64,000 nt of DNA, from NCBI GenBank assembly GCA_044224495.1, contig JBGAKG010000005.1, forward strand, positions 236,711 through 300,710, read 5' to 3'. This DNA is from Polyangiaceae bacterium. GTDB lineage: Bacteria; Myxococcota_A; Polyangia; Polyangiales; Polyangiaceae. Of the stretch, positions 1 to 64,000 are shown piece by piece. Numbering within the stretch: the stretch's first letter is position 1; each line of letters opens with the position of its first letter. The notes under the pieces are model-generated. The model was not told where the DNA came from. It worked only from the letters and a program-made list of their open reading frames with translations, and ran no database searches. The translations under genes were made by a program, and so were the position numbers.

Positions 1-570
1 ATCACCGTTCGACGCCGTCCCTGGATCGACCGCGCCGCCATCGGAGCGACGCTCGCCCTCGCCGTCGCGACGCTCGCGTTCGACCGTGCCCCGATCGTGG
101 GCGCCACCGCCATCGCCGCAGGCGCCCTCCACGCCGCGCGCCTGGTCGGGTGGCGCGGCTGGGTCGCTCGCCAGCGCCCGATCCTCTGGATCCTGCACGT
201 CGGGTACGCCTGGCTCGCGCTCGGGCTCCTGCTCCGCGGGGCGGCGACGTTCCTCCCCTCGTGGATGCCGTCCGCGGCGACGCACGCGCTCTCCGTCGGC
301 GCAGTCGCGGTTCTCGTCCTCGGGATGATGTCGCGCGTGAGCCTCGGCCACACCGGGCGCATGATCGTGGTGTCCCCGCCCACCGTCGCCGCCTACGCGC
401 TCCTGGGCGCCGCCGCGCTCGTTCGAGCGCTCGGTCCCATCGCCATCCCAAGTTGGTACGCGCGCGAGCTTTGGGCGGCGGCCACGCTCTGGTCGCTCGC
501 CTTCGTCGTCTTCACGTTCGTCTACGCGCCGATCCTCTGGTCGCCCCGCGTCGACGGAAAGCCCGGGTGA
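1..570 (+). CDS. nnrS: NnrS family heme-copper membrane protein, C-terminal part (5' end upstream of window)
   Basis: Frame-1 ORF open from base 1 (no stop before 570); polytopic hydrophobic product with 'RVSLGHTGR' segment typical of NnrS; GC3-rich codons; sits in a denitrification context. Confidence 0.55.
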   Translation: MTVRRRPWIDRAAIGATLALAVATLAFDRAPIVGATAIAAGALHAARLVGWRGWVARQRPILWILHVGYAWLALGLLLRGAATFLPSWMPSAATHALSVGAVAVLVLGMMSRVSLGHTGRMIVVSPPTVAAYALLGAAALVRALGPIAIPSWYARELWAAATLWSLAFVVFTFVYAPILWSPRVDGKPG

Positions 571-573
571 CCC

Positions 574-1668
574 ATGCTCCGCGCCGATCGCCACGCGACC
601 CCCATCGACCATCACCCGCTACTCGCGATCTGGGAGCTCACCCAGGCCTGCGACCTCGCCTGCGTCCACTGCCGCGCGTGTGCGGTCCCGGGGCGCGATC
701 CCCTCGAGCTCACCACCGCCGAAGGCAAGCGCCTCCTCGACTCGGTCCGCGCGATGGGGACGCCGTTGATGATCCTGACCGGCGGCGATCCGGCGAAACG
801 CCCGGATCTCGTCGAGCTCGTGCGCTACGGCGCCTCGATCGGGCTCATCATGGCCGTCACGCCGTCGGGGACCGGGCTCATGACGCGCGAGCTGCTCGTC
901 GAGCTCCGCGACGCCGGGATGGCCCGGCTCGCCGTCTCGATCGACGGCCCCGACCCTGCCATCCACGATGCGTTCCGCGGCGTCGCCGGCAGCTTCGAGC
1001 ACTGCCAGCGCATCCTGAACGACGCGCGCGAGCTCGGGATCGAGCGCCAGGTCAACACGACGATCGGGCCGCACAACCTCCACGCGCTCCGCGCGATGGC
1101 GGACGTCGTCGCGGCGAGCGGCGCCGTCCTCTGGAGTGTCTTCGTCGTCGTCCCGACGGGGCGCGCCGACACCGCGCTCCTGCCCTCCGCCACCGAGCTC
1201 GAGCGCGCGCTCGAGGAGCTCGTCGGGATCAGCGAGAGCGCCCCCTTCGACGTCAAGACCACCGCCGCCCCGCACTTCCGGCGCCTGCTCCTCGAGCACA
1301 AGGCGAAGGGCCATCCGCTCGGCGTCCTGCGCGACCTCGACGAAGACGGTTCGGTCAAGGGAACGCGCGGCGTGAACGACGGCGTCGGCATGCTCTTCGT
1401 CTCCCACCGCGGCGAGGTGTACCCGAGTGGGTTCCTGCCCCTCTCGGTCGGCAACATTCGCCGCGGAAGCCTCTCGCTGATGTATCGCGAGAGCGATCTC
1501 TTCCGTACCTTGCGCGAAGTGGGAGCTGCGAGCGGCAAGTGTTCCGTCTGCCCCTTCGTCCGCGTGTGCGGCGGCTCGCGCGCGCGCGCCTGGGCGATGG
1601 ACGGACGCGTGGACGGCTCGGACCCGGCCTGCTCGTACGTGCCGAAGGCGTGGACGGGACCGACGTGA
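574..1668 (+). CDS. radical SAM protein with C-terminal SPASM-like Cys cluster
   Basis: 364 aa ORF; CX3CX2C motif (CDLACVHC) near N-terminus, TIM-barrel-like radical SAM core, C-terminal CSVCPF...VCGGSRA...CSY auxiliary cluster motif. Confidence 0.75.
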   Translation: MLRADRHATPIDHHPLLAIWELTQACDLACVHCRACAVPGRDPLELTTAEGKRLLDSVRAMGTPLMILTGGDPAKRPDLVELVRYGASIGLIMAVTPSGTGLMTRELLVELRDAGMARLAVSIDGPDPAIHDAFRGVAGSFEHCQRILNDARELGIERQVNTTIGPHNLHALRAMADVVAASGAVLWSVFVVVPTGRADTALLPSATELERALEELVGISESAPFDVKTTAAPHFRRLLLEHKAKGHPLGVLRDLDEDGSVKGTRGVNDGVGMLFVSHRGEVYPSGFLPLSVGNIRRGSLSLMYRESDLFRTLREVGAASGKCSVCPFVRVCGGSRARAWAMDGRVDGSDPACSYVPKAWTGPT

Positions 1669-2753
1669 GCGGGCGCGGCGCACGAGCGCTTCCGTTCGTC
1701 GCCGCCTCGATCGGGGCCAACCTCGTGCTCGGCATCGTCGGGGGCCTCGGCCGGCTCGGTCTCCTCGATGGCGCGTTCGTGGCACGCGTCGCGTCCACCC
1801 ACGGCCAGCTCATGACGCTCGGGTTCTTCGGCGGTCTCGTCGGGCTCGAGGCCGCGCTCGGCCAGCGCGAGCGCGGCGCGTGGGTGCTCGTGGTCCCCGG
1901 CGCCGCCGTCCTCTCCGGGCTCGGCGCGACCTTCACGCTCGAAGGGTCCGCGATCCTGGCGACGCTCGCCGCCGTCGGCTGGGGTGCGCTCCGCGTGCTC
2001 GCCACGAATCGCCGCTCGGCGCTCGGCGTGGCCTCCGCGGTCGCGCCGGCGCTCCTCTGGGCGACCGGAGCAATCGAGCTCGCGCGGGGCGGGCGGATGA
2101 GCACCACCGTCCCCGCGCTCGCCACCTTTCTCGTCGTCACCATCTTCGGATCGCGCCTCGACACGCGCGAAGCCGAAGAGGCACCCGCAGCGCGCTCCCC
2201 GATCCCGCGCCTCGCTCTCGCGGCGCTCGTCAGCGCCGCGCTCGCGAGGTTCGTCCGGAGCGACGTCGCCGAGCGCGTGCGCGGCGCTTCGCTGCTCCTG
2301 ATCGGCGCGTGGTTCCTCGCTCGCGACGTCGACCCCGCGGCCCTGCGCGCAGGAGGGATCGCGCGCTTCCGCGCTGCGGCTCGGGGAGCGGCGTACCTCT
2401 GGGTGCTCGTCGGCGGTGCGCTCCTCGTGGCAGAAGGTGCGCTCGAAGCCGGCCCCCGCTTCGACGCGGCAGCGCACGCGCTCTTCTTGGGGGTCGCGGT
2501 GGCGATGGTGTTCGCCCAAGCGCCGGTGATGCTGCCGCGGCTCGCGGGGCGCGCGCCCGCGTACGGCCCGGAGCTCGTCGCTCCACTTCTTGCGCTTCAC
2601 GCAGGAATTGCACTCCGCGTTGCGTCCGACTTGGGCTGGCTGCCGACCGCTGGACAGACGCGCAACGTCGGGGCGAGCTTGTCTGCGGCTGCGATCGTGC
2701 TGTTCGGCGCGGCGGTTGCGCGCCGCGCGCGCGCGGTGCACCCGCCGGCATAG
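1665..2753 (+). CDS. polytopic integral membrane protein (hypothetical)
   Basis: GTG at 1665 overlaps radical-SAM stop (GTGA); 362 aa, many predicted TM helices, GC3-rich; the upstream 150-1664 part of the long ORF is an Arg-rich antisense artefact. Confidence 0.5.
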   Translation: MSGRGARALPFVAASIGANLVLGIVGGLGRLGLLDGAFVARVASTHGQLMTLGFFGGLVGLEAALGQRERGAWVLVVPGAAVLSGLGATFTLEGSAILATLAAVGWGALRVLATNRRSALGVASAVAPALLWATGAIELARGGRMSTTVPALATFLVVTIFGSRLDTREAEEAPAARSPIPRLALAALVSAALARFVRSDVAERVRGASLLLIGAWFLARDVDPAALRAGGIARFRAAARGAAYLWVLVGGALLVAEGALEAGPRFDAAAHALFLGVAVAMVFAQAPVMLPRLAGRAPAYGPELVAPLLALHAGIALRVASDLGWLPTAGQTRNVGASLSAAAIVLFGAAVARRARAVHPPA

Positions 2754-2773
2754 TTGCTGCTTAGGGGGGAGGC

Positions 2774-3496
2774 ATGAACGTCCTTCCCGCCCCCGTCCTT
2801 CCCGCGCTTCGTGCATCACGGTTGTTCGGTGGCCTCGACGAGGACTTGCTCGGCGGATTTGCGCGCGCCGCGCACCGCGCGCGCTACAAGCGCGGCGACT
2901 ACCTCTGGCGGGCGGGTGATCCCGCCGTCGGGATCACGCTCATCGTGTCCGGCCTCGTGAAGGTGTGTCAGCCGATCCGGCCCGGCCAGACGACGATCGT
3001 CGGCATCTTCGGTCCGCGCGAGAGCCTCGGCGACATGGCGTTGGTCTCCGGGCGCGGCTACCCCGCCGACGCGGTCGTGGCGACGGAGTCGCTCGACATC
3101 GTGCGCGTGGAGCGGACCGCAGTCCTCGACGCGATGGGACGCCACGCATCGGTCGGCATGGCGATGAGCCGTTCGCTCGTCGAGCACAGCCAGAAGCTCC
3201 GCGGGAAGATCCAGATCCTCGCCGCGGGCGCGGTCGAGCAACGACTCGCCACGCTCCTCGTGCACCTCGCCGATCGCTTCGGCGACGAGCAGGAGGACGG
3301 CACCACCATCATCCCGGTCGTGCTGTCCCGCACCGAGCTCGCGTGCCTCGTCGGCACCACCGTGGAGACGACGATCCGCGTCATGAGCCGCTGGCAGAAG
3401 GCGGGCTGGATCGAGACGACGGAGGATGGCTTCGTCGTCCGCGACCTCGAGGCGCTCGAGGACGTGGAGCCGGCCTCGAAGGATTCCGCGGCCTGA
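2774..3496 (+). CDS. Crp/Fnr family transcriptional regulator (cNMP-binding domain + C-terminal HTH); candidate NnrR/Dnr-type NO-responsive regulator
   Basis: 240 aa; beta-roll effector domain, C-terminal 'LSRTELACLVGTTVETTIRVMSRWQKAGWI' HTH; GGGGGGAGG RBS 6 nt upstream. Confidence 0.8.
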   Translation: MNVLPAPVLPALRASRLFGGLDEDLLGGFARAAHRARYKRGDYLWRAGDPAVGITLIVSGLVKVCQPIRPGQTTIVGIFGPRESLGDMALVSGRGYPADAVVATESLDIVRVERTAVLDAMGRHASVGMAMSRSLVEHSQKLRGKIQILAAGAVEQRLATLLVHLADRFGDEQEDGTTIIPVVLSRTELACLVGTTVETTIRVMSRWQKAGWIETTEDGFVVRDLEALEDVEPASKDSAA

Positions 3497-3505
3497 CCGC
3501 TGGCG

Positions 3506-3958
3506 TCAGCGAAGCGCATCACCGACGCGCGCCTCCCAGCGCAGCACGCGTGGAAAGAGGTGCACGTCCTCGATCTGGACGTGCCGGTAGAGCGACGCGA
3601 CGAACGGGTGGAGGTCGGCGGCCGCCGTCGACAGCGACGCGGCGTCGTGAAGCTCGCGGAGCATGCCGAGCAGCGCCTCGTGTTCCGCTCGCATCCGGGC
3701 GATCGCCCGGACGAGCGAGCCGCTCGGCTCCCATGCCCCGCTCCGCGCGAGCTCGCGCACGCGCGTGAGCACGAGAGCCTCCTCGTTCCGCAGGTGGGCC
3801 GCCGCGTCGTGCGCGACGGCGCGGGCGAGCGGCACGAGGCGGCGGTGACGCGCGCCATCGAGCCACTCGACCGTGGAGGCGAAGGACACGAGGTCCGCGC
3901 GGGCGCTGGCGTGGCGCGCCTCGACCTCGTCGAGGAGGACGGCGAGCCCGCTCTGCAT
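3506..3958 (-). CDS. hemerythrin-like (HHE cation-binding) domain protein, RIC/DnrN-like
   Basis: ATG at 3958 overlaps stop of upstream cytochrome c gene (ATGA); repeated H-x3-E / HxxxE..H spacing (HDAAAHLRNEE, EHEALLGMLRELHD, HVQIEDVH); upstream part of ORF 3506-4198 is Arg-rich artefact. Confidence 0.55.
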   Translation of the reverse strand: MQSGLAVLLDEVEARHASARADLVSFASTVEWLDGARHRRLVPLARAVAHDAAAHLRNEEALVLTRVRELARSGAWEPSGSLVRAIARMRAEHEALLGMLRELHDAASLSTAAADLHPFVASLYRHVQIEDVHLFPRVLRWEARVGDALR

Positions 3959-4386
3959 CACTTCGCCTTGAACGACCGGATGTAGGTGACGAGCGCGTCG
4001 AGCTCGGGCTTCCCGTCGAGATCCTGGTTCGCCGGCATGGCGGGGGACTTCCCGACCGCGGCGCCGCCGTAGAGGATCGTCTTCTTGATGTCCTCGTCCT
4101 TGACGCTGTCCTGCCAAGCGGCGTTCGTGTAGTCGCGCGGCTTCGGGGTGAGCGCCGCGGCGCCGGGGCCGTCGCCCTTCCCGCTCTCGCCGTGGCACGG
4201 CGCGCAGCGGTTCTTGAAGACCTCCTTCACGTCGGCGGCCGCTGCCTGCGTCGCCGTCGGTGTGCTCGTCGTCTTCGCCGTGGTCGTTCCGCCACCGCCG
4301 CCGCCCGAGCCAGAGGTTCCGTTGTTGCAGGCGACGACGGCGAGCGCCGCGCCGAGACCGATACCGAGGAGAGATGCGAGCTTCAT
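3958..4386 (-). CDS. class I c-type cytochrome lipoprotein (single CXXCH)
   Basis: 142 aa; signal peptide with lipobox (LAVVAC), Gly/Thr-rich linker, 'CAPCHGESGKGDG' heme-binding motif; downstream of nos accessory genes. Confidence 0.75.
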   Translation of the reverse strand: MKLASLLGIGLGAALAVVACNNGTSGSGGGGGGTTTAKTTSTPTATQAAAADVKEVFKNRCAPCHGESGKGDGPGAAALTPKPRDYTNAAWQDSVKDEDIKKTILYGGAAVGKSPAMPANQDLDGKPELDALVTYIRSFKAK

Positions 4387-4420
4387 GAGGAGTACTTTGG
4401 GGGCATGCGTCAGGTCGAGC

Positions 4421-4436
4421 GATGACGGATGTCAGG
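4421..4436. promoter_or_regulatory. third TGAC-N4-GTCA box (GATGAC-GGAT-GTCAGG) upstream of cytochrome c/hemerythrin genes
   Basis: Same half-sites as the nosZ boxes; lies 35-50 nt upstream of cytochrome c ATG (4386) in the nosY-cytc spacer. Confidence 0.4.
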
Positions 4437-4447
4437 TCGGCGCAGAA

Positions 4448-5290
4448 TCAGCCGACGAGATCGTCCTTCTCGAGCCGCCGCGTCGCGCCGAGCATCGCGA
4501 GCGCGCCGACGGCGAGCGGCCAGCCCACGCCGATCGCGAGCGTGAGGCGGGCGCCGAGCGAGTTCGCGAGCCAGAAGCCGACCGGACCGAGCACCGAGAG
4601 CTCGGGATCGACGCCGGAGAGGATCGCGAGCCGCGCCGACTCGACCGGGTTCAGCGCCGCGAGAGCGAAGACCACCTGCGGCGTGAGCCGCAGCTTCAGC
4701 AGAACGCCGATGAGCGCGAAGTCGTGGAGCGCGCTCGCGAACAGCCATGCGACGAGCACGTAGACCGTCGCGCGCTCGGGCGTGCGCGCGAGCGACGAGA
4801 GCCAGAAGCCGAGCCCGACGTAGGCGAAGCTCAGCGCGAACGACACGAGCATCGTGCGCCCGACGAGCGGGAGCATGGTCGTCTCCCCCGTCACCGCACC
4901 CGCGATCCAGATCCCGAGGAGCAGGACGAACAGCGGACCGACGATCACGACGAGGCGCGCGACGACGGCCGCCGACATCCAGTCCGCGCGGCGACAAGGC
5001 TGCGAGAGGACGAGCTCGAAGAAGCCCGTCGTGCGCGAACGAACGACGGACTGCCCGGTGGAGACGAGCGCCACGAGCGGGAGCACGAGCACGACCGCGT
5101 TCGCCATGTTGAGGACGACGCGGGACAACCCCGTGAAGCCGAGCACCGAGGACTCGCGCAAGCCGAGCCAGAGGAACGCGCCGAAGACGAGGACGTAGGC
5201 GGTGGCGGTGAAGACCATCCAGCGCGAGCGGAGAGCGTCGGCGAGCTCCAGCCGAAGAAGGACGCGAAACGGTTTGGCCACGGTGCTCAT
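4448..5290 (-). CDS. nosY: ABC-2 type permease NosY
   Basis: 280 aa, six-TM ABC-2 permease; ATG overlaps nosL stop (ATGA); position in nosDF(L)Y block. Confidence 0.75.
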   Translation of the reverse strand: MSTVAKPFRVLLRLELADALRSRWMVFTATAYVLVFGAFLWLGLRESSVLGFTGLSRVVLNMANAVVLVLPLVALVSTGQSVVRSRTTGFFELVLSQPCRRADWMSAAVVARLVVIVGPLFVLLLGIWIAGAVTGETTMLPLVGRTMLVSFALSFAYVGLGFWLSSLARTPERATVYVLVAWLFASALHDFALIGVLLKLRLTPQVVFALAALNPVESARLAILSGVDPELSVLGPVGFWLANSLGARLTLAIGVGWPLAVGALAMLGATRRLEKDDLVG

Positions 5291-5688
5291 CGGGATCCCC
5301 TCGCTTTCGCGGACGACTCCACGTCCGCCCAGCTCGCGCTGCCAGCCGTCGTGGCCGCCCAGCCGAAGTCCATCGGTGTCGTCGCGCCCGGGCTGAAACG
5401 CGCCGAACGCGCGTCGACCCAGTGGCCGACGTCGTCACGCACCCACATCGCACGCACGCTCGGGTGGCGGTCGGCGACGTAGGTCGCCATGCACCCGGGG
5501 TCGTCGAAGTAGGCGCGCGTTCCGTCGGTCGTGGTGAGCTGCGCGGCGTAGCGCGGATCGCTGACCAGCATCGCGCAGCTCCCGCACGCTTGCTTGCCCC
5601 ACACCGGATCCTTGGGCGAAGCGCCGTCCTCGCACGACGTGACCGCGAGCGCGAGGCCGAGCGCGGCCCAGGCCAGGCGCGCGCTCAC
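5287..5688 (-). CDS. nosL: copper-binding lipoprotein NosL
   Basis: GTG at 5688 overlaps nosF stop (GTGA); lipoprotein signal VSARLAWAALGLALAVTSC; 'YFDDPGCM', 'CGSCAM' motifs; GC3-rich; 133 aa. Confidence 0.55.
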   Translation of the reverse strand: MSARLAWAALGLALAVTSCEDGASPKDPVWGKQACGSCAMLVSDPRYAAQLTTTDGTRAYFDDPGCMATYVADRHPSVRAMWVRDDVGHWVDARSARFSPGATTPMDFGWAATTAGSASWADVESSAKARGSR

Positions 5689-6383
5689 GACAACAGCCGG
5701 AGCCGGGGCTCCGCCTCGCGGGGCTTGCGCGCGGGCGCTTTCGAAGCGGTCTGGCGCTCGTCGCGCACGACCTTCCCATCGCGAAACTCGATGACGCGGT
5801 CGACGAGCTCCGCGACGTCCTCGCCGCGGTGCGAGCACAGGATCGTCAGGTGCTCCGACGGGCGCTGCCCGAGCCGCTCGATGAACGCGGCGCGGGCGTC
5901 GGGGTCCAGGTTCGCCGTGGGCTCGTCGCACACGAGGATCTCGGCGGGCGCCGCGAGCGCGAGCGCGGCGAGGAGCTTCTGCTTCATGCCTCCGGACAAA
6001 TCCCGGAAGCGCGTCGACGCGCAGCGCTCGACGTCGAGCCCGAGCGTCTTCGCCATCGCGCGCGCCGGCTCGTCGGCGATCCCACGCAAGGCGCAGACGG
6101 CGCGGATGACCTCCGACACGGGCGCCTCGATCGGCGGCGCGATCTGGGGGACGTACGCGATGCTCCGCAGCGCGACCTCCGGTCGCTGCGCGACGTCGAC
6201 CCCGCGTACCGTCACGACGCCGTCGACCCGGATGAGTCCGAGGATCGCGCGGAGGAGCGTCGTCTTCCCCGAGCCGTTCGCGCCGATGAAGGCGACGCGC
6301 TCGCCGCCGGCGAGCCGGAGCGAGACGTCGGCGAGCGCGACGACGGGTCCGAACTTCTTGCTCACGTGCTGGACCTCGATCAC
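5685..6383 (-). CDS. nosF: ABC transporter ATP-binding protein NosF
   Basis: 232 aa; Walker A GANGSGKT, signature LSGGMKQK, Walker B ILVCDEP; ATG overlaps nosD stop. Confidence 0.85.
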   Translation of the reverse strand: MIEVQHVSKKFGPVVALADVSLRLAGGERVAFIGANGSGKTTLLRAILGLIRVDGVVTVRGVDVAQRPEVALRSIAYVPQIAPPIEAPVSEVIRAVCALRGIADEPARAMAKTLGLDVERCASTRFRDLSGGMKQKLLAALALAAPAEILVCDEPTANLDPDARAAFIERLGQRPSEHLTILCSHRGEDVAELVDRVIEFRDGKVVRDERQTASKAPARKPREAEPRLRLLS

Positions 6384-7714
6384 TTGCTCCTCCTCTCGAA
6401 ACCATCCATCGCCGGGGACTTGTCGACGAGCATCCGATGCGTCGCCAGGACCGGTGCCGCCTGCGCGACCGCGTCCACGAGCGACATCGCCGCCGTCCCC
6501 CGGAAGTACATGAGCGACGGGTGCGCGTCGGTCAGCTCGCCCGAGAGCTGCTTCACCTCGAACGGGACGTCCCCCCGCCCGTCGCCGTCCAGGTCGTACC
6601 CCGCGTAGTCGGACCAGTGGTTCCCCTCGAACTCGACGTTCATGGCGTCGCCCCCGCCCTCGACCTCGGCCACCGTGACGTTCTCGCGGAGGTCGTTCCC
6701 GGTGAAGCGGACGCCGTCCTCGGAGCTGTGGAACCGGAGCCCAACGTCGTTCAGGGCGATCACGTTCGCGTCGAACCGCACCGGCATCGTCGGCGCGCGC
6801 GGGCTGCGATCGAGGTAGACCCCGACCGTGTTTCCCACGAGCCAGTTCCGCGCGAGCGTGACGGAATCACTCTCTTTGAAGCCAATCCCGACACCGGCCG
6901 GTCCCCGCGCACCCGCGAGCACGTTGTCTTCGACCCGGACGTGATCGCTGTACATGACGAAGATGCCGACGACGTTCTCGCGAACGTCCTCGCCGTGGAT
7001 GTAGGCGTCGTGCGCGTACATGAGGTGCGCGCCGTAGCGGCTGTGACGGACGACGTTCGCGTCGAGCTCGACGCGCCGCGAGTACCAGACGACCAAGTCC
7101 CGCGAGTGATCCAGCACGCAGCTCCGCACGACCGAGTCGGAGGACTCCCAGAGCTTGATGCCGTCGCCGCGGAGCTCCTCGTCGTCGCCGGGCCCGATCA
7201 CGCGGACGCGCTCGAGCGTGCAGTGCGGACACGGACCGAGCGAGACCCCGAACAGGGTGTCCTCGACCCGGGCGTCGGCGATCCGGACGCGCGCGCCTTT
7301 GACCTTGATCCCCGCGTCTTCGGCGGTGTGTCGATGCCCCGAGTGCCGGACGACCACGTTCTCGACGGTGACGTCGTCCGCTTCGATCATGAGCACGGTG
7401 CCGCGCCCGGTGCCCTCGAGCTCTGCGCCGAGCTCGCCGCGGAGCGTGAGCGAGCGCTTGATCGTGAAGTCCCCCCGGTACGTGTGGCCGCGGAGCCAGA
7501 TGACGTCGGGCCCGCTGGCGAGCGCCGCGGCCAGGCTCGCCTCGTCCTCCGCCACGAAGACCCCGCCGGGCGCGGTCCGCGCGACGGGGTTCGCGTCGGC
7601 CGGGAGCGGTGCCGGCCCGACGAGCGTCGGGCTCGCGGCGTGGGCTCGGTAGAGCACCATCGTCGCGAGCGCCACGCCACCGAGCATCCAGAGAGCACGC
7701 TTCCGGCCGAGCAC
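6380..7714 (-). CDS. nosD: periplasmic copper-binding protein NosD (right-handed beta-helix)
   Basis: 444 aa; signal peptide; repeated beta-helix segments (NVV..HS, GIKV, NVVR.) typical of NosD/CASH domain. Confidence 0.85.
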   Translation of the reverse strand: MLGRKRALWMLGGVALATMVLYRAHAASPTLVGPAPLPADANPVARTAPGGVFVAEDEASLAAALASGPDVIWLRGHTYRGDFTIKRSLTLRGELGAELEGTGRGTVLMIEADDVTVENVVVRHSGHRHTAEDAGIKVKGARVRIADARVEDTLFGVSLGPCPHCTLERVRVIGPGDDEELRGDGIKLWESSDSVVRSCVLDHSRDLVVWYSRRVELDANVVRHSRYGAHLMYAHDAYIHGEDVRENVVGIFVMYSDHVRVEDNVLAGARGPAGVGIGFKESDSVTLARNWLVGNTVGVYLDRSPRAPTMPVRFDANVIALNDVGLRFHSSEDGVRFTGNDLRENVTVAEVEGGGDAMNVEFEGNHWSDYAGYDLDGDGRGDVPFEVKQLSGELTDAHPSLMYFRGTAAMSLVDAVAQAAPVLATHRMLVDKSPAMDGFERRSK

Positions 7715-7715
7715 G

Positions 7716-8447
7716 TCAGGCCTCCTTCGGGCGGTGCGGACCGACCAGCGAGCGCGGACACACCGTGCCGCAGGCCGCCTTGTCGGCGCAGTCGTTGCAG
7801 ACCTTCCGCCGCACCAACGTCGCTGCCAAGAGGAGCGCGACGCCCCCCATCGCGACCCAGAAGCCTGCCGAGGGGGTCGCGAACGTCATGAACTGCCCGA
7901 TCTGCCCGTTGCCGAACAGCTGGGGCGTGAACGGCGGGATGCGGAGCGGTGCATGCGGATCCAGGGAGTGCCCAAAATGGTACAGCCAGTAGAAGGCATC
8001 ACCCAGGAACCCGAGCGGGAACGCGAGCCCGACCGCCGTCAGGAGCTTTCCCGCGCGACGCCCGGCGAGCAGCGCGACGCCGAGCACCAGCACGCCGACG
8101 AGGCCGATGCCCCACCCGGCGAGCTCGCGCTCGTGCTTCGCTGCGTCGTCGAGGCTCGCCATGCCGATGTAGTGGTTCAGCATGTTGATCTCGTGTACGT
8201 CGCCCCCCATCCCCGTGAGCGAGATCGTCAGATGAAGGCCGTGGGGGTACTGCGGCGCGTAGAGCGTGAAGTCCCACCACGGCAGGAAGAACGAGCCCGC
8301 ATAGAGCGCGATCGCGCTCACCGCGAGCAGCACCACGGCCCAACGCAGGCCGGTGTGCCGCTTGGGCGTCCCAGCCTGCGCCGGCACCACCGCCAGGTGG
8401 CGGTGGCCGTCGCTCTTCTCTTCGACCGCGGTCGTCATGGCGTTCAC
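7716..8447 (-). CDS. nosB: NosB-like integral membrane protein (clade II nos accessory) with C-terminal Cys cluster
   Basis: 243 aa, multiple TM helices, C-terminal CNDCADKAACGTVCP; ATG overlaps nosZ stop (ATGA); immediately downstream of Sec-type nosZ as in clade II clusters. Confidence 0.55.
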   Translation of the reverse strand: MNAMTTAVEEKSDGHRHLAVVPAQAGTPKRHTGLRWAVVLLAVSAIALYAGSFFLPWWDFTLYAPQYPHGLHLTISLTGMGGDVHEINMLNHYIGMASLDDAAKHERELAGWGIGLVGVLVLGVALLAGRRAGKLLTAVGLAFPLGFLGDAFYWLYHFGHSLDPHAPLRIPPFTPQLFGNGQIGQFMTFATPSAGFWVAMGGVALLLAATLVRRKVCNDCADKAACGTVCPRSLVGPHRPKEA

Positions 8448-10435
8448 TTCTTCGGCTTGACGAGCAGGTAGCCGACCATCTCGAGGTGGAGCGCCGAGCA
8501 GAACTCGGTGCAGTAGAACGGATAGGCACCCGGCATGTCGGCCTTGAACGAGATGTTCTCGTGCTTGCCGGGCTCGAGGCTCACGTTGACGTTGTAGAGG
8601 TTGACCTCGAAGCCGTGGACCTGGTCCTCGGCCTGCTCGAGGCTGGTGACGTGGATGTTGACGGTGTCGCCCTCGTCCACCTCGATTCGGTCCGGCGTGA
8701 AGTGGCTACGGACCGCCGTCATGTAGACGTCGACCACGTTGCCGTTGCGGACGATCCGCTCCTTGCCGCCCTCGGTCGCGTTCGGGTCCTTCTGGTCGGT
8801 GATGACGTTCGTCCCCGGCGCGTACATCTTCAGCGGCTTCAGCTTGTCGGTCTTGATCATCTGCGAGTAGTGGGGCTCGCCGAAGCCGATCGGCATGTCG
8901 TAGAGGAGCCGCATCTTCTCGCCCGTGATGTCGATGAGCTGGAAGTTCTGCGGGTAGAGCGGACCGACGCCGGTGAAGCGGTCGATCGACATCTTGTTCA
9001 TTGCGACGACGTACTTGCCGTCGGGGCTGACGGTGTCGCCCTCGGCCGCGAGGATGTGTCCGATGTTGTAGTGGACCGAGATCTTCTCGATCTGCTTCAT
9101 GTCCTTGACGCTCCACTTCACGACCTTGCTCTCGAGGAAGAGCGAGGTGTAGCCGTTCATCTGGTCGTCGAAGACCGTGTGGAGCGGGCCGAGGCCGAGC
9201 TCGACCTGACCGCGGATCGAATCCTTGAAGGGGAGGATCGGGATGCCGTAGGCGTCCTTGCCCTCGAACTTCTTCTGCGCGATGAGGTCCTTGACCTTGG
9301 AGAACTCGTACAGCGTCGCGTGCGTGTCGAGCTTGCCGCCGACGACGACCGCGGTGCCGTCCGGCGTCACGTCGCAGCCGTGCGGGCTCTTCGGCTCGCC
9401 GATGAGCGTGAGGACGCCCTCTTCGCCGCTCACCGCGAGCGGGAGGACCTTCATCCCCTTGATCGTGACGGCCTTGCCGGCGTTCACGAGCTCCTCGGCT
9501 TTGCGCCAGTTGATGACGTGGAGGTAGTCCATGTCGTTCTGGGAGGCGCCGCTCTCGATCGCCGGCTTGCCCTCGAGCGTGCCGCCGATCGCCATCTCGG
9601 TGTTGAACGAGTTGATGAACACCCAACCGTCCGAGACGAGCTTGCCCGCGTCGGCGAGATCCTGCGTGTACGGCGGGAGCTCGACGCCGAAGCTCTTCTC
9701 CGGATCGATCCGCTTCTTCGCGCGGTCGAACTTCCAGAACATGGCGAGCCCGCGCCACTTCTCCTTGTACTGCTCGATCGGCACGTACTCGCGCCCGAGC
9801 GGCGACGGGTACTGCGTCGTCTCGATCACGTAGTCGGTGTTCGGCGTCACGAACGCGCCGCCGTGGTCGCTCGCGACGAGCGGGTTGGCGACGATCTGCT
9901 TCGTGACGAAGTCCTCGAGATCGACGACCGCGACGCGCGCGTTCGCCTTGTCGTTCACGAAGAGGAACTGGCCGTCGTAGTCACCCTTCGTCTCGGAGAG
10001 GTTCGGGTGGTGAACGTCGGCCCACGTGATTTTGTGGTTTCCCTGCGCACCTCCGGCGATGACCTTGTCCGTCTCGCCGCCGTAGCCGTAGCCCTGCCAC
10101 GGCTCGGGGGTGAACACGCCGATGAGCTTCAAGAGGCGCATCGACGGGACACCGATCGCGGCGACCTGGCCGGAGTGGCCGCCCGACGCGAAGATCATGT
10201 AGTCGTCCTTCTTGCCGGTCGGGACGTAGGTCTTGAGCGCCCCTTCGACGTCGGCCTCGGTGAGACCGCGGGCCGCCATCAAGTCCTTGATGTTGGCCGA
10301 CGCGCCGAGGTTCGAGCTCCCGCCTTGCTGTTCCTTCGCCTGTTGCTCTGCCTTGTTCGTGCACGACGCCCCGGCGACGGTCCCCGCGCCGATCACGATG
10401 AGCGCCAGCGCTCCTCGTTTCCACCAAGAACCCAT
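8444..10435 (-). CDS. nosZ: nitrous-oxide reductase NosZ, Sec-dependent (clade II) type
   Basis: 663 aa from ATG 10435 (GGAGG 7 nt upstream); N-terminal Sec/lipoprotein-like signal MGSWWKRGALALIVIGAGTVAGASC with no twin-Arg motif; seven-bladed propeller region; C-terminal cupredoxin CuA site '...YCTEFCSALHLEM'; no C-terminal cytochrome domain. Confidence 0.9.
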   Translation of the reverse strand: MGSWWKRGALALIVIGAGTVAGASCTNKAEQQAKEQQGGSSNLGASANIKDLMAARGLTEADVEGALKTYVPTGKKDDYMIFASGGHSGQVAAIGVPSMRLLKLIGVFTPEPWQGYGYGGETDKVIAGGAQGNHKITWADVHHPNLSETKGDYDGQFLFVNDKANARVAVVDLEDFVTKQIVANPLVASDHGGAFVTPNTDYVIETTQYPSPLGREYVPIEQYKEKWRGLAMFWKFDRAKKRIDPEKSFGVELPPYTQDLADAGKLVSDGWVFINSFNTEMAIGGTLEGKPAIESGASQNDMDYLHVINWRKAEELVNAGKAVTIKGMKVLPLAVSGEEGVLTLIGEPKSPHGCDVTPDGTAVVVGGKLDTHATLYEFSKVKDLIAQKKFEGKDAYGIPILPFKDSIRGQVELGLGPLHTVFDDQMNGYTSLFLESKVVKWSVKDMKQIEKISVHYNIGHILAAEGDTVSPDGKYVVAMNKMSIDRFTGVGPLYPQNFQLIDITGEKMRLLYDMPIGFGEPHYSQMIKTDKLKPLKMYAPGTNVITDQKDPNATEGGKERIVRNGNVVDVYMTAVRSHFTPDRIEVDEGDTVNIHVTSLEQAEDQVHGFEVNLYNVNVSLEPGKHENISFKADMPGAYPFYCTEFCSALHLEMVGYLLVKPKK

Positions 10436-10516
10436 GATTGCCTCCACCCTGCACAGCGCCACCACGGCACCCTCGTCGCAGGTGAGGAGACAGTGCGGTC
10501 CGCGCAGGGCGATCGC

Positions 10517-10532
10517 CATGACGGGTGTCATC
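10517..10532. promoter_or_regulatory. FNR/Dnr-like palindromic box cATGAC-GGGT-GTCATc in nosZ / nosB2 divergent promoter
   Basis: Perfect inverted repeat TGAC-N4-GTCA, one mismatch per half-site from TTGAT-N4-ATCAA; located 82-97 nt upstream of nosZ ATG. Confidence 0.45.
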
Positions 10533-10582
10533 TCCAAACACGCGTTCGGCGCAAACCTTGCGCCCGAACGAGCACGGGGACC

Positions 10583-10598
10583 GATGACGGGCGTCATC
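10583..10598. promoter_or_regulatory. second FNR/Dnr-like box GATGAC-GGGC-GTCATC in the same divergent promoter
   Basis: Perfect 6-4-6 inverted repeat, 66 bp from the first copy, 34-49 nt upstream of nosB-paralog ATG 10632. Confidence 0.45.
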
Positions 10599-10631
10599 GA
10601 TCCCGGCGCGCGAACGGCTCACCCTCGGTCC

Positions 10632-11282
10632 ATGAAGGACCGCGAGCTCTCGGGGTTTTATCGCTTCCTCGCCCAGCCGTTGTTCTTCCGCGCGCGCTTC
10701 GTCGTCGGTGCGCTGAGCGTGCTGTTGGCGGCGGCCTTCGCGTTCCCCCTGTGGCGGGTCGAAATCGCTGCGCCGCAATATCCGCGGGGGCTCACGCTCG
10801 AGGTCTACGCCCACGCGCTGGAGAGCGGCCACGGCGGAGCCGACCTCCGCGATCTGAACGTGCTCCATCAGTTCTTCGGGATGCGCGCGCTCGACGACGG
10901 CGCGCTCGGCGATCTCGCGTGGCTCCCGTTCGCGCTCGGGTTGCTCGTGATCTTGGGCCTGCGTTGCGCGGCGATCGGCGAGGTCCGCTCGCTGATCGAT
11001 CTGGTGGTGACGAGCCTGTACGTCGCGGCGTTCACGCTCGTGCGCTTCGCGCTCGTGCTGCGGCGCTTCGGGGAGCTCGATCCCGACGCTCCGGTGAAGG
11101 TGGCGCCGTTCACGCCGCCGATGGTCGGGACCGCGACCGCAGGCGAAGTGACCTCGCACGCGTCGTTCGGGCTCGGGACCTGGTTCGCGCTCGCGTTCGG
11201 CCTCGGGATCCTCGCCACGCTCGTCGTCCACTTGGTGCGCGGGCGCCGCGCCCAGGCGGCCGAGCCGGAGCAGAAGGCGTGA
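10632..11282 (+). CDS. NosB-like membrane protein, paralog of 7716-8447
   Basis: 216 aa from ATG 10632 (alt. ATG 10584 lies inside the FNR-like box); clear paralogy to nosB product (APQYP.GL, LN.LH.F.GM, LDD, DPxAP..PFTP blocks conserved); divergent from nosZ. Confidence 0.6.
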   Translation: MKDRELSGFYRFLAQPLFFRARFVVGALSVLLAAAFAFPLWRVEIAAPQYPRGLTLEVYAHALESGHGGADLRDLNVLHQFFGMRALDDGALGDLAWLPFALGLLVILGLRCAAIGEVRSLIDLVVTSLYVAAFTLVRFALVLRRFGELDPDAPVKVAPFTPPMVGTATAGEVTSHASFGLGTWFALAFGLGILATLVVHLVRGRRAQAAEPEQKA

Positions 11283-12187
11283 AGCGCCTCGCACTCGCGC
11301 TCGCGTTCGGCTTCGTCGCGGCCTGCGATCGGACGACGCCCTCCCCGGAGACGAAGGCGCGCGAGAATGACGCTGCCGCGATGGCGACGGCACCAGCCGC
11401 GCCGGCATGCACGCCACGGAGCGCGGAGAAGCTCGGGTTCCCGTTCCTCCGCATCTGTCCGCCCGGCGAGGCAGGTTTCTGGATCAACGCGGCGCCGATG
11501 GGGTGCTCCGCCGGCGACCACGACTCCATCCGTTGTCCGCTCGTGACGGCGGTCGCGCACCCGGCCCGTCAGCCCGGCGCAGCGATCCCTTCGAGCGCCG
11601 CCGCGGTGATCGACGCGGAGACGGCGGCGCGCCTCTGCTACTTCCGGATGGGCGGTCACCTCGCGTCGCGCGCCGAGCGCGCGAAGGCGCGGGCGGCAGC
11701 GGGGTTGGTCACCGTCCTCGTGACCGAGTCCGAGTCGGCCGCCGGGCGCTTCGGCTTCGACGAGCTCCCGGAGTGGGTCTTCGAGGAGAGCGGCGCGTCC
11801 TGCGAGAACGCTCTCCCGAGCGAGTCGTGCCACACCGGGCTCTACCCTTCGACGGCGCGGAGCGCGGCGGTACCGTGGACCGCCGTGCGCGCGTGCGAGG
11901 CCACGTTCGGAGCGCGCCGGCCCGACGGGCTCTCGCTCGTCGCGCTGGGCGAGCGGTGCCCTTCCCCGCCGCTCGCGCTCGACGGCGGTGCGCTCGCGAC
12001 GGTTCCGTGCGCGCTACGAAGCGCCGCCACCGATCCGAACGGCATCCCGTCGCCGGCCGCGTTCACGTTCGCCTGCCGGCGCCCGGCGCCGAGCGCGCAC
12101 CCCGAGGGCGTCGCGCCCGACGTCGCCGCCTACCGCTGCGTGATCCCCGAGAACGCCCTCGGCACGTTCGACGTGCCGGGGCGCTGA
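11279..12187 (+). CDS. Cys-rich secreted lipoprotein, hypothetical; possible FGE/SUMF1-like fold (weak)
   Basis: GTG 11279 overlaps nosB-paralog stop (GTGA); lipoprotein signal VKRLALALAFGFVAAC; GC3-rich throughout; 'CYFRMGG' and 'PEWVFEE' segments loosely resemble FGE-domain motifs; 12 Cys. Confidence 0.5.
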   Translation: MKRLALALAFGFVAACDRTTPSPETKARENDAAAMATAPAAPACTPRSAEKLGFPFLRICPPGEAGFWINAAPMGCSAGDHDSIRCPLVTAVAHPARQPGAAIPSSAAAVIDAETAARLCYFRMGGHLASRAERAKARAAAGLVTVLVTESESAAGRFGFDELPEWVFEESGASCENALPSESCHTGLYPSTARSAAVPWTAVRACEATFGARRPDGLSLVALGERCPSPPLALDGGALATVPCALRSAATDPNGIPSPAAFTFACRRPAPSAHPEGVAPDVAAYRCVIPENALGTFDVPGR

Positions 12188-12209
12188 GTCTGCACTCCGA
12201 ACCGAGCGC

Positions 12210-12794
12210 TCACTTCTTCGGCGGGAGGATCACCGTGTCGACGACGTGCACGATGCCGTTCATCACCCGAATGGAGGCGACGATCGTGGCGTCGTCGACC
12301 ATGGTCTTTCCGTCCTTCACGTGGAACGTGACCTTGGTCCCGTCCGCCATCGCGAGCGTCTGCCCGTCCTTCATGTCCTTCGTCTCGAGGATCGGGACCG
12401 CGGCGTGGTGCTGGAGGATGAGCTTCAGGTCGGTCCGGTGCTCGGGCTTCATGAGGTCGTCGAGCGTGCCCTTCGGCAGCTTGTCGAACGCCGCGTTCGT
12501 GGGCGCGAACACCGTGTAGACGCCGCCCGGGCTCGCGAGGGACTCGACCAGATCGGCGGTCTGGAGCGCCGTCACGAGGGTCGTGTGATCCTTCGAGCCG
12601 ACCGCGACGTCGACGACGGTCTTCTCGTTGTCGGGCTTCGGGGCGGCGGGGGCGGTCGCCGTGGGCGCCGCGGTCGTTGCGACGGCAGCGGATTTCGCCG
12701 AGGCCGACCCCGCGGCCGCGGACGTCTCGGATTTGTCTTCACAGGCGACGGCAGCGGTGAGGAGCAGGACAGCGACGAACGAAAACGTCTTCAT
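12210..12794 (-). CDS. fasciclin (FAS1) domain lipoprotein
   Basis: 194 aa from ATG 12794 (GGGAGG RBS); lipobox LTAAVAC; 'TVFAPTNAAF', 'ILQHH' FAS1 motifs. Confidence 0.75.
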   Translation of the reverse strand: MKTFSFVAVLLLTAAVACEDKSETSAAAGSASAKSAAVATTAAPTATAPAAPKPDNEKTVVDVAVGSKDHTTLVTALQTADLVESLASPGGVYTVFAPTNAAFDKLPKGTLDDLMKPEHRTDLKLILQHHAAVPILETKDMKDGQTLAMADGTKVTFHVKDGKTMVDDATIVASIRVMNGIVHVVDTVILPPKK

Positions 12795-12859
12795 GGAGGG
12801 ACCTCCCGGTGCGGAAGCCTCGCCATGTGGCGCCCCAGGCGCCATGACGGACGTCAGGG

Positions 12860-14467
12860 TCACCCCCGCGCGCGCTTCAGCCGCCGCATGAGCCCACCGC
12901 CGACCTCCTCGAGCTCCGGGCTCCGAAGGGCCCAGGCCGCCACCCCGAACCCTGCCGCGAACGCGACGCCAGCCACCAGACCCGGCAGGAGCGTGCCGTG
13001 GCCCGAGAGAAGCCGTGCGCTCCCCCACCCCATCGCGCCGCCAATGCCAGACGCCGCCAGCGTGCGGGCCACCGAGCCTCCAATCTCCGCCCCTTCGAGC
13101 CCGCGGAGCTTCCGCCGCGCCGCGATCCAGAGGAGCAGCATCTGCACGAAGCTCGAGCCCGCGACCGCCGCGCTGATCCCGGCGTGGCCCATCGGCCCCC
13201 GCAGCCCGACCGCGAGCGCGATGAACACGAGCAAGTCGATCACGCTCACCACGACCGGGGTCTTCGTGTCGCCCATCGCGTGGAACACCGGCACGAGCTG
13301 GCGCACCGCCGACACGGTCCAGATCGCGCCGCCCTGCCAGAGGAGCGAGCGCGCAGTCTCGGTCGTGGCGCGCGCGTCGAAGTGCCCGCGCTGGAACAAG
13401 AGCGCCACGAGCGGCTCACCCAGCGCGACCAGCGCCACGCTGCACGGGATCGCGACGAAGAGCGCGAGCCGCATCCCGTGCGCCCACGTCTTTCGGACCT
13501 CGTCGATCGCGCCCTTCGCCGCGAGCGCGCTGAGCGAGGGGAGCGCCGCCGTCGAGATCGCCATCACGAAGATGCCCTGCGGGAAGTCGCAGAGGCGCAT
13601 CGCCCACGAGAACCAGCTCTGCGGTCCCTCGCCGAGCTCGGAGAGAAACCGGCGCGAGATCACGAGGTCGACGTAGTAGACGCCGATGCCGAACGTCATC
13701 GGTAGGAGGCGCCGAAGCGCCTCGCGCACGCCCGGATCGGCGAAGTCGAGCTTCGGCCGCCCGAAGAACCCAATCGCGCGGAGCGCGGGCCACTGCGCGA
13801 CGACCTGGAGCGCGCCACCCACGAGCGCGCCGACCGCGAGCGCGAGCGAACGGTCGATGCCGGCCGCTGCCAGCGGTCCGGGGAGCGCGAACGCCGCGAT
13901 CAGGAACGCGACGTTCAGGAGCGCCGGGGCGAACGCCGCGACGCCGAAGCGCCGCTTCGCGTTGAGCGCCGCCATGCCGAGCGCGGCGGTCCCCATGAAG
14001 AAGATGTACGGGAACACCCAGCGCGTGAGCTCCACCGTGCGCTCGAACTGGGCGCCCTCGTAGCCGCCCGCGAAGAGCGCGGTGAGCGGACGCGCGAAGA
14101 CGACGCCCAAGATCGTGACGACGGTGAGCGCGAGGAGCGACGCGCCGCGGATGCGCGCGAAGAACGCCTTTCCCGCCTCGTCGCCCTCGGTCGCGAGCTT
14201 GCCGGAGAGCACCGGAACGACCGCGCTCGAGATCGCGCCCTCGCCCAGGATCTGGCGGAGCGCGTTCGGGATCGTGAAGGCGACGAAGAACGCGTCGGTC
14301 TCGGCGCGCCCGAAGATCGCGGCGAGCGCCATGTCGCGCCCGAGCCCGAGCACGCGCGACGCCAGCGTGCCGGCGCCGATGATGCCCGCGCGCCCGGCGA
14401 GCTTCTTCCGCTCCGCCGCTCCCTCGGCGCTGGCGTCCTTCGGCTCGCCACGAGCGGGCTCGGTCAT
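12860..14467 (-). CDS. murJ: lipid II flippase MurJ (MviN)
   Basis: 535 aa from ATG 14467; 14-TM MOP-superfamily product with conserved N-terminal 'GTLASRVLGLGRDMALAAIFG' block; 12860-14806 ORF upstream part is Arg-rich artefact. Confidence 0.85.
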   Translation of the reverse strand: MTEPARGEPKDASAEGAAERKKLAGRAGIIGAGTLASRVLGLGRDMALAAIFGRAETDAFFVAFTIPNALRQILGEGAISSAVVPVLSGKLATEGDEAGKAFFARIRGASLLALTVVTILGVVFARPLTALFAGGYEGAQFERTVELTRWVFPYIFFMGTAALGMAALNAKRRFGVAAFAPALLNVAFLIAAFALPGPLAAAGIDRSLALAVGALVGGALQVVAQWPALRAIGFFGRPKLDFADPGVREALRRLLPMTFGIGVYYVDLVISRRFLSELGEGPQSWFSWAMRLCDFPQGIFVMAISTAALPSLSALAAKGAIDEVRKTWAHGMRLALFVAIPCSVALVALGEPLVALLFQRGHFDARATTETARSLLWQGGAIWTVSAVRQLVPVFHAMGDTKTPVVVSVIDLLVFIALAVGLRGPMGHAGISAAVAGSSFVQMLLLWIAARRKLRGLEGAEIGGSVARTLAASGIGGAMGWGSARLLSGHGTLLPGLVAGVAFAAGFGVAAWALRSPELEEVGGGLMRRLKRARG

Positions 14468-14469
14468 CG

Positions 14470-14829
14470 TCACTCCCGCGGCACCGGCTCGTGCGCCGCC
14501 ATCGGCGAGCCCGGCGCGCAGGCCGCGCACTGACAGAGCGAGCGCAGGTACCGGTACGAGTAGAGCCCGGTGTCGTGCCCGTCGAACCACTTGATCGCGA
14601 GCGCGTAGTTGCCGACGAGCGAGATGTCGTCGATCTCGAGCGCGATGCCGTCGCGCTCCTGGAACGCGATCGTTCCGGAGTGCCCCTGGCACCCCGCGCA
14701 CGGGCAGTAGCCGCGCAGGATCACGTGCGGGAGCACGGAGCGGTGCCCGTCGCCCCACTCGATCTCGGTGGAGGTCGCGCCGCGCGGCGAGCGGACGGCT
14801 TTGCAACGGAAGCGGGGATCGGTGGTCAC
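14470..14829 (-). CDS. DUF971 / gamma-butyrobetaine hydroxylase N-terminal-like domain protein
   Basis: 119 aa; CPCAGC..C motif, 'LAIKWFDGHDTGLYSYRYLR' typical of DUF971; ATG overlaps upstream kinase stop. Confidence 0.6.
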   Translation of the reverse strand: MTTDPRFRCKAVRSPRGATSTEIEWGDGHRSVLPHVILRGYCPCAGCQGHSGTIAFQERDGIALEIDDISLVGNYALAIKWFDGHDTGLYSYRYLRSLCQCAACAPGSPMAAHEPVPRE

Positions 14830-15797
14830 GGGGAGCTCTTCGCGCGGAGGGTTCTCAGCGACCCGCGGATGCCGGCGAGACCGACGACGCCGGCGACTGC
14901 GCCCGGCCGCGAGACCGCTTTGGCTCCCAGCTTATGCCCCACCCCGAGCGCGGCGGCAAACACCCGGGGATCCGCGAAGCGAGCGTTCTCCGGCGCGGCG
15001 CTTTGCGCGAGAAGCGCCGCGAGCACGCCGGCGATGAACGCGTCCCCCGCCCCGGTCGCGTCCACGCAGCGCACGGGTCGCCCGGCGACGCTCACCTCGC
15101 CGAAGGAGCCCCGAGCCCGCGCCGGCCGCTCGCCGTCGGTCAGGATCCAGACGGCCGACGGCGCGTGCCGGCGGAGAAAGCGCTCGCCCCCGACCGCCTC
15201 GAGATCGGGCTTGGAGGCCTTCACCAGGGCCGCGTGCTCCAGGAGCTCGGCGATCCGCGCACGCATGACGGTCCGGTCCTTCCAGAGGTGCGCGCGCACG
15301 TTCAGATCGACGACGATCGCAGCTCCGCCGCGACGCGCGTGGCGGAGAAACGCTCGGGTCGCGCTCGCCAATCCCGGGTGGAGCATCGTGCTCGTCCCCA
15401 CGAGCGCCCAACGCGCGCGGAACGGCGTCAGCTGCGCGGCGCGGACGCTCATGTCCGCGGTCTCGTGGCGGTAGAAGAGAAAGCTCGGCTCGCCACGGGC
15501 GTCGCGGCGCACGAACGCGAGCCCGGTGCGGTTCGGGAGCCGGATCAGCCCGTCGGTGACGACGCCCTCGCGCGCGAGCGCCCGCGCCAGCGCTTCGCCG
15601 AACGCGTCCGCGCCGATGCCGCCGACGACGGCCGCGCGGACGCCGAGCCGCGCGAGATCGACGGCGAAGTTCGCGGGCGCCCCACCGAGCTCGCGCCGGA
15701 AGCGGCGCGCGATCGGATCGCCGTCCGGGCGCGGGCCGTCCTCGAACACGTCCCAGAGGATCTCGCCGAAGGCGACGACGTCCGCCGCGAGCGTCAT
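14826..15797 (-). CDS. PfkB-family carbohydrate kinase (ribokinase/fructokinase-like)
   Basis: 323 aa from ATG 15797; N-terminal 'VVAFGEILWDVF' and C-terminal 'DATGAGDAFIAGVLAAL' PfkB signatures. Confidence 0.75.
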   Translation of the reverse strand: MTLAADVVAFGEILWDVFEDGPRPDGDPIARRFRRELGGAPANFAVDLARLGVRAAVVGGIGADAFGEALARALAREGVVTDGLIRLPNRTGLAFVRRDARGEPSFLFYRHETADMSVRAAQLTPFRARWALVGTSTMLHPGLASATRAFLRHARRGGAAIVVDLNVRAHLWKDRTVMRARIAELLEHAALVKASKPDLEAVGGERFLRRHAPSAVWILTDGERPARARGSFGEVSVAGRPVRCVDATGAGDAFIAGVLAALLAQSAAPENARFADPRVFAAALGVGHKLGAKAVSRPGAVAGVVGLAGIRGSLRTLRAKSSP

Positions 15798-16510
15798 GCT
15801 TCGTAGCCCGTGTGCGCGGCCATCGAGGCGTCCACCAAGTCGGTCAAGGTCGCGACGAGCTCGGCCGACGGCGGCTCGGCGAGCGGGCGCCCGGCTGCGA
15901 GCGCGCGGGCGGCCGCCCGTGCGGCGGCCGAGAGGACGAAACCGCCGCCGCCGCAGGCACGGCACAGGAGCCCGCCGCGCGTGGTGTCGAACGCGGCCGG
16001 GCGCTCGGCGGGGCACGCCTTGCCGCAACGGATGCAGCGCTCGAGCTCCAGCCCATAGCCCGCCTCGCCGAGCAGGCGCAGCCCGAACGCCGCGAGCGCG
16101 AGTCCCGCTTGGCCGGGCTCGGCGTCGATCCGATCGAGGAGCTCGGTGGCCTCGTGGAAGACGCCCGGCTCGGGCGTACGCGGCGGGCACACGTGGCGGA
16201 CCCAACGGAGGGCGCGCCCCGCAGCGTCGAGCGCGCCGAGGTTGGACGCGAGCCCGAGCCGCACGCGTTGGATGGCGGCTTCCTTCAGGGTCGCGACATC
16301 GGTGCCGCGGTCGTCGTAGCCCAAGCGCACGGTGTGGAACGGCTCCAACGCGCCACCGAGCCGCGCCGTGCCCTTGCGGGCGCCGCGCGCGATGAGCGCC
16401 ACGCGGCCTTCGGCCTCGCCGAGGAACGTCGCGATGACGTCGGCCTCGCCGTAGGCGACGGCTCGGAGCAGGAGCGCGTCGGTGGTCACCCGCCGTACGG
16501 CGCGGCGCAC
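15794..16510 (-). CDS. recO: DNA repair protein RecO
   Basis: 238 aa; OB-fold N-term, C-terminal zinc finger CIRCGK..C..CRAC; stop overlaps kinase start. Confidence 0.8.
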   Translation of the reverse strand: MRRAVRRVTTDALLLRAVAYGEADVIATFLGEAEGRVALIARGARKGTARLGGALEPFHTVRLGYDDRGTDVATLKEAAIQRVRLGLASNLGALDAAGRALRWVRHVCPPRTPEPGVFHEATELLDRIDAEPGQAGLALAAFGLRLLGEAGYGLELERCIRCGKACPAERPAAFDTTRGGLLCRACGGGGFVLSAAARAAARALAAGRPLAEPPSAELVATLTDLVDASMAAHTGYEA

Positions 16511-16511
16511 G

Positions 16512-16949
16512 TCAACCCAGGAGCGTGGTCGGTGCCGGGGCGTTGCCCTGGCTGAGCTCGGGCGGGATGTCGTGGCCGCGGGGCTTCAACACGATCGAGA
16601 GCGCGAGGGTGAACAGAATCAGGAGGACCACGAACGCGATGGCGACGCCGAGGCGCTTGCCACCGTCACGGACGGCCTTCACGGGAGACGTGACCGGCAG
16701 CGGCGTCACGATCGCGACGCGGCGGCTCGAGGTGTAGCGCGCGAGGATCTCGTCCGGCGCAGCGCCGACGGCGACCGCGAACGACTTGAGGAAGCCGCGA
16801 ACGAAGACCTCGCCCGGGAGCTCGTCGAAGCGATCGGACTCGATCGACGCGAGCGTGCCGACGGGGATGCGAGTCACGCGCGAGACCTCGGGCAGGCTCA
16901 TCTGCCGAAGATCGCGGTGATGCTTGAGGAGGCTTCCGACCGATTCCAT
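16512..16949 (-). CDS. helix-turn-helix domain membrane protein (RodZ-like N-terminal module)
   Basis: 145 aa; N-terminal XRE-type HTH (LRQMSLPEVSRVTRIPVGTLASIE) followed by single TM segment. Confidence 0.55.
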   Translation of the reverse strand: MESVGSLLKHHRDLRQMSLPEVSRVTRIPVGTLASIESDRFDELPGEVFVRGFLKSFAVAVGAAPDEILARYTSSRRVAIVTPLPVTSPVKAVRDGGKRLGVAIAFVVLLILFTLALSIVLKPRGHDIPPELSQGNAPAPTTLLG

Positions 16950-16970
16950 TCGTACCTTTCGTCGTTTCGC

Positions 16971-17810
16971 TCAGCTACAGCTCGCCTTGGTGCGCCGCTC
17001 GGCGCACTCTTTTCCCGCCTCGGAGTCGGCCGAGATCTCGTGGCAGCGCGCGAGATCCGCGCACGCTTCCTGAGACTTCCCGAGCCGGACGCGGACGGTT
17101 CCGCGGTGAAGCCAAGCATCCTGGAGCTCCTGGCATTCCGGAGCGTCGACCTGAACCGCCTGCGTGAAGCTGCTCTCCGCCTGCGCCAGGTCGCCCTTCT
17201 TTTCGTAAGCCCAACCCAATCGATAGAAGCCGACGCAGAACTTGGGCTGCGTCACGGAGTTCTTGAGCGAAGCGATGCCCTCGTCGAGCGCACCCGCGTG
17301 GACCTGGGCCCAACCGTAGTTGCCCCACGCGAGGTGGACCGCGGCGTACGCAGGATCGTTCACGAGCGGCTTCAGGACCTCGATCGCTTCGGGGTAGCGC
17401 CCCTCGTTCACGAGGATCTGGCCGAGCGCGTTGCGCGCGTCGCGGAATTGCGAATCCTTTTCGAGCGCTTTGCGCGCAAACTTCTCCGACTCGGTGAGCT
17501 GGCAGTCGGAGGACTTGAAGCCCTCGACGCCGCTGCAGAAGGTGAGCGTGATCACCGCGGCGAAGTAGAGAGCTTTCGCGTTGTCGGAGTCGAGATCGAT
17601 GGCCTTGTGGATGTGATCGAGCGCGGTGCGGAGCTGGCCCTTGCCGTAGTACTCGCGCGCCAAGTCGTACTCCGCCTCGGACTGGCGCTCGGGGCTCTGC
17701 GCTCCCGGCGCCGACGGGGTCCCGCACGCGGCGATGGATGCCACGAGGCCCGCCGCCACGGCGAACCGGGATAGCGCGGAAACCAGGGGAAACGAGGGGG
17801 ACGAACGCAA
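16971..17810 (-). CDS. tetratricopeptide-repeat lipoprotein
   Basis: 279 aa; lipoprotein signal (LVASIAAC), several TPR units (ALDHIHKAIDLD..NAKALYF.., RDARNALGQILVNEGRYPEAIEVL). Confidence 0.7.
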   Translation of the reverse strand: MRSSPSFPLVSALSRFAVAAGLVASIAACGTPSAPGAQSPERQSEAEYDLAREYYGKGQLRTALDHIHKAIDLDSDNAKALYFAAVITLTFCSGVEGFKSSDCQLTESEKFARKALEKDSQFRDARNALGQILVNEGRYPEAIEVLKPLVNDPAYAAVHLAWGNYGWAQVHAGALDEGIASLKNSVTQPKFCVGFYRLGWAYEKKGDLAQAESSFTQAVQVDAPECQELQDAWLHRGTVRVRLGKSQEACADLARCHEISADSEAGKECAERRTKASCS

Positions 17811-17930
17811 AGCCGGGTAGCTTTGCTATCGCGTGACGGCCCGTCGCGTCAACGGGGAAGGGCCCCATGTGTTCAGGTGTGGGCTTACGGCGTATCCCCA
17901 ACTGCCCCGGATCCCCAGGGTTTTCGGGGC

Positions 17931-18662
17931 TCAGCGGGGCTCGCCGCGCAGCTCGTCCTTGGTGCCGAGCAGGATGTAGAGGCGGCGGAGGGCATCCAGA
18001 TCGGGGATCTCGACCTTCTCGCCCGAGATGCGCAGGTAGCCCTGCTCGCGGAGGCGCTGGACGCTCCGCTTCACGGTGTCCACGTCGAGCCCGACGCGGC
18101 TGGAGAGCTCGACCGGCGAGACCTGAATCTCGGCCAGGTTCTCGGTGGTGCCAGCGCGGTGCGCGATCTTGAGGAGCGCGCTGACGACCTTGAACTGGTT
18201 GTCGCGGAGGAGGAGGACCTCGATCTGGTCCTCGGCGTCGCGGACGCGACGGATGAGCTGCTCCATCACGCGGATGGCGACGGGCGGGTAGTTGACGAGC
18301 ATCGACCGGAACGTGCGGCGGTCCAGCGCGAGGGCGACCCCGTCGGTCAGGGCCACCGCGGTCGAGTTGCGGGCCGCTGCGTCGAGCAGGGCCGACTCGC
18401 CGAACAGATCGCCGGGCTTCAGCACGATGAGGCTGCGCTCGATCATGCGCACGCGCTTGAGGAGACGGACACGCCCCTCCTGGAGCAAGAACGCGTCGCC
18501 GGCGGCTTCGCCCTCCTTGAAGAGGGTCTCGCCCGCCGCGAACGACCGCCCGTACTTCTGGACGAGCCGGTTCTTCTCGCTCTCTTCGAGCGCGGTGTCC
18601 TCGTCCTCGCCACGCCGGGAATCCGCCATCGGTCCGCGAATGTACCCGGCTTTGGGCGCCAC
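17931..18662 (-). CDS. Crp/Fnr family transcriptional regulator
   Basis: 243 aa; cNMP-binding beta-roll (GETLFKEGEAAGDAFLLQEGRV), C-terminal HTH. Confidence 0.8.
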   Translation of the reverse strand: MAPKAGYIRGPMADSRRGEDEDTALEESEKNRLVQKYGRSFAAGETLFKEGEAAGDAFLLQEGRVRLLKRVRMIERSLIVLKPGDLFGESALLDAAARNSTAVALTDGVALALDRRTFRSMLVNYPPVAIRVMEQLIRRVRDAEDQIEVLLLRDNQFKVVSALLKIAHRAGTTENLAEIQVSPVELSSRVGLDVDTVKRSVQRLREQGYLRISGEKVEIPDLDALRRLYILLGTKDELRGEPR

Positions 18663-18663
18663 G

Positions 18664-19302
18664 TCACCGTGGCGTTCGGCGGTCGCGCACGCGCGCGGGT
18701 CCCGGCGCGCGCGCCGTCAGCGTGCCCTTGGTCGACGGCACGCCCCGGACGCGCGGCTCGATCCGAACGGCCTGCGCGAGCGACTTCGCCAGCGCCTTGA
18801 ACGAGATCTCGATCACGTGGTGCAAGTTTCGCCCGGCCCGCTGCTCGAAGTGCAGGTTGCACTGCGCCCCGCGCGCGAAGCCCTCGAAGAACACCTCGGC
18901 GAGCTCCGAGTCGAAGGTGCCGAGCTTGGCCTTCGGCAGCTCCATGTCCCAGACGAAGTAGGTGCGACCGCTGAGATCCAACGCGCACGCGACGCGCGCC
19001 TCGTCCATCGGCAAGAGCGACCAGCCGTAGCGCGCGATGCCCGCCTTGTCGCCGAGCGCCTGCCGGACGGCTTCGCCGAGCACGATCCCGAGGTCCTCGG
19101 TCGTGTGGTGCCCGTCGATCTCCGTGTCGCCCTTGGCCTGGACGGTGAGGTCGAGGAGCCCGTGCCGCCCGAGCTGCTCGACCATGTGCGAGAGGAACGG
19201 GAGCGGCGTCGTGATGTCCGTCGCACCGGTGCCGTCCAGGTCGACGGTCACGCGGATGTCGGTCTCCTTCGTCTTGCGGCTGATCGTCGCGCGGCGAGCC
19301 AT
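18664..19302 (-). CDS. hisB: imidazoleglycerol-phosphate dehydratase
   Basis: 212 aa from ATG 19302 (MARRATISRKTKETDI..); conserved 'DGHHTTEDLGIVLGEA' and 'HHVIEISFKALAKSL' motifs. Confidence 0.85.
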   Translation of the reverse strand: MARRATISRKTKETDIRVTVDLDGTGATDITTPLPFLSHMVEQLGRHGLLDLTVQAKGDTEIDGHHTTEDLGIVLGEAVRQALGDKAGIARYGWSLLPMDEARVACALDLSGRTYFVWDMELPKAKLGTFDSELAEVFFEGFARGAQCNLHFEQRAGRNLHHVIEISFKALAKSLAQAVRIEPRVRGVPSTKGTLTARAPGPARVRDRRTPR

Positions 19303-19358
19303 GATGTCCGGGCAGACTACAGGAACTTCCGCGCCTTCGTCGTGTCGGCAGGTGGGCG

Positions 19359-19916
19359 ATGGTCCATCTCGACCGACAAGCGCTCGCCCGGGCGCTCCGC
19401 GGGTCCCTCCTCGCGCGCGTCGCCGCATCGCTCGTGACCGCGTGCGCGGCGGCCACGCCGCCGCCGAGCGAGCCCGTCGTGCTCGACGCGCCCCCCGCGA
19501 GCGTGCCGTCCGAAGGGGCGCCGCTCGCCGAAGAGCGCCCGCTGCCTCCGCCGGCGCCGACGATCGTCGGGCCCCCGCTCCGCGTGTTCCACGGGACGGT
19601 GACGGTGCGCTCGACGTCGACGGTGGCGCTCGAGGAGTCGCGGCTCCTCGCCCAGGCGTTCGACGCCGAAGGAGCCCTCCGCCGCTGCTACGAGGCGGAC
19701 ATGCTCACCGGGGGGATGTACGCCTCGGAGATCGCGTTCCGAGTCGCGTTCGCGTGGGACGGCTCGGTCCTCGGAGCGGAGCGTGATCCGTCGTCGCCCC
19801 TCCCCGCCGGTCCCGTCGTGGACTGCATGGCCTCCGCGCTCGGGAAGCTGGTCGTGCCCCCGCACGGGCGAACGGGGCGCGCGGTGCTCCTGCTCGTGCT
19901 CCAGCCGCGCTCGTGA
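19359..19916 (+). CDS. hypothetical lipoprotein
   Basis: 185 aa; signal with lipobox LVTAC; Pro-rich linker; GC3-rich codons. Confidence 0.45.
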   Translation: MVHLDRQALARALRGSLLARVAASLVTACAAATPPPSEPVVLDAPPASVPSEGAPLAEERPLPPPAPTIVGPPLRVFHGTVTVRSTSTVALEESRLLAQAFDAEGALRRCYEADMLTGGMYASEIAFRVAFAWDGSVLGAERDPSSPLPAGPVVDCMASALGKLVVPPHGRTGRAVLLLVLQPRS

Positions 19917-19919
19917 GCG

Positions 19920-20774
19920 TCAGCGTCCGTCCAGGCGGAGCTCGCCGCGGCGGAGCGGCGGGCAATGGAAGTAGCTCCCCGTCAGCGGGCGACTGAAGCG
20001 AAAGAGCCCGTCGCTCTGACCGTCCTCGAGTCCGACCATCCGGCGGAGCACGCGCTCGTAGCGGTCGAGCGACTCACCGTAGGCGAGGAACAAGAGGCCC
20101 TTCTCCGCCGCCGTCATCCACGGCATCGAGCGGCGGACCATGAAGGCGGCGGGCTCGAAGCTCTCCTGCGCGGCGCGCTTCACGTGGGCGGTGGCCGGGG
20201 CGTCGGCGATCTCGGTGTCGTCCGCGAGGCGGCGGCCCATGATCGCGTCGCGCTCGGCCGGCGACCGCGCGCCGAACCACGCGAGGTCGTGCACCCAGCG
20301 CTGGACGGCGACGAACGTCGAGCCGTCGGGCGCGAGCGCGGCCGCAGCGGCGGCGTCGCCCTTGGGGTTCTCGGTGCCGTCGACGTAGCCGGAGAGGTCC
20401 CTGCCCTCGCGGTAGCGGAAGCACTCCGTGTCGTCGGCGATGGCGAACGCGTCGCCGGCTGCGGCGAAGACCGCGCGCGCCCGATCGTCGAGCTGGCCGC
20501 GGTCGGCGGCGTGGAGGAGCAGGAAGAGCGCGCCCTGCGTGCTCGGCACCGCGATCGCGCCGTGGGCGAGCGCCGGAAACGGGCGCAGCCCGGGGACCTC
20601 GCGACCGAGGACCGCGGCGAGCGGAGCTCCGAGCCCGGCGACGGTCGCCGTCGGATCGAGGAGCGGCGTCAGGGCGGAGAGCGCAGGCCGCGGATCGACG
20701 CCCGGGCGCAGATCGAAGACGAGGGAGCGCGCGAGCGCAGGGACGTCGCGCAGGATGCAGGGCTGAGCGGTCAT
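19920..20774 (-). CDS. Dyp-type peroxidase family protein
   Basis: 284 aa; Dyp-family motifs (GYVDGTENP, ferredoxin-like fold segments). Confidence 0.75.
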   Translation of the reverse strand: MTAQPCILRDVPALARSLVFDLRPGVDPRPALSALTPLLDPTATVAGLGAPLAAVLGREVPGLRPFPALAHGAIAVPSTQGALFLLLHAADRGQLDDRARAVFAAAGDAFAIADDTECFRYREGRDLSGYVDGTENPKGDAAAAAALAPDGSTFVAVQRWVHDLAWFGARSPAERDAIMGRRLADDTEIADAPATAHVKRAAQESFEPAAFMVRRSMPWMTAAEKGLLFLAYGESLDRYERVLRRMVGLEDGQSDGLFRFSRPLTGSYFHCPPLRRGELRLDGR

Positions 20775-20828
20775 CGCGCTCAGGATAATGCCTGTGCCGG
20801 CGGGAGCGGATGACTGCGCAAACAGAAA

Positions 20829-20865
20829 CGGGAACGGAACTTTCGTTCTCGTTCCCGTTTGGTCC
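20829..20865 (-). terminator. near-perfect nested hairpin (AAACGGGAACGGAAC-TTTC-GTTCTCGTTCCCGTTT) immediately 3' of tRNA-Leu, followed by U-rich tract on minus strand
   Basis: ~15-bp stem, 4-nt loop; on the minus-strand transcript followed by CUGUUUG; position fits intrinsic terminator of tRNA gene. Confidence 0.55.
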
Positions 20866-20881
20866 GTGAAGCGAACCTCTG

Positions 20882-20963
20882 TGCGAAGGGCGGGACTTGA
20901 ACCCGCACGGTGTTACCCGCTAGCACCTCAAGCTAGTGCGTCTGCCAATTCCGCCACCTTCGC
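20882..20963 (-). tRNA. tRNA-Leu (anticodon GAG), 82 nt with long variable arm
   Basis: Minus-strand sequence GCGAAGGTGGCGGAATTGGCAGACGCACTAGCTTGAGGTGCTAGCG...GGTTCAAGTCCCGCCCTTCGCA; 7-bp acceptor stem, TPsiC arm GGTTCAAGTCC, anticodon loop CTTGAGG; very similar to E. coli tRNA-Leu. Confidence 0.8.
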
Positions 20964-21005
20964 CGGTGATGAGGGCGCGGACAAAACCCGAATTTGACGT
21001 CGCCG

Positions 21006-22091
21006 TCAAGGGTTTCCGCGCGGCCTCGTACCCGGCCCCGTCGGAGCCGGCGTGAGGAGGAGATCCACGATCTCCTTCACCTCGAACGGCTTTCGCACGC
21101 ACTCGGTCGTGCCCCCGGTCGAGCCGAGCAGGTCGTCGGGGACGCGATCGGTGCTGCCCGTGACGAGGACGAAGCGCGCCGACGGTGCCTCGGCGCGCAC
21201 CCGCGCGTACGCAGCCGCCGGATCCCGCGCGATCGGCGAGAGGTCGGCCAACACCACGTCCGGCGCGCTCCCCGCGAGCGCGGCGAAGAAGTCCGTCTCG
21301 TTTCGGGTGCACGTGACCGTCGCCCCACGCGCCTCGAGCGCGCTCTCCAGGAGCTCCGTCACGTCCCGATCGTCCTCGACGACCAGGACCCGCATGCCCT
21401 CGAGCACCCGCAGGCGCGGGACCGAGCGCGGGGGCGCCTTCATCTCGATCGCCCGCGGCCACGTCAGGCGGAAGCGCGCGCCGTTCCCACCGGCGAGCTC
21501 GCGCACGAGCGCCAGGTCGCCCCCCGCGGCCCGGGCGACGGCCCGCGCGTGCCGGAGACCGACCCCTGCCCCGCCGTCCCGCGTGGACTCACCCTCGAAG
21601 ATGCGCTCCGCGCGCTCCTCGACGACCCCCGGCCCTTCGTCGACCACGTCCAGCACGACCCGCGAAGGCTCGGCGGTGACCTCGATCGCGATCGTTCCCC
21701 CGCGCGGCGCGTGCGCCAGCGCGTTCAGGACCAGGTTCGTGAGGATCGGCACCACGTCCTCGGCCACCGGGAGCACGGCCGTCCCCGTTTGGGACACGCG
21801 GAGCTTCATCCCCGCCCGCTCGATCTCGAGCTCGAGCATCTCCTCCACCGTACGGAGCACGTGCTCGACGGTCGCGTCGCCGGACTCCGGGACCCGCGCG
21901 CCGATCGCCCGCCGCGCCAGGTTGCGCGCGACGCGCGCGCGCTCCTCGACGATGCGGAGCGCGTGCTTCACGTCCTCCGGGGAGGCGCTGGGATCGCGCG
22001 CCTCGGCGATCCAGCCGAGGAGCACGGTCAGCGCGTTGGAGACCTCGTGCAGGGCGCCTTCGACGCTCTCGTGCGGGTCCTTCTCGCCCAC
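21006..22091 (-). CDS. hybrid sensor histidine kinase / response regulator (no sensor domain)
   Basis: 361 aa; H-box LHEVSNAL, HATPase G-boxes (DEGPGV, GAGVGL), C-terminal REC domain (VLVVEDD.., D..LAD). Confidence 0.75.
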   Translation of the reverse strand: MGEKDPHESVEGALHEVSNALTVLLGWIAEARDPSASPEDVKHALRIVEERARVARNLARRAIGARVPESGDATVEHVLRTVEEMLELEIERAGMKLRVSQTGTAVLPVAEDVVPILTNLVLNALAHAPRGGTIAIEVTAEPSRVVLDVVDEGPGVVEERAERIFEGESTRDGGAGVGLRHARAVARAAGGDLALVRELAGGNGARFRLTWPRAIEMKAPPRSVPRLRVLEGMRVLVVEDDRDVTELLESALEARGATVTCTRNETDFFAALAGSAPDVVLADLSPIARDPAAAYARVRAEAPSARFVLVTGSTDRVPDDLLGSTGGTTECVRKPFEVKEIVDLLLTPAPTGPGTRPRGNP

Positions 22092-23344
<1,253 letters not shown>

Positions 23345-23345
<1 letters not shown>

Positions 23346-24724
23346 CACTTCACCCCCTGGCGGAGCGTGTTGGGCGGTGGCAGCTCCGGCGGCGAGCTGC
23401 TGGACGCCCCCGAGACGAGGGCGCGCACGTCGACGCCGAGGAGCTTGCCCGTGTCCTCGAGCACCTTCGCGACGCTGACGGAGAAGGCCGACGCCACCGT
23501 GGCGAGGTTCTGGCCATCGCCGCCGTCCACGACCTCGAGCTCGCCGATTTCCATCTGCTGCACGCGCCGGACGGCGGCCGAGACCACCGACTCGAGCTGG
23601 GTGAGCACGTAGATGTCCTTCGCCTGCGAGCCGGCAGCGCTCCACTCGGCGAGGAGCAGCGAGAGCGCCTCGGCGGTCGCCTTGCCGTTCTCCGTGACGG
23701 GGGCCGCCTCGCCGCGTGCCCGCGCGGCCTGCGCGAGCGCGGAGGCCTCGGCGGGCAGGACCGTATCGACCTGGAGCGTGAGCTTCGCGAGCTCGGCGCG
23801 GAGGCCCTGGAGCTCCTGCTCGGCGAGCGCGCGCGCCGTCTCGGCGGCGACCTGCGCCTCGTTCTCGACCGCGACGGCCTCCGCCTCGAGCTTGGCGATC
23901 TCGGCGCGGAAGGCGTTGCGCCGCTGGAGGACCATCGCCTCGGCCTGCTGCTCCGCGCTCTCGGCGCGCTGGCGCGCCTTCGCCTGCTCCTCGCGGACCG
24001 CCTGCTCGGCGTTCGACTCGGCGTTCTGGCCGTCGCGGAGCATGTTCGCGATCTGCGCGCGCCCGAGGTTCTGGAGGTACTTCTGCTCGTCCGACACGTG
24101 CTGCACCTTCAGCACGTCGAGCTCGAGCCCGAGCTTGTCGAAGTCGTCCTTTGCGTTGCGGACGAGGGTCTCGGCGAACTTGAGCCGATCCTCGTTCACC
24201 TCTTCCGGCGTGAGCTGGGAGAGCACCTCGCGCAGCACGCCTTCGAGCGTCTGCTTCGCGACCATCAGCACCTGGTTCGGCGGCTGGCCGAGGAAGCGCT
24301 CGACGGCCTGGTGCACGTGGCGCGGGTCGGTCGAGATTTTCACGTTCGCGATCGCGTGGACGGCGAGCGGGATGCCGCCCTTCGAGAAGGCGTTCTGCAC
24401 GCCGACCTCGACGCCGTAGAGGCGAACGTCCATCCGCGAGACCTCTTCGAGGAGCGGGATGCGGAACGCGCGCCCGCCGTGGATGACCTTGAAGCCGACC
24501 GTCGTCCCGTTCGGGAGCTTGTGCTTCCGGCCCGAGAACACGAGGATCTGGTCCGGGCCGCAGATGTAGAGGAACCGGGAGACGAGGAAGACGATGGTCA
24601 GGAGGACGAGGATGATCGCGACGCTGATGCCGAAGCTCCCCGCGATGTCCCCCACGTCGACCGGCGTCTCGGCTGGCACTGGCTGAGCCGTCATGGCGAT
24701 CATGAAGCCCACGGTATCAGGCAC
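23345..24724 (-). CDS. flotillin family (SPFH/band-7) protein, paralog
   Basis: 459 aa; same architecture and clear sequence similarity to 22092-23345 product. Confidence 0.8.
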
Positions 24725-24727
24725 CCG

Positions 24728-25285
24728 CTACGACTTCAGCTCCTTCGGCGCCCGGCTCACGACGAGGGTCCCACCCTCGACCTCCTCGACCACCACCGTC
24801 TCGCCCTCGTCGAGGGGCTCGCTGGACTTCACGACGTAGTCCACGTAGGTCGCCTTCACCTTCAGGCGGGCCTTCCCCACCCCGCTCGCGGCCGGCGGCA
24901 CGACGATCCGTCCGACGAGGCCGACGAGATCCCTCTCGTCGGCGTGGCTCGAGGCCCCCTTCGTCTGGAGGCGCTGCACCACCGTCGCAGCGACGAACCC
25001 GCTCACGATCCCGAACGCACCTGCGATCACGGCGGCGAGCCACGGCGCGGCGAAGCCGAACAAAAGGAGCAACCCGCCGACGAGGCCGAACGAGAGCAGC
25101 GCGAACGCCCAGAAGCGAAGGCTGGCGACGACGAGGAGCGGCGACCCGTGGTCGCCCTCCGCGTCGTGCCCATCGCCGCCAGCGTGGAGCTCTGCGTGCG
25201 CGTCGGCGTCGTGTCCGCCGAGCACTTGGATCGCGAGCGCACCGAGGCCGACCAGGAACGCGCCGACGAAGATCGCGAGGAGCAC
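24728..25285 (-). CDS. NfeD-family membrane protein (YqiJ/YuaF-like)
   Basis: 185 aa; N-terminal TM segments, His/Asp-rich loop, C-terminal OB-fold-like beta region; classic position upstream of flotillin. Confidence 0.7.
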   Translation of the reverse strand: MLLAIFVGAFLVGLGALAIQVLGGHDADAHAELHAGGDGHDAEGDHGSPLLVVASLRFWAFALLSFGLVGGLLLLFGFAAPWLAAVIAGAFGIVSGFVAATVVQRLQTKGASSHADERDLVGLVGRIVVPPAASGVGKARLKVKATYVDYVVKSSEPLDEGETVVVEEVEGGTLVVSRAPKELKS

Positions 25286-25299
25286 CCCGCGATCCTACC

Positions 25300-26610
25300 T
25301 CACTCGGAGTCGATCGCGCTCGCTCCGTCGGCTTCGTTCTTCAGCACCTCGAGCGCCCGCTGGGCGGCCTCGAGGGTGATGTTGCGCGCCTCGACGATCA
25401 TCGTCGCCACGCGCTCGACGAGCGCGCCCTCGGCGCCGGCCGCGACCGCGACCGAACGTGCGTGGAGCGCCATGTGACCGCGCTGGATGCCGTCGGTCGC
25501 GAGCGCGCGGACCGCGGCGAGGTTCGAAGCGAGACCGACCGCCGCCGCGATGCCCGCGAGCTCCTGCGCGTTCTGGACGCCCAGGATGCGGAGCGAGAGG
25601 CGCGCCGCCGGGTGCACGCGGAGCGTGCCGCCCACGGTGCCGAGCGCCATCGGCAGCTCGAGGTTGCCGACGAGGAAGTCGCCGTCGCGGCGCCAGGTGG
25701 CGAGGGGTGCGTAGTGGCCCGAGCGAGCGGCGAACGCGTGGGCGCCGGCCTCGACCGCGCGCCAGTCGTTGCCGGTCGCGATCACGACGGCGTCGATGCC
25801 GTTCATGATGCCCTTGTTGTGGGTCGCCGCGCGGTAGGGGTCGAGCTCGGCGAAGCGCGAGGCGTTGACGATGCCGTCGATGACCTCGCCGCCGTCCATG
25901 TCGTCCGTCGCGAGCGACGCAGCCGGGACGCGGCAGCGCACGCGCACGCAGCGCCGATCGGCGAGGTTCGAGAGGATGCGCAAGCCGACGCGGCCGCCGG
26001 AGAGCGCGGCGAGGCGATCGGCGACGGACTCCGCGATGCCGTTGACGAGGTTCGCGCCCATCGCGTCGCGGCAGTCGACGATGATGTGGGCGACGATCAT
26101 CTCGTCTTCTTCGTAGCCGAGGATGCGGACCTCGATGTCGCGGGCGCCGCCGCCGCGATCCACGAGCCCGGGGACCGCGCGGTTCGCCATCGCGAGGATC
26201 TCGTCCTTCGCGCGGAGGATGCGCTGGCGGGCGCCCTCGCGGTCCTTCACGTTCGTGAGCTGGACCTGCGAGATCATGAGCGGCTCGTCGAGCGAGGCCT
26301 GGAAGCCACCACCGCTGCGGATCATCTTCGCCGCGTTCGACGCGGCAGCGACCACGCTCGGCTCCTCGACCACCATCGGGACGACGTGGTCGTGCCCGTT
26401 GACCCGGACGTTGAGCGCGACGCCGTACGGGAGCGAGTACGTGCCGAGCACGTTCTCGACGAACTTGTCGGCCGTCTCCTCGTCCAAGCCGCCGTTCTCG
26501 AGGGAACGCGCGACGTCGGGGACGTCGATGCCCGTCGCCTCGCTCACCAGCTGGCGGCGCTCGTCGATGCTGACCTTGTAGAACCCGGGGAATCGAGACG
26601 TGCGTGCCAT
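25300..26610 (-). CDS. mvaA: hydroxymethylglutaryl-CoA reductase, class II
   Basis: 436 aa; class II HMGR hallmarks (ENV.G, DAMGANLVN, GTVGG). Confidence 0.85.
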   Translation of the reverse strand: MARTSRFPGFYKVSIDERRQLVSEATGIDVPDVARSLENGGLDEETADKFVENVLGTYSLPYGVALNVRVNGHDHVVPMVVEEPSVVAAASNAAKMIRSGGGFQASLDEPLMISQVQLTNVKDREGARQRILRAKDEILAMANRAVPGLVDRGGGARDIEVRILGYEEDEMIVAHIIVDCRDAMGANLVNGIAESVADRLAALSGGRVGLRILSNLADRRCVRVRCRVPAASLATDDMDGGEVIDGIVNASRFAELDPYRAATHNKGIMNGIDAVVIATGNDWRAVEAGAHAFAARSGHYAPLATWRRDGDFLVGNLELPMALGTVGGTLRVHPAARLSLRILGVQNAQELAGIAAAVGLASNLAAVRALATDGIQRGHMALHARSVAVAAGAEGALVERVATMIVEARNITLEAAQRALEVLKNEADGASAIDSE

Positions 26611-26614
26611 GGGA

Positions 26615-27517
26615 TTACTGCTTGGTTACTCCTACGTGATCGACGGACAACGCGAGCTTTTTCCAACCGAGCCGCTCGGCTTCGTCGGTGAACGGTCGCG
26701 ATGAGGCGTCGAGGCCGAGGCGGACGAACACGTCCCCTCCCCCGGCGCCGGATGGAAGAAACACGGAGCCGGCCTGCTCTGCAAGGCCGTCGAGCACCAT
26801 CGCGTCTTCCGGAACGATGGGGGCATCGGCGCCCTTCGCCAAGGCCACGAGCGCGCGGTGTGCGTAGCGGCATTCGCGGACGAAGCCCGATGGATCACGT
26901 GCTTCGACCGCGCTCACCGCGCCGGCCGCCGCTTTCGCGAGATCCGTGAAGATTGCACGTTGCTCCGCGGGCGCGCGCGCTGCGAACGCATCGACGCGGG
27001 CACGCATGTCCGAGGTCCGCGCAGGCCGCCCGGCGGCCCAAGCCTCGACCACCAGGCCGGGCGGGAGCTCGACCCGGCGCGCCGTCCCGTCGACCGTGTA
27101 GACGAGGGTACCGCCGTGGACGCTCGCGGCGAGGTCGACGCCGCTGCCGCCGCCTTGGACCGCGGCGTGGGCCTCCCGCGCCCGACCGAAGAGCGCGCGC
27201 CGCACTCCGGCGTCGGCGAGATCGTCGCCGCGCGCAGCCGCCTCGCACCCGAGCGCGGCGACGAGCGCCGCGGCGCTCGACCCGAGACCGAGCTTCTTAC
27301 CATCTTGGTACAACGAGCTCGTGTCGACGCGAGGTGCCCGTGCGCGCGCGTCCGAGCCGCCTGGGAACGCGGCCGCGATCTCCGCCGACGGCGATGGATC
27401 GACGGCGGCGTCGTCCGCGACCGCGAACCGATCGACCGCCGAGACGATCGCCGGCGCGCCCTCGAGCACGACGTACGAGCCGGTCAACATCAGCTTGCCG
27501 GGGGCGCGGACCTTCAC
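26615..27517 (-). CDS. phosphomevalonate kinase (GHMP kinase family)
   Basis: 300 aa from GTG 27517 (GTGA overlap with upstream MVD stop); N-terminal 'RAPGKLMLTGSYVVLEG', GHMP motif 'LGLGSSAA'; upstream 1.1 kb of ORF 26615-28660 is Arg-rich artefact. Confidence 0.7.
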   Translation of the reverse strand: MKVRAPGKLMLTGSYVVLEGAPAIVSAVDRFAVADDAAVDPSPSAEIAAAFPGGSDARARAPRVDTSSLYQDGKKLGLGSSAAALVAALGCEAAARGDDLADAGVRRALFGRAREAHAAVQGGGSGVDLAASVHGGTLVYTVDGTARRVELPPGLVVEAWAAGRPARTSDMRARVDAFAARAPAEQRAIFTDLAKAAAGAVSAVEARDPSGFVRECRYAHRALVALAKGADAPIVPEDAMVLDGLAEQAGSVFLPSGAGGGDVFVRLGLDASSRPFTDEAERLGWKKLALSVDHVGVTKQ

Positions 27518-28530
27518 GGGCCCTCCCCGACGACGACGGTGGGCGCCCCGCCGGGACGCGCTTCGATCATGCGCAGCACGCCCGGCACGGCCGCCAGGTG
27601 CGCGAGCGCGGCCGGCGCATCGGCGCCCGCCACGAGCACCTTCACGTGCGGGCCCGCATCCATCGTCGCCCACGCGCCGACGCCGCGGGCGCGGAGCGCG
27701 AGGACCTCGTCGAGCACGGCGAGCGTCGGCGGGCGCATGTAGCGAACGCCGGCCGCGAACGCCGAGGCGTGCATCGCGAACGTGCTCCGCTCCATCAGCT
27801 CCCCGACCTTCGCGACGTCCTTCGCGAGCAGCGCGCGCTCGAGCTCGTCGGTCACCTTCGGCGCGTCTTCGACCCAGGCCGCGTAGAACGGGCTCGTTCG
27901 CGCGGTGACGTTCATCCCATCGCGGGACGACACGTCCTTCTCCTTCTCGCTCGTGACGCACACGAGGACCCGCACGTCGACGTGCTCGGGCGGTGCGATC
28001 GGCCGCGCCGCCAAGAGCTCGCTCGCGTCCCCGGTCTCGCGCCCGGCGTCGAGGCGGACGAAGCCGCCGAACAGACTGCGCGCCGCGCTCGCCGAGCTCC
28101 GACGGGCGGCGTCGCTGATCTCGGCCGCTTCCCACGGCGCGCCAATCGCCTTCGCGGCGGCGAGCGCCAGGGCGGCGAAGCCCGACGCGCTCGACGCGAG
28201 ACCGCTCGCGGTCGGGAAGTCGTTGGCAGTCTCGACCCGCGCGCGGAGCGACGAGCCAGCGGCCGCGCGCACGCGATCGAGGAGCTCGCTCGCGCGCGTC
28301 AGGGCATCGCCGGTCTGGACCTTGCCGTTCAGGACGAGCTCGTCGCCCGCGAGCGCCGGGTCGAAGCGCACGGACGTCTTCGTGCTCAGGCCGGCGAGGG
28401 TGACGGAGAGGCTCGGCACCGCCGGGTAGTTCCCCGGGCGGACCCGCTTGCCCCAATACTTGGCGAGCGCGATGTTCGAGTGCGCCGTCGCGACCGCGGC
28501 GCGCGCGGCGCCTGCGGTGGAGCCGGTCAT
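27514..28530 (-). CDS. mvaD: diphosphomevalonate decarboxylase
   Basis: 338 aa from ATG 28530; 'NIALAKYWGKR', 'TASGLASSASGFAALA' motifs; ATG overlaps mevalonate kinase stop (ATGA). Confidence 0.8.
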   Translation of the reverse strand: MTGSTAGAARAAVATAHSNIALAKYWGKRVRPGNYPAVPSLSVTLAGLSTKTSVRFDPALAGDELVLNGKVQTGDALTRASELLDRVRAAAGSSLRARVETANDFPTASGLASSASGFAALALAAAKAIGAPWEAAEISDAARRSSASAARSLFGGFVRLDAGRETGDASELLAARPIAPPEHVDVRVLVCVTSEKEKDVSSRDGMNVTARTSPFYAAWVEDAPKVTDELERALLAKDVAKVGELMERSTFAMHASAFAAGVRYMRPPTLAVLDEVLALRARGVGAWATMDAGPHVKVLVAGADAPAALAHLAAVPGVLRMIEARPGGAPTVVVGEGP

Positions 28531-29504
28531 GGGGTCGACGCGCCCCCGGAGGCGACGAACCGTACGACCCGCGGTCCCGCCTGCTGGCCGCGCGTCTCGG
28601 TGACGAAGCTCTCGAAGCCGGCGCCGCGCCATGCCTCGGCGACGACCTCGGCCGAGGCACGCGAGTCGCAGAGCGCGACCACGCACCCGCCGCCGCCCGC
28701 GCCGGTCAGCTTCGCGCCGAGGGCTCCCGCGTCGCGCGCGAGGCCGCACATCTTCTCGATCTCCTCGGTCGAGAGCATGAGCCCGGCGAGCAGCATCTGG
28801 TTCATGTCCATGAGCTTGCCGAGCGAAGCGCGATCGCCCGCTTCGATCGCGAGGCGCGCGTTCTTCACGAGCGCGGCGATGCCGTCGAACGCCTTCTGAA
28901 CGATCTCGGGCCGGCGCTCCTTCTGGCGCGCGACGGACTCGACCATCGAGCGCGTGCTCGACGCGATCCCGCTGTGGCCGATCGCGAAGTGGAGCGGCGC
29001 GCGGACGACGAGCGTCTCGATCGGTTGGCCCTTCTCGAAGCGGACCGAGCCGCCGAGCGTGGCGCACGCCGCGTCGACGCCGGACGGGTTTCCGTGGAAC
29101 ACGCGCTCCCAGGCCATCGCGCACTCGAGCGTCTGCTCGTCGGTCGCGGCCCCATGGACGGAGTTCAGGACGGCGCGCGCGACGGCCACGCCGAGCGCCG
29201 CCGAGCAGCCGAGGCCGCCACCGGGCGGGAGATCCGCCTCGGCCTCGACGAAGATCGAGCCCTCCGCCCGCGCCGCGACGAGGAGCGCGGCGAACGCGCG
29301 CGCGAGATCGCGCGTCTCGTCCGTCGCGTCGACCTCCGCGCCCCACGTGGTCACGCGGAGACGACGGGTCCCATCGGTGCCGGGGACGGCAGCGGCGGTG
29401 GCGCCGCGCTCGATGCCGACGGCAATCGCGGGGACGCCGTACACGACCGCGTGCTCGCCGAGGAGGATCACTTTGCCCGATGCACGGCCGACCGAGTTCT
29501 TCAT
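28527..29504 (-). CDS. mvk: mevalonate kinase
   Basis: 325 aa; 'GKVILLGEHAVVYG', 'PPGGGLGCSAA', C-terminal 'KLTGAGGGGC' GHMP motifs. Confidence 0.8.
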   Translation of the reverse strand: MKNSVGRASGKVILLGEHAVVYGVPAIAVGIERGATAAAVPGTDGTRRLRVTTWGAEVDATDETRDLARAFAALLVAARAEGSIFVEAEADLPPGGGLGCSAALGVAVARAVLNSVHGAATDEQTLECAMAWERVFHGNPSGVDAACATLGGSVRFEKGQPIETLVVRAPLHFAIGHSGIASSTRSMVESVARQKERRPEIVQKAFDGIAALVKNARLAIEAGDRASLGKLMDMNQMLLAGLMLSTEEIEKMCGLARDAGALGAKLTGAGGGGCVVALCDSRASAEVVAEAWRGAGFESFVTETRGQQAGPRVVRFVASGGASTP

Positions 29505-29505
29505 G

Positions 29506-30582
29506 TCATGTGTCGCGGCTTCCGAGGGCCGTCACGGCCCCCAGGAGCACGGCTTTCCCTTCCGCTTGGAGCGGTAGACGCATGAAGCGCTCCCGCGATT
29601 CGGCGAGGAGCACGTCGATGCGTGCCTCGACCCGAGCCTTCGCCCCACCCTCGATCATCCGACTCACGATCGCCTGCACCTCGGCGTCGGGCGCGTCGGC
29701 CACGCCGAGCACGCGCGGCAGGAGGCGCTGCGCCTCGCGGTCGCCGTCGAGCTCGGAAACGAGCGCGGTGCGCTTGCCCTCCCGCAGATCGCTGGAGGCG
29801 GGCTTGCCGGTCTTCGCCGGATCGCCGAACGTGCCGAGCAGGTCGTCGCGGAGCTGGAAGGCGATCCCGAGCGGATCGGCGGCCTCCGAGAGGCCGCTCA
29901 TCACGTCGTGCGAGGCGCCTGCGAGCGCAGCGCCGACGAGGAGCGGACCGCGCACGGTGTAGCTGCCGGTCTTCAAGCGATGCATCGCCTCCACCGCCTG
30001 CGCCGTGGTCGCCGCGTGGCGCACGTCGAGGATCTGGCCGAGCACGACGTCCGTCTGAGCGCGGACGAACTCGCGGACCGCCTCGATCAAGCGCGGCGCC
30101 GGCACGTTCATCTTCACGAGCAGGTCCAGCGCGAGGCTCGACCCGAAGTCGCCGGCGAGCACCGCCCCGGCGTCCCCCGCCATCGTCGAGCCGAACTTGC
30201 CGCGGAGGAGCGCGTGCGCGCTCGGCCCACCGCGCCGAACCTCGTCGCCATCCATCCAGTCGTCGTGGATGAGCAAGTAGGCCTGGAGCACCTCGAGCGC
30301 GACGCCCGCGTCCACCACCGCGACGCTGCCGCCGGTGCCGCCGCAGGCCTCGTACGCCGCGGCGAGGAGCACCGCGCGGAGGCGCTTGCCACCGCGGACG
30401 GCGAGCGAGCGGAGCGCATCGATCACCTCGGCGACGTCGGGGGCGAGGACCCGCGCTTCGGCGACGCGTTGGTCCAGCACCTCGGCCAGGCGCCGATCCA
30501 CGTCACGCCGAACCACGCGCGCGTAGTCGGCGAAGGCTTCGTTGGCGGTCTTGGGTGCGCTCTCGGTCGTCGTTGCCATCAT
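29506..30582 (-). CDS. polyprenyl diphosphate synthase (FPP/GGPP synthase family)
   Basis: 358 aa from ATG 30582 (GGGAGG RBS); FARM 'LIHDDWMDGDEVRRG' and SARM 'FQLRDDLLG' motifs. Confidence 0.8.
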   Translation of the reverse strand: MMATTTESAPKTANEAFADYARVVRRDVDRRLAEVLDQRVAEARVLAPDVAEVIDALRSLAVRGGKRLRAVLLAAAYEACGGTGGSVAVVDAGVALEVLQAYLLIHDDWMDGDEVRRGGPSAHALLRGKFGSTMAGDAGAVLAGDFGSSLALDLLVKMNVPAPRLIEAVREFVRAQTDVVLGQILDVRHAATTAQAVEAMHRLKTGSYTVRGPLLVGAALAGASHDVMSGLSEAADPLGIAFQLRDDLLGTFGDPAKTGKPASSDLREGKRTALVSELDGDREAQRLLPRVLGVADAPDAEVQAIVSRMIEGGAKARVEARIDVLLAESRERFMRLPLQAEGKAVLLGAVTALGSRDT

Positions 30583-30840
30583 TGGGGGCCTCCCGGCGAT
30601 GGATGCCGGTGGGGCGGCATTCCACCGCAGACCACGAGAGCTTTCGACGACGCTGAACGAATTTGCACGATTTGAGTCTCGGTGGTCGGTCGCCAAAAAG
30701 GCGGGCCCCATATACCAGAATCCGGGCCCCGGTTGAGGACGAACGGCCAAAACGGTGGGCAACCAGGGACGGTTCCTGCTATCAGCGCGAGGTTAGGAAC
30801 CAGCCCGCGGCGTGTCAACCAATGTTCGCCCGGCTTTTTC

Positions 30841-30875
30841 CTGAAAAATTCAGTAGTTTCACTTTTTGTTGAAAC
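30841..30875. promoter_or_regulatory. AT-rich paired palindromes CTGAAAAATTCAG and GTTTCACTTTTTGTTGAAAC directly upstream of the type 2 IDI gene in the divergent mevalonate promoter region
   Basis: Two inverted repeats in an unusually AT-rich 60-bp patch of a ~70% GC genome, 20-50 nt upstream of ATG 30894. Confidence 0.35.
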
Positions 30876-30893
30876 GTCTGAATCGGGAGCCTC

Positions 30894-31976
30894 ATGGCAA
30901 ACATCGGAAAACGAAAGGCGGATCACATCGCCCTGTGCGCGACGGGCGACGTGGGGTTCCGCCACCAGGGCACCCTGCTCGGTGACGTCCGCCTCGTCCA
31001 TGACGCCCTCCCCGACATGCACGCCGACGACGTGGACACCCGTGTTCAGGCCTTCGGCAAGGTCCTCCGCGCTCCCATCATCATCGCATCGATGACGGGC
31101 GGGACGGACGAGGCGACCCAGATCAACCGGGGCCTCGCGAAGATCGCCGAAGAGCGCGGCTACGGCTTCGGGCTCGGGTCCCAGCGCGCGATGCTGGTGC
31201 GCCCCGAGACGCGCCCCACGTTCCTGGTCCGCGACGTGCTCCCGACCGGCGTCCTCCTCGGGAACCTCGGTTTGGTCCAGGCGCGGACGATGAAGACGAG
31301 CGAGGTCCAGGGCCTCGTGGACGAGGTTCAAGCCGACGCGCTCTGCATCCACCTCAACCCGGCGATGGAGCTGGTCCAGCCCGAGGGCGATCGCGATTTC
31401 CGGGACGGCGTGGACACCATCGGGCGCCTGGTGAAGGAGCTCACCGTCCCCGTGATCGTGAAGGAGACCGGCTGCGGCATCTCGCCGTCGGTCGGCGCGC
31501 GGGTCTGCGCGGTAGGTGCAGAATACATCGATGTGTCCGGCGCGGGTGGGACGTCTTGGGTCGGCGTCGAGACGAAGCGCGCGGAAGAGGTCGGGGACGC
31601 GCGCTCGCGCGGCCTCGGAGAGGCGCTTTGGGACTGGGGCGTCCCCACCGCGGTGAGCGTCGCAACCCTGGCGCGCGGGCGTGGGACGCGCGGGGCGAAG
31701 ATCATCGCGACCGGCGGCATGTCGACCGGCTTGGACGCCGCGCGCGCGATCGCGCTCGGGGCGCACATGGTGGGCATTGCCCGGCCGGCGCTCAAGGCAT
31801 TCCACGCGGGCGGGCGCGAGGGCGCGATTGCCTTCTTCGAGGCCTTCGAGGCCGAGCTCCGGGCGGCAATGCTGCTCACGGGCTCGCGGACCGTGGCCGA
31901 CCTGCGCCGCGCGAGGAAAGTCGTGACCGGCGAGCTGAGGCTGTGGATCGACGACCTCGACGACGTCGGGGCGTGA
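30894..31976 (+). CDS. fni: type 2 isopentenyl-diphosphate delta-isomerase (FMN-dependent)
   Basis: 360 aa; IDI-2 hallmarks (IIIASMTGG, NLG, VIVKETGCGIS, GGTSW). Confidence 0.85.
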   Translation: MANIGKRKADHIALCATGDVGFRHQGTLLGDVRLVHDALPDMHADDVDTRVQAFGKVLRAPIIIASMTGGTDEATQINRGLAKIAEERGYGFGLGSQRAMLVRPETRPTFLVRDVLPTGVLLGNLGLVQARTMKTSEVQGLVDEVQADALCIHLNPAMELVQPEGDRDFRDGVDTIGRLVKELTVPVIVKETGCGISPSVGARVCAVGAEYIDVSGAGGTSWVGVETKRAEEVGDARSRGLGEALWDWGVPTAVSVATLARGRGTRGAKIIATGGMSTGLDAARAIALGAHMVGIARPALKAFHAGGREGAIAFFEAFEAELRAAMLLTGSRTVADLRRARKVVTGELRLWIDDLDDVGA

Positions 31977-32001
31977 TAGCTTCGGCGTTCGGCGTTAGTC
32001 G

Positions 32002-32931
32002 GTGAAGCCGGGAGTGGGCATGACGGGCAAGCGAGCGACGAAGAAGAAGACGGTAGCCAAGCCGGTAGCCAAGCCCACTCGGGTCGTACGACCGCCGAGC
32101 AAGCACCCCAGCAAACACCCCGTGGGGCCGGCGAAGATCGAGGCCGTCCAGAGCGTGTTCCGGCGCAGCGCGGCGCTCGTCGAGGAGCTGATCGCGGACG
32201 TCGGGAAGCTCCGCGAGCAGAAGCTCGCGCTCGAGGCCGAAAACGCCTCCCTCCGCACCCACCTCGCCAAGAACGCGGCGATGAAGGAGCTGCTCGACAA
32301 GATTCGCCTCCTCGAGCGCGAGAAGAGCCTGCTCCTCTCGCACGTGCACGAGGCCGAGGCGGCGTCGACGCGCTACTCCGCCCGCTACGGCGAGATGGAG
32401 GAAGAGCTCTCCAAGCTCGCGAACGTCTACATCGCGAGCTACCAGCTGCACTCGACGCTCCGGCTCGGGCGCGTGGTTCGGCACCTCAAGGAGCTGCTCC
32501 AGCAGCTGGTCGGCGCCCGCGCGTATGGCATCTACTGGGCGGACGGCTCGCGCAAGCTGCACCTCATCGCGAGCGAGACCATCGACATGAAGAAGCACGC
32601 GGTGCTCGCGCCCGGAGGGGACGATCCGGCCTCGCCCGTGGTCGAGCGCGCGTACCTGACCGGAGTGCCGACGATCGCGGAGGGGGACCTCCCCCACCAC
32701 GGCGAGGGCAGCCCGGCCGCGGTCGTGCCGATGCACTTCGACGACCGCGTCGTCGGCATCATCGTCGTCTACTCGGTGTTCGAGCAGAAGACGCGTTTTT
32801 TGCCCGTCGACTTCGAACTCTTCAAGATGCTCGGCGCGCATGCCGCGAGCGCCCTGACCGGGGCGCTCCTCTACGCCGCCCCGGGCGCGAAAATCCCAGG
32901 CCCGGAGGCGTTCCGTGATCTCGATCGCTGA
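32002..32931 (+). CDS. coiled-coil + GAF domain protein
   Basis: 309 aa; Lys-rich N-terminus, leucine-zipper-like coiled coil (LREQKLALEAENASLRTHL), C-terminal GAF-like fold; alt. start ATG 32020. Confidence 0.55.
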   Translation: MKPGVGMTGKRATKKKTVAKPVAKPTRVVRPPSKHPSKHPVGPAKIEAVQSVFRRSAALVEELIADVGKLREQKLALEAENASLRTHLAKNAAMKELLDKIRLLEREKSLLLSHVHEAEAASTRYSARYGEMEEELSKLANVYIASYQLHSTLRLGRVVRHLKELLQQLVGARAYGIYWADGSRKLHLIASETIDMKKHAVLAPGGDDPASPVVERAYLTGVPTIAEGDLPHHGEGSPAAVVPMHFDDRVVGIIVVYSVFEQKTRFLPVDFELFKMLGAHAASALTGALLYAAPGAKIPGPEAFRDLDR

Positions 32932-32976
32932 ACGAAATTCCGTTTCCGACCGTATGGACCCGCAGGAAAGCAAGCG

Positions 32977-33360
32977 ATGAGCGCCGAGTACACGTGCCTC
33001 GTAGTCGAAGACTCCCCGATGATGCGGCAGCTTCTCGTCTTTGCCCTCTCTCGGGTGAAGAACCTGAAGGTGACCGAAGCCGACGACGGCGTGGATGGGC
33101 TGCGCAAGCTCGCGGGCGCCAAGTTCGACCTGATCCTGACCGACATCAACATGCCGATCATGGACGGGCTGAAGCTGGTGAAGCGGGTGCGTTCGGATCC
33201 GATGCACAAGGACACCCCGATCATCATCATCACGACCGAGGGTTCGACCGAAGACCGGACCCGCGCGCTGCAGCTCGGGGCGAACGCGTACATCACGAAG
33301 CCGATTCAGGCGCCGCAGGTCATCGCGAAGGTCAAGGAGCTGCTGAAGATCGAGGGTTGA
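32977..33360 (+). CDS. single-domain response regulator (CheY-like)
   Basis: 127 aa; REC motifs (VVEDS, D..LTDINMP, KP). Confidence 0.8.
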   Translation: MSAEYTCLVVEDSPMMRQLLVFALSRVKNLKVTEADDGVDGLRKLAGAKFDLILTDINMPIMDGLKLVKRVRSDPMHKDTPIIIITTEGSTEDRTRALQLGANAYITKPIQAPQVIAKVKELLKIEG

Positions 33361-33375
33361 GGGGCCGGAGCGGGA

Positions 33376-34839
33376 TCAGGGCGCCGTCAGCTCCGCCGCC
33401 TCGATCAGCTTCGCTACCGTCGGGGTCTCGCCGACCCTCTCGAGGAGGACGTCCGCCGGCGTCTTTCGCGCGGCCACCAGCGCTTCGAGGTGCTTCAGGT
33501 AGGCGCGCTCGTCGGCGCCCTGCGCGTTCTTTCGCCCGCGGCGCTCGAGGCCCCCGCTCGCGATGGTGAGGATCTTCTCCGCCGCTTCGGCGGCCGTCGC
33601 TCCGCGGAACGGCGTGCGGATGCCGTGCTCCCACACCTTGCTTCGCAGGGCGTTCACCTCGGCGAAGGTCCACGACTCCGTCAGCGCTTCGAGCTCCGAC
33701 AGGGCCTTCGCGTCGTAGAAGAGACCCGCGTAGAGCGCCGGCAGCGCGCACGTCATCGCGAAGCCTTGCGCGTCGGCGCTGCGGATCTCGATCGTGCGCT
33801 TCAACCGAACGTCCGGGAAGAGCGTGTTCACGTGGAGCTGCCAGTCCGCCGGCGTCGCGCGGTGGCCCTGGAAGCCCGACTCGAGGAAGCTCCGGAACGT
33901 CTGGCCGGTGTTCGCGACGATCTCGCCGTCGCGCTTGAAGAGGAACATCGGCACGTCGAGCGCCCAGTCGATGTAGTCGCCCACCGTCGCCGAGGCGGAG
34001 AACATCCGCTCGAGCAGGCCGGCGCGGTCGTTGTCGACGTCCAGCCAGACGCGGCAGCGCATCGAGAGGAGCGGCGCGCGCTTTCCCTCGACCCAGGGGC
34101 TGTTGGCGAACATCGCCGACGTGACCGGCGCGATGCGCTGCGCGACGCGGACCTTCTGCACCGCGTCCGCTTCGCTCGTGTAGTCGAGGTTCGCCTGCAC
34201 GGTGGACGTGCGGAGCATCATGTCGAGCGCGTGGGCTCCGCGCGTCGGCAGGTACTTCCGCATGATGCCGTAGCGCCCCTTGGGGACCCACTCGAGGTCC
34301 TCGCGCCGCGCGAGCGGGTGGAACCCGAGGCTCAGCCAGCGAACGCCGAGCTCTTTCGACGCCGGTGCGATCTCGCGGACGTGGTCCGCGAGCTCCGCCG
34401 CGATCGCGTGCACGTCGTCGGCGGGGGCTCCGCTCAGCTCGAGCTGGCAGCCGGGCTCGAGGGTGACGCTCGCGTCGTTCTTCTTCAGCGCGATGAGGGG
34501 ACCGCCGGCCTTCTCGAAATCGGGCGTCCAGCCGTGATCGTCCCGGAGCGACGCGAGGACGCGAAGGACGCCCTTCTCGTAGCCGATGGGCGCGCCGGTC
34601 GCCTCGACGATGCCGAATTTCTCCGCCTCGGGGCCGATGCGGGACGGCCCGCCGTGAGGGGTGAAAGGGACCAGGAGCTCGTCGCGTGAGCGGATGGGCG
34701 CTGCGGAATCAGGGGTCACGAGGCCTCGACGCGGAGCATTAGCACGGGTCTTGGATGGTCCAAAGTGAAGGAACGTTGCGCTAACCTGCGCGTTCGGTCT
34801 CGTCCCATGCTCCGCGAAGCGGCCCATTTCCTGCTCCAC
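33376..34839 (-). CDS. gshA: glutamate--cysteine ligase, plant/proteobacterial GSH1 type
   Basis: 487 aa ORF; strong similarity pattern to GCS2 family (EKFG.., HxN, ...); true start may be internal since first ~30 codons overlap divergent methyltransferase ORF. Confidence 0.7.
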   Translation of the reverse strand: MEQEMGRFAEHGTRPNAQVSATFLHFGPSKTRANAPRRGLVTPDSAAPIRSRDELLVPFTPHGGPSRIGPEAEKFGIVEATGAPIGYEKGVLRVLASLRDDHGWTPDFEKAGGPLIALKKNDASVTLEPGCQLELSGAPADDVHAIAAELADHVREIAPASKELGVRWLSLGFHPLARREDLEWVPKGRYGIMRKYLPTRGAHALDMMLRTSTVQANLDYTSEADAVQKVRVAQRIAPVTSAMFANSPWVEGKRAPLLSMRCRVWLDVDNDRAGLLERMFSASATVGDYIDWALDVPMFLFKRDGEIVANTGQTFRSFLESGFQGHRATPADWQLHVNTLFPDVRLKRTIEIRSADAQGFAMTCALPALYAGLFYDAKALSELEALTESWTFAEVNALRSKVWEHGIRTPFRGATAAEAAEKILTIASGGLERRGRKNAQGADERAYLKHLEALVAARKTPADVLLERVGETPTVAKLIEAAELTAP

Positions 34840-35478
34840 GCCCCCGGCACCCTGTGGCTGAAAGCCAAGCTGCCTCAGGACGAGCTCTACGACGTGCTGA
34901 TGGAGCGCGCGGAGTCACGCGGCCTCGGGGCCGCGCGCGCGCGGATGGCGACGGCGGTCGCCGACGGCGCGCGCGTCTTGGAGCTCGGGTGCGGCACCGG
35001 GATGCTCTTCCCCCACTACCGACCGGGGACCGACGTGACGGCGGTCGACCTCGACGAAGCCTTCCTGGAGCGCGCGAAGGCACGCGCAGCGAGCTCGCCC
35101 GCGAGCATCCAGGTCGCGCGCGCGGACGCGATGGCGCTCCCCTTCCCCGATGCGTCGTTCGACGAGGTCCTGATCTTCCTCGTCCTCTGCAGCATCCCGG
35201 ACGTGAAGCGAGCGCTCGCCGAGGTGCGCCGCGTACTTCGTCCGGGCGGAACGCTCCGCGCGTTCGAGCACGTGATCAGCGAGCGGCCGGTCGCAGCGCG
35301 AGCCATGCGAGCACTGGATCCACTCTGGCTCGCCGCGAACGGCCAGGGGTGTCACCTGGACCGAGACACCACGAGGGACGTGGAGCGGGCGGGATTCGCG
35401 TTGCAGAGCGTCGACAAGAGTCAGCTGTGGTCGCCGGGGCTGCCGGCGTTTCCGTTGCGGGAGATCACGGCCCGCTGA
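34807..35478 (+). CDS. class I SAM-dependent methyltransferase
   Basis: ATG 34807 chosen (ORF opens 34765); motif I 'VLELGCGTG', 'FDEVL' post-I, 'LRPGGTL'. Confidence 0.7.
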   Translation: MLREAAHFLLHAPGTLWLKAKLPQDELYDVLMERAESRGLGAARARMATAVADGARVLELGCGTGMLFPHYRPGTDVTAVDLDEAFLERAKARAASSPASIQVARADAMALPFPDASFDEVLIFLVLCSIPDVKRALAEVRRVLRPGGTLRAFEHVISERPVAARAMRALDPLWLAANGQGCHLDRDTTRDVERAGFALQSVDKSQLWSPGLPAFPLREITAR

Positions 35479-35489
35479 AGAGAAAAGCC

Positions 35490-35652
35490 GAACAGGGAAC
35501 ACGGAACGGGAATGGGAATGCGGAATGGTCGGCGCGGGAGCCTCCGCCAGATCCGGGACCGGTTTTGAGAATGGGAACGGAGAAGGAGAACGCGGAATCC
35601 TCGTTCTCACTCCGCGCTCCGCGTTCCCATTCCCCTTCCGTGTTCCCTGTTC
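35490..35652. repeat. long imperfect inverted repeat (~36-nt arms, 34/36 match) enclosing an ~89-nt spacer with a second hairpin and a partial third arm copy; structured element between convergent genes
   Basis: Left arm GAACAGGGAACACGGAACGGGAATGGGAATGCGGA (35490-35525) vs right arm TCCGCGTTCCCATTCCCCTTCCGTGTTCCCTGTTC (35618-35652); inner hairpin GAGAACGCGGAATCCTCGTTCTC; flanked by CTTTTCTCTTC (minus) and TTCGTCTTTTGG (plus). Confidence 0.7.
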
Positions 35653-35663
35653 GTCTTTTGGTC

Positions 35664-38495
35664 TCAGGCGAGCACTTTCTTCACACTCGGCCGCACCGTC
35701 TTCTTCCGATCGAAGATCCGAAGCCGCCGCACGAGCAAGTCGAGCAGGTACACCGCGATGGCCGCCCCGATGAACCACGACCACAGGTCCTGGTGGTAGG
35801 TGATGGTCTGCCCCGCCGGATCGAAGATCTCTTTGGGGAGCGGATCCATCTTGCCGCCCGTCACGAGCGCCGCCTGCGACAGCGTCTCCTTGTCCGGCGT
35901 GAACGCCAGGTACTCGCGCGGGTACGGGTTCGACACGTGACCGAAGCTCTCGGCGACAGTCGCGCTCTTGAAGCCGCCCTTCCCGTCCTCCACCGCTTTT
36001 TCCAGCGACGCGTGGAGGACGAACGAACCGTAGTGGTCCATCGGGAAGTCGACCTCGTAGCGGCCCGGCGCCGTCTGCTTCATCGAGATCTTCCGCGTCT
36101 CCCCCGCCACACCGTTGGTGCTCGCGGCCTTGATCTCGAGCTTCGCGTCGAGCCCGTTCTGGAACTTGTCGTCGCCGCCGATCGCGTCGATCGATGCCTT
36201 GAGGTGACCCGTCGCCGGGTCGATCTCGGCGCGCATGTCGTACTGCTGGCGCTTCTTCTGGCGCATGTGCTCGCGCACGAGCTGGCCCCAGAACTGCCCG
36301 TAGACGGGCCACTTGAGCCAATCCACCGCCCAGAGGTTCTTCACGTCGCTCGTCCACGCCAGCGACCAGCCGAGGCCGACGTGCCAGCGCGCGAGGATCG
36401 GCTCGCCGATCTCCGACTCCAGGATCTCCTGCGCGGGCGGCGGCTTCATCTTCGTCGCCACGTAGCCGTGCAGGTAGGGTGACGAGCCCATGTCGATGCC
36501 ACGGAGGAAGTCCGCGGGAGCGACGACGCGCGGCTGGAAGTACTCCTCGACCGCCGCGCTGCGGCTGACCATCTCGGTCTCGCGCGTGAACACGCGCGGG
36601 AGCTGGGTCGGGTCGAGCACCTTGTAGAAGCGCCCGCCGCCCAGGTCCGAGATCATGCGGAGCAGGTTCTCGTCGACGCCGCTCCCGAGGCCGACGGTGG
36701 AGACCGTGATGCCCTCCGAGACCATCGCCTGCGTGAGGTCGCGGATGGTGCCCTGCGGCGCCTGCCCGTCCGTGAGGAGGATGACGTGCTTCTTGCGCGC
36801 GCGCGTCACGGTGAGCGACTGGTACGCCGCGTCGAGCGCGGGCTGGATGTCCGTGCCGCCGCCGGGCTGAATGCGCGCGATGTCGCCCTGGATGCGCGCG
36901 CGGTACTTCGCGCTCGTCATCTTCACGACCTTCGTCGGGACGGAGTCGAACGCGATGACCTCGAGCAGGTCCTCGCCATCGAGCGTGTCGGCCGTCGCCT
37001 TGGCGGCGGCCTTCGCCATCTCGAGCGGTTGGCCCGACATCGAGCCGGAGCGGTCGATGACGAGATCCATCGCGACGCCGGGCTCGTCCTTGCGCTTCTC
37101 CGAGTCCATGCGGACCGGCAGGATCCGCTCGATGGTGGAGTTGTACCAACCACCGAGGCCGTAGCCGCTCTCGCCGCCGGCGAACAGGAATCCACCGCCG
37201 AGATCGCGAACGTAGGCTTCGACCGCGTCCTGCTGCGTGAGCGAGACAGCCTCGGCCGGGGCGTCGGACAGGATGACGAAGTCGTAGCGCTCGAGCTCGC
37301 GGATGCTCGACGGGAGCTCGCGCGGGCCGCGCACGTCGACCTCGAGCTCCTGCGCCGAGAGCGCGCTCGCGAGGTAGGTCGCGCGCGCCGGGTTGCCCTC
37401 GACGTAGAGGACGGCCGGCTTCCCGGGCACCGCCGCCGTGACCGCGTAGCGGTTGTTCTCGGGGAAGCGGTCCTCCTTGATGTCGGACAGGTCGAGCTCG
37501 TAGGTGACCTCGCCCGCGACGCGAACGACGCTCTTGAAGGTGACGTCGTTGTCGCCCGCGACGAGGTCGAGCGTGCGCACGCCGTCGAGGCCGTTGATGG
37601 CTTCGCCCTGCTTCAGCACGGCCTTCGCCTGCTGGGCGCGGCTCGAGAAGATGTTCGCGTGGATCTCGAACGGCTCGCCCACGCGGACCTTGTCGGGCAC
37701 GCGCAGCTCGCGGAGAGCGACCTCGCCCGGCACCGGCTTCTTGTAGGGCACCGTGTAGAGCTTCACGCCGAAGTCGTGCGCGCGGTTGGCCTCGGCGAGG
37801 AGGTCACCGTCGGTCTGGACGCCGTCGGAGTAGATGACCGCCCGGCGCAGGTAGCCGGCGGGGTACAGGCCGTACGCCAGCTGGAGCGCGGAGCCGATGT
37901 CGGTCGCCGCGTCCATGCCGCGCTTCTTCCCCGGCGGGAGCGGCTTCTGCGCCTCGTCCGCGGCGAGCACGTCGTGGCGCTTGAGCTCCGGCACCGTGCG
38001 CGTCGTGTCGTCCATCGGGACGACCTGCGGCCGCTGCGAGAACGTGATGACGCGGATCATCGCGTCCTGCGGCTTCTCGTCGAGCGCGTGTTGGATGTCG
38101 GCCCGAGCGTCCTCGATCGCGGCGTCGGGGACCGACTCCGAGACGTCGACGACGTAGACCGTACATATCTTCTGCGTCGTCGCCGTTCGCGCCAGGCGCG
38201 AGAGACCGAGCGCGACCAACGCGACGAAGACGACGCGGAGGAACACCGAGATCACGCGCTGCGGCCACGGCAGGTCCGCGAGCGAGCGCCCGATGACCCA
38301 GAGGAAGTAGGGCGCGAGCAGCGCGATGCCGAGCATGCGCGGCGCGAGCAGCTCGTAGTCCTTGTCGCCGTGCTTCCACGCGAGTGTGGGGCCCGCGTAC
38401 CAGACGTACTTGGTGTAGGCCCAGAGCCCAATCGCGCCGACCGTCAGGATCAGCGCGCCCCAAGCGATGCGTTTCCAGAGCTTCGTCTCGGGCAT
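35664..38495 (-). CDS. double vWA-domain membrane protein (Bat-like operon, large subunit)
   Basis: 943 aa; N-terminal TM helices, two vWA/MIDAS regions (DVSESV.., DRSGSMSG..), C-terminal TM. Confidence 0.75.
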   Translation of the reverse strand: MPETKLWKRIAWGALILTVGAIGLWAYTKYVWYAGPTLAWKHGDKDYELLAPRMLGIALLAPYFLWVIGRSLADLPWPQRVISVFLRVVFVALVALGLSRLARTATTQKICTVYVVDVSESVPDAAIEDARADIQHALDEKPQDAMIRVITFSQRPQVVPMDDTTRTVPELKRHDVLAADEAQKPLPPGKKRGMDAATDIGSALQLAYGLYPAGYLRRAVIYSDGVQTDGDLLAEANRAHDFGVKLYTVPYKKPVPGEVALRELRVPDKVRVGEPFEIHANIFSSRAQQAKAVLKQGEAINGLDGVRTLDLVAGDNDVTFKSVVRVAGEVTYELDLSDIKEDRFPENNRYAVTAAVPGKPAVLYVEGNPARATYLASALSAQELEVDVRGPRELPSSIRELERYDFVILSDAPAEAVSLTQQDAVEAYVRDLGGGFLFAGGESGYGLGGWYNSTIERILPVRMDSEKRKDEPGVAMDLVIDRSGSMSGQPLEMAKAAAKATADTLDGEDLLEVIAFDSVPTKVVKMTSAKYRARIQGDIARIQPGGGTDIQPALDAAYQSLTVTRARKKHVILLTDGQAPQGTIRDLTQAMVSEGITVSTVGLGSGVDENLLRMISDLGGGRFYKVLDPTQLPRVFTRETEMVSRSAAVEEYFQPRVVAPADFLRGIDMGSSPYLHGYVATKMKPPPAQEILESEIGEPILARWHVGLGWSLAWTSDVKNLWAVDWLKWPVYGQFWGQLVREHMRQKKRQQYDMRAEIDPATGHLKASIDAIGGDDKFQNGLDAKLEIKAASTNGVAGETRKISMKQTAPGRYEVDFPMDHYGSFVLHASLEKAVEDGKGGFKSATVAESFGHVSNPYPREYLAFTPDKETLSQAALVTGGKMDPLPKEIFDPAGQTITYHQDLWSWFIGAAIAVYLLDLLVRRLRIFDRKKTVRPSVKKVLA

Positions 38496-38498
38496 GGG

Positions 38499-40481
38499 CT
38501 AGACCGTGATCCTTCGGTGGTAGGTGGCCCACTCGACGACGGTGATGAGGATGACGGCGAGCAAGAGGTAGATCCAGACCTCCCGCCGCACGCCGACGTG
38601 GAAGCCTTCGACCGGCGTCGCGTCCTTGCCGTCCACGGTGAGCTTCTCCGCGGGAGCGATCGCGCTCTCGCCGTCGTCGAGGAGGTTCGCCGCGAAGCGG
38701 AGCGAGCTCCCGGCTTGGGTGAGCGCGGCGTCCCCCGTCGGCTCGCCCGGACTCGCACTGGCGACCGGTGCGGGCGGGGCTACCCCCTCGCTCGTCGGTG
38801 CGCCGGTCGGCAACGTCAGATCGTAGAAGCCCGCCCGCTGCCCGAGGAACACGGCGCGCCCTTCGTGCACGGGGATCGGCTGCTTCGCTCCGGCCGGCGT
38901 GGTGAGGGTCGCCGCGGTGGTCTGCGAGCCGACCGGGATGCGCCAAACGTCACCGGTGCGGAAGGACGAGATGTAGCTCGTGTCCTCGTCCGTGAACCAG
39001 TTGACGATGTTGAGGAGGAGCACCGGCCACGCGACGCGAAGCGGGAGGTCGCTGTCGCGGACGTCGAAGCCCATCGCGACGAACTTCTGCCCGTTGCGCA
39101 CGCCGCTCACGAGGAGCGGGCCGTCGAACGACGCGCCGATGACCTTGTCCTGCGGCTCGGGCTTCAGCTTGTGGCCGCTCCCGATGTTGACCTGGTCGAG
39201 CGCGGTGAAGCGCACGATCGGGTGCTTGCGCTCGATTTTGTCGAAGCCGGGCGACTCGATCGCGCCTTCGACCTTCACCGGCGACCCGGGGCCGCGCGGG
39301 TCGAGGTACAGCGCCGCCGCTTTGGGCATCTGCGCCGGCGTGACCTGATCGAAGATGACGACGTCGAACTTCACCTGGCCCGCGGCGTACTTGTTCGCGT
39401 AGTCCGCCGGCGTCGCGTTGACGACATCGAGGTACTCGTCGAGCAGGAGCGCCGCATCGAGGTAGTTGTTCCCGAGCGAGACGACGAGCACCTTCGCGCG
39501 GCGCCGCTCGGGCAGGAGCGCGTAGGCGTGGTCGTCGGCGGGGAGATCGTCTTTCGTGTCGCCGATCGGACCGAGCTTCGCCTCGAGCGTCCGGCTCGCG
39601 CCGGAGAGGTTCGGGTAGAAGCGCGGGAGCTTCTCGCCCGGCTGCAAGCGGAGCTTCGTCAGATCGACGAGCATCCCGTCGCCGAGGAGCGAGAGCTCGA
39701 TGTCGGCGACCTCGGTCCCGGTGTTGGTGACCTCGAGCATCACCTCGTAGCGGCTCTTGTCGAGCGGGTACCTTCGGACCGAGAACTGCGTGATCGCGAC
39801 GTTGTCCTTCGCCTTGCCGATTGGCAGGTACGAGAGCTTCGCGTCGCCGAGGTGCACGGCGCCGGCCGCGTCGGTCGCTTCGCCGAGATCGCCGTCGGAC
39901 ACGACGACGATCTCGCCGTTGTCGACGTTCTTGAGCGTGTCGGTCGCGAAGCGCAGCGCGCGCGGGAAGTCGGCGCGGGCGTCGGTCGGCTGCACGGAGT
40001 CCACCGCGCGCTCGAGCTCCGACGTGTCCCCGCTCATCGGTCCGAGCGGCGTGATCGCGGCGTCCATCTGGGCGACGAGCATGCGGTCCGCACCGCCCAT
40101 GCCGCGGATGAGCGCCTTGACCTCGTCCTTCGCGTGATCGAGGCGGGTCGGCGTGACGTCGGTCGCCTGCATCGAGGCGCTCGCGTCGATGATCACGACG
40201 ACGTTGCGGCCCTTGATCAGGGTGGCGGCAGCGCGCGGATCCCCGAGCGCGAGGCAGAGCAGCGCGAGGAGCGCGAGCTGGAGAAGCAAGGAGAGGAGGC
40301 GCTTGAGCTTCGAGAAGAGGCTCGTCGCCTCTTTGTCGCGGAGGATCTTCTGCCAGAGCGGCGAGAACGGCACCGCGACGACGCGACGCCGGAGCTTCAG
40401 GATGTAGAGCCCGATCATCGCGGCGCCGATGACGCCGAAGATGCCCGCGAGCTGCGCGAACGAGAGGCCGGCGAGGATCAA
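38499..40481 (-). CDS. BatA-like vWA domain membrane protein
   Basis: 660 aa; N-terminal TM pair, vWA MIDAS 'DASASM', C-terminal TM anchor. Confidence 0.75.
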   Translation of the reverse strand: MILAGLSFAQLAGIFGVIGAAMIGLYILKLRRRVVAVPFSPLWQKILRDKEATSLFSKLKRLLSLLLQLALLALLCLALGDPRAAATLIKGRNVVVIIDASASMQATDVTPTRLDHAKDEVKALIRGMGGADRMLVAQMDAAITPLGPMSGDTSELERAVDSVQPTDARADFPRALRFATDTLKNVDNGEIVVVSDGDLGEATDAAGAVHLGDAKLSYLPIGKAKDNVAITQFSVRRYPLDKSRYEVMLEVTNTGTEVADIELSLLGDGMLVDLTKLRLQPGEKLPRFYPNLSGASRTLEAKLGPIGDTKDDLPADDHAYALLPERRRAKVLVVSLGNNYLDAALLLDEYLDVVNATPADYANKYAAGQVKFDVVIFDQVTPAQMPKAAALYLDPRGPGSPVKVEGAIESPGFDKIERKHPIVRFTALDQVNIGSGHKLKPEPQDKVIGASFDGPLLVSGVRNGQKFVAMGFDVRDSDLPLRVAWPVLLLNIVNWFTDEDTSYISSFRTGDVWRIPVGSQTTAATLTTPAGAKQPIPVHEGRAVFLGQRAGFYDLTLPTGAPTSEGVAPPAPVASASPGEPTGDAALTQAGSSLRFAANLLDDGESAIAPAEKLTVDGKDATPVEGFHVGVRREVWIYLLLAVILITVVEWATYHRRITV

Positions 40482-41399
40482 CGGAGGAACCCTCCGCGGC
40501 GGAAGACGCGCAGGATGAGCTCGTCGAAGGGCACCGTCACGTCGGCCTGGATGTACGGCACCATGCGCGACGTGCAGAACTTCTCCACGTCCTTCAAGTA
40601 GGTCCCGTAGACCTCTTCGAAGCGCTCGAGCACCTTCGCCGTGATCGTGACCTCGCGCTCGTCACCCGTCTCGCAGTCGTAGAGCAGGATGTCGCCGGCG
40701 AGCTTGGGCTTCGCCTCGCGCTTGTCGGTGACGTGGATCACGAAGGGGTCGAACTTGTTGTAGCGGAGGACGTTGATGCCCTTCTCGAAGCCCTTCGGAT
40801 CGTAGAGATCGCTGATGAGCACGACCATGCCGCGGCGCTTGTGGCGCGCGACGAAGGACTTGAGCGCGTCCTCGAGATCGGTGATGCCCTGCGGCTCCAC
40901 CGTGCGGAGGAACCGGAACACCTTGAAGATGCGCGCCTTGCCGCGCGTCTCCGGCATGCGCCCCATCATCTGATCGCTGGTGGAGACGATGCAGACGCGA
41001 TCGAGGTTCGCGAGGCCCACGTAGCCGAGCGCAGCCGCGAGGCGCTTCGCGTGACGGAGCTTCTCCCCGTCGCCGAAGGCCATCGAGCCCGACGCGTCGA
41101 CGACGAAGTAGATGGCGAGGTCCTCTTCTTCCTCGAACAGGCGAAGCAGGAGGCGACCGAACTTCTGGTAGACGTTCCAGTCGAGGTAACGGAAGTCGTC
41201 GCCCGGCTGGTAGTCGCGGTGGTCGGCGAACTCGATGCCGCTACCGGTCTTCTTCGTGCGGCGCTCCGCGCGCATGCGCCCGGCGAAGACCTTGCGACTG
41301 ACCATCGCGAGGTAGTCGAGCTTGCGCTGGAAGTCGTCGTCGAAGAGGTCGTCGCTTTCCTTCGCTACGGCGCTCTTCTTCGCGCCTCCGGTTAGGAAA

Positions 41400-41422
<23 letters not shown>
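40478..41422 (-). CDS. DUF58 domain protein (MoxR partner)
   Basis: 314 aa; DUF58 signature region 'IEFADHRDYQPGDDFRYLDW', vWA-like 'VVDASGSM'; ORF start overlaps MoxR stop by 23 nt so real start may be internal. Confidence 0.8.
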
Positions 41423-42464
<1,042 letters not shown>

Positions 42465-42501
42465 CGTCTCCTCGCTTCGTTGTTCTCTGGACTCGTCTCG
42501 G

Positions 42502-44763
42502 TCACTGCTGGTCGCGCGGGCGAATCAGCTGGAAGTACCGCTTCACGTAGAAACGATACCCGCCGGGGATCTCGTCCTTGTTGAGCGCTTCTTCCGCGAC
42601 CGTGTGGTACTCGCGATAAACGTTCTGGTAGCCGCGCGACGCGAAGCCGCGCTCGGCCGCACCCTGGATCACCTGGCTACGACTGCCGCCTTGGCCCGTG
42701 TCCTGGCCGGCGATCTGCGTGTCCTGCGTGCCGTACTTGATGCCGGACTGCTGGCCCTTCGGATCGCCGCCGGAGCCGGTGCCCCAGCCCGGACCTTGCT
42801 GGCCGCCTTGGCCGCCCTGTCCGCCTTGGCCGCCCTGTCCGCCTTGGCCCTGTCCGCCTTGGCCCTGGCCCTTCGTGATGACGAGGATCTTCTCGCCGTT
42901 GGGGCCCATGACCCAAACCTCGCCGGGCCCGGGCCCAGGCTGCTGCCCACCAGCGCCGCCCATGCCCCCTTGCCCTTGCCCTTGCCCTTGCCCTTGCCCT
43001 TGCCCTTGTCCTTGCCCTTGCCCCTGCCCGTTCTGCCCCTGCTGGCCCTGACCCTGGCCCTGGCCCTGCTGGCCCTGCCCGTTCTGGCCCTGACCCTGGC
43101 CCTGCTGCCCTTGGCCCTGCTGCCCCTGACCCTGCTGACCCTGACCCTGCTGACCCTGGCCCTGGCCCTGCTGACCTTGACCCTGCTGCCCTTGGCCCTG
43201 CTGGCCCTGACCCTGCTGCCCTTGGCCCTGCTGACCCTGGCCCTGCTGCCCTTGGCCCTGCTGCCCGCCTTGGCCGTGCGCCTGCTGCTGGAACCGCTGG
43301 AGCCGGGCCATCTGCTGCTGGCCGCCCTGACCTTGCTGGCGGAGCATCTCGCGCAGCTCGTCGAGCTTCTGCTTCAGCTCTTCTTTCTCCTGCTGCGTCA
43401 TCTCCTGCTGCTGCATCTGGTGCAGGTCCTGAGCACCGTTCTCCAGATCCTGCGCGGAGAGCCCGAGATCCTTCATCAGGTCCTCGGCCGCTTTCTGGAG
43501 ATCCTGATCGAGCTTGTCGAGCTGGCGCTGCGTCGCGTCCGCTTGCTGGAGCTCGTGCTCGAGCCGATCGAGCTCGCGCTCCTTCTTCTCGAGCAGGCTG
43601 CGCTCTTCGTCGGTCTGGGGACCGGCGTCGCCCTGCTTCTGCTTCAACAGCGAGAGGTCCTGCTTCGCCTGATCGCGCGCCTTCTCGACCGCTTCCTTGT
43701 GGGCGGCCGCGTCCTGCGAAGCCTGCTTCAGCGCTTCGCGGAGCTTCTCGAGCTGCGCCTTGTCGATCTGGCCGCCGTTCTGACGGAGCTTCTGCGCGAG
43801 GTCGCGGAGGTTCTTCTCGGCGTCGGTCAGGTTGTGCTGACTCATCGAGTCGCCGGCCGGCCGTGACATGTCGCTCTTCTTGAGCGCGTCACCCATCTTC
43901 TCGAGCTGCTCGTCGAGCTGCTTGTGATCGACGTCGCGACCCTGCTGGAGCTTCTCCTCGAGCGCTTGCATGCGCCGGAACGCTTCGGTGCGATCCAAGC
44001 GCTTCGCGGCGAGGTCCTCGATGAGCTGGTTGAACTCGCGCGTCGCTTCCTTCGCGTCGTCGCTCTGGTTCTTCTGCTCTTGCTGCTTGAGGAAGTCGCG
44101 CATCGCATCGAGGTCGTCCGCGGTGACGTCGACCGGATCGATCGTCTTCTGCGAGATGGCGGGCTTGTGCTCGCGGACCTCGAACAGCGCGACCGCGGTC
44201 ACGGCGAGACCGAGCACGGCCGCCATCGCGAGATCGCGCGGCGCCTTGACGGGGACGGCCTTGCGCGGCTCGACGGTGTGCACGACGGCGAGCGCGTCGT
44301 CGATCGCAGCGTCCATGAAGGCGCTGCGCTCTTTCTCCTCCGAGAACGTGAGCGCGCTCGACAGGCGATCGTGGAGACCGTGGTGGCGGTCGAGGGTGAT
44401 CGCGCCCGCGCGCTGCGGGAGGCGACGCATCCAGCCGGCCGACGCGATCGCGAGGACCGCGGCGCCCTCGGCCACGAGCAGCGCCTTGGTCGCCTTGTCG
44501 CCGAGGTGATCGGTCTTGCGGAGCGCGAGCGTGATGCCCGCCGCGCCGAGGCCCACGCACAGCGCGGTGGTCCCCCATGCGAGCGCGCGAACGAAGCGCA
44601 TGCGGCGCTCGGTCCGCCCGGCCGCGTTCGCGATCGCCTCGATCGTCCCGCGCTTGCGCGGCGGGGGCTCGGCAGGAGCCGCCTGGGCCGGAGGCGGCTC
44701 CGGCGCTTGCGTCGTCTCGTTTTGGGCGGTGTCGGACTTCGGGTCGTCGTGCGCGTCGCTCAT
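42502..44763 (-). CDS. membrane-anchored coiled-coil protein with ~200-aa Gly/Gln low-complexity (GQ)n domain, hypothetical
   Basis: 753 aa; 3 N-terminal TM segments, ~250-aa E/K/Q/L-rich coiled coil, then (GQ/GQQ)n tract, short folded C-terminus (..GYRFYVKRYFQLIRP); GC3-rich, first gene of the MoxR/vWA operon. Confidence 0.65.
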   Translation of the reverse strand: MSDAHDDPKSDTAQNETTQAPEPPPAQAAPAEPPPRKRGTIEAIANAAGRTERRMRFVRALAWGTTALCVGLGAAGITLALRKTDHLGDKATKALLVAEGAAVLAIASAGWMRRLPQRAGAITLDRHHGLHDRLSSALTFSEEKERSAFMDAAIDDALAVVHTVEPRKAVPVKAPRDLAMAAVLGLAVTAVALFEVREHKPAISQKTIDPVDVTADDLDAMRDFLKQQEQKNQSDDAKEATREFNQLIEDLAAKRLDRTEAFRRMQALEEKLQQGRDVDHKQLDEQLEKMGDALKKSDMSRPAGDSMSQHNLTDAEKNLRDLAQKLRQNGGQIDKAQLEKLREALKQASQDAAAHKEAVEKARDQAKQDLSLLKQKQGDAGPQTDEERSLLEKKERELDRLEHELQQADATQRQLDKLDQDLQKAAEDLMKDLGLSAQDLENGAQDLHQMQQQEMTQQEKEELKQKLDELREMLRQQGQGGQQQMARLQRFQQQAHGQGGQQGQGQQGQGQQGQGQQGQGQQGQGQQGQGQQGQGQGQQGQGQQGQGQQGQGQQGQGQGQNGQGQQGQGQGQGQQGQNGQGQGQGQGQGQGQGQGQGQGGMGGAGGQQPGPGPGEVWVMGPNGEKILVITKGQGQGGQGQGGQGGQGGQGGQGGQQGPGWGTGSGGDPKGQQSGIKYGTQDTQIAGQDTGQGGSRSQVIQGAAERGFASRGYQNVYREYHTVAEEALNKDEIPGGYRFYVKRYFQLIRPRDQQ
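42790..43290. repeat. in-frame tandem repeat tract: (CCCTTG)n hexanucleotide run (~42967-43025) plus degenerate 15-nt CTGCTGCCCTTGGCC-type repeats, encoding (GQ)n
   Basis: Directly visible microsatellite-like periodicity on the plus strand; all units multiples of 3. Confidence 0.8.
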
Positions 44764-44843
44764 GTGGCTTCCAATGACTTGTGACGTGTGGCCGAGCCCA
44801 AAGTTCCTAGCTTCTCCGAAAGCATAGACGCGAGGAGAGCGCG

Positions 44844-45569
44844 GTGAAAGCGGTGGTGCAACGCAGGCCGGCCGAAGGAGATTCCGGAGATTCCACGCGT
44901 GGTACGCTGCCGCGCGTGAGCGTCACCTCGAAGCTGCCGGACCCGCCCCCCATCGTGCTGCAGCAGACGCGGGAGGACTCGGCTCCCGCCCCGCGCGGCG
45001 GCTTCTTGGAGCTCCGCCGCGTCGAGTTGGTGGCTCATTATCCGGATGGAACGCAGAGCGCACCGTTCCCTTACGACATGATTCAGCGGCGCGCCTTGGA
45101 TGCCGCGATCGTGGTTGCGCACTTCGTGGGTGAAGGTGGGCGCAACGTCATCCTGCGCTCGTGCGTCCGCCCCGCGGTGGCAGCCCGTCCCACCGATCCC
45201 AAGCACGACGCCCTGCTCTGGGAGCTCCCCGCCGGGCTCATCGAGCCGGGCGAGGCGCCCCGCGCGGCCGCGGCGCGCGAGCTCTACGAGGAGATCGGCG
45301 CGAAGGTGACCCCCGAGGCGCTCCACGATCTCGGGCCGTGGATGTTCCCGGTTCCGGCGATGATCGCCGAGGTCCACGCCTATTTTCATGTGGAGATCGA
45401 TCCGCGGGAGCTGCACGTGCCTCCGGGAGATGCCTCCCCACTGGAGTACGGCGCCGCGCTCGTCACCCTTCCCCTGCGCGATGCGCTCGCCTACTGCCAG
45501 GCGGGTCGAATCCGAGACCTCAAGACGGAGCTCGGTCTTCGTCGCCTGCGCGACGCCGTGGGCGAGTGA
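44844..45569 (+). CDS. NUDIX hydrolase
   Basis: 241 aa; Nudix box 'GLIEPGEAPRAAAARELYEEIG'. Confidence 0.75.
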   Translation: MKAVVQRRPAEGDSGDSTRGTLPRVSVTSKLPDPPPIVLQQTREDSAPAPRGGFLELRRVELVAHYPDGTQSAPFPYDMIQRRALDAAIVVAHFVGEGGRNVILRSCVRPAVAARPTDPKHDALLWELPAGLIEPGEAPRAAAARELYEEIGAKVTPEALHDLGPWMFPVPAMIAEVHAYFHVEIDPRELHVPPGDASPLEYGAALVTLPLRDALAYCQAGRIRDLKTELGLRRLRDAVGE

Positions 45570-45571
45570 GC

Positions 45572-46450
45572 ATGCGCGTCGTCGTCGTCCTCAAGCGGAC
45601 CGCGTTCCGCGCATACGGCGCGAACGACGCTCGTGTCCGCGCGCTTCTCCGCCGCGGCGACCGCAGCGTCGCGCGCCTGCGCGAGGCACACGAGGCGCAC
45701 GAGTCCACCGTGCGCGAGATCGAGCGCGCGCTCCGCACGCTCCGGATCGACGCCGAGTTCCTCGAGGACGTGACGCCGCTCGGGCGCGCCGTCGGCTCCG
45801 CGGACGCGGCGATCACGGTCGGTGGTGACGGCACCCTTCTCCTCGCGTCGCACCGGATCGGGCCGTCCACGCCCGTCCTCGGGATCAACAGCGCCCCGCA
45901 CGACTCGGTCGGGTTCTTCTGCGGTGCGAAGAAGGGGCACGTGATGGCGTCGCTCCGCGCGCTCGCGAGCGGCCGCCTCTCGCGCATCACGCTCACGCGC
46001 ATGGCGGTGAGCATCGGCGAGCACGTCGTCCATCAGCGCGTCTTGAACGATGCGCTCTTCTGTCATGCGTCGCCGGCGGCGACCTCGCGCTACGTCCTCG
46101 ACGTCCGGGACGCAGGCCGGCGCCGCTCCGAAGAGCAGCGCTCGAGCGGCATCTGGATCGGGCCCGCCGCCGGGTCGACGGCGGCGCAGCGGAGCGCGGG
46201 GGGCAAGGTGCTCCCGCTCGCGTCGAAGAAGCTCCAGTTCGTCGTGCGCGAGCCCTACTCGGCGCGCGGGCGCGCGATCGCCATCGCCCGCGGGACGGTG
46301 TCGCCGCGGGGCGAGGTGCGCGTGCTCTCGAAGATGCAGACGGCGAAGCTGTTCCTCGATGGCGAGCACGCCGCGTTCGACTGCGGGCTCGGGGACGTGG
46401 TGTGCTTCACGGCGTCCCCCGAACCGTTGACCGTCCTCGGCTTGCGCTGA
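45572..46450 (+). CDS. nadK: NAD(+) kinase
   Basis: 292 aa from ATG 45572 (3 nt after NUDIX stop); 'GGDGT' motif, 'NDALF' region; upstream part of ORF 45161-46450 is Arg-rich artefact. Confidence 0.8.
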   Translation: MRVVVVLKRTAFRAYGANDARVRALLRRGDRSVARLREAHEAHESTVREIERALRTLRIDAEFLEDVTPLGRAVGSADAAITVGGDGTLLLASHRIGPSTPVLGINSAPHDSVGFFCGAKKGHVMASLRALASGRLSRITLTRMAVSIGEHVVHQRVLNDALFCHASPAATSRYVLDVRDAGRRRSEEQRSSGIWIGPAAGSTAAQRSAGGKVLPLASKKLQFVVREPYSARGRAIAIARGTVSPRGEVRVLSKMQTAKLFLDGEHAAFDCGLGDVVCFTASPEPLTVLGLR

Positions 46451-46515
46451 CCACCCCTTCGGATTGTTTGCGCGCCGGCGCCGCCGTCGATACGTTGGAG
46501 TGAGGGCGCGAATCG

Positions 46516-47211
46516 GTGGAGGCTTCCATGCGGCACGGGTGGATGCTCTTGGCAGGTGTGCTGGCGTTCGCAGCGACGGGCTGCGCGACCGGTCAAGCGA
46601 CGGACGAAGACGACGGCGGCACCACCGGCGACGCCGCGCCTCCGAAGGACGGCGGCAAGACCGACGGGAGCAACGGCTGCCCCACCGGCAAGGCGGGCAC
46701 GAACTGCGCGTCGTGCGCGAGCGGCTACCACGCGTGCGGCACCGACTGCCGGCCGGACCTCGGCAACGATCCCAAGAACGGTTGCTCGCACGGCTGCGGC
46801 GAAGCCTGCAAACCGCCCGCCCACTCCACGGCCAAGTGCACGAGCCAGGGCACCTGCGACTTCACGTGCGACCAGGGCTACACGCCGAGCGGCGGCGGCG
46901 ATGCGGGCGCGGGCTCGTGCGGCTGTCCGATCGGTCAGGTCGACTGCAACGGGACGTGTCAGCAGTGCTGCACCGCGTCGGACTGCCCGGCGAACGTCCA
47001 GTGCAACGGCGGCTCCTGCAGCGGGTGCGTCCCCGATTGGGGCGACTGCAACTCGAACCCGAGCGACGGCTGCGAGACGAAGCTCGACTCGAAATCGAAC
47101 TGCGGAGCATGCGGGAACAAGTGCTGCGGGAGCGTCTGCGGGTGCGGCTTCCTCGGCCTCGGCGGCGAGAGCTGCAACGTCAGTGGCAACACGCACAAGT
47201 GCGGTTGCTGA
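46516..47211 (+). CDS. Cys-rich secreted lipoprotein (32 Cys in 231 aa; repeated CxxC/CGxC units), hypothetical
   Basis: Signal + lipobox LAFAATGC; Gly/Asp/Thr linker then repeated 'C.SG..AC', 'CGxxC', 'NCGACGNKCCGSVCGC' modules; GC3-rich. Confidence 0.55.
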   Translation: MEASMRHGWMLLAGVLAFAATGCATGQATDEDDGGTTGDAAPPKDGGKTDGSNGCPTGKAGTNCASCASGYHACGTDCRPDLGNDPKNGCSHGCGEACKPPAHSTAKCTSQGTCDFTCDQGYTPSGGGDAGAGSCGCPIGQVDCNGTCQQCCTASDCPANVQCNGGSCSGCVPDWGDCNSNPSDGCETKLDSKSNCGACGNKCCGSVCGCGFLGLGGESCNVSGNTHKCGC

Positions 47212-47264
47212 CAAGCTCGTGACGTGACACCCGGCCCCGCCCACGGTAAGAACCCACCGAATCC

Positions 47265-48317
47265 ATGGGTTTCGAGCTGATCGGAACAGGCCACTACGTG
47301 CCGGGTCCGCCCGTCACGAACGACATGCTCGCGAAGGTGATGCACACCTCCGACGAGTGGATTGCAAAGCGCTCGGGCATTCGCCAGCGCCACTTCGCGC
47401 CTGACGGCGTCGGCGCGAGCGACCTCGCCGTCGAGGCGGCGAAGAAGGCGATCGCAGCCGCGGGCATCTCGAAGGAAGAGATCGACTACGTCGTCTTCGC
47501 GACGATGACGCCCGATTACATCTTCCCAGGGCCCGGCGCGCTCCTCGCCGCGAAGCTCGGGTTGAAGGACGTCCCCGCGCTCGACATCCGCCAGCAGTGT
47601 GCGGCGATGATCTTCGGGCTGCAGATCATCGACGGGCTGATCATGTCGGGCGCGGCCAAGACGATTCTCTTCGTCGGCGCCGAGGCGCACGCGGGCTTCA
47701 TGCCGTGGGAGGACTGGAGCCCCCTCGAGCCGGGCACCACGAAGGAAGCCACGGAAGAAGAGAAGGCGCGCACCGACGAGCATCGCGCGCTCGCCATTCT
47801 CTTCGGGGACGGCGCGGGCGCGATGATCTTCCGCAAGACCGATCGCGACGCGGGCCTCAAGGGCTCGATCGTGCACACCGACGGCGAAGGCGGGCACCTG
47901 CTCTACGTGAAGGGCGGCGGCTTCCGGACGCGCCCGTACTGGAAGCAGAAGATGCTCGACGAGCGCGAGTACATCCCGCGCATGGATGGGAAAGAGATCT
48001 TCAAGTACGCGGTGACGAAGCTCCCGAAGACCGCGCGCGAGCTCTGCGAGAAGGCGGGGGTCTCGATCGAGCAGATCTCCTGGTTCCTCGCCCACCAAGC
48101 GAACCAGCGCATCAACGATCACATCCGCGAGACGCTGCGGGTGCCAGCCGAGAAGATGCCGATGAACATCGAACGGTTCGGCAACACGAGCGCGGGGACG
48201 ATCCCGATCCTGGTCGACGAGCTCACCAAGAAGGGCGTCCTCAAGCGCGGCGAGCTCAACATGATGCTCGCGCTCGGCGCCGGGATTCACTGGGGTTGCG
48301 CGCTCGTGAAGTGGTGA
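47265..48317 (+). CDS. fabH: beta-ketoacyl-ACP synthase III
   Basis: 350 aa; active-site Cys context 'QQCAAMIFGL', His/Asn 'LAHQANQRI', 'GNTSAGTIP'. Confidence 0.85.
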   Translation: MGFELIGTGHYVPGPPVTNDMLAKVMHTSDEWIAKRSGIRQRHFAPDGVGASDLAVEAAKKAIAAAGISKEEIDYVVFATMTPDYIFPGPGALLAAKLGLKDVPALDIRQQCAAMIFGLQIIDGLIMSGAAKTILFVGAEAHAGFMPWEDWSPLEPGTTKEATEEEKARTDEHRALAILFGDGAGAMIFRKTDRDAGLKGSIVHTDGEGGHLLYVKGGGFRTRPYWKQKMLDEREYIPRMDGKEIFKYAVTKLPKTARELCEKAGVSIEQISWFLAHQANQRINDHIRETLRVPAEKMPMNIERFGNTSAGTIPILVDELTKKGVLKRGELNMMLALGAGIHWGCALVKW

Positions 48318-48364
48318 CGTGAACTAACGCGGGGGCTCCGACAGCGGGCTGCTACACTGGCCCC

Positions 48365-48994
48365 ATGAGCTTCCCTCGTGCCCTCCTGGTCGCGCTCGCC
48401 GCGGCCGGGGGTCTCGCCATCGCTTCGGACGCCGGCGCCTCCGTCTCGCTCGCGGTGCTCTTCGACGACCTCGTCGCCGAGAGCAACACCGTCGACGTCG
48501 TCACGCCAACCGAGTCGCACTCCGTCTGGGAGAACGGCCGGATCGTCACGTACACGAAGGTGCACGTCGACGACGCCGTCGCGGGCAGCGCTGCCTCCGG
48601 GAGCGACGTCTGGGTGCAGACGCTCGGGGGCGAAGTCGGCGACGTCGGGCAGATGGTCGAGGGCGAGCCCAACCTCGTCGTCGGCAAGCCGTTCTTGGTC
48701 TTCCTGCGGCCCGGCCCGACGAGCGGCACCTATTGGGTCACCGCCCGCGCGCAGGGACAGTTCGTCGTGAAGCGCGAGGTCGGAGGGAGCGGGACCGCGG
48801 TGCTTCGCCTCCAGCGCAACGCGGCCGTGGGCGCCATCCTCGCGCCGCGGACCGAATCCGTCTCGCTCGCGCAGAAGCGCGCCCCCGCGTTTCCGATCGC
48901 CGCCACGCCGGCGCAGGGGGCGCTCGATGCGCGCGTGCTCGACGACGCCACGAAGGACATCCGCGCCGCTTGGACGAGGACGCATGCGCGCTGA
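48365..48994 (+). CDS. hypothetical secreted protein
   Basis: 209 aa; cleavable signal peptide; GC3-rich codon usage; no recognisable motif. Confidence 0.5.
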   Translation: MSFPRALLVALAAAGGLAIASDAGASVSLAVLFDDLVAESNTVDVVTPTESHSVWENGRIVTYTKVHVDDAVAGSAASGSDVWVQTLGGEVGDVGQMVEGEPNLVVGKPFLVFLRPGPTSGTYWVTARAQGQFVVKREVGGSGTAVLRLQRNAAVGAILAPRTESVSLAQKRAPAFPIAATPAQGALDARVLDDATKDIRAAWTRTHAR

Positions 48995-49964
48995 GGCCGA
49001 GCCGCCGCTCGGGCGGCTCCGACGCGCGACCGTCGGCGCGCTCGCGGGTGCCGCCATGCTCGTGGTCGGCGCCGCCGACGCGCACGCGTTCTGCCGCACC
49101 ATGTCGAGCAAGATGTCGCCCGACTTCACGCCGTCGGCGGAGCGCCCGTGCTGGGACCAAGGCGTTCCGCTCTACTGGGCGAACCGCTGCGTCGGCTACA
49201 GCCTCCAGCGCGATGCGAGCCGCCAGATCTCGTACGACGACGTGACCAACTCCCTGACCGCCGCGTTCACGCGCTGGGCCTCCGTGAGCTGTCCCACCGA
49301 GGAGGGCTCCGCCCAGGTCAGCATCGACATCCGCTTCCTCGGGCCGGTCGAGTGTTCGCGTGTACAATACAACTCCGATCCGGCGGTCGGAAACGCGAAC
49401 GTCGTCATGTTCCGCGACGACGTGTGGCCGCACAACGACGCGAACAACACGCTCGGCCTCACGACCGTCAGCTACAACCCCAAGACCGGTGAGCTGTACG
49501 ACGCGGACATGGAGATCAACTCCGCGAACGTGAAGCTCGTCGCGCGCGATCCGGTCCCGCCCGACGGCTACGACTTCGCGAGCATCGTGACCCACGAGGC
49601 AGGCCACTTCCTCGGGATGGCCCACTCGCCCGACACCCACGCGACGATGTACGCGAGCTACCGCCAAGGCTCGACGACGCTGCGCTATCTCGCGGCGGAC
49701 GACGTCGACGGGATCTGCACCGCCTACCCGCCCGACGGCACGCGCGGCACCGCCGCCGGCCGCGTGCCCGCCCCCGCGTGCGATCCGACGCCGCGCCACG
49801 GCTACGCGTCGGAGTGCATCCCCTCGCCCACGTCGACCAAGAGCTGCAGCGCGTCCGGCGCCGGTGAAGAGGGCCCGAGCGACCGCGCCGCGCTGTTCGT
49901 CTTCGCGCCGCTCGCGATCGCGCTCGGCCGCCGCATCGCGCGGAGGGGCGCGCCGCGCGCATGA
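48984..49964 (+). CDS. matrixin-like zinc metalloprotease, secreted (HEAGHFLGMAHS)
   Basis: ATG 48984 (ORF opens 48927) giving signal peptide RRATVGALAGAAMLVVGAADAHA; HExxHxxGxxH zinc site; C-terminal Cys then Gly/Ala-rich hydrophobic tail and basic end. Confidence 0.7.
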   Translation: MRAEAEPPLGRLRRATVGALAGAAMLVVGAADAHAFCRTMSSKMSPDFTPSAERPCWDQGVPLYWANRCVGYSLQRDASRQISYDDVTNSLTAAFTRWASVSCPTEEGSAQVSIDIRFLGPVECSRVQYNSDPAVGNANVVMFRDDVWPHNDANNTLGLTTVSYNPKTGELYDADMEINSANVKLVARDPVPPDGYDFASIVTHEAGHFLGMAHSPDTHATMYASYRQGSTTLRYLAADDVDGICTAYPPDGTRGTAAGRVPAPACDPTPRHGYASECIPSPTSTKSCSASGAGEEGPSDRAALFVFAPLAIALGRRIARRGAPRA

Positions 49965-50890
49965 AGCACGCCTCTCTCTGGCTCCGGGGCACCGCTGCGC
50001 TCGCGGTGCTCGCGGCGGCGAGCGCCCCGCGGACCGCCGAAGCGTTCTGCCGCACGACCACGATCCAGAAGCCGGCGTCGTTCAGCGAGGTCGTCCAGCA
50101 GCAGTGCTTCACCGACGGCAAGCCCCTCTGGTGGGCCGGTCGCTGCGTGGGCTACAGCCTCAACGCGAGCGGCTCGAAGAAGCTCGGCTTCGCGGACATC
50201 GAGAACACGCTCAAGAGCTCGGTCGCGACGTGGTCGTCCGTCTCGTGCCCGACCGCCGGGGGCTCGGGGCAGGTCAGCATCGATCTCCGCTACCTCGGTC
50301 CCGCGTCGTGCGACAAGGTCGCCTTCAGCGGCGACGGCGGCAACGTGAACGTCGTCGTGTTCCGCGACGACTCGTGGCCCGCGGACCAGGACCCCGAGCA
50401 CGTCATCGCGCTCACGACGGTCCAGTACAACACGACCACCGGCGAGCTCCGCGGTTGGGACATGGAGCTCAACACCGCCAACCAGAACATCACCCTGGAC
50501 GGCGCGGGGAACAGCATCGCGCTCTCCGGCGTGCTCACGCACGAGACCGGTCACGTCCTTGGCTTCGCGCACAGCACCGACAAGACGGCGACGATGTACG
50601 AGAAGTACAACTCGACGATCGGCACGCTGAAGCAGGACGACATCGACGCGATCTGCACCGTCTATCCACCGGACGGAACGCGGCCCACCGCCGACGGAAC
50701 GCGCACCGCGCTCGCGTGCGATCCCACGCCCCCGCGCGGGTACGAGCCCGACTGCGCGGCGAGCTCGGGCGGCTGCTCGTGCGACGCCGCCGGCGGCGGC
50801 GGTGCCCCGGGCGCGCTCGGTCTCGCGGCGTTCGGTGCGGTCGGCCTCGCGGTGGTGCGCCGGACGCGGCGCCGAAGGACTGGGGGATGA
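49961..50890 (+). CDS. matrixin-like zinc metalloprotease paralog with MYXO-CTERM-like sorting tail (HETGHVLGFAHS)
   Basis: ATG overlaps upstream paralog stop (ATGA); signal peptide; C-terminus 'GCSCDAAGGGGAPGALGLAAFGAVGLAVVRRTRRRR' = Cys + Gly-rich + TM + Arg cluster. Confidence 0.7.
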   Translation: MKHASLWLRGTAALAVLAAASAPRTAEAFCRTTTIQKPASFSEVVQQQCFTDGKPLWWAGRCVGYSLNASGSKKLGFADIENTLKSSVATWSSVSCPTAGGSGQVSIDLRYLGPASCDKVAFSGDGGNVNVVVFRDDSWPADQDPEHVIALTTVQYNTTTGELRGWDMELNTANQNITLDGAGNSIALSGVLTHETGHVLGFAHSTDKTATMYEKYNSTIGTLKQDDIDAICTVYPPDGTRPTADGTRTALACDPTPPRGYEPDCAASSGGCSCDAAGGGGAPGALGLAAFGAVGLAVVRRTRRRRTGG

Positions 50891-52092
50891 GCTCCGCGAG
50901 CCTCGTCGTGGTCGCGGGCGAAGCGTCCGGCGACCGCGCCGCCGCTGCCGTCGTGGCGGAGCTCCACCGCGAGAGCCCCGAGCTCGCCTGCTTCGGGATC
51001 GGCGGACCGGCGTGCGCCGCGGCGGGCGTGCGCTTCGTCGCCGACGCACCCTTCGGGGCGGCCGGCTTCTTCCCCGTGCTGCGGCGCGCCGCTTCCGTGG
51101 TTCGAAGCTTCCGCGCGATCGTGGCCGCGGCGCGCGCGGAGCGCCCGGCCGCCGCGTTGCTGGTGGATTGGACGGAGTTCAACCAGCGCCTCGCCCCCGA
51201 GCTCCGCGCGCTCGGGACGAAGGTCCTCTGGTACGGCGCCCCGCAAGTGTGGGCGTGGCGCGCCTCGCGCCTCCGGACCCTCGCGCCCCGCGTCGACGCG
51301 ATGGCGGTCGTCCTTCCGTTCGAGGAAGCGCTCTGGCGGAGCGCCGGCGCCGACGCGACGTACGTCGGGCATCCGTCCCTGCGCCCGCTCCCCGAGCCGC
51401 CCGCGCGCGTCGAGCTCCGGCGCGCCCTCGGGCTCGCTCCGGGGCGCGCGCTCGCGCTCCTGCCCGGCAGTCGTCCCGCCGAGGTACGAGCCCTCCTCGA
51501 GCCGATGCTCGACGCTGCGGTGCGGCTCCGGCGCGAGCTCCTGGCGGTCGAGCCGCGCCTGGTCCTCGCGCCCGGCCTCCCGGTCGAGCTCGCGGCGTGG
51601 GCGCGGGGTGCCGGATCGGCGGCAGGCGTCCCCGTGCTCGCCGCGTCCCCCGACGGCGCGAGCGAGCTCCTCCCGGCGTTCGACGGCGCGCTCGTCGCAT
51701 CGGGGACCGCGTCGCTCGAGGCAGCGCTCGCCGGCGCGCATCCGGTCGTCGCGTACCGGACCGACCGCGCCACCGCGGCGTTGCTCGGGCTCCTCGTCCG
51801 AACGCCCTGGATTGCGCTCCCGAACGTGATCCTGGGGCGCGGCGAGTGGCCCGAGCTCCTGCAGAACGACGCCTCCGGTCCCCGGATGGCGGCCGAGATG
51901 CGGAAAGTTCTCGAACGCCGCGCGCGCTTGGACGATGCTGCGCGCGAGCTTCGCGAATGTCTCGGAGAGGAAAGAAACCCAAGAAGTCTGGTCGCAGCGC
52001 GCCTGCGCGCGTGGCTTCCGAGCGGAAGCCGACCGGAGCCGCAACGCCCACGGCGACCCGCCCCAAGTTCGACAACCTCTTCCTCGCCCTGA
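50887..52092 (+). CDS. lpxB: lipid-A-disaccharide synthase
   Basis: 401 aa from ATG 50887 (ATGA overlap with protease stop); 'VVAGEASGD' N-terminal motif and GT-B fold pattern; last ~45 codons overlap next gene and look atypical. Confidence 0.7.
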   Translation: MSSASLVVVAGEASGDRAAAAVVAELHRESPELACFGIGGPACAAAGVRFVADAPFGAAGFFPVLRRAASVVRSFRAIVAAARAERPAAALLVDWTEFNQRLAPELRALGTKVLWYGAPQVWAWRASRLRTLAPRVDAMAVVLPFEEALWRSAGADATYVGHPSLRPLPEPPARVELRRALGLAPGRALALLPGSRPAEVRALLEPMLDAAVRLRRELLAVEPRLVLAPGLPVELAAWARGAGSAAGVPVLAASPDGASELLPAFDGALVASGTASLEAALAGAHPVVAYRTDRATAALLGLLVRTPWIALPNVILGRGEWPELLQNDASGPRMAAEMRKVLERRARLDDAARELRECLGEERNPRSLVAARLRAWLPSGSRPEPQRPRRPAPSSTTSSSP

Positions 52093-53621
52093 CCGCGCTC
52101 TCCGCGGTGATGCTCGCGGTGCGCTTCTACGCGGCGAGCACGGTGGGGTTCGGGGACAGCGAGGCGCTCTACGTCGCGTACGGCCTGCACCCGCAACCCG
52201 CCTACCTCGATCACCCCGGTCTCGTCGGCGCGTTCGCGAGCGCGCTGAAGGGCGAAGGCGCACCCGCTCCCGAAGACGTCCACCGCATCACGGCGGTGCT
52301 CGCGACGATGGCACCGTGGATCGTGTCGGTCGTGGCGAAGGCGCTCGGAGCGACGGCGCGCGCCTCGTACGTGGCGGCGATGGTGTGCTTGGCCGCGCCG
52401 GTGCTCGGGATCGGATTGTTCGCACTGACGCCCGACCTGCTCCTCTTCTTCACGTGGCTCGGTGCGCTCGGGATGGCTGCCGGCGCGCTCGAGACACCGG
52501 CTCCGGCGACGGTGAAGGGCAAGGCGGCTCCGCCACCGGCGCGCTTCGCCGCGCTCGCGCTCGGCGCAGGCCTCTTCGCGGGAGTCGCCGCGTCCGCCAA
52601 GATCACCGGCATTCTCCTGTTCCCCGCCTTCGCGTGGGCGTGGGCGACGAGCCCGCACCGGCGCTCGCCGTGGCCGTGGCTGGGCCTGGCGCTCGGGATC
52701 CTCCCGCTCTGGCCGATCGTCGGGTGGGAGGCGAGCCACGGCTTTGCGATGCTCCACCACCGCTTCGTCGACACGCAGGGCGGCGCGGGCTTCTCCTTCC
52801 GCAACGTCGGAGCGCTCTTCGGTGGGCAGCTCCTCTACGTTTCCCCGATCCTCGCCGTGGTCGCCGGCTTCGTCGCGCGCGACCTGATCCGGCGCCGCGC
52901 CGAAGACGCGGTGACGGGGCTGCTCTTCCGCGTGTTCGTCGTCGCCGGCATCCCGCTCGTGCTGCTCATGCTCTGGAGCCGGGTCGCCGAGCCGCACTGG
53001 CTGGCGCCCGCGCTGCTCGTCCTCCCGATCCACGGCGCACGCAAGCTCGTCCCCTTCGGGCAGGAGGCGGCGGATGCGGCGGGGGACGCCACGAACCCGC
53101 ACGCGAGCCGGTGGCGCAAGGTCACGATCGCGGGCGGCGTGCTCGGCCTCGTGATGACGGCGGCCGTGCACGCGTGGGTGCTCGTCCCCTCGGCGCTGAG
53201 CCTCGCGCCCAAGAGCTACGACGCCAAGGTCGACATCACGAACGAGCTCTTCGGCTGGCGCGACGCGATCGAACAGGTGCGCGAGCTCGAGGCGGAGCTC
53301 TCCGTCGACGGCTCGACCGTCACCATCGTGAGCACGACGTGGATGCAGTGTGCGCAGCTCGCCGCCCAGCTCCCCAAACACCAGATCGGGTGCGCCACCG
53401 ACCATCCCACCGACTTCGACGGTTGGTACCCGCGGAGCGAGTGGGAGAAGTCGGATCGCATCATCCTCGTCACGGACAACCGCTTCGACGTCGACACCGC
53501 GAACGTGGTCTCGACCCATGCGCCGACGCGCGTCGAGCGCGTCACGGTGTTCCGCGGCGGGCAGCTCGCGCGAACGTTCCGCCTCACCGTCCTCGAGAAG
53601 CGGGCGATCGGCCTCAACTGA
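51957..53621 (+). CDS. GT39/ArnT-like glycosyltransferase (polytopic membrane)
   Basis: 554 aa from ATG 51957; Lys/Arg-rich cytoplasmic N-terminus, ~11 TM helices, periplasmic C-terminal domain; alternative start GTG 52107/ATG 52110 just after lpxB stop. Confidence 0.65.
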
Positions 53622-53667
53622 CCAACCTGGCGGCGGGCTGGTTTTTCCGCTAAGTTCCGCGCCCACG

Positions 53668-54618
53668 ATGACCGCCGAGCTCACCCGCGAGTACGTCCGC
53701 GCACTCTACGATCGACCGCTGTTCCAACTCATCGACGAGGCCCGCTCGGTCCACCGCGCGAACCACAAGGACGACGAGGTCCAGCTCTGCACGCTCCTGT
53801 CCGTGAAGACCGGGGGCTGCTCCGAGGACTGCGCCTACTGCCCGCAGTCGAGCCACTACGAGACCACGGTCGAGCCCGAGAAGATGGTCGACGTGAAGGC
53901 CGTCATCGCGAGCGCGCGCAAGGCGAAGGAGCTCGGCTCCACGCGCTTCTGCATGGGTGCCGCCTGGCGCGAGGTGAAGGACGGACCGGCGTTCGATCGC
54001 GTCATCGAGATGGTCCGCGGCGTGAAGGCCGAGGGGCTCGAGGCGTGCGTGACGCTCGGCATGCTGACCGAGACGCAGGCGGCGCGGCTGAAGGAAGCCG
54101 GGCTGGACGCGTACAACCACAACCTCGACACGAGCCGCGAGAACTACCGCTCGATCATCAAGACGCGCACGTTCGACGATCGCCTGAACACGCTGAAGAA
54201 CGTCCGCAAGGCGGGCATCACCGTGTGCTCCGGCGGCATCATCGGCATGGGCGAGTCGATCGACGATCGCTGCGAGATGCTCCGCACGCTCGCGAACCTC
54301 TCCCCGCAGCCCGAGAGCGTCCCGATCAACGCGCTCGTCGCCGTGCCCGGCACCCCGCTCGCGGAGATGCCGCCCGTCGATCCGCTCGACCTCGTTCGCA
54401 TGATCGCGGTCGCCCGCATCCTGATGCCGAAGACGCGGGTTCGTCTCTCGGCCGGCCGCACCTCGCTCGGGCGCGAGGCGCAGCTCCTCTGCATGTTCGC
54501 GGGCGCGAACTCGATCTTCTACGGCGACACGCTCCTCACCACGCCGAACCCCGGCGAGGACGAAGACCGCTCGCTCCTCCGCGCCGCCGGGCTCACCGCG
54601 CAGGCGCCCGCGGTCTGA
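53668..54618 (+). CDS. bioB: biotin synthase
   Basis: 316 aa from ATG 53668; radical SAM '[10 protein letters not shown]', [2Fe-2S] ligands, 'YNHNLDTS' motif. Confidence 0.9.
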
Positions 54619-54685
54619 CGCGTCAACGGCTCGTTGCCGGGCTTCGGGACGAGGTCACGGCGTTGGCGGCGTCGGTATCGGTGTG

Positions 54686-54820
54686 AAGACGAGGACGTGC
54701 AGGAGGGACGTGGACGAGGACGTCGGATCGAGCACGGGCTACGACGACGACTACGGCCACGAGTAGGAGGCACGTGGACGATCGGTCGAGGACGTTTCTT
54801 CGAGGAGGAGGACGTGAGAG
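54686..54820. repeat. array of five GAGGACGT(G) copies plus one CACGTG in 135 bp between convergent bioB and lipoprotein genes
   Basis: Copies at 54693, 54706(GGGACGT), 54717, 54789, 54809; CACGTG at 54771; no convincing ORF. Confidence 0.6.
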
Positions 54821-54916
54821 CCAGACGAACCTGGGCGACGCCGGCGACGAGCGCCACCGCCCCGGCACCGGCAACGCCGGCGCCGAAGCGGAGGCCGAGG
54901 CGCGAGCGCCGAGCCT

Positions 54917-56170
54917 TCACGGGCACGAGATCTTCTCGATGAACGCGGCGGTGCCGTTCGCGTGGCCGCGGTAGTAGATCGCCCCGTTCGAGTACGCGAT
55001 GTGGTTGATCGAGCCGGTGCCGTAGTCGTCGGAGGGACCGATGACGGCGGGGAGCGCGAGCTCGAGCGCCGGGTGCGACGCCTTCGCGTCGTAGCCGCTC
55101 GGGAAGTTGTCGATGTTGCGGCCCGTGCCCGCGGCGAGCGTGAGCTTGCCGTCCAGGCTCAGGTACCAGACGTACCCGGCGCCCGCGACGATGAGGCTCT
55201 TCCCGTCGTTGGTGATCCCGCTGACCCCGGGGTCGCTGCCCTGCTGCACGGGCGGGAACGTGTCGGAGCCGCCACCGAGGATCGTGGTGAGCGCGCCCGT
55301 AGTCGTGTCGATCTGGATCACGTACGAGTGGTTCGCCGCGTCGCCACCGGCCGCGTAGAGCTTGCCACCGAGCACGGTGAAGTTCCGGATCTCGTTGATC
55401 GAGCCCGAGGCGACGGCGAGCGTCGCGAGCGTGCTCACCTTCCCCGCCGGATCGATCTTGCGCACGAGCCCGGCGCCGTTCGTCGTCTTGTGGTCGAACA
55501 CGTAGACGTTGCCGGCGTCGTCGGCCACGAGCCCGCGCAGGTTCTCGAACGTGGCGGCGCTACCGATGCCGTCGTCGTTGCCGCCCTTGGGCAGCGTGCT
55601 CTCCGTCGAAGGGTCGAGGCCCGTGAGCGGGCCCGCGGTGCCCGCGAGCGAGCTCACGGTGCACGTCGCCGGGTTCGACGGGTTCGTGACTTTGACGACC
55701 GCGTTCGCCCACATGTCCGTCGCCACGAGGCTCCCGTCCGGCAGCGCCGCGAGCCCGCGGATCTGCGTCAGCGACGCTTGCGCGCACGGCCCCATCTTGA
55801 AGTCGTACGTGCTGCCCGACGGGGTCTTGCCGGCGATCCGCGTCTCGACCGGGTTCGGCGCGGAGAGATCGACGTCCCAGAGCTCGCTCTCCTGGCGCGT
55901 GAAGAGGTGCCCCTTCGAGAAGACGAGGTTCTGCCACCCGAGCGGCGGATCCGCCTTGATCCCGGTTCCGCTCGTCGGTCGATCGAGCGGCTGTCCGTCG
56001 TAGACGGGGTTGCCGGCGAACCAGGTGCCGTTCGAGCACACGGAGCCTTGCGGGTTGGGCCCGCCGTCACCGCCGCCGCCGCCGCCGTCCGAGTCGCCGT
56101 TGGTCGTCGACTCGAGCACGCACGCGGACAGCAAGAGAAACGCTCCGATCACACCAATCTGAATCTTCAT
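54917..56170 (-). CDS. secreted lipoprotein with NHL/beta-propeller-like repeats, hypothetical
   Basis: ATG 56170 (GGAGG 6 nt upstream; ORF track start 56173 is TTG); lipobox LLLSAC; poly-Gly linker; repeated 'G.VYV.D', 'LYAAGGD' blade-like units. Confidence 0.55.
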   Translation of the reverse strand: MKIQIGVIGAFLLLSACVLESTTNGDSDGGGGGGDGGPNPQGSVCSNGTWFAGNPVYDGQPLDRPTSGTGIKADPPLGWQNLVFSKGHLFTRQESELWDVDLSAPNPVETRIAGKTPSGSTYDFKMGPCAQASLTQIRGLAALPDGSLVATDMWANAVVKVTNPSNPATCTVSSLAGTAGPLTGLDPSTESTLPKGGNDDGIGSAATFENLRGLVADDAGNVYVFDHKTTNGAGLVRKIDPAGKVSTLATLAVASGSINEIRNFTVLGGKLYAAGGDAANHSYVIQIDTTTGALTTILGGGSDTFPPVQQGSDPGVSGITNDGKSLIVAGAGYVWYLSLDGKLTLAAGTGRNIDNFPSGYDAKASHPALELALPAVIGPSDDYGTGSINHIAYSNGAIYYRGHANGTAAFIEKISCP

Positions 56171-56217
56171 CAATGGCCTCCAAGGGACGCGAAGTTGCGT
56201 CGGTCGAGCAGAGCCAT

Positions 56218-56233
56218 TGCACTCGGCGTACCG
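56218..56233 (-). promoter_or_regulatory. candidate sigma-54 (-24/-12) promoter CGGTACG-N4-GTGCA for the lipoprotein gene
   Basis: Minus-strand CGGTACGCCGAGTGCA matches TGGCACG-N4-TTGCA at GG and GC with correct spacing, ~50 nt upstream of ATG; sigma-54 activator encoded immediately upstream. Confidence 0.35.
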
Positions 56234-56293
56234 GAGCCCCGATCGCCGAACTCCCGCGATTTTCCCCCGCGATCGACCCCGGATCAGCGCGGG

Positions 56294-56327
56294 TGCAACG
56301 TTGCGTGCAACGCCCGCCGGCGTTGCA
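56294..56327. promoter_or_regulatory. composite palindromes sharing TGCAAC half-sites (GCAACGTTGC; TGCAACGCC-CGCC-GGCGTTGCA) abutting the EBP stop codon; candidate enhancer-binding site and/or terminator
   Basis: 10-bp perfect palindrome 56295-56304 and 9-4-9 perfect inverted repeat 56306-56327; 60-110 nt upstream of the candidate -24/-12 element. Confidence 0.4.
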
Positions 56328-57632
56328 TCACAGCCCGAAGCGCTTGATCCAGCGTTGGACCTGCTGGCGCGCCTTGCCCATGTCCCGCGCGACCTGGCTC
56401 ACGTTCCGATCGCACGCGGCGAGCCGACGCGCGAGCTCTTCGCGGAGGGCGGCGTCTTCGTCGCCGAGCGACGGTGGAGCGTCGCGGGCGACGATCGTCT
56501 CGGGGAGGTTCGCCACGCTCACCCTCTTCGTCGCGGCGCCCCCGTCGGCGAGGACCGTCGCGACGTCGACCGCCTGCTTCAGCTCGCGCACGTTCAACGG
56601 ATAGTCGTGGCGCAAGAGCGCGAGCGCGGCGTCCGTCTCGAACGTGAGCTCCGGCGCGACCATCCGCGCGAGGAGCTCGCCCACGTCCAGACGGCGCTCC
56701 CGGAGCGGCGGCACGGTGAACGTGAAGCCCCGCAGGCGCGCGTAGAGATCGGCGCGGAACGAGCCCGCCGTCACCTTCTCCGCGAGCGGCAGGTGCGTCG
56801 CCGACACCACGCGAACGTCGACCGGGACGCCCTGGAACGCGCCGACCGGCGTGACCTCGCGCTCCTGCAGCACGCGGAGCAGCGTCGACTGCGCGTTCGG
56901 AGGGAGGTCTCCGATCTCGTCGAGAAGCAGCGTGCCCCCGTCGGCGGAGCGCACGAAGCCGAGCTCGTCGGTCGTCGCGCCCGAGAACGCGCCGCGCCGA
57001 TGCCCGAACAAGAGCGACTCGACGAGATCCTTCGGCAGCGCTCCGCAGTTCACGGGCACGAACGCACCGCGGCGCTTCGAGCGCTCGTGGAGCGCGCGGG
57101 CGAGGACCTCCTTGCCGGTGCCGGTCTCGCCGAGGAGCAGCACCGGGAGCGGCGACTGCGCGATGCGCTCGAGCTTTGCGAGGTCGCGCGCGAGGGACGC
57201 GCTCGTCGTGAGGAACGGCCACGGCGCGCGCCGCTCGACGACCGGGCCCACGTCGGCGACGACCGCGAAGAACGTGTGCCCGGCGCGGACGAGCGTGCCC
57301 GCGTCGACGACGACGTCGGTCGCGGCTTCGTCGCCGACGAACGTCTGGTTCCGGGAGCCGCGGTCGACGATCCGGAAGCGCGTACCTTCGCGCGTGACGT
57401 CGAAGTACTCGCGCGACAGGTGCGTATCGGGGAGCTCGAGCCGGCCCGAGCCGCCGACACGACGCTCGGACCCGCGCCCGACCGTGAGGCCCTTGCCGAG
57501 CGGAGCCACGAACGCGCCGGCGGTCGGTCGATCGCACTCGAGCACGACGACGAGCCCCGGCACCTCGACGACGCGCCGGTCGGCGGCGCTGCGGTCGGTG
57601 GGCGACGTATCGCTCTTCGTGCCGCCGCTCAT
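56328..57632 (-). CDS. sigma-54-dependent transcriptional activator with N-terminal FHA domain
   Basis: 434 aa from ATG 57632; FHA ([13 protein letters not shown]), AAA+ sigma54 domain ([14 protein letters not shown] 'GAFTGA'-type motif, ESLLFGH), C-terminal Fis-type HTH. Confidence 0.8.
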
Positions 57633-57661
57633 CGCGGACACGATAGCAAAACAGGGAGGCT

Positions 57662-59275
57662 TCAGCGGGCGCGGAAGTACCCGACGAACATCGAGGCGTA
57701 GGCCGGCTTCCCGCCGAGGTCGTCTTGCCCCACCGCCGGTGGGATGCTCGCTGCGTCGAGCTTCTGCCGCGCGCAGGACGCAATCGCGTCGGCTTGGGGC
57801 GACGGCGCGAGCGCGTCGTTGCGGCGAACTTCGACGACGACCTCGCGCGGGCCGCCCTTCGGCCAGCGGCACGCGACGGACACCGACCAACGCTCGTCGT
57901 CGGTCGCGGGCGGCAGGCACGGCTTCATCGTCTCGGCCGCGGTCTGGAACGCGGGGATCGTGCCCACCTCGCCGATGCCGCCGTGGACGCCAGGGACGAC
58001 GTCGAGCACCCACGCCGGGTGCGCTCCGGCCGCGGCCGACGGCGCCGTGGCCGATGCGTGCGAGCCCGGCGACGCACCATGGCCGACGGTCGCGACGGGC
58101 GCCACGCTCGACGCGCTCGACGCAACGGCAGAAGCGGGACCGACCGCCGCGCTCGGAGCGCTCGACGGGGCGAGCGCCACCGGCTCCGTCCACGACGCGC
58201 TCGTGCTCGGAGCCGCCGCCGCCGGCGCCGCGTTCGCGTGCAGGGCGCTCCACGCGAACCACCCGCCGACGACCGCCACGCCGAGCGCCCCGAGCGCCAC
58301 CCAGCGCCCGCCACGCGCGCGCGCGCGGCGCGCCGGAGCCGGAGGCGCACCGCTCGCCAACGTGCGCGAGGTCGGTGCGTCGGTCGCACCGCGCCCCTCG
58401 AGCCGATCGAGCAACGCCGCGACCTCGTCGATCGAGGGGCGGTCGGCCGGCTTCCGCGCCAGCATCCGCATCACGAAACGGCTCACGTCCTCGAGGCCTT
58501 GCCCGGGGACGCGCTCCGCGAGCGGCACGACGTCCCCGCTCGTGATCGCCTTGAGGATCGGCCCCATGCCGCCGTCCACCGGGCGCGTCCCCGACAGGCA
58601 CTCGTAGAGCATCACCCCGAGCGCCCACACGTCCGTCTTCGCGTCCAGCTCGCGCTCGCCGAAGATCTGCTCGGGCGCCATGTACGCGGGCGTCCCGACC
58701 AGCGCGCCCGTCGACGTGAACGTGTCCGCGTCGCCGTCGAAGCGCTTCGCGATCCCGAAGTCGAGGACGCGAACGCCGTCGGTCGCGAGGAACACGTTCT
58801 CCGGCTTGAGATCGCGGTGCACGAGCCCCTGCTCGTGCGCGGCCTTCACCGCGGCGACGACCGGACGCAGGACACGGGCACACTCCTCGGGCGAGAGACG
58901 CCCGCCCGCACCGCGCAGCCGCTCGCGGAGCGATTCGCCCTCGAGCAGGTCCATGACGAGGTAGGGCGTGCCACCGTCCGTGTACTCGATCGCGTGGACG
59001 CGCGCGACGTTGGGGTGGCGCACCTTCATCGCCGCTTCGGCCTCGCGGAGGAACCGCGCATGGCTGACGGGATCGTCGCGCCGAACGTCGCGGAGCAGCT
59101 TCAACGCGACGTCGCGTTGGTTCTCCTCGTCGCGCGCCGCCCAGACGATCCCCATCCCGCCTTCGCCGATCACGCGCGCGAGGCGATGCCGCCCGACGGT
59201 CGTCCCCTCGGCGAACGCGTCGTCACGGGAGGGGGCCATCGCGCGCATCCTCGCAGAAACTGGGACGGATGCCAC
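57662..59275 (-). CDS. Ser/Thr protein kinase with TM segment and extracytoplasmic C-terminal domain
   Basis: 537 aa; Hanks motifs ([35 protein letters not shown]), Ala/Pro/Ser-rich linker, TM '[18 protein letters not shown]'. Confidence 0.8.
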
Positions 59276-60763
59276 TCAGCGACGCGGCTTGGGCGTGGCC
59301 AGCGCGCGCGCGAGCGTGTTTCGCCCGATCCCGAGCCGACGCGCGGCCTCCGTCTTGTTCCCGTCGCACGCGTCCACCGTGGCCTCGACGTAGCGACGCT
59401 CGGCCTCGGCCAGCGTGAGCCCGATCGGGATCGCACCGGCGGTCTCTTCGCCCGCATCGGTCGGGGCCTCGCGCGGGAAGTTCTCCTCGCGGACGACCCC
59501 ATCGGGCGCGAGCACGACGGCGCTCTCGATCCAGTGCTCGAGCTCGCGGACGTTGCCCGGCCACGTGTGACGACGGAGCCGCTCGAGCGCGCGCGGATCG
59601 AAGGTCGGATCGGGCCGGTGGTAGCGCCGCGCGTACATCGTGGCGAAGTGCCGCGCGAGCTCCTCGACGTCTCCGGTGCCGCGCGCGCGCAAGCTCGGCA
59701 CGGTGATCTCGACGACGCGGATTCGATAGAAGAGGTCCTCGCGGAACTTCCCTTCGCGGACGAGCTTCACCAAGTCGCGGTGCGTGGCCGCCACGACCCG
59801 CACGTCGGCCTCCTCCGTCGTGCGCCCGCCCACGCGCTCGAAGACGCGGTCCTGGAGGAAGCGCAGGAGCTTCCCTTGCGCCTCCAGCGGGAGCTCGGCG
59901 ATCTCGTCGAGGAACAGCGTGCCTCCCCGCGCGACCTCCACCCGCCCCACGATCCGCCGGTCGGCGCCGGTGAACGCGCCGCGCTCGTGGCCGAACAGCT
60001 CGCTCTCGACGAGCTCGCGCGGGAGCGTCGTGCAGTCCACGGTGACGAAGGGCCCCACGCCGCGGAGCGAGTTCACGTGGATCGCGCGCGCGAAGCGACC
60101 CTTGCCGGTGCCGGTCTCCCCGCGGAGGAGCACCGTCGCGTCGGTCTGCGCCGCGAGCAGGATCCGCTCGTGGACCTCGCGGAGCGCGTCGCTCCGGCCG
60201 ACGAGGCCGTTGAAGCGCCCGCGCAGCGTCACGCCGGGCTCGCGAACGTCCGCCGCGCGGAGCGTCGTCAGCGCGAGCGCGCGCGCGAGCTGGGTCGCGA
60301 GCGCGAGCAGGTACCGCTCGTCCTCTTCGTCGAAGACGTCCCCCTCGGCCTTGTTCAGAACCTGCACCACGCCGCGGATCGGCGACGCCGTGGTCTCGCG
60401 CATCGGGACGACCAAGGTCGAGCGCGTGACGAACCCCGTCGTCTTGTCCGCCCGCGGATCGAAGCGCGGGTCCTTCGCCGCGTCCGCCACGCGCACCGGC
60501 TCTCCGGTGCGCGCGACGTGCCCGACGATCCCGCGATCGAGCGCCTGCCGCAGCTCGGGCACCTCGGGCAGGAGCGCGACGCGGGTGAAGAGATCGCCGC
60601 GCTCCGCGTCGAAGAGCCAGAGGCTCGCGCGCTCCGCCCGGAGCGCCTCCGCGATGCGCTCGCACGCGGCGCGGAGGAGCGCGTCCAGGTCGATCTCGCG
60701 GGCGAGCAGCGAAGCGAGATCCACCAGGAGCGAGAGCCGACTCTGCATCGAAGGCCGCAGCAT
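59276..60763 (-). CDS. sigma-54-dependent transcriptional activator with N-terminal GAF domain
   Basis: 495 aa from ATG 60763; GAF region, AAA+ ([22 protein letters not shown]), C-terminal HTH. Confidence 0.8.
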
Positions 60764-60798
60764 AGCCCGGCTGCCTTCGGGAAGCTGCGCCGCGAAGG

Positions 60799-61674
60799 TC
60801 AAGCGGCGGAGCGCTCCCCGTCGCTGGTGGCGCCGGGCTCGCCCGTCTCCCCCACCTCCAGCGTCGTGCCTTCGCGCGCGGCGACGGAGTCCGCGAAGAG
60901 CTCCCTCGCGCGCGCCTCGATCGTGCGAACCCCTTCGTCGGTGCGCTGCGGGTCGTGGTGGAAGAGGACGAGCTTCTTCACCCCCGCCGCGCGGGCGACC
61001 TCCGCGCCCGCGACGTACGTCGAGTGGCCCCACCCGACCTTCGAGCGGCCGCCGTCGCCGCGGTACTCCTCCGGGGTGTACTGCGCGTCGTAGACGAGCA
61101 GGTCGGCGCCCTGGGCGAGCTCCTTGAGGACCGGGTCGATGCACGCGTAGTGCTCGGTGTCGGTCGCGTACACGACGGCGTGACCGGCGTGCTCGATCCG
61201 ATAGGCGTACACGCCACCGGGGTGATTCAGACGCGCGACGCGGACGCGCACGTCACCGAGCTCGAGCCACTGGTTCGGGCGCGCTTCGCGGTAGCCGAGC
61301 TCGGCCGAGAGATCGTCGAGCTGGACCGGGAAGTGCGGCTCCGTCATCTGGCGCGAGAGCTTGTCGCGGAGGCCGTGGCGCCCGTCGCTCGAGCCCACGA
61401 TCGTGAGCTTGGTCGACGGGAGGTAGGCGGGGACGAAGAACGGGAGCCCTTGGATGTGGTCCCAGTGGAAATGGGAGAGGAGCAGCGTGGCTTCCACCGG
61501 CTGCTTCGCCGCGAGGAGCGAGTCACCGAGCCCACGCAGGCCGGTGCCCGCGTCGAGGATCAGCCGCTGCGCGCCGCAGCGCACCTCGACGCAACTGGTG
61601 TTGCCGCCGACCTCGGCGGTGGAAGGCCCTGGAGAAGCGATGCTGCCGCGGACGCCCCAGAATCGAACGAGCAT
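60799..61674 (-). CDS. MBL-fold metallo-hydrolase
   Basis: 291 aa from ATG 61674 ([11 protein letters not shown]..); 'HFHWDHIQG' metal-binding motif. Confidence 0.7.
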
Positions 61675-61821
61675 GGGAACCTGCCTTTCGACGAGGCCCC
61701 ATTGCGAGCGCCGTGCCGGTCGCTCTCCGCCCGAATTTCCCGCGAAATTCGCGGTAACCGTGCGCTCGTGAACGCCGGCAGCGCTCCACTTCGGAGCGGA
61801 GCGCTCCATCCGTGATCGCCG

Positions 61822-62886
61822 TCAGAACGTGGCCGCCGCGCGGGCGACCTCCTTGTCGAGCTGGCCCGCCTGCACGAGCGCACGGAGGTGCATCTCGAAG
61901 GTCTGCATCCCGTACGGGTGCACGCCCTTCTCCATCAGCTCCTTCAGCGGTGGGTTCGCGTCGGGGCGCTTGATGGCCTCGCGCACGGTGCCGGTCGCGA
62001 CGAGCACCTCGGCCGCGAGGACGAGGCCCCCTTGCGTCCCCGGGAGCAACCGCTGCGCGATGATGCCCTGGAGCGAGTCACCGATCCGCTCGCGGAGCTC
62101 GTCGGCGCTCCCGGGTTGGCCCTTGGGCGCGAGCGCGAGCATGCGGCCGACCGTGCGCGGCACGTCGGGGGTGTGGAGCGTGGACAGAACCAAGTGCCCC
62201 GTCTCGGCGGCCTTGAGCGCGATGTCCATCGTGACCTCGTCGCGGATCTCGCCGACGAGGATCACGTCCGGATCCTGGCGCAACGCGGCCCGGAGCGCGT
62301 CGGCGAACGAGCCGGTGTCGATCCCGATCTCGCGCTGGCTGATGGAGCACTTGTCGTCGGTGTGGAGGAACTCGACCGGATCTTCGATCGTCACGATGTG
62401 GAGCGGCTGCGTGTGGTTCAAGTGAGCGATCATGGCCGCGAGCGTGGAGCTCTTGCCGTTGCCCGCCGCCCCGACCAGGAGCACGAGCCCGCGGTCGCGC
62501 TCGGCGAGGTACTGCGCGGGGCTCGGAACCCCGAGCTGCTCGAACGTCGGGATGACGAGCGGGATTGCGCGCATCACGATCGCGAGCGTCCCCTTCTGGC
62601 GATACACGTTCACGCGGAAGCGCCCGACCCCCGGCGCCTCGTACGCGGTGTCGTGCTCGAGCAGCGCGTCGAGGTTGTCCCGGAGATCGCCGCGCCGCAC
62701 GAGGTGCCGGGCGAGGTGCTCCGTGTCGGACGGCTTCAGCGGCTCCGAGCGGAAATAGACGATGTCCCCGCGCACGCGCGCGCCCGGCGGCTGCCCGACC
62801 TTGAGGTGGACGTCGCTCGCCTTCGCGGCCACGGCCTTGGTGAGGAGCTGAACGAGAAACGCTTCGCTCGCGTAGGGGCTATCCAT
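61822..62886 (-). CDS. pilT: type IV pilus retraction ATPase PilT family
   Basis: 354 aa; Walker A 'GAAGNGKSST', Asp box, His box 'GHLVLSTLHT'. Confidence 0.85.
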   Translation of the reverse strand: MDSPYASEAFLVQLLTKAVAAKASDVHLKVGQPPGARVRGDIVYFRSEPLKPSDTEHLARHLVRRGDLRDNLDALLEHDTAYEAPGVGRFRVNVYRQKGTLAIVMRAIPLVIPTFEQLGVPSPAQYLAERDRGLVLLVGAAGNGKSSTLAAMIAHLNHTQPLHIVTIEDPVEFLHTDDKCSISQREIGIDTGSFADALRAALRQDPDVILVGEIRDEVTMDIALKAAETGHLVLSTLHTPDVPRTVGRMLALAPKGQPGSADELRERIGDSLQGIIAQRLLPGTQGGLVLAAEVLVATGTVREAIKRPDANPPLKELMEKGVHPYGMQTFEMHLRALVQAGQLDKEVARAAATF

Positions 62887-62917
62887 CCTCGGTCACGATA
62901 ACCGATTCGGAATGGCG

Positions 62918-63991
62918 TCAGTGCTGGAACGTCCCCGAGCTCCAGAGGGCGGCTTGGTTCGCGCCGTACACCACGAGATTTCCATCGTCCTGAACCGCGA
63001 ACCACGCGCCCGGCGCTCCGTCCGTGCCGCTCGCCCAGAGCGGAACCGACGTGGGACCGTAGAGCACGAAGTTCCCATCGCCCTGCATGACCGCGGCCCA
63101 CCCGTTCTTGCCGTTGGTCTGGGTCGACCAGCGCGCGACGGCGCCATCGTAGAGCACGAGGTTCCCGTCGCCCTGCATCACGAGGAGATAGCGCCCGTTG
63201 CAGGAGCCGACCGAGTCGCCGGGGCCGAGCCCCTGGCCGGGATCGATGCGCCCGCACGCGGTCGGGAGCGCGGGGAGCGGCAGCTTCGGCTGCGGCGGCG
63301 GGAGCGCGAAGCCGTCGGCGGGCTTCCCGGGCGCCACCGCCGGGAAGATCGCGTCCTGGACGAGGCCCCGCAGGCACCCCGCGTACATGTCGCGCGCCTT
63401 CGCGAAGTCGGCGCCGCCGAGATCGTTCGCGACGGCAGACTCGCTGTAGGTCCCGATCCCCGGCTGTCCGAGCGCCCGGACCTTCTTCAGCTCGGCGCGG
63501 AGCGCGCCCCCGCGGGTCCCCCAGCAGTACGAGCTCTCCCAGCTCGTCCCAGGGAGGTACGCCGCGCTCACGCCGACCACGGTGATCGTGCGCCCGCGGA
63601 TGCCGGGCGCGAGCTGTTCCGTCTTGTTGGCGAAGTAGCCGATGCAGTCGATGCCGTTCGCGCAGTCGCGGCGGCCCGTCTTCGCGTTGGTTCCGACGGC
63701 GCCGGCCACGAACGCCTCGCTCGCGCCGAGGTACACCTCCGACGCGAAGATGCGGCAGTAGTCGCGGCACGCGCGCAGCACGGTCGTGAACGACGCGAGG
63801 TCGTCGACCATGTTGTACGAGTTCGCGTAGAAGATGACGCGCTGGCGAAGCGCCGGATCCTCGTTCATCGCGTGCATCTCGTCGCGGACGCGGTCCGCCG
63901 CGGGATCGCCATCGCGCAAGCGCGAGGCCTTCGTGGGCTCGAGCTCGTCGACGGCGACGTAGGCGAAGCCGTCCGCGATCGCCTTCTTCAC
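62918..63991 (-). CDS. secreted protein with three C-terminal bulb-type (B-type, mannose-binding) lectin repeats; N-terminal domain unknown; may extend beyond window
   Basis: Three 'QGDGNLVLY'-type beta-prism II repeats (MQGDGNLVLYDG, MQGDGNFVLYGP, VQDDGNLVVYGA); ORF start at 63991 is 9 nt from window edge. Confidence 0.5.
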   Translation of the reverse strand: MKKAIADGFAYVAVDELEPTKASRLRDGDPAADRVRDEMHAMNEDPALRQRVIFYANSYNMVDDLASFTTVLRACRDYCRIFASEVYLGASEAFVAGAVGTNAKTGRRDCANGIDCIGYFANKTEQLAPGIRGRTITVVGVSAAYLPGTSWESSYCWGTRGGALRAELKKVRALGQPGIGTYSESAVANDLGGADFAKARDMYAGCLRGLVQDAIFPAVAPGKPADGFALPPPQPKLPLPALPTACGRIDPGQGLGPGDSVGSCNGRYLLVMQGDGNLVLYDGAVARWSTQTNGKNGWAAVMQGDGNFVLYGPTSVPLWASGTDGAPGAWFAVQDDGNLVVYGANQAALWSSGTFQH

Positions 63992-64000
63992 GAACGCGGC

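Follow-up and report, generated by a model that had tools for sequence, protein, structure and literature searches.

A probable envelope-signalling module of a Hanks kinase, an FHA-domain sigma-54 activator and a propeller lipoprotein in a Polyangiaceae-type myxobacterium

The minus strand of the 64,000-nt stretch of DNA analysed here (the window) holds, in this order, a membrane Ser/Thr kinase (STPK), an FHA-domain sigma-54 enhancer-binding protein (EBP), TGCAAC/GTTGCA half-sites, a -24/-12 element, an RBS and a lipoprotein gene, and all genes of the module lie on that strand. We consider it reasonably likely that the STPK, the FHA-EBP, the dyads, the sigma-54 promoter and the propeller lipoprotein form an envelope-signalling module of a Polyangiaceae-type myxobacterium. 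The original prediction had proposed such a circuit from the window alone; the positions it gave for genes and elements were all confirmed, each on the minus strand, and the circuit appears credible because the module recurs in related soil myxobacteria, comparison with which lends support to each of its steps. The domains, folds, motifs, conservation, fixed spacing and gene linkage described below are what the analysis shows. No copy of rpoN was found within the 64-kb window. The module is another member of a class already recognised.

The STPK gene (57662..59239, minus strand) encodes a Hanks-type kinase with a Pfam Pkinase match of 165 bits. It starts at 59239, or at an alternative GTG at 59275 that abuts the stop codon of a GAF-domain EBP gene upstream. 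The kinase domain (residues 21-273), in which the catalytic motifs including APE can be read, is followed by a single hydrophobic TM segment (residues 313-333, 58303..58241). An Ala/Ser/Pro linker leads from there to an extracytoplasmic domain (residues ~408-525, 58018..57665) that is conserved and contains Cys. This C-terminal domain is also kept in the paralogous kinases of loci L092 and L093; the C-terminal part of the STPK matched no Pfam family. Orthologues of the kinase are 51-65% identical. The EBP gene lies 29 nt downstream, in agreement with the predicted gap of about 30 nt.

The identification of the 434-aa EBP (56328..57632, minus strand) as an FHA-domain sigma-54 activator held up in Pfam searches, AlphaFold models and alignments. 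Pfam detected Sigma54_activat (E = 7e-59) and FHA (22.1 bits, where the cut-off is 20.7), the latter missing from the precomputed Pfam list of an identical protein (P0001). A Thr-rich N-terminal tail (57632..57588) precedes the FHA domain (residues ~26-125, 57557..57258), the AAA+ sigma-54 interaction domain (residues 142-304, 57209..56721) with a GAFSGA loop (56993..56976), and a C-terminal HTH (residues ~397-434, 56444..56331) that includes a recognition helix of the KARQQ type. The HTH fell below the Pfam threshold for HTH_8, and its matches to HTH_29 and HTH_23 were weak. Residues 1-140 were modelled with pLDDT 90 as an FHA fold, for which the best PDB matches were the FHA domains of OdhI, GarA, DgcB and EmbR. 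The FHA residues R53, S73 and N95 are invariant in the alignments; in the window protein, Tyr (SREY) stands where 13 of 13 aligned relatives have a conserved His, and the SxNGT loop contains Gln. Of the window EBP and the sequences closest to it, 21 in all, 17 have the motif (S/T)DT(S/W) in the tail. Identity to the best matches in cultured Sorangium and Polyangium is at most 47%.

Within the clade of at least 55% identity, 9 of 10 evaluable loci have an STPK gene immediately next to the EBP gene, in three arrangements: STPK then EBP, EBP then STPK, or divergent. A 58%-identical relative (L096) has an EBP without an adjoining kinase. This comparative evidence, together with the FHA fold, backs the earlier suggestion that kinase control of the FHA-EBP is plausible.

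The EBP stop codon (TGA, 56330..56328) is directly followed by TGCAACGCC-GGCG-GGCGTTGCA and then by C-GCAACGTTGCA. The palindromes were thus found where they had been described, abutting the stop codon; TGCAACGCC and GGCGTTGCA form a hairpin with 9-nt arms of 100% complementarity and a 4-nt loop. The region holds a distal half-site pair, TGCAAC-N10-GTTGCA (56306..56327, minus strand), which begins 1 nt past the stop codon, and a proximal dyad, cGCAAC|GTTGCA followed by CCC (56294..56305, minus strand), which is the conserved core and the predicted UAS. Within 34 bp lie three exact TGCAAC/GTTGCA hexamers, a cluster that is unique in the window and appeared in 0 of 300 Markov simulations. The proximal dyad, with one T-to-C change, is the only match to TGCAACGTTGCA with two or fewer mismatches in the window.

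We compared six related metagenomic loci with the same lipoprotein gene (L081-L085 and L091). Upstream of this gene, all six carry TGCAACGTTGCA, then an A/T patch and then CGGCAC-N5-TTGCA. The gene order is lipoprotein, STPK, EBP in L081-L085, and EBP then lipoprotein, as in the window, in L091. The distance from the dyad centre to the GG of the promoter is exactly 55 nt in these six loci and in a paralogous locus (L093); Minicystis rosea (L094) has 54 nt and L095 has 57 nt. In the near-invariant block GTTGCA(C/T)GCAACGTTGCACCC, all 7 loci agree at 20 of 21 columns, or at 19 of 21 if the first half-site of L081 and the dyad position of L085 are counted. Relatives have one such dyad per 11-13 kb locus, always upstream of the target gene, and more distant relatives keep dyad and promoter before different secreted proteins. 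The dyad, A/T patch and -24/-12 element travel with the target gene. The lipoprotein paralogues in L086-L089, which serve as a negative control, have neither dyad nor -24/-12 element; no STPK was detected on these contigs of 2.5-3 kb, where its presence is evaluable only in L086 (558 nt downstream).

A perfect 9-bp/4-nt hairpin starting 1 nt past the EBP stop codon might instead be nothing but the EBP terminator, the -24/-12 match (at chance level inside the window) being fortuitous and the lipoprotein gene being transcribed from some other promoter or by read-through. This is very improbable, because the lipoprotein gene lies upstream of STPK and EBP in five of the six related loci. In these five, the far-side neighbours of the dyad are unrelated or divergent genes (ECF sigma, hydrolase, Laminin_G_3) and not an EBP, and a near-consensus -24/-12 element stands 55 nt away. 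L091, with the same gene order as the window, has no long hairpin, and its equivalent of the distal pair is an uninterrupted TGCAACGTTGCA; the 10-nt spacer is therefore specific to the window. As RNA, the window hairpin had no unusual stability (z = -1.1), no U-tract and no terminator call. The same dyad after unrelated genes, at a fixed distance to GG, argues for the UAS function originally proposed.

The sigma-54-type element CGGTACG-CCGA-GTGCA (56218..56233, minus strand) retains GG (56232-56231) and GC (56220-56219) with the correct 10-nt spacing, and would place the lipoprotein TSS near 56208. It has three mismatches (GGTAC for GGCAC, GTGCA for TTGCA). The consensus with up to three mismatches matched the window 58 times against 75 expected, and 26 sites kept GG/GC with 9 or more matches out of 12, although the 157-nt intergenic region contains no other site of this kind. 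As a consensus match alone the element is at chance level, and its support comes from the relatives, all of which conserve it nearer to consensus: CGGCACC-GCGG-TTGCA (L081/L082), CGGCACT-GCCG-TTGCA (L084), CGGCATC-GCCG-TTGCA (L085) and TGGCATG-TCGG-ATGCA (L091). The position claimed for the match, about 70 nt past the palindromes, was confirmed (67 nt from proximal dyad centre to GG). This distance exceeds the 55 nt of the relatives by 12 nt, changing the helical phase, and the extra nucleotides sit between the -24 element and an A-tract, AAAAT (56259..56263, minus strand), which lies 37 nt past the dyad centre in DNA of ~70% G+C. An A/T patch occurs at +35..+40 from the dyad centre in 10 of 10 loci compared. 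The A-tract is a probable bend or IHF-type element, a role between UAS and promoter that we assume from what is generally known of sigma-54 promoters. The predicted RBS was also confirmed: GGAGG (56177..56181, minus strand) lies 6 nt before the ATG at 56170 and is conserved in L081-L085.

The window copy is the most degenerate among the compared loci, and its promoter appears to be the weakest in the family. Promoter and UAS might be real in the family and have decayed here after rearrangement, leaving a vestigial circuit with a lipoprotein gene expressed weakly or mainly by read-through from STPK-EBP. The extra 12 nt, the split distal dyad, the T-to-C change, the FHA His-to-Tyr change and the lack of a predicted terminator between the EBP and lipoprotein genes are consistent with this reading, but we regard it as unlikely: the window still has GG and GC at their correct 10-nt spacing, the A-tract and three exact half-sites, none of the three ORFs is disrupted, identity to their orthologues is 51-74%, and -24 elements of the GGTAC type also occur in Polyangium relatives.

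The target (54917..56170, minus strand) is a 417-aa lipoprotein with an LSAC lipobox (Cys17), a Gly/Asp-rich linker and a predicted six-bladed NHL-type beta-propeller (AlphaFold pLDDT 87, pTM 0.85). Foldseek matched it in the PDB to the NHL propellers of teneurin, the NHL domains of Thin, TRIM71 and TRIM2, Pizza6 and NHLRC2. Its sole Pfam match was DUF6923 (27.9 bits against a cut-off of 27); the label of NHL-repeat protein thus failed by Pfam for the window protein, but is upheld by the predicted fold and by PF01436 matches in family members. It belongs to a small family, of which 66 proteins were found, from Polyangiaceae, Polyangiales and Labilithrix.

The EBPs of L094 and L095 (56-58% identity) have the KARQQ helix, and each 11-13 kb locus has a single TGCAAC-type multi-dyad, before a sigma-54-like promoter (TGGAACA-TCGG-TTGCT and TGGAACG-CCGG-GTGCT) and a gene for a secreted BNR-propeller protein. 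That a KARQQ helix predicts TGCAAC-type dyads had been set as a test, and the outcome was positive in both loci. In the paralogous locus L093, a KAR(K/R)Q helix goes with GTCGCA-TGCGAC-GTCGCA at the same spacing. The half-site thus seems to covary with the recognition helix (Q-to-K/R with TGCGAC), on the basis of one complete paralogous locus; L092 ends at a contig edge, with a spacing misfit. More distant relatives follow the same design but differ in the repeat, which is GCGCAAC x3 in Polyangium and GTGTGACAC in L005.

This covariation bears on the regulator. The FHA-EBP is the predicted dyad-binding protein, and in myxobacteria EBPs number in the dozens and STPKs about 100-300. Another regulator, such as the GAF-EBP or an unlinked factor, might bind the dyads, or the FHA-EBP might act under other kinases or independently of phospho-threonine, as the EBP without a neighbouring kinase in L096 might suggest. 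We consider this quite unlikely. The dyad accompanies the FHA-EBP clade in loci without a GAF-EBP, among paralogues and in distant relatives the half-site changes together with the recognition helix, the repeats at the GAF-EBP operon are of another kind (GGAGCGCTCC), and the adjacency of kinase and EBP survives three gene arrangements.

That operon (59276..61718, minus strand) may form an upper tier of the circuit. A sigma-54-like promoter, CGGCACG-GCGC-TCGCA (61718..61703), with GGAGCGCTCC repeats upstream, precedes an MBL-fold gene (61674..60799) and the GAF-EBP gene (60763..59276), the stop codon of which abuts the STPK start region; the nearest relative (L098) keeps this architecture of promoter and repeats. 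STPK and EBP are probably co-transcribed with it, because the gap is 0-36 nt and no terminator was predicted.

Our preferred reading is a pathway led by the STPK, for which we infer which protein binds the dyad, in which direction kinase control runs, where the phospho-acceptor site and the TSS lie, and what the lipoprotein does. The single-pass kinase would sense an extracytoplasmic signal through its small Cys-containing C-terminal domain and control the adjacent sigma-54 activator through threonine phosphorylation. The likeliest switch resembles that of GarA, OdhI and DgcB: the STPK would phosphorylate the EBP tail, or itself, and binding of the phospho-threonine by the FHA domain would alter how the AAA+ ring is assembled. 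The Fis-like C-terminal HTH would bind the TGCAAC/GTTGCA dyads, centred ~80-92 bp upstream of the TSS, the A/T patch may aid DNA looping, and the EBP ATPase would remodel the sigma-54 holoenzyme at the GG-N10-GC promoter, leading to transcription of the lipoprotein gene. In most relatives this promoter would head a lipoprotein-kinase-activator operon, which would make the circuit a positive autoregulatory loop; in the window, where the order is permuted, it would drive the lipoprotein gene only, the STPK-EBP pair probably being read from the upstream MBL/GAF-EBP operon. The circuit originally called linear is so in the window and L091, but not in most relatives.

FHA-domain EBPs are reportedly an acknowledged class in Myxococcus xanthus, described, it is said, by Jelsbak, Givskov and Kaiser in PNAS in 2005, a paper cited in PMC11980068 and PMC4320627. 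They resemble the window EBP in their N-terminal FHA domain, AAA+ sigma-54 interaction domain and C-terminal HTH, in a myxobacterial host rich in Hanks kinases, and in presumed control by Ser/Thr phosphorylation and not by a histidine kinase. To our knowledge, their cognate kinases, operator sequences and direct targets have not been defined, whereas here synteny and footprinting predict a partner kinase and a target as well as the dyad and its spacing, in the Polyangiaceae lineage.

NtrC and NifA systems share the dyads ~80-150 bp upstream of GG-N10-GC with a bend element between, the AAA+ domain with a GAFTGA-type loop (GAFSGA here) and the Fis-like C-terminal HTH. The helix residue that covaries with the half-site presumably corresponds to the DNA-contacting Arg-Asn-Thr stretch of NtrC. 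In contrast to NtrC and NifA, the input domain here is FHA and not receiver or GAF, the HTH is below the HTH_8 threshold, and the half-sites are contiguous hexamers (TGCAAC|GTTGCA) in 3-4 alternating units.

The best structural matches of the EBP FHA domain, actinobacterial GarA and OdhI and Bdellovibrio DgcB, likewise have a short Thr-containing tail ~15-25 residues before the FHA domain (TDTS here, ETTS in GarA). In DgcB, tail phosphorylation activates the fused output domain (PMC6733907). Here a sigma-54 AAA+ activator takes the place of the metabolic inhibitor or GGDEF domain as output, the +3 residue preferences differ, and tail phosphorylation is a prediction. EmbR of Mycobacterium tuberculosis, also among the fold matches, is an FHA transcription factor under a neighbouring membrane Hanks kinase, PknH, as proposed here; it differs in that it is a sigma-70 activator of the OmpR/SARP type and carries its FHA domain at the C-terminus, without AAA+ domain or sigma-54 mechanism.

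All genes of interest lie on the minus strand of a region with ~72% G+C. A Hanks-type Ser/Thr kinase (STPK) gene (59239..57662, or from a GTG start at 59275; Pkinase PF00069, 165 bits) is followed after 29 nt by the gene for a 434-aa FHA-domain sigma-54 enhancer-binding protein (EBP; 57632..56328; PF00158 and PF00498). Directly after the EBP stop codon (56330..56328) are half-sites reading TGCAAC-GCCGGCGGGC-GTTGCA-C-GCAAC-GTTGCA-CCC, of which the first pair is a perfect inverted repeat with 9-bp arms and a 4-nt loop. Downstream are an AAAAT tract (56263..56259, read from the sequence), a sigma-54-type element matched to the consensus (CGGTACG-CCGA-GTGCA, 56233..56218), a GGAGG ribosome-binding site (RBS; 56181..56177) and a lipoprotein gene starting with ATG at 56170 (54917..56170). 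Pfam matches and sequence reading agreed with the original prediction in the placement of the kinase, the EBP, the palindromes, the promoter-like site, the GGAGG and the lipoprotein.

Evidence from within the window was mixed. Against the consensus TGGCACG-N4-TTGCW, with GG at -24 and GC at -12 separated by 10 nt, CGGTACG-CCGA-GTGCA kept both GG and GC and agreed at 9 of 12 positions; it was the only GG/GC site with at least 9/12 matches in the 157-nt intergenic region. In the whole window, there were 58 sites with three or fewer mismatches (75 expected), and 26 sites on the two strands kept GG/GC with at least 9/12 matches. The -24/-12 match taken alone is at chance level and not significant. 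The single TGCAACGTTGCA-like 12-mer in the window equals the chance expectation as well, but a 34-bp stretch holding three exact copies of the half-site hexamer was unique in the window, and such a cluster appeared in 0 of 300 first-order Markov simulations. A scan of 54500-61900 found no sigma-70 promoters or intrinsic terminators, and there was no Rfam match. Transcription from a sigma-54-dependent promoter is expected to begin about 12 nt downstream of it and to require rpoN and an EBP; rpoN was not found in the window. Because of this mixed internal evidence, the case was made by comparison with relatives.

A cluster of four TGCAAC hexamers within 230 bp on the plus strand (46940-47180) was considered as a second target (46945-47173) and rejected. 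The hexamers are Cys-Asn codons in the repeats of a Cys-rich protein (…DCNG…QCNGGSC…DCNSNPSDGCE…SCNVSG…).

In the species-representative genome collection, the best EBP matches, from Sorangium and Polyangium, reached 44-47% identity and showed no synteny for the lipoprotein; they served only as distant comparators. The large protein collection yielded an EBP clade 65-74% identical to the window protein, from soil metagenomes and Polyangiaceae MAGs. In four of the corresponding loci (L081, L082, L083 and L084), the order was lipoprotein, STPK, FHA-EBP, with gaps of 23-42 nt or 1-nt overlaps. A fifth, L085, had the lipoprotein followed by the STPK, and its contig ended ahead of the EBP; L091 had the EBP followed by the lipoprotein, as in the window. 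From these gene orders, we concluded that lipoprotein, STPK and EBP form a conserved unit whose order is permuted.

Upstream of the lipoprotein gene, all six loci had the same series: a (GTTGCA)TGCAACGTTGCACCC dyad, an A/T patch 35-40 nt past the dyad centre, a sigma-54 element and an RBS. The sigma-54 elements were near-consensus: CGGCACC-GCGG-TTGCA, CGGCACT-GCCG-TTGCA, CGGCATC-GCCG-TTGCA and, in L091, TGGCATG-TCGG-ATGCA. The distance from the dyad centre to GG was exactly 55 nt in 6/6 loci, while the intervening sequence was otherwise poorly conserved. For the -24/-12 site of the original prediction, the GG and GC are intact and the orthologous sites have at least 10/12 consensus matches, although the window match itself does not rise above chance. 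The palindrome had also been considered as acting only as a terminator of the EBP gene, after which it lies in the window. The genes that precede the dyad in L081-L085 are unrelated or divergent ones, and this placement makes the terminator reading very unlikely.

Paralogues of the lipoprotein (about 61% identical; L086-L089) served as a negative control and had neither the dyad nor a -24/-12 element. No STPK was detected there, but these contigs are 2.5-3 kb long and its absence could be evaluated only in L086 (558 nt downstream). A 50%-identical homologue in another locus (L090, 2620-2742) had a very good -24/-12 element, GGGCACG-TCGG-TTGCT, but a TGCAAC dyad could not be recognised there, and the 6.8-kb contig contained neither an EBP nor a kinase.

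A separate inverted repeat, GTTGCAC-N7-GTGCAAC, overlaps the promoter and leader in L082 (2866-2890) and at the equivalent place in L083, L084 and L085. One arm, GTTGCAC, is the -12 element, and the other, GTGCAAC, immediately precedes the GGAGG RBS; the repeat might act as an additional activator site or as an operator for autoregulation. The window is without this repeat and has only CGCAAC at 56199..56194.

Judged by its sequence, the copy in the window has degenerated furthest within the family. Its promoter has three mismatches; its dyad centre lies 67 nt from GG instead of 55, with the 12 additional nt placed after the A-tract and ahead of the -24 element. Its proximal dyad reads CGCAAC, and 10 nt separate the halves of its distal dyad, whereas the L091 counterpart is an intact TGCAACGTTGCA.

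If the dyads are read by the activator, distant EBPs sharing its KARQQ helix should neighbour TGCAAC dyads. This was found in two loci. In cultured Minicystis rosea (CP016211, L094; EBP 56-58% identical), GCAAC-GTTGCG-TGCAAC-GTTGCG lies 54 nt from TGGAACA-TCGG-TTGCT, which is followed by a gene (10017..8656) for a 453-aa BNR-type secreted protein. In L095, GTTGCA-TGCAAC-GTTGCA-TGCAAC lies 57 nt from TGGAACG-CCGG-GTGCT and then the orthologous BNR gene. Each locus had one such dyad site in its 11-13 kb.

Other EBPs differ in this helix. A paralogous clade (P0016-P0019, 64-68% identical) has KAR(K/R)Q where the window clade has KARQQ. In its sole complete locus, L093, GTCGCA-TGCGAC-GTCGCA lies 55 nt from CGGCACG-ACCG-TTGCT, followed by a 175-aa lipoprotein gene and then the EBP and STPK genes. 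The upstream site of L092 is unreadable because the contig end cuts the locus, and the partial site has a spacing (38 nt) that does not fit. Relatives at a still greater distance retain this layout with different repeats. Polyangium combines a KARMQ helix with a triple GCGCAAC repeat, followed by a T-tract, TGGCACC-GGCC-TTGCC and a lipoprotein gene; in L005 there are GTGTGACAC repeats together with TGGCACG-CTTC-GTGCT. Covariation between recognition helix and half-site is suggestive rather than proven, because there are few independent clades and L092 is cut by its contig end.

Triple direct GCAAC/GTTGC repeats were seen on both sides of the FHA-EBP gene in the loci of 45%-identical relatives with the KARMQ helix, at about 7320-7560 in L001 and L002 (Polyangium) and about 5830-5880 in L001-L006. 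Lipoprotein genes and promoters of sigma-54-like type lie next to the repeats. Of these promoters, the divergent ones upstream read GGGTACG-GGTC-TTGCG or GGCATG-N4-TTGTA, the latter without the canonical -12 GC.

The kinase sequence has the catalytic motifs VALK (residue 44), HRDLKPEN (141), DFG (160) and APE (188). A single hydrophobic stretch (residues 313-333) is followed by an Ala/Ser/Pro-rich linker and by a C-terminal extracytoplasmic domain of ~115 aa (residues 408-525, window 57665-58018) with three conserved Cys and the motif WPKGxPRE…DAASIP…GQDD…VGYF. No Pfam family matched this domain. It is also kept in the kinases of L092 and L093, whose target lipoproteins differ. In the L094 and L095 kinases, the C-terminal region is unrelated to it. 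In the EBP clade with at least 55% identity, the STPK gene directly adjoined the EBP gene in 9/10 evaluable loci, L096 being the sole exception, and it was upstream, downstream or divergent. This adjacency lends comparative support to the proposed linkage of kinase and EBP.

The activator has a clear AAA+ sigma-54 interaction domain (Sigma54_activat PF00158, E = 7e-59, 198.7 bits), and its Walker motifs GETGTGKE and LLLDEIGD are invariant in the alignment of 14 EBP homologues. Its sigma-54-contacting loop is GAFSGA, as in 13/14 aligned proteins; the exception, P0030, has GTSSPA, and the loop Gly and Ser columns are invariant in all 14. Thr/Ser at position 4 of the GAFTGA loop is accepted variation (PMC3162934). 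The C-terminus gave no HTH_8 match in Pfam and only below-threshold matches to HTH_29, HTH_23 and HTH_28, though by eye it has a Fis-type pattern and is strongly conserved among the aligned relatives.

The FHA domain scored only marginally (PF00498, 22.1 bits, just over the 20.7 cut-off), and the precomputed Pfam list for the identical protein P0001 omits it. A model of residues 1-140 had pLDDT 90, and its best PDB matches in Foldseek were the FHA domains of OdhI, GarA, DgcB and EmbR (E = 5e-7 to 1e-4). The model and these matches settle the predicted FHA fold of the N-terminal regulatory region despite the marginal score, as originally proposed. The predicted pThr-binding residues R53 (Arg of GR), S73 (Ser of SxxH) and N95 (Asn of NG) were invariant in 35 sequences. 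The window protein alone among those aligned has Tyr in place of a conserved His, and it has Gln in the NG loop. Ahead of the FHA domain is a Thr-rich N-terminal tail, identical in nine close orthologues; of the window EBP and its nearest relatives by similarity, 21 sequences in all, 17 carry the tail motif (S/T)DT(S/W).

The lipoprotein (417 aa, N-terminus MKIQIGVIGAFLLLSAC) has the lipobox LLLSAC with Cys17, which is nearly invariant across 32 homologues; the pattern applied was [LVI][ASTVI][GAS]C at the end of the signal peptide. The family is small, with 66 proteins in the large protein collection. The original label of NHL-repeat lipoprotein fits at the level of an NHL-like fold, because the best PDB matches of the model (pLDDT 87, pTM 0.85) were six-bladed NHL-type propellers (teneurin, Thin, TRIM71, TRIM2, Pizza6 and NHLRC2; query-normalised TM-score about 0.5-0.6). 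It did not hold for Pfam, where NHL PF01436 did not match and the sole match was DUF6923 (27.9 bits, cut-off 27). Two family members, P0137 and P0158, do carry a PF01436 annotation, as do distant YvrE-like matches. The modelled fold is thus NHL-like, with NHL membership by sequence marginal. That the lipoprotein might be a partner of the periplasmic domain of the kinase is speculation.

The start region of the STPK gene abuts the stop codon of a second activator gene (GAF-EBP, 60763..59276), which lies behind an MBL-fold gene (61674..60799). Ahead of these two genes is a sigma-54-like promoter, CGGCACG-GCGC-TCGCA (61718..61703, minus strand), with GGAGCGCTCC and GGAGCGCTGC 20 nt apart upstream (region to 61800) and then A/T tracts (GCGAATTTCGCGGGAAATTCGGG). 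The nearest relative found, L098 (GAF-EBP 85% identical), keeps this design with two copies of GGTGCTCC, A/T tracts and CGGCACG-TTCC-TCGCA. Its gene order is B-lectin, PilT-like ATPase, an intervening gene block, MBL, GAF-EBP, DUF218 and BioB. Between GAF-EBP and BioB (10476-11340), the STPK/FHA-EBP/lipoprotein block is absent and the DUF218 gene is there instead; BioB has the opposite orientation in the window. Because of this absence, we regard the 4.4-kb block (54917-59275) as accessory in the window genome; by its sequence context, it is an insertion or rearrangement. Its G+C (0.72) equals that of the flanks.

Since the MBL/GAF-EBP genes have their own sigma-54-like promoter and the STPK gene abuts GAF-EBP, the circuit in this genome may not be closed on itself but form the lower level of an EBP cascade with two steps. 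Transcription of the STPK and FHA-EBP genes may likewise start from the MBL/GAF-EBP promoter; we infer their co-transcription with that operon from the gene spacing and the absence of a predicted terminator. No GAF-EBP orthologue was found in the FHA-EBP/lipoprotein loci compared. GAF-EBP (59276-60763) belongs to the core genes and is conserved widely, with about 70% identity in Sorangium, Polyangium, Pendulispora and Labilithrix, unlike the FHA-EBP and lipoprotein families, which have a narrow distribution.

A fuller reading, which we offer tentatively and would rate somewhat below even, is a portable, rearranging Polyangiaceae cassette of an STPK, a tail-FHA EBP and a GCAAC-dyad sigma-54 promoter with a secreted propeller. 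In it, helix Q versus K/R versus M would track one half-site base, a GarA/DgcB-style phospho-tail switch would act on the AAA+ domain, and the lipoprotein may feed back on the kinase periplasmic domain. If true, the cassette would be the earliest case in which the kinase, operator and target of an FHA-EBP are all defined, and it could serve as a model for decoding the orphan STPK/EBP pairs that are numerous in myxobacteria. 
The module fits in less than 5 kb, a version is present in cultured Minicystis rosea, and it predicts the dyad TGCAACGTTGCA, the 55-nt spacing between dyad centre and GG, a candidate specificity residue in the recognition helix and a candidate phospho-acceptor tail. What the module offers in practice is a model open to testing and a motif with which regulons can be predicted, rather than a new principle.

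In myxobacteria, sigma-54 activators number in the tens and eukaryote-like kinases in the hundreds. FHA-type EBPs, reportedly described as a class in M. xanthus by Jelsbak in 2005, have been assumed since then to link the kinase and sigma-54 networks; we know of no defined set of kinase, activator, operator and target for which this link was shown. In GarA and OdhI, a Thr tail (ETTS) is the kinase substrate and is then bound by the protein's own FHA domain, an established switch. The standard picture of bEBP action likewise comprises UAS dyads, bend elements and GG-N10-GC promoters. In DgcB, the phosphorylated tail is bound by the protein's own FHA domain, activating the fused output domain (PMC6733907). 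The Thr-rich tail of the window EBP resembles those of GarA, OdhI and DgcB, and because these proteins use such a tail, we propose by analogy the same type of switch: the kinase would phosphorylate the tail, with T5, T9 and T12 as predicted sites, and the EBP's own FHA domain would then bind it. To the known elements, our comparison adds, as a well-supported regulatory prediction, a conserved set of kinase, activator, operator and target, an operator sequence with its spacing, a candidate specificity residue and a candidate phospho-acceptor.
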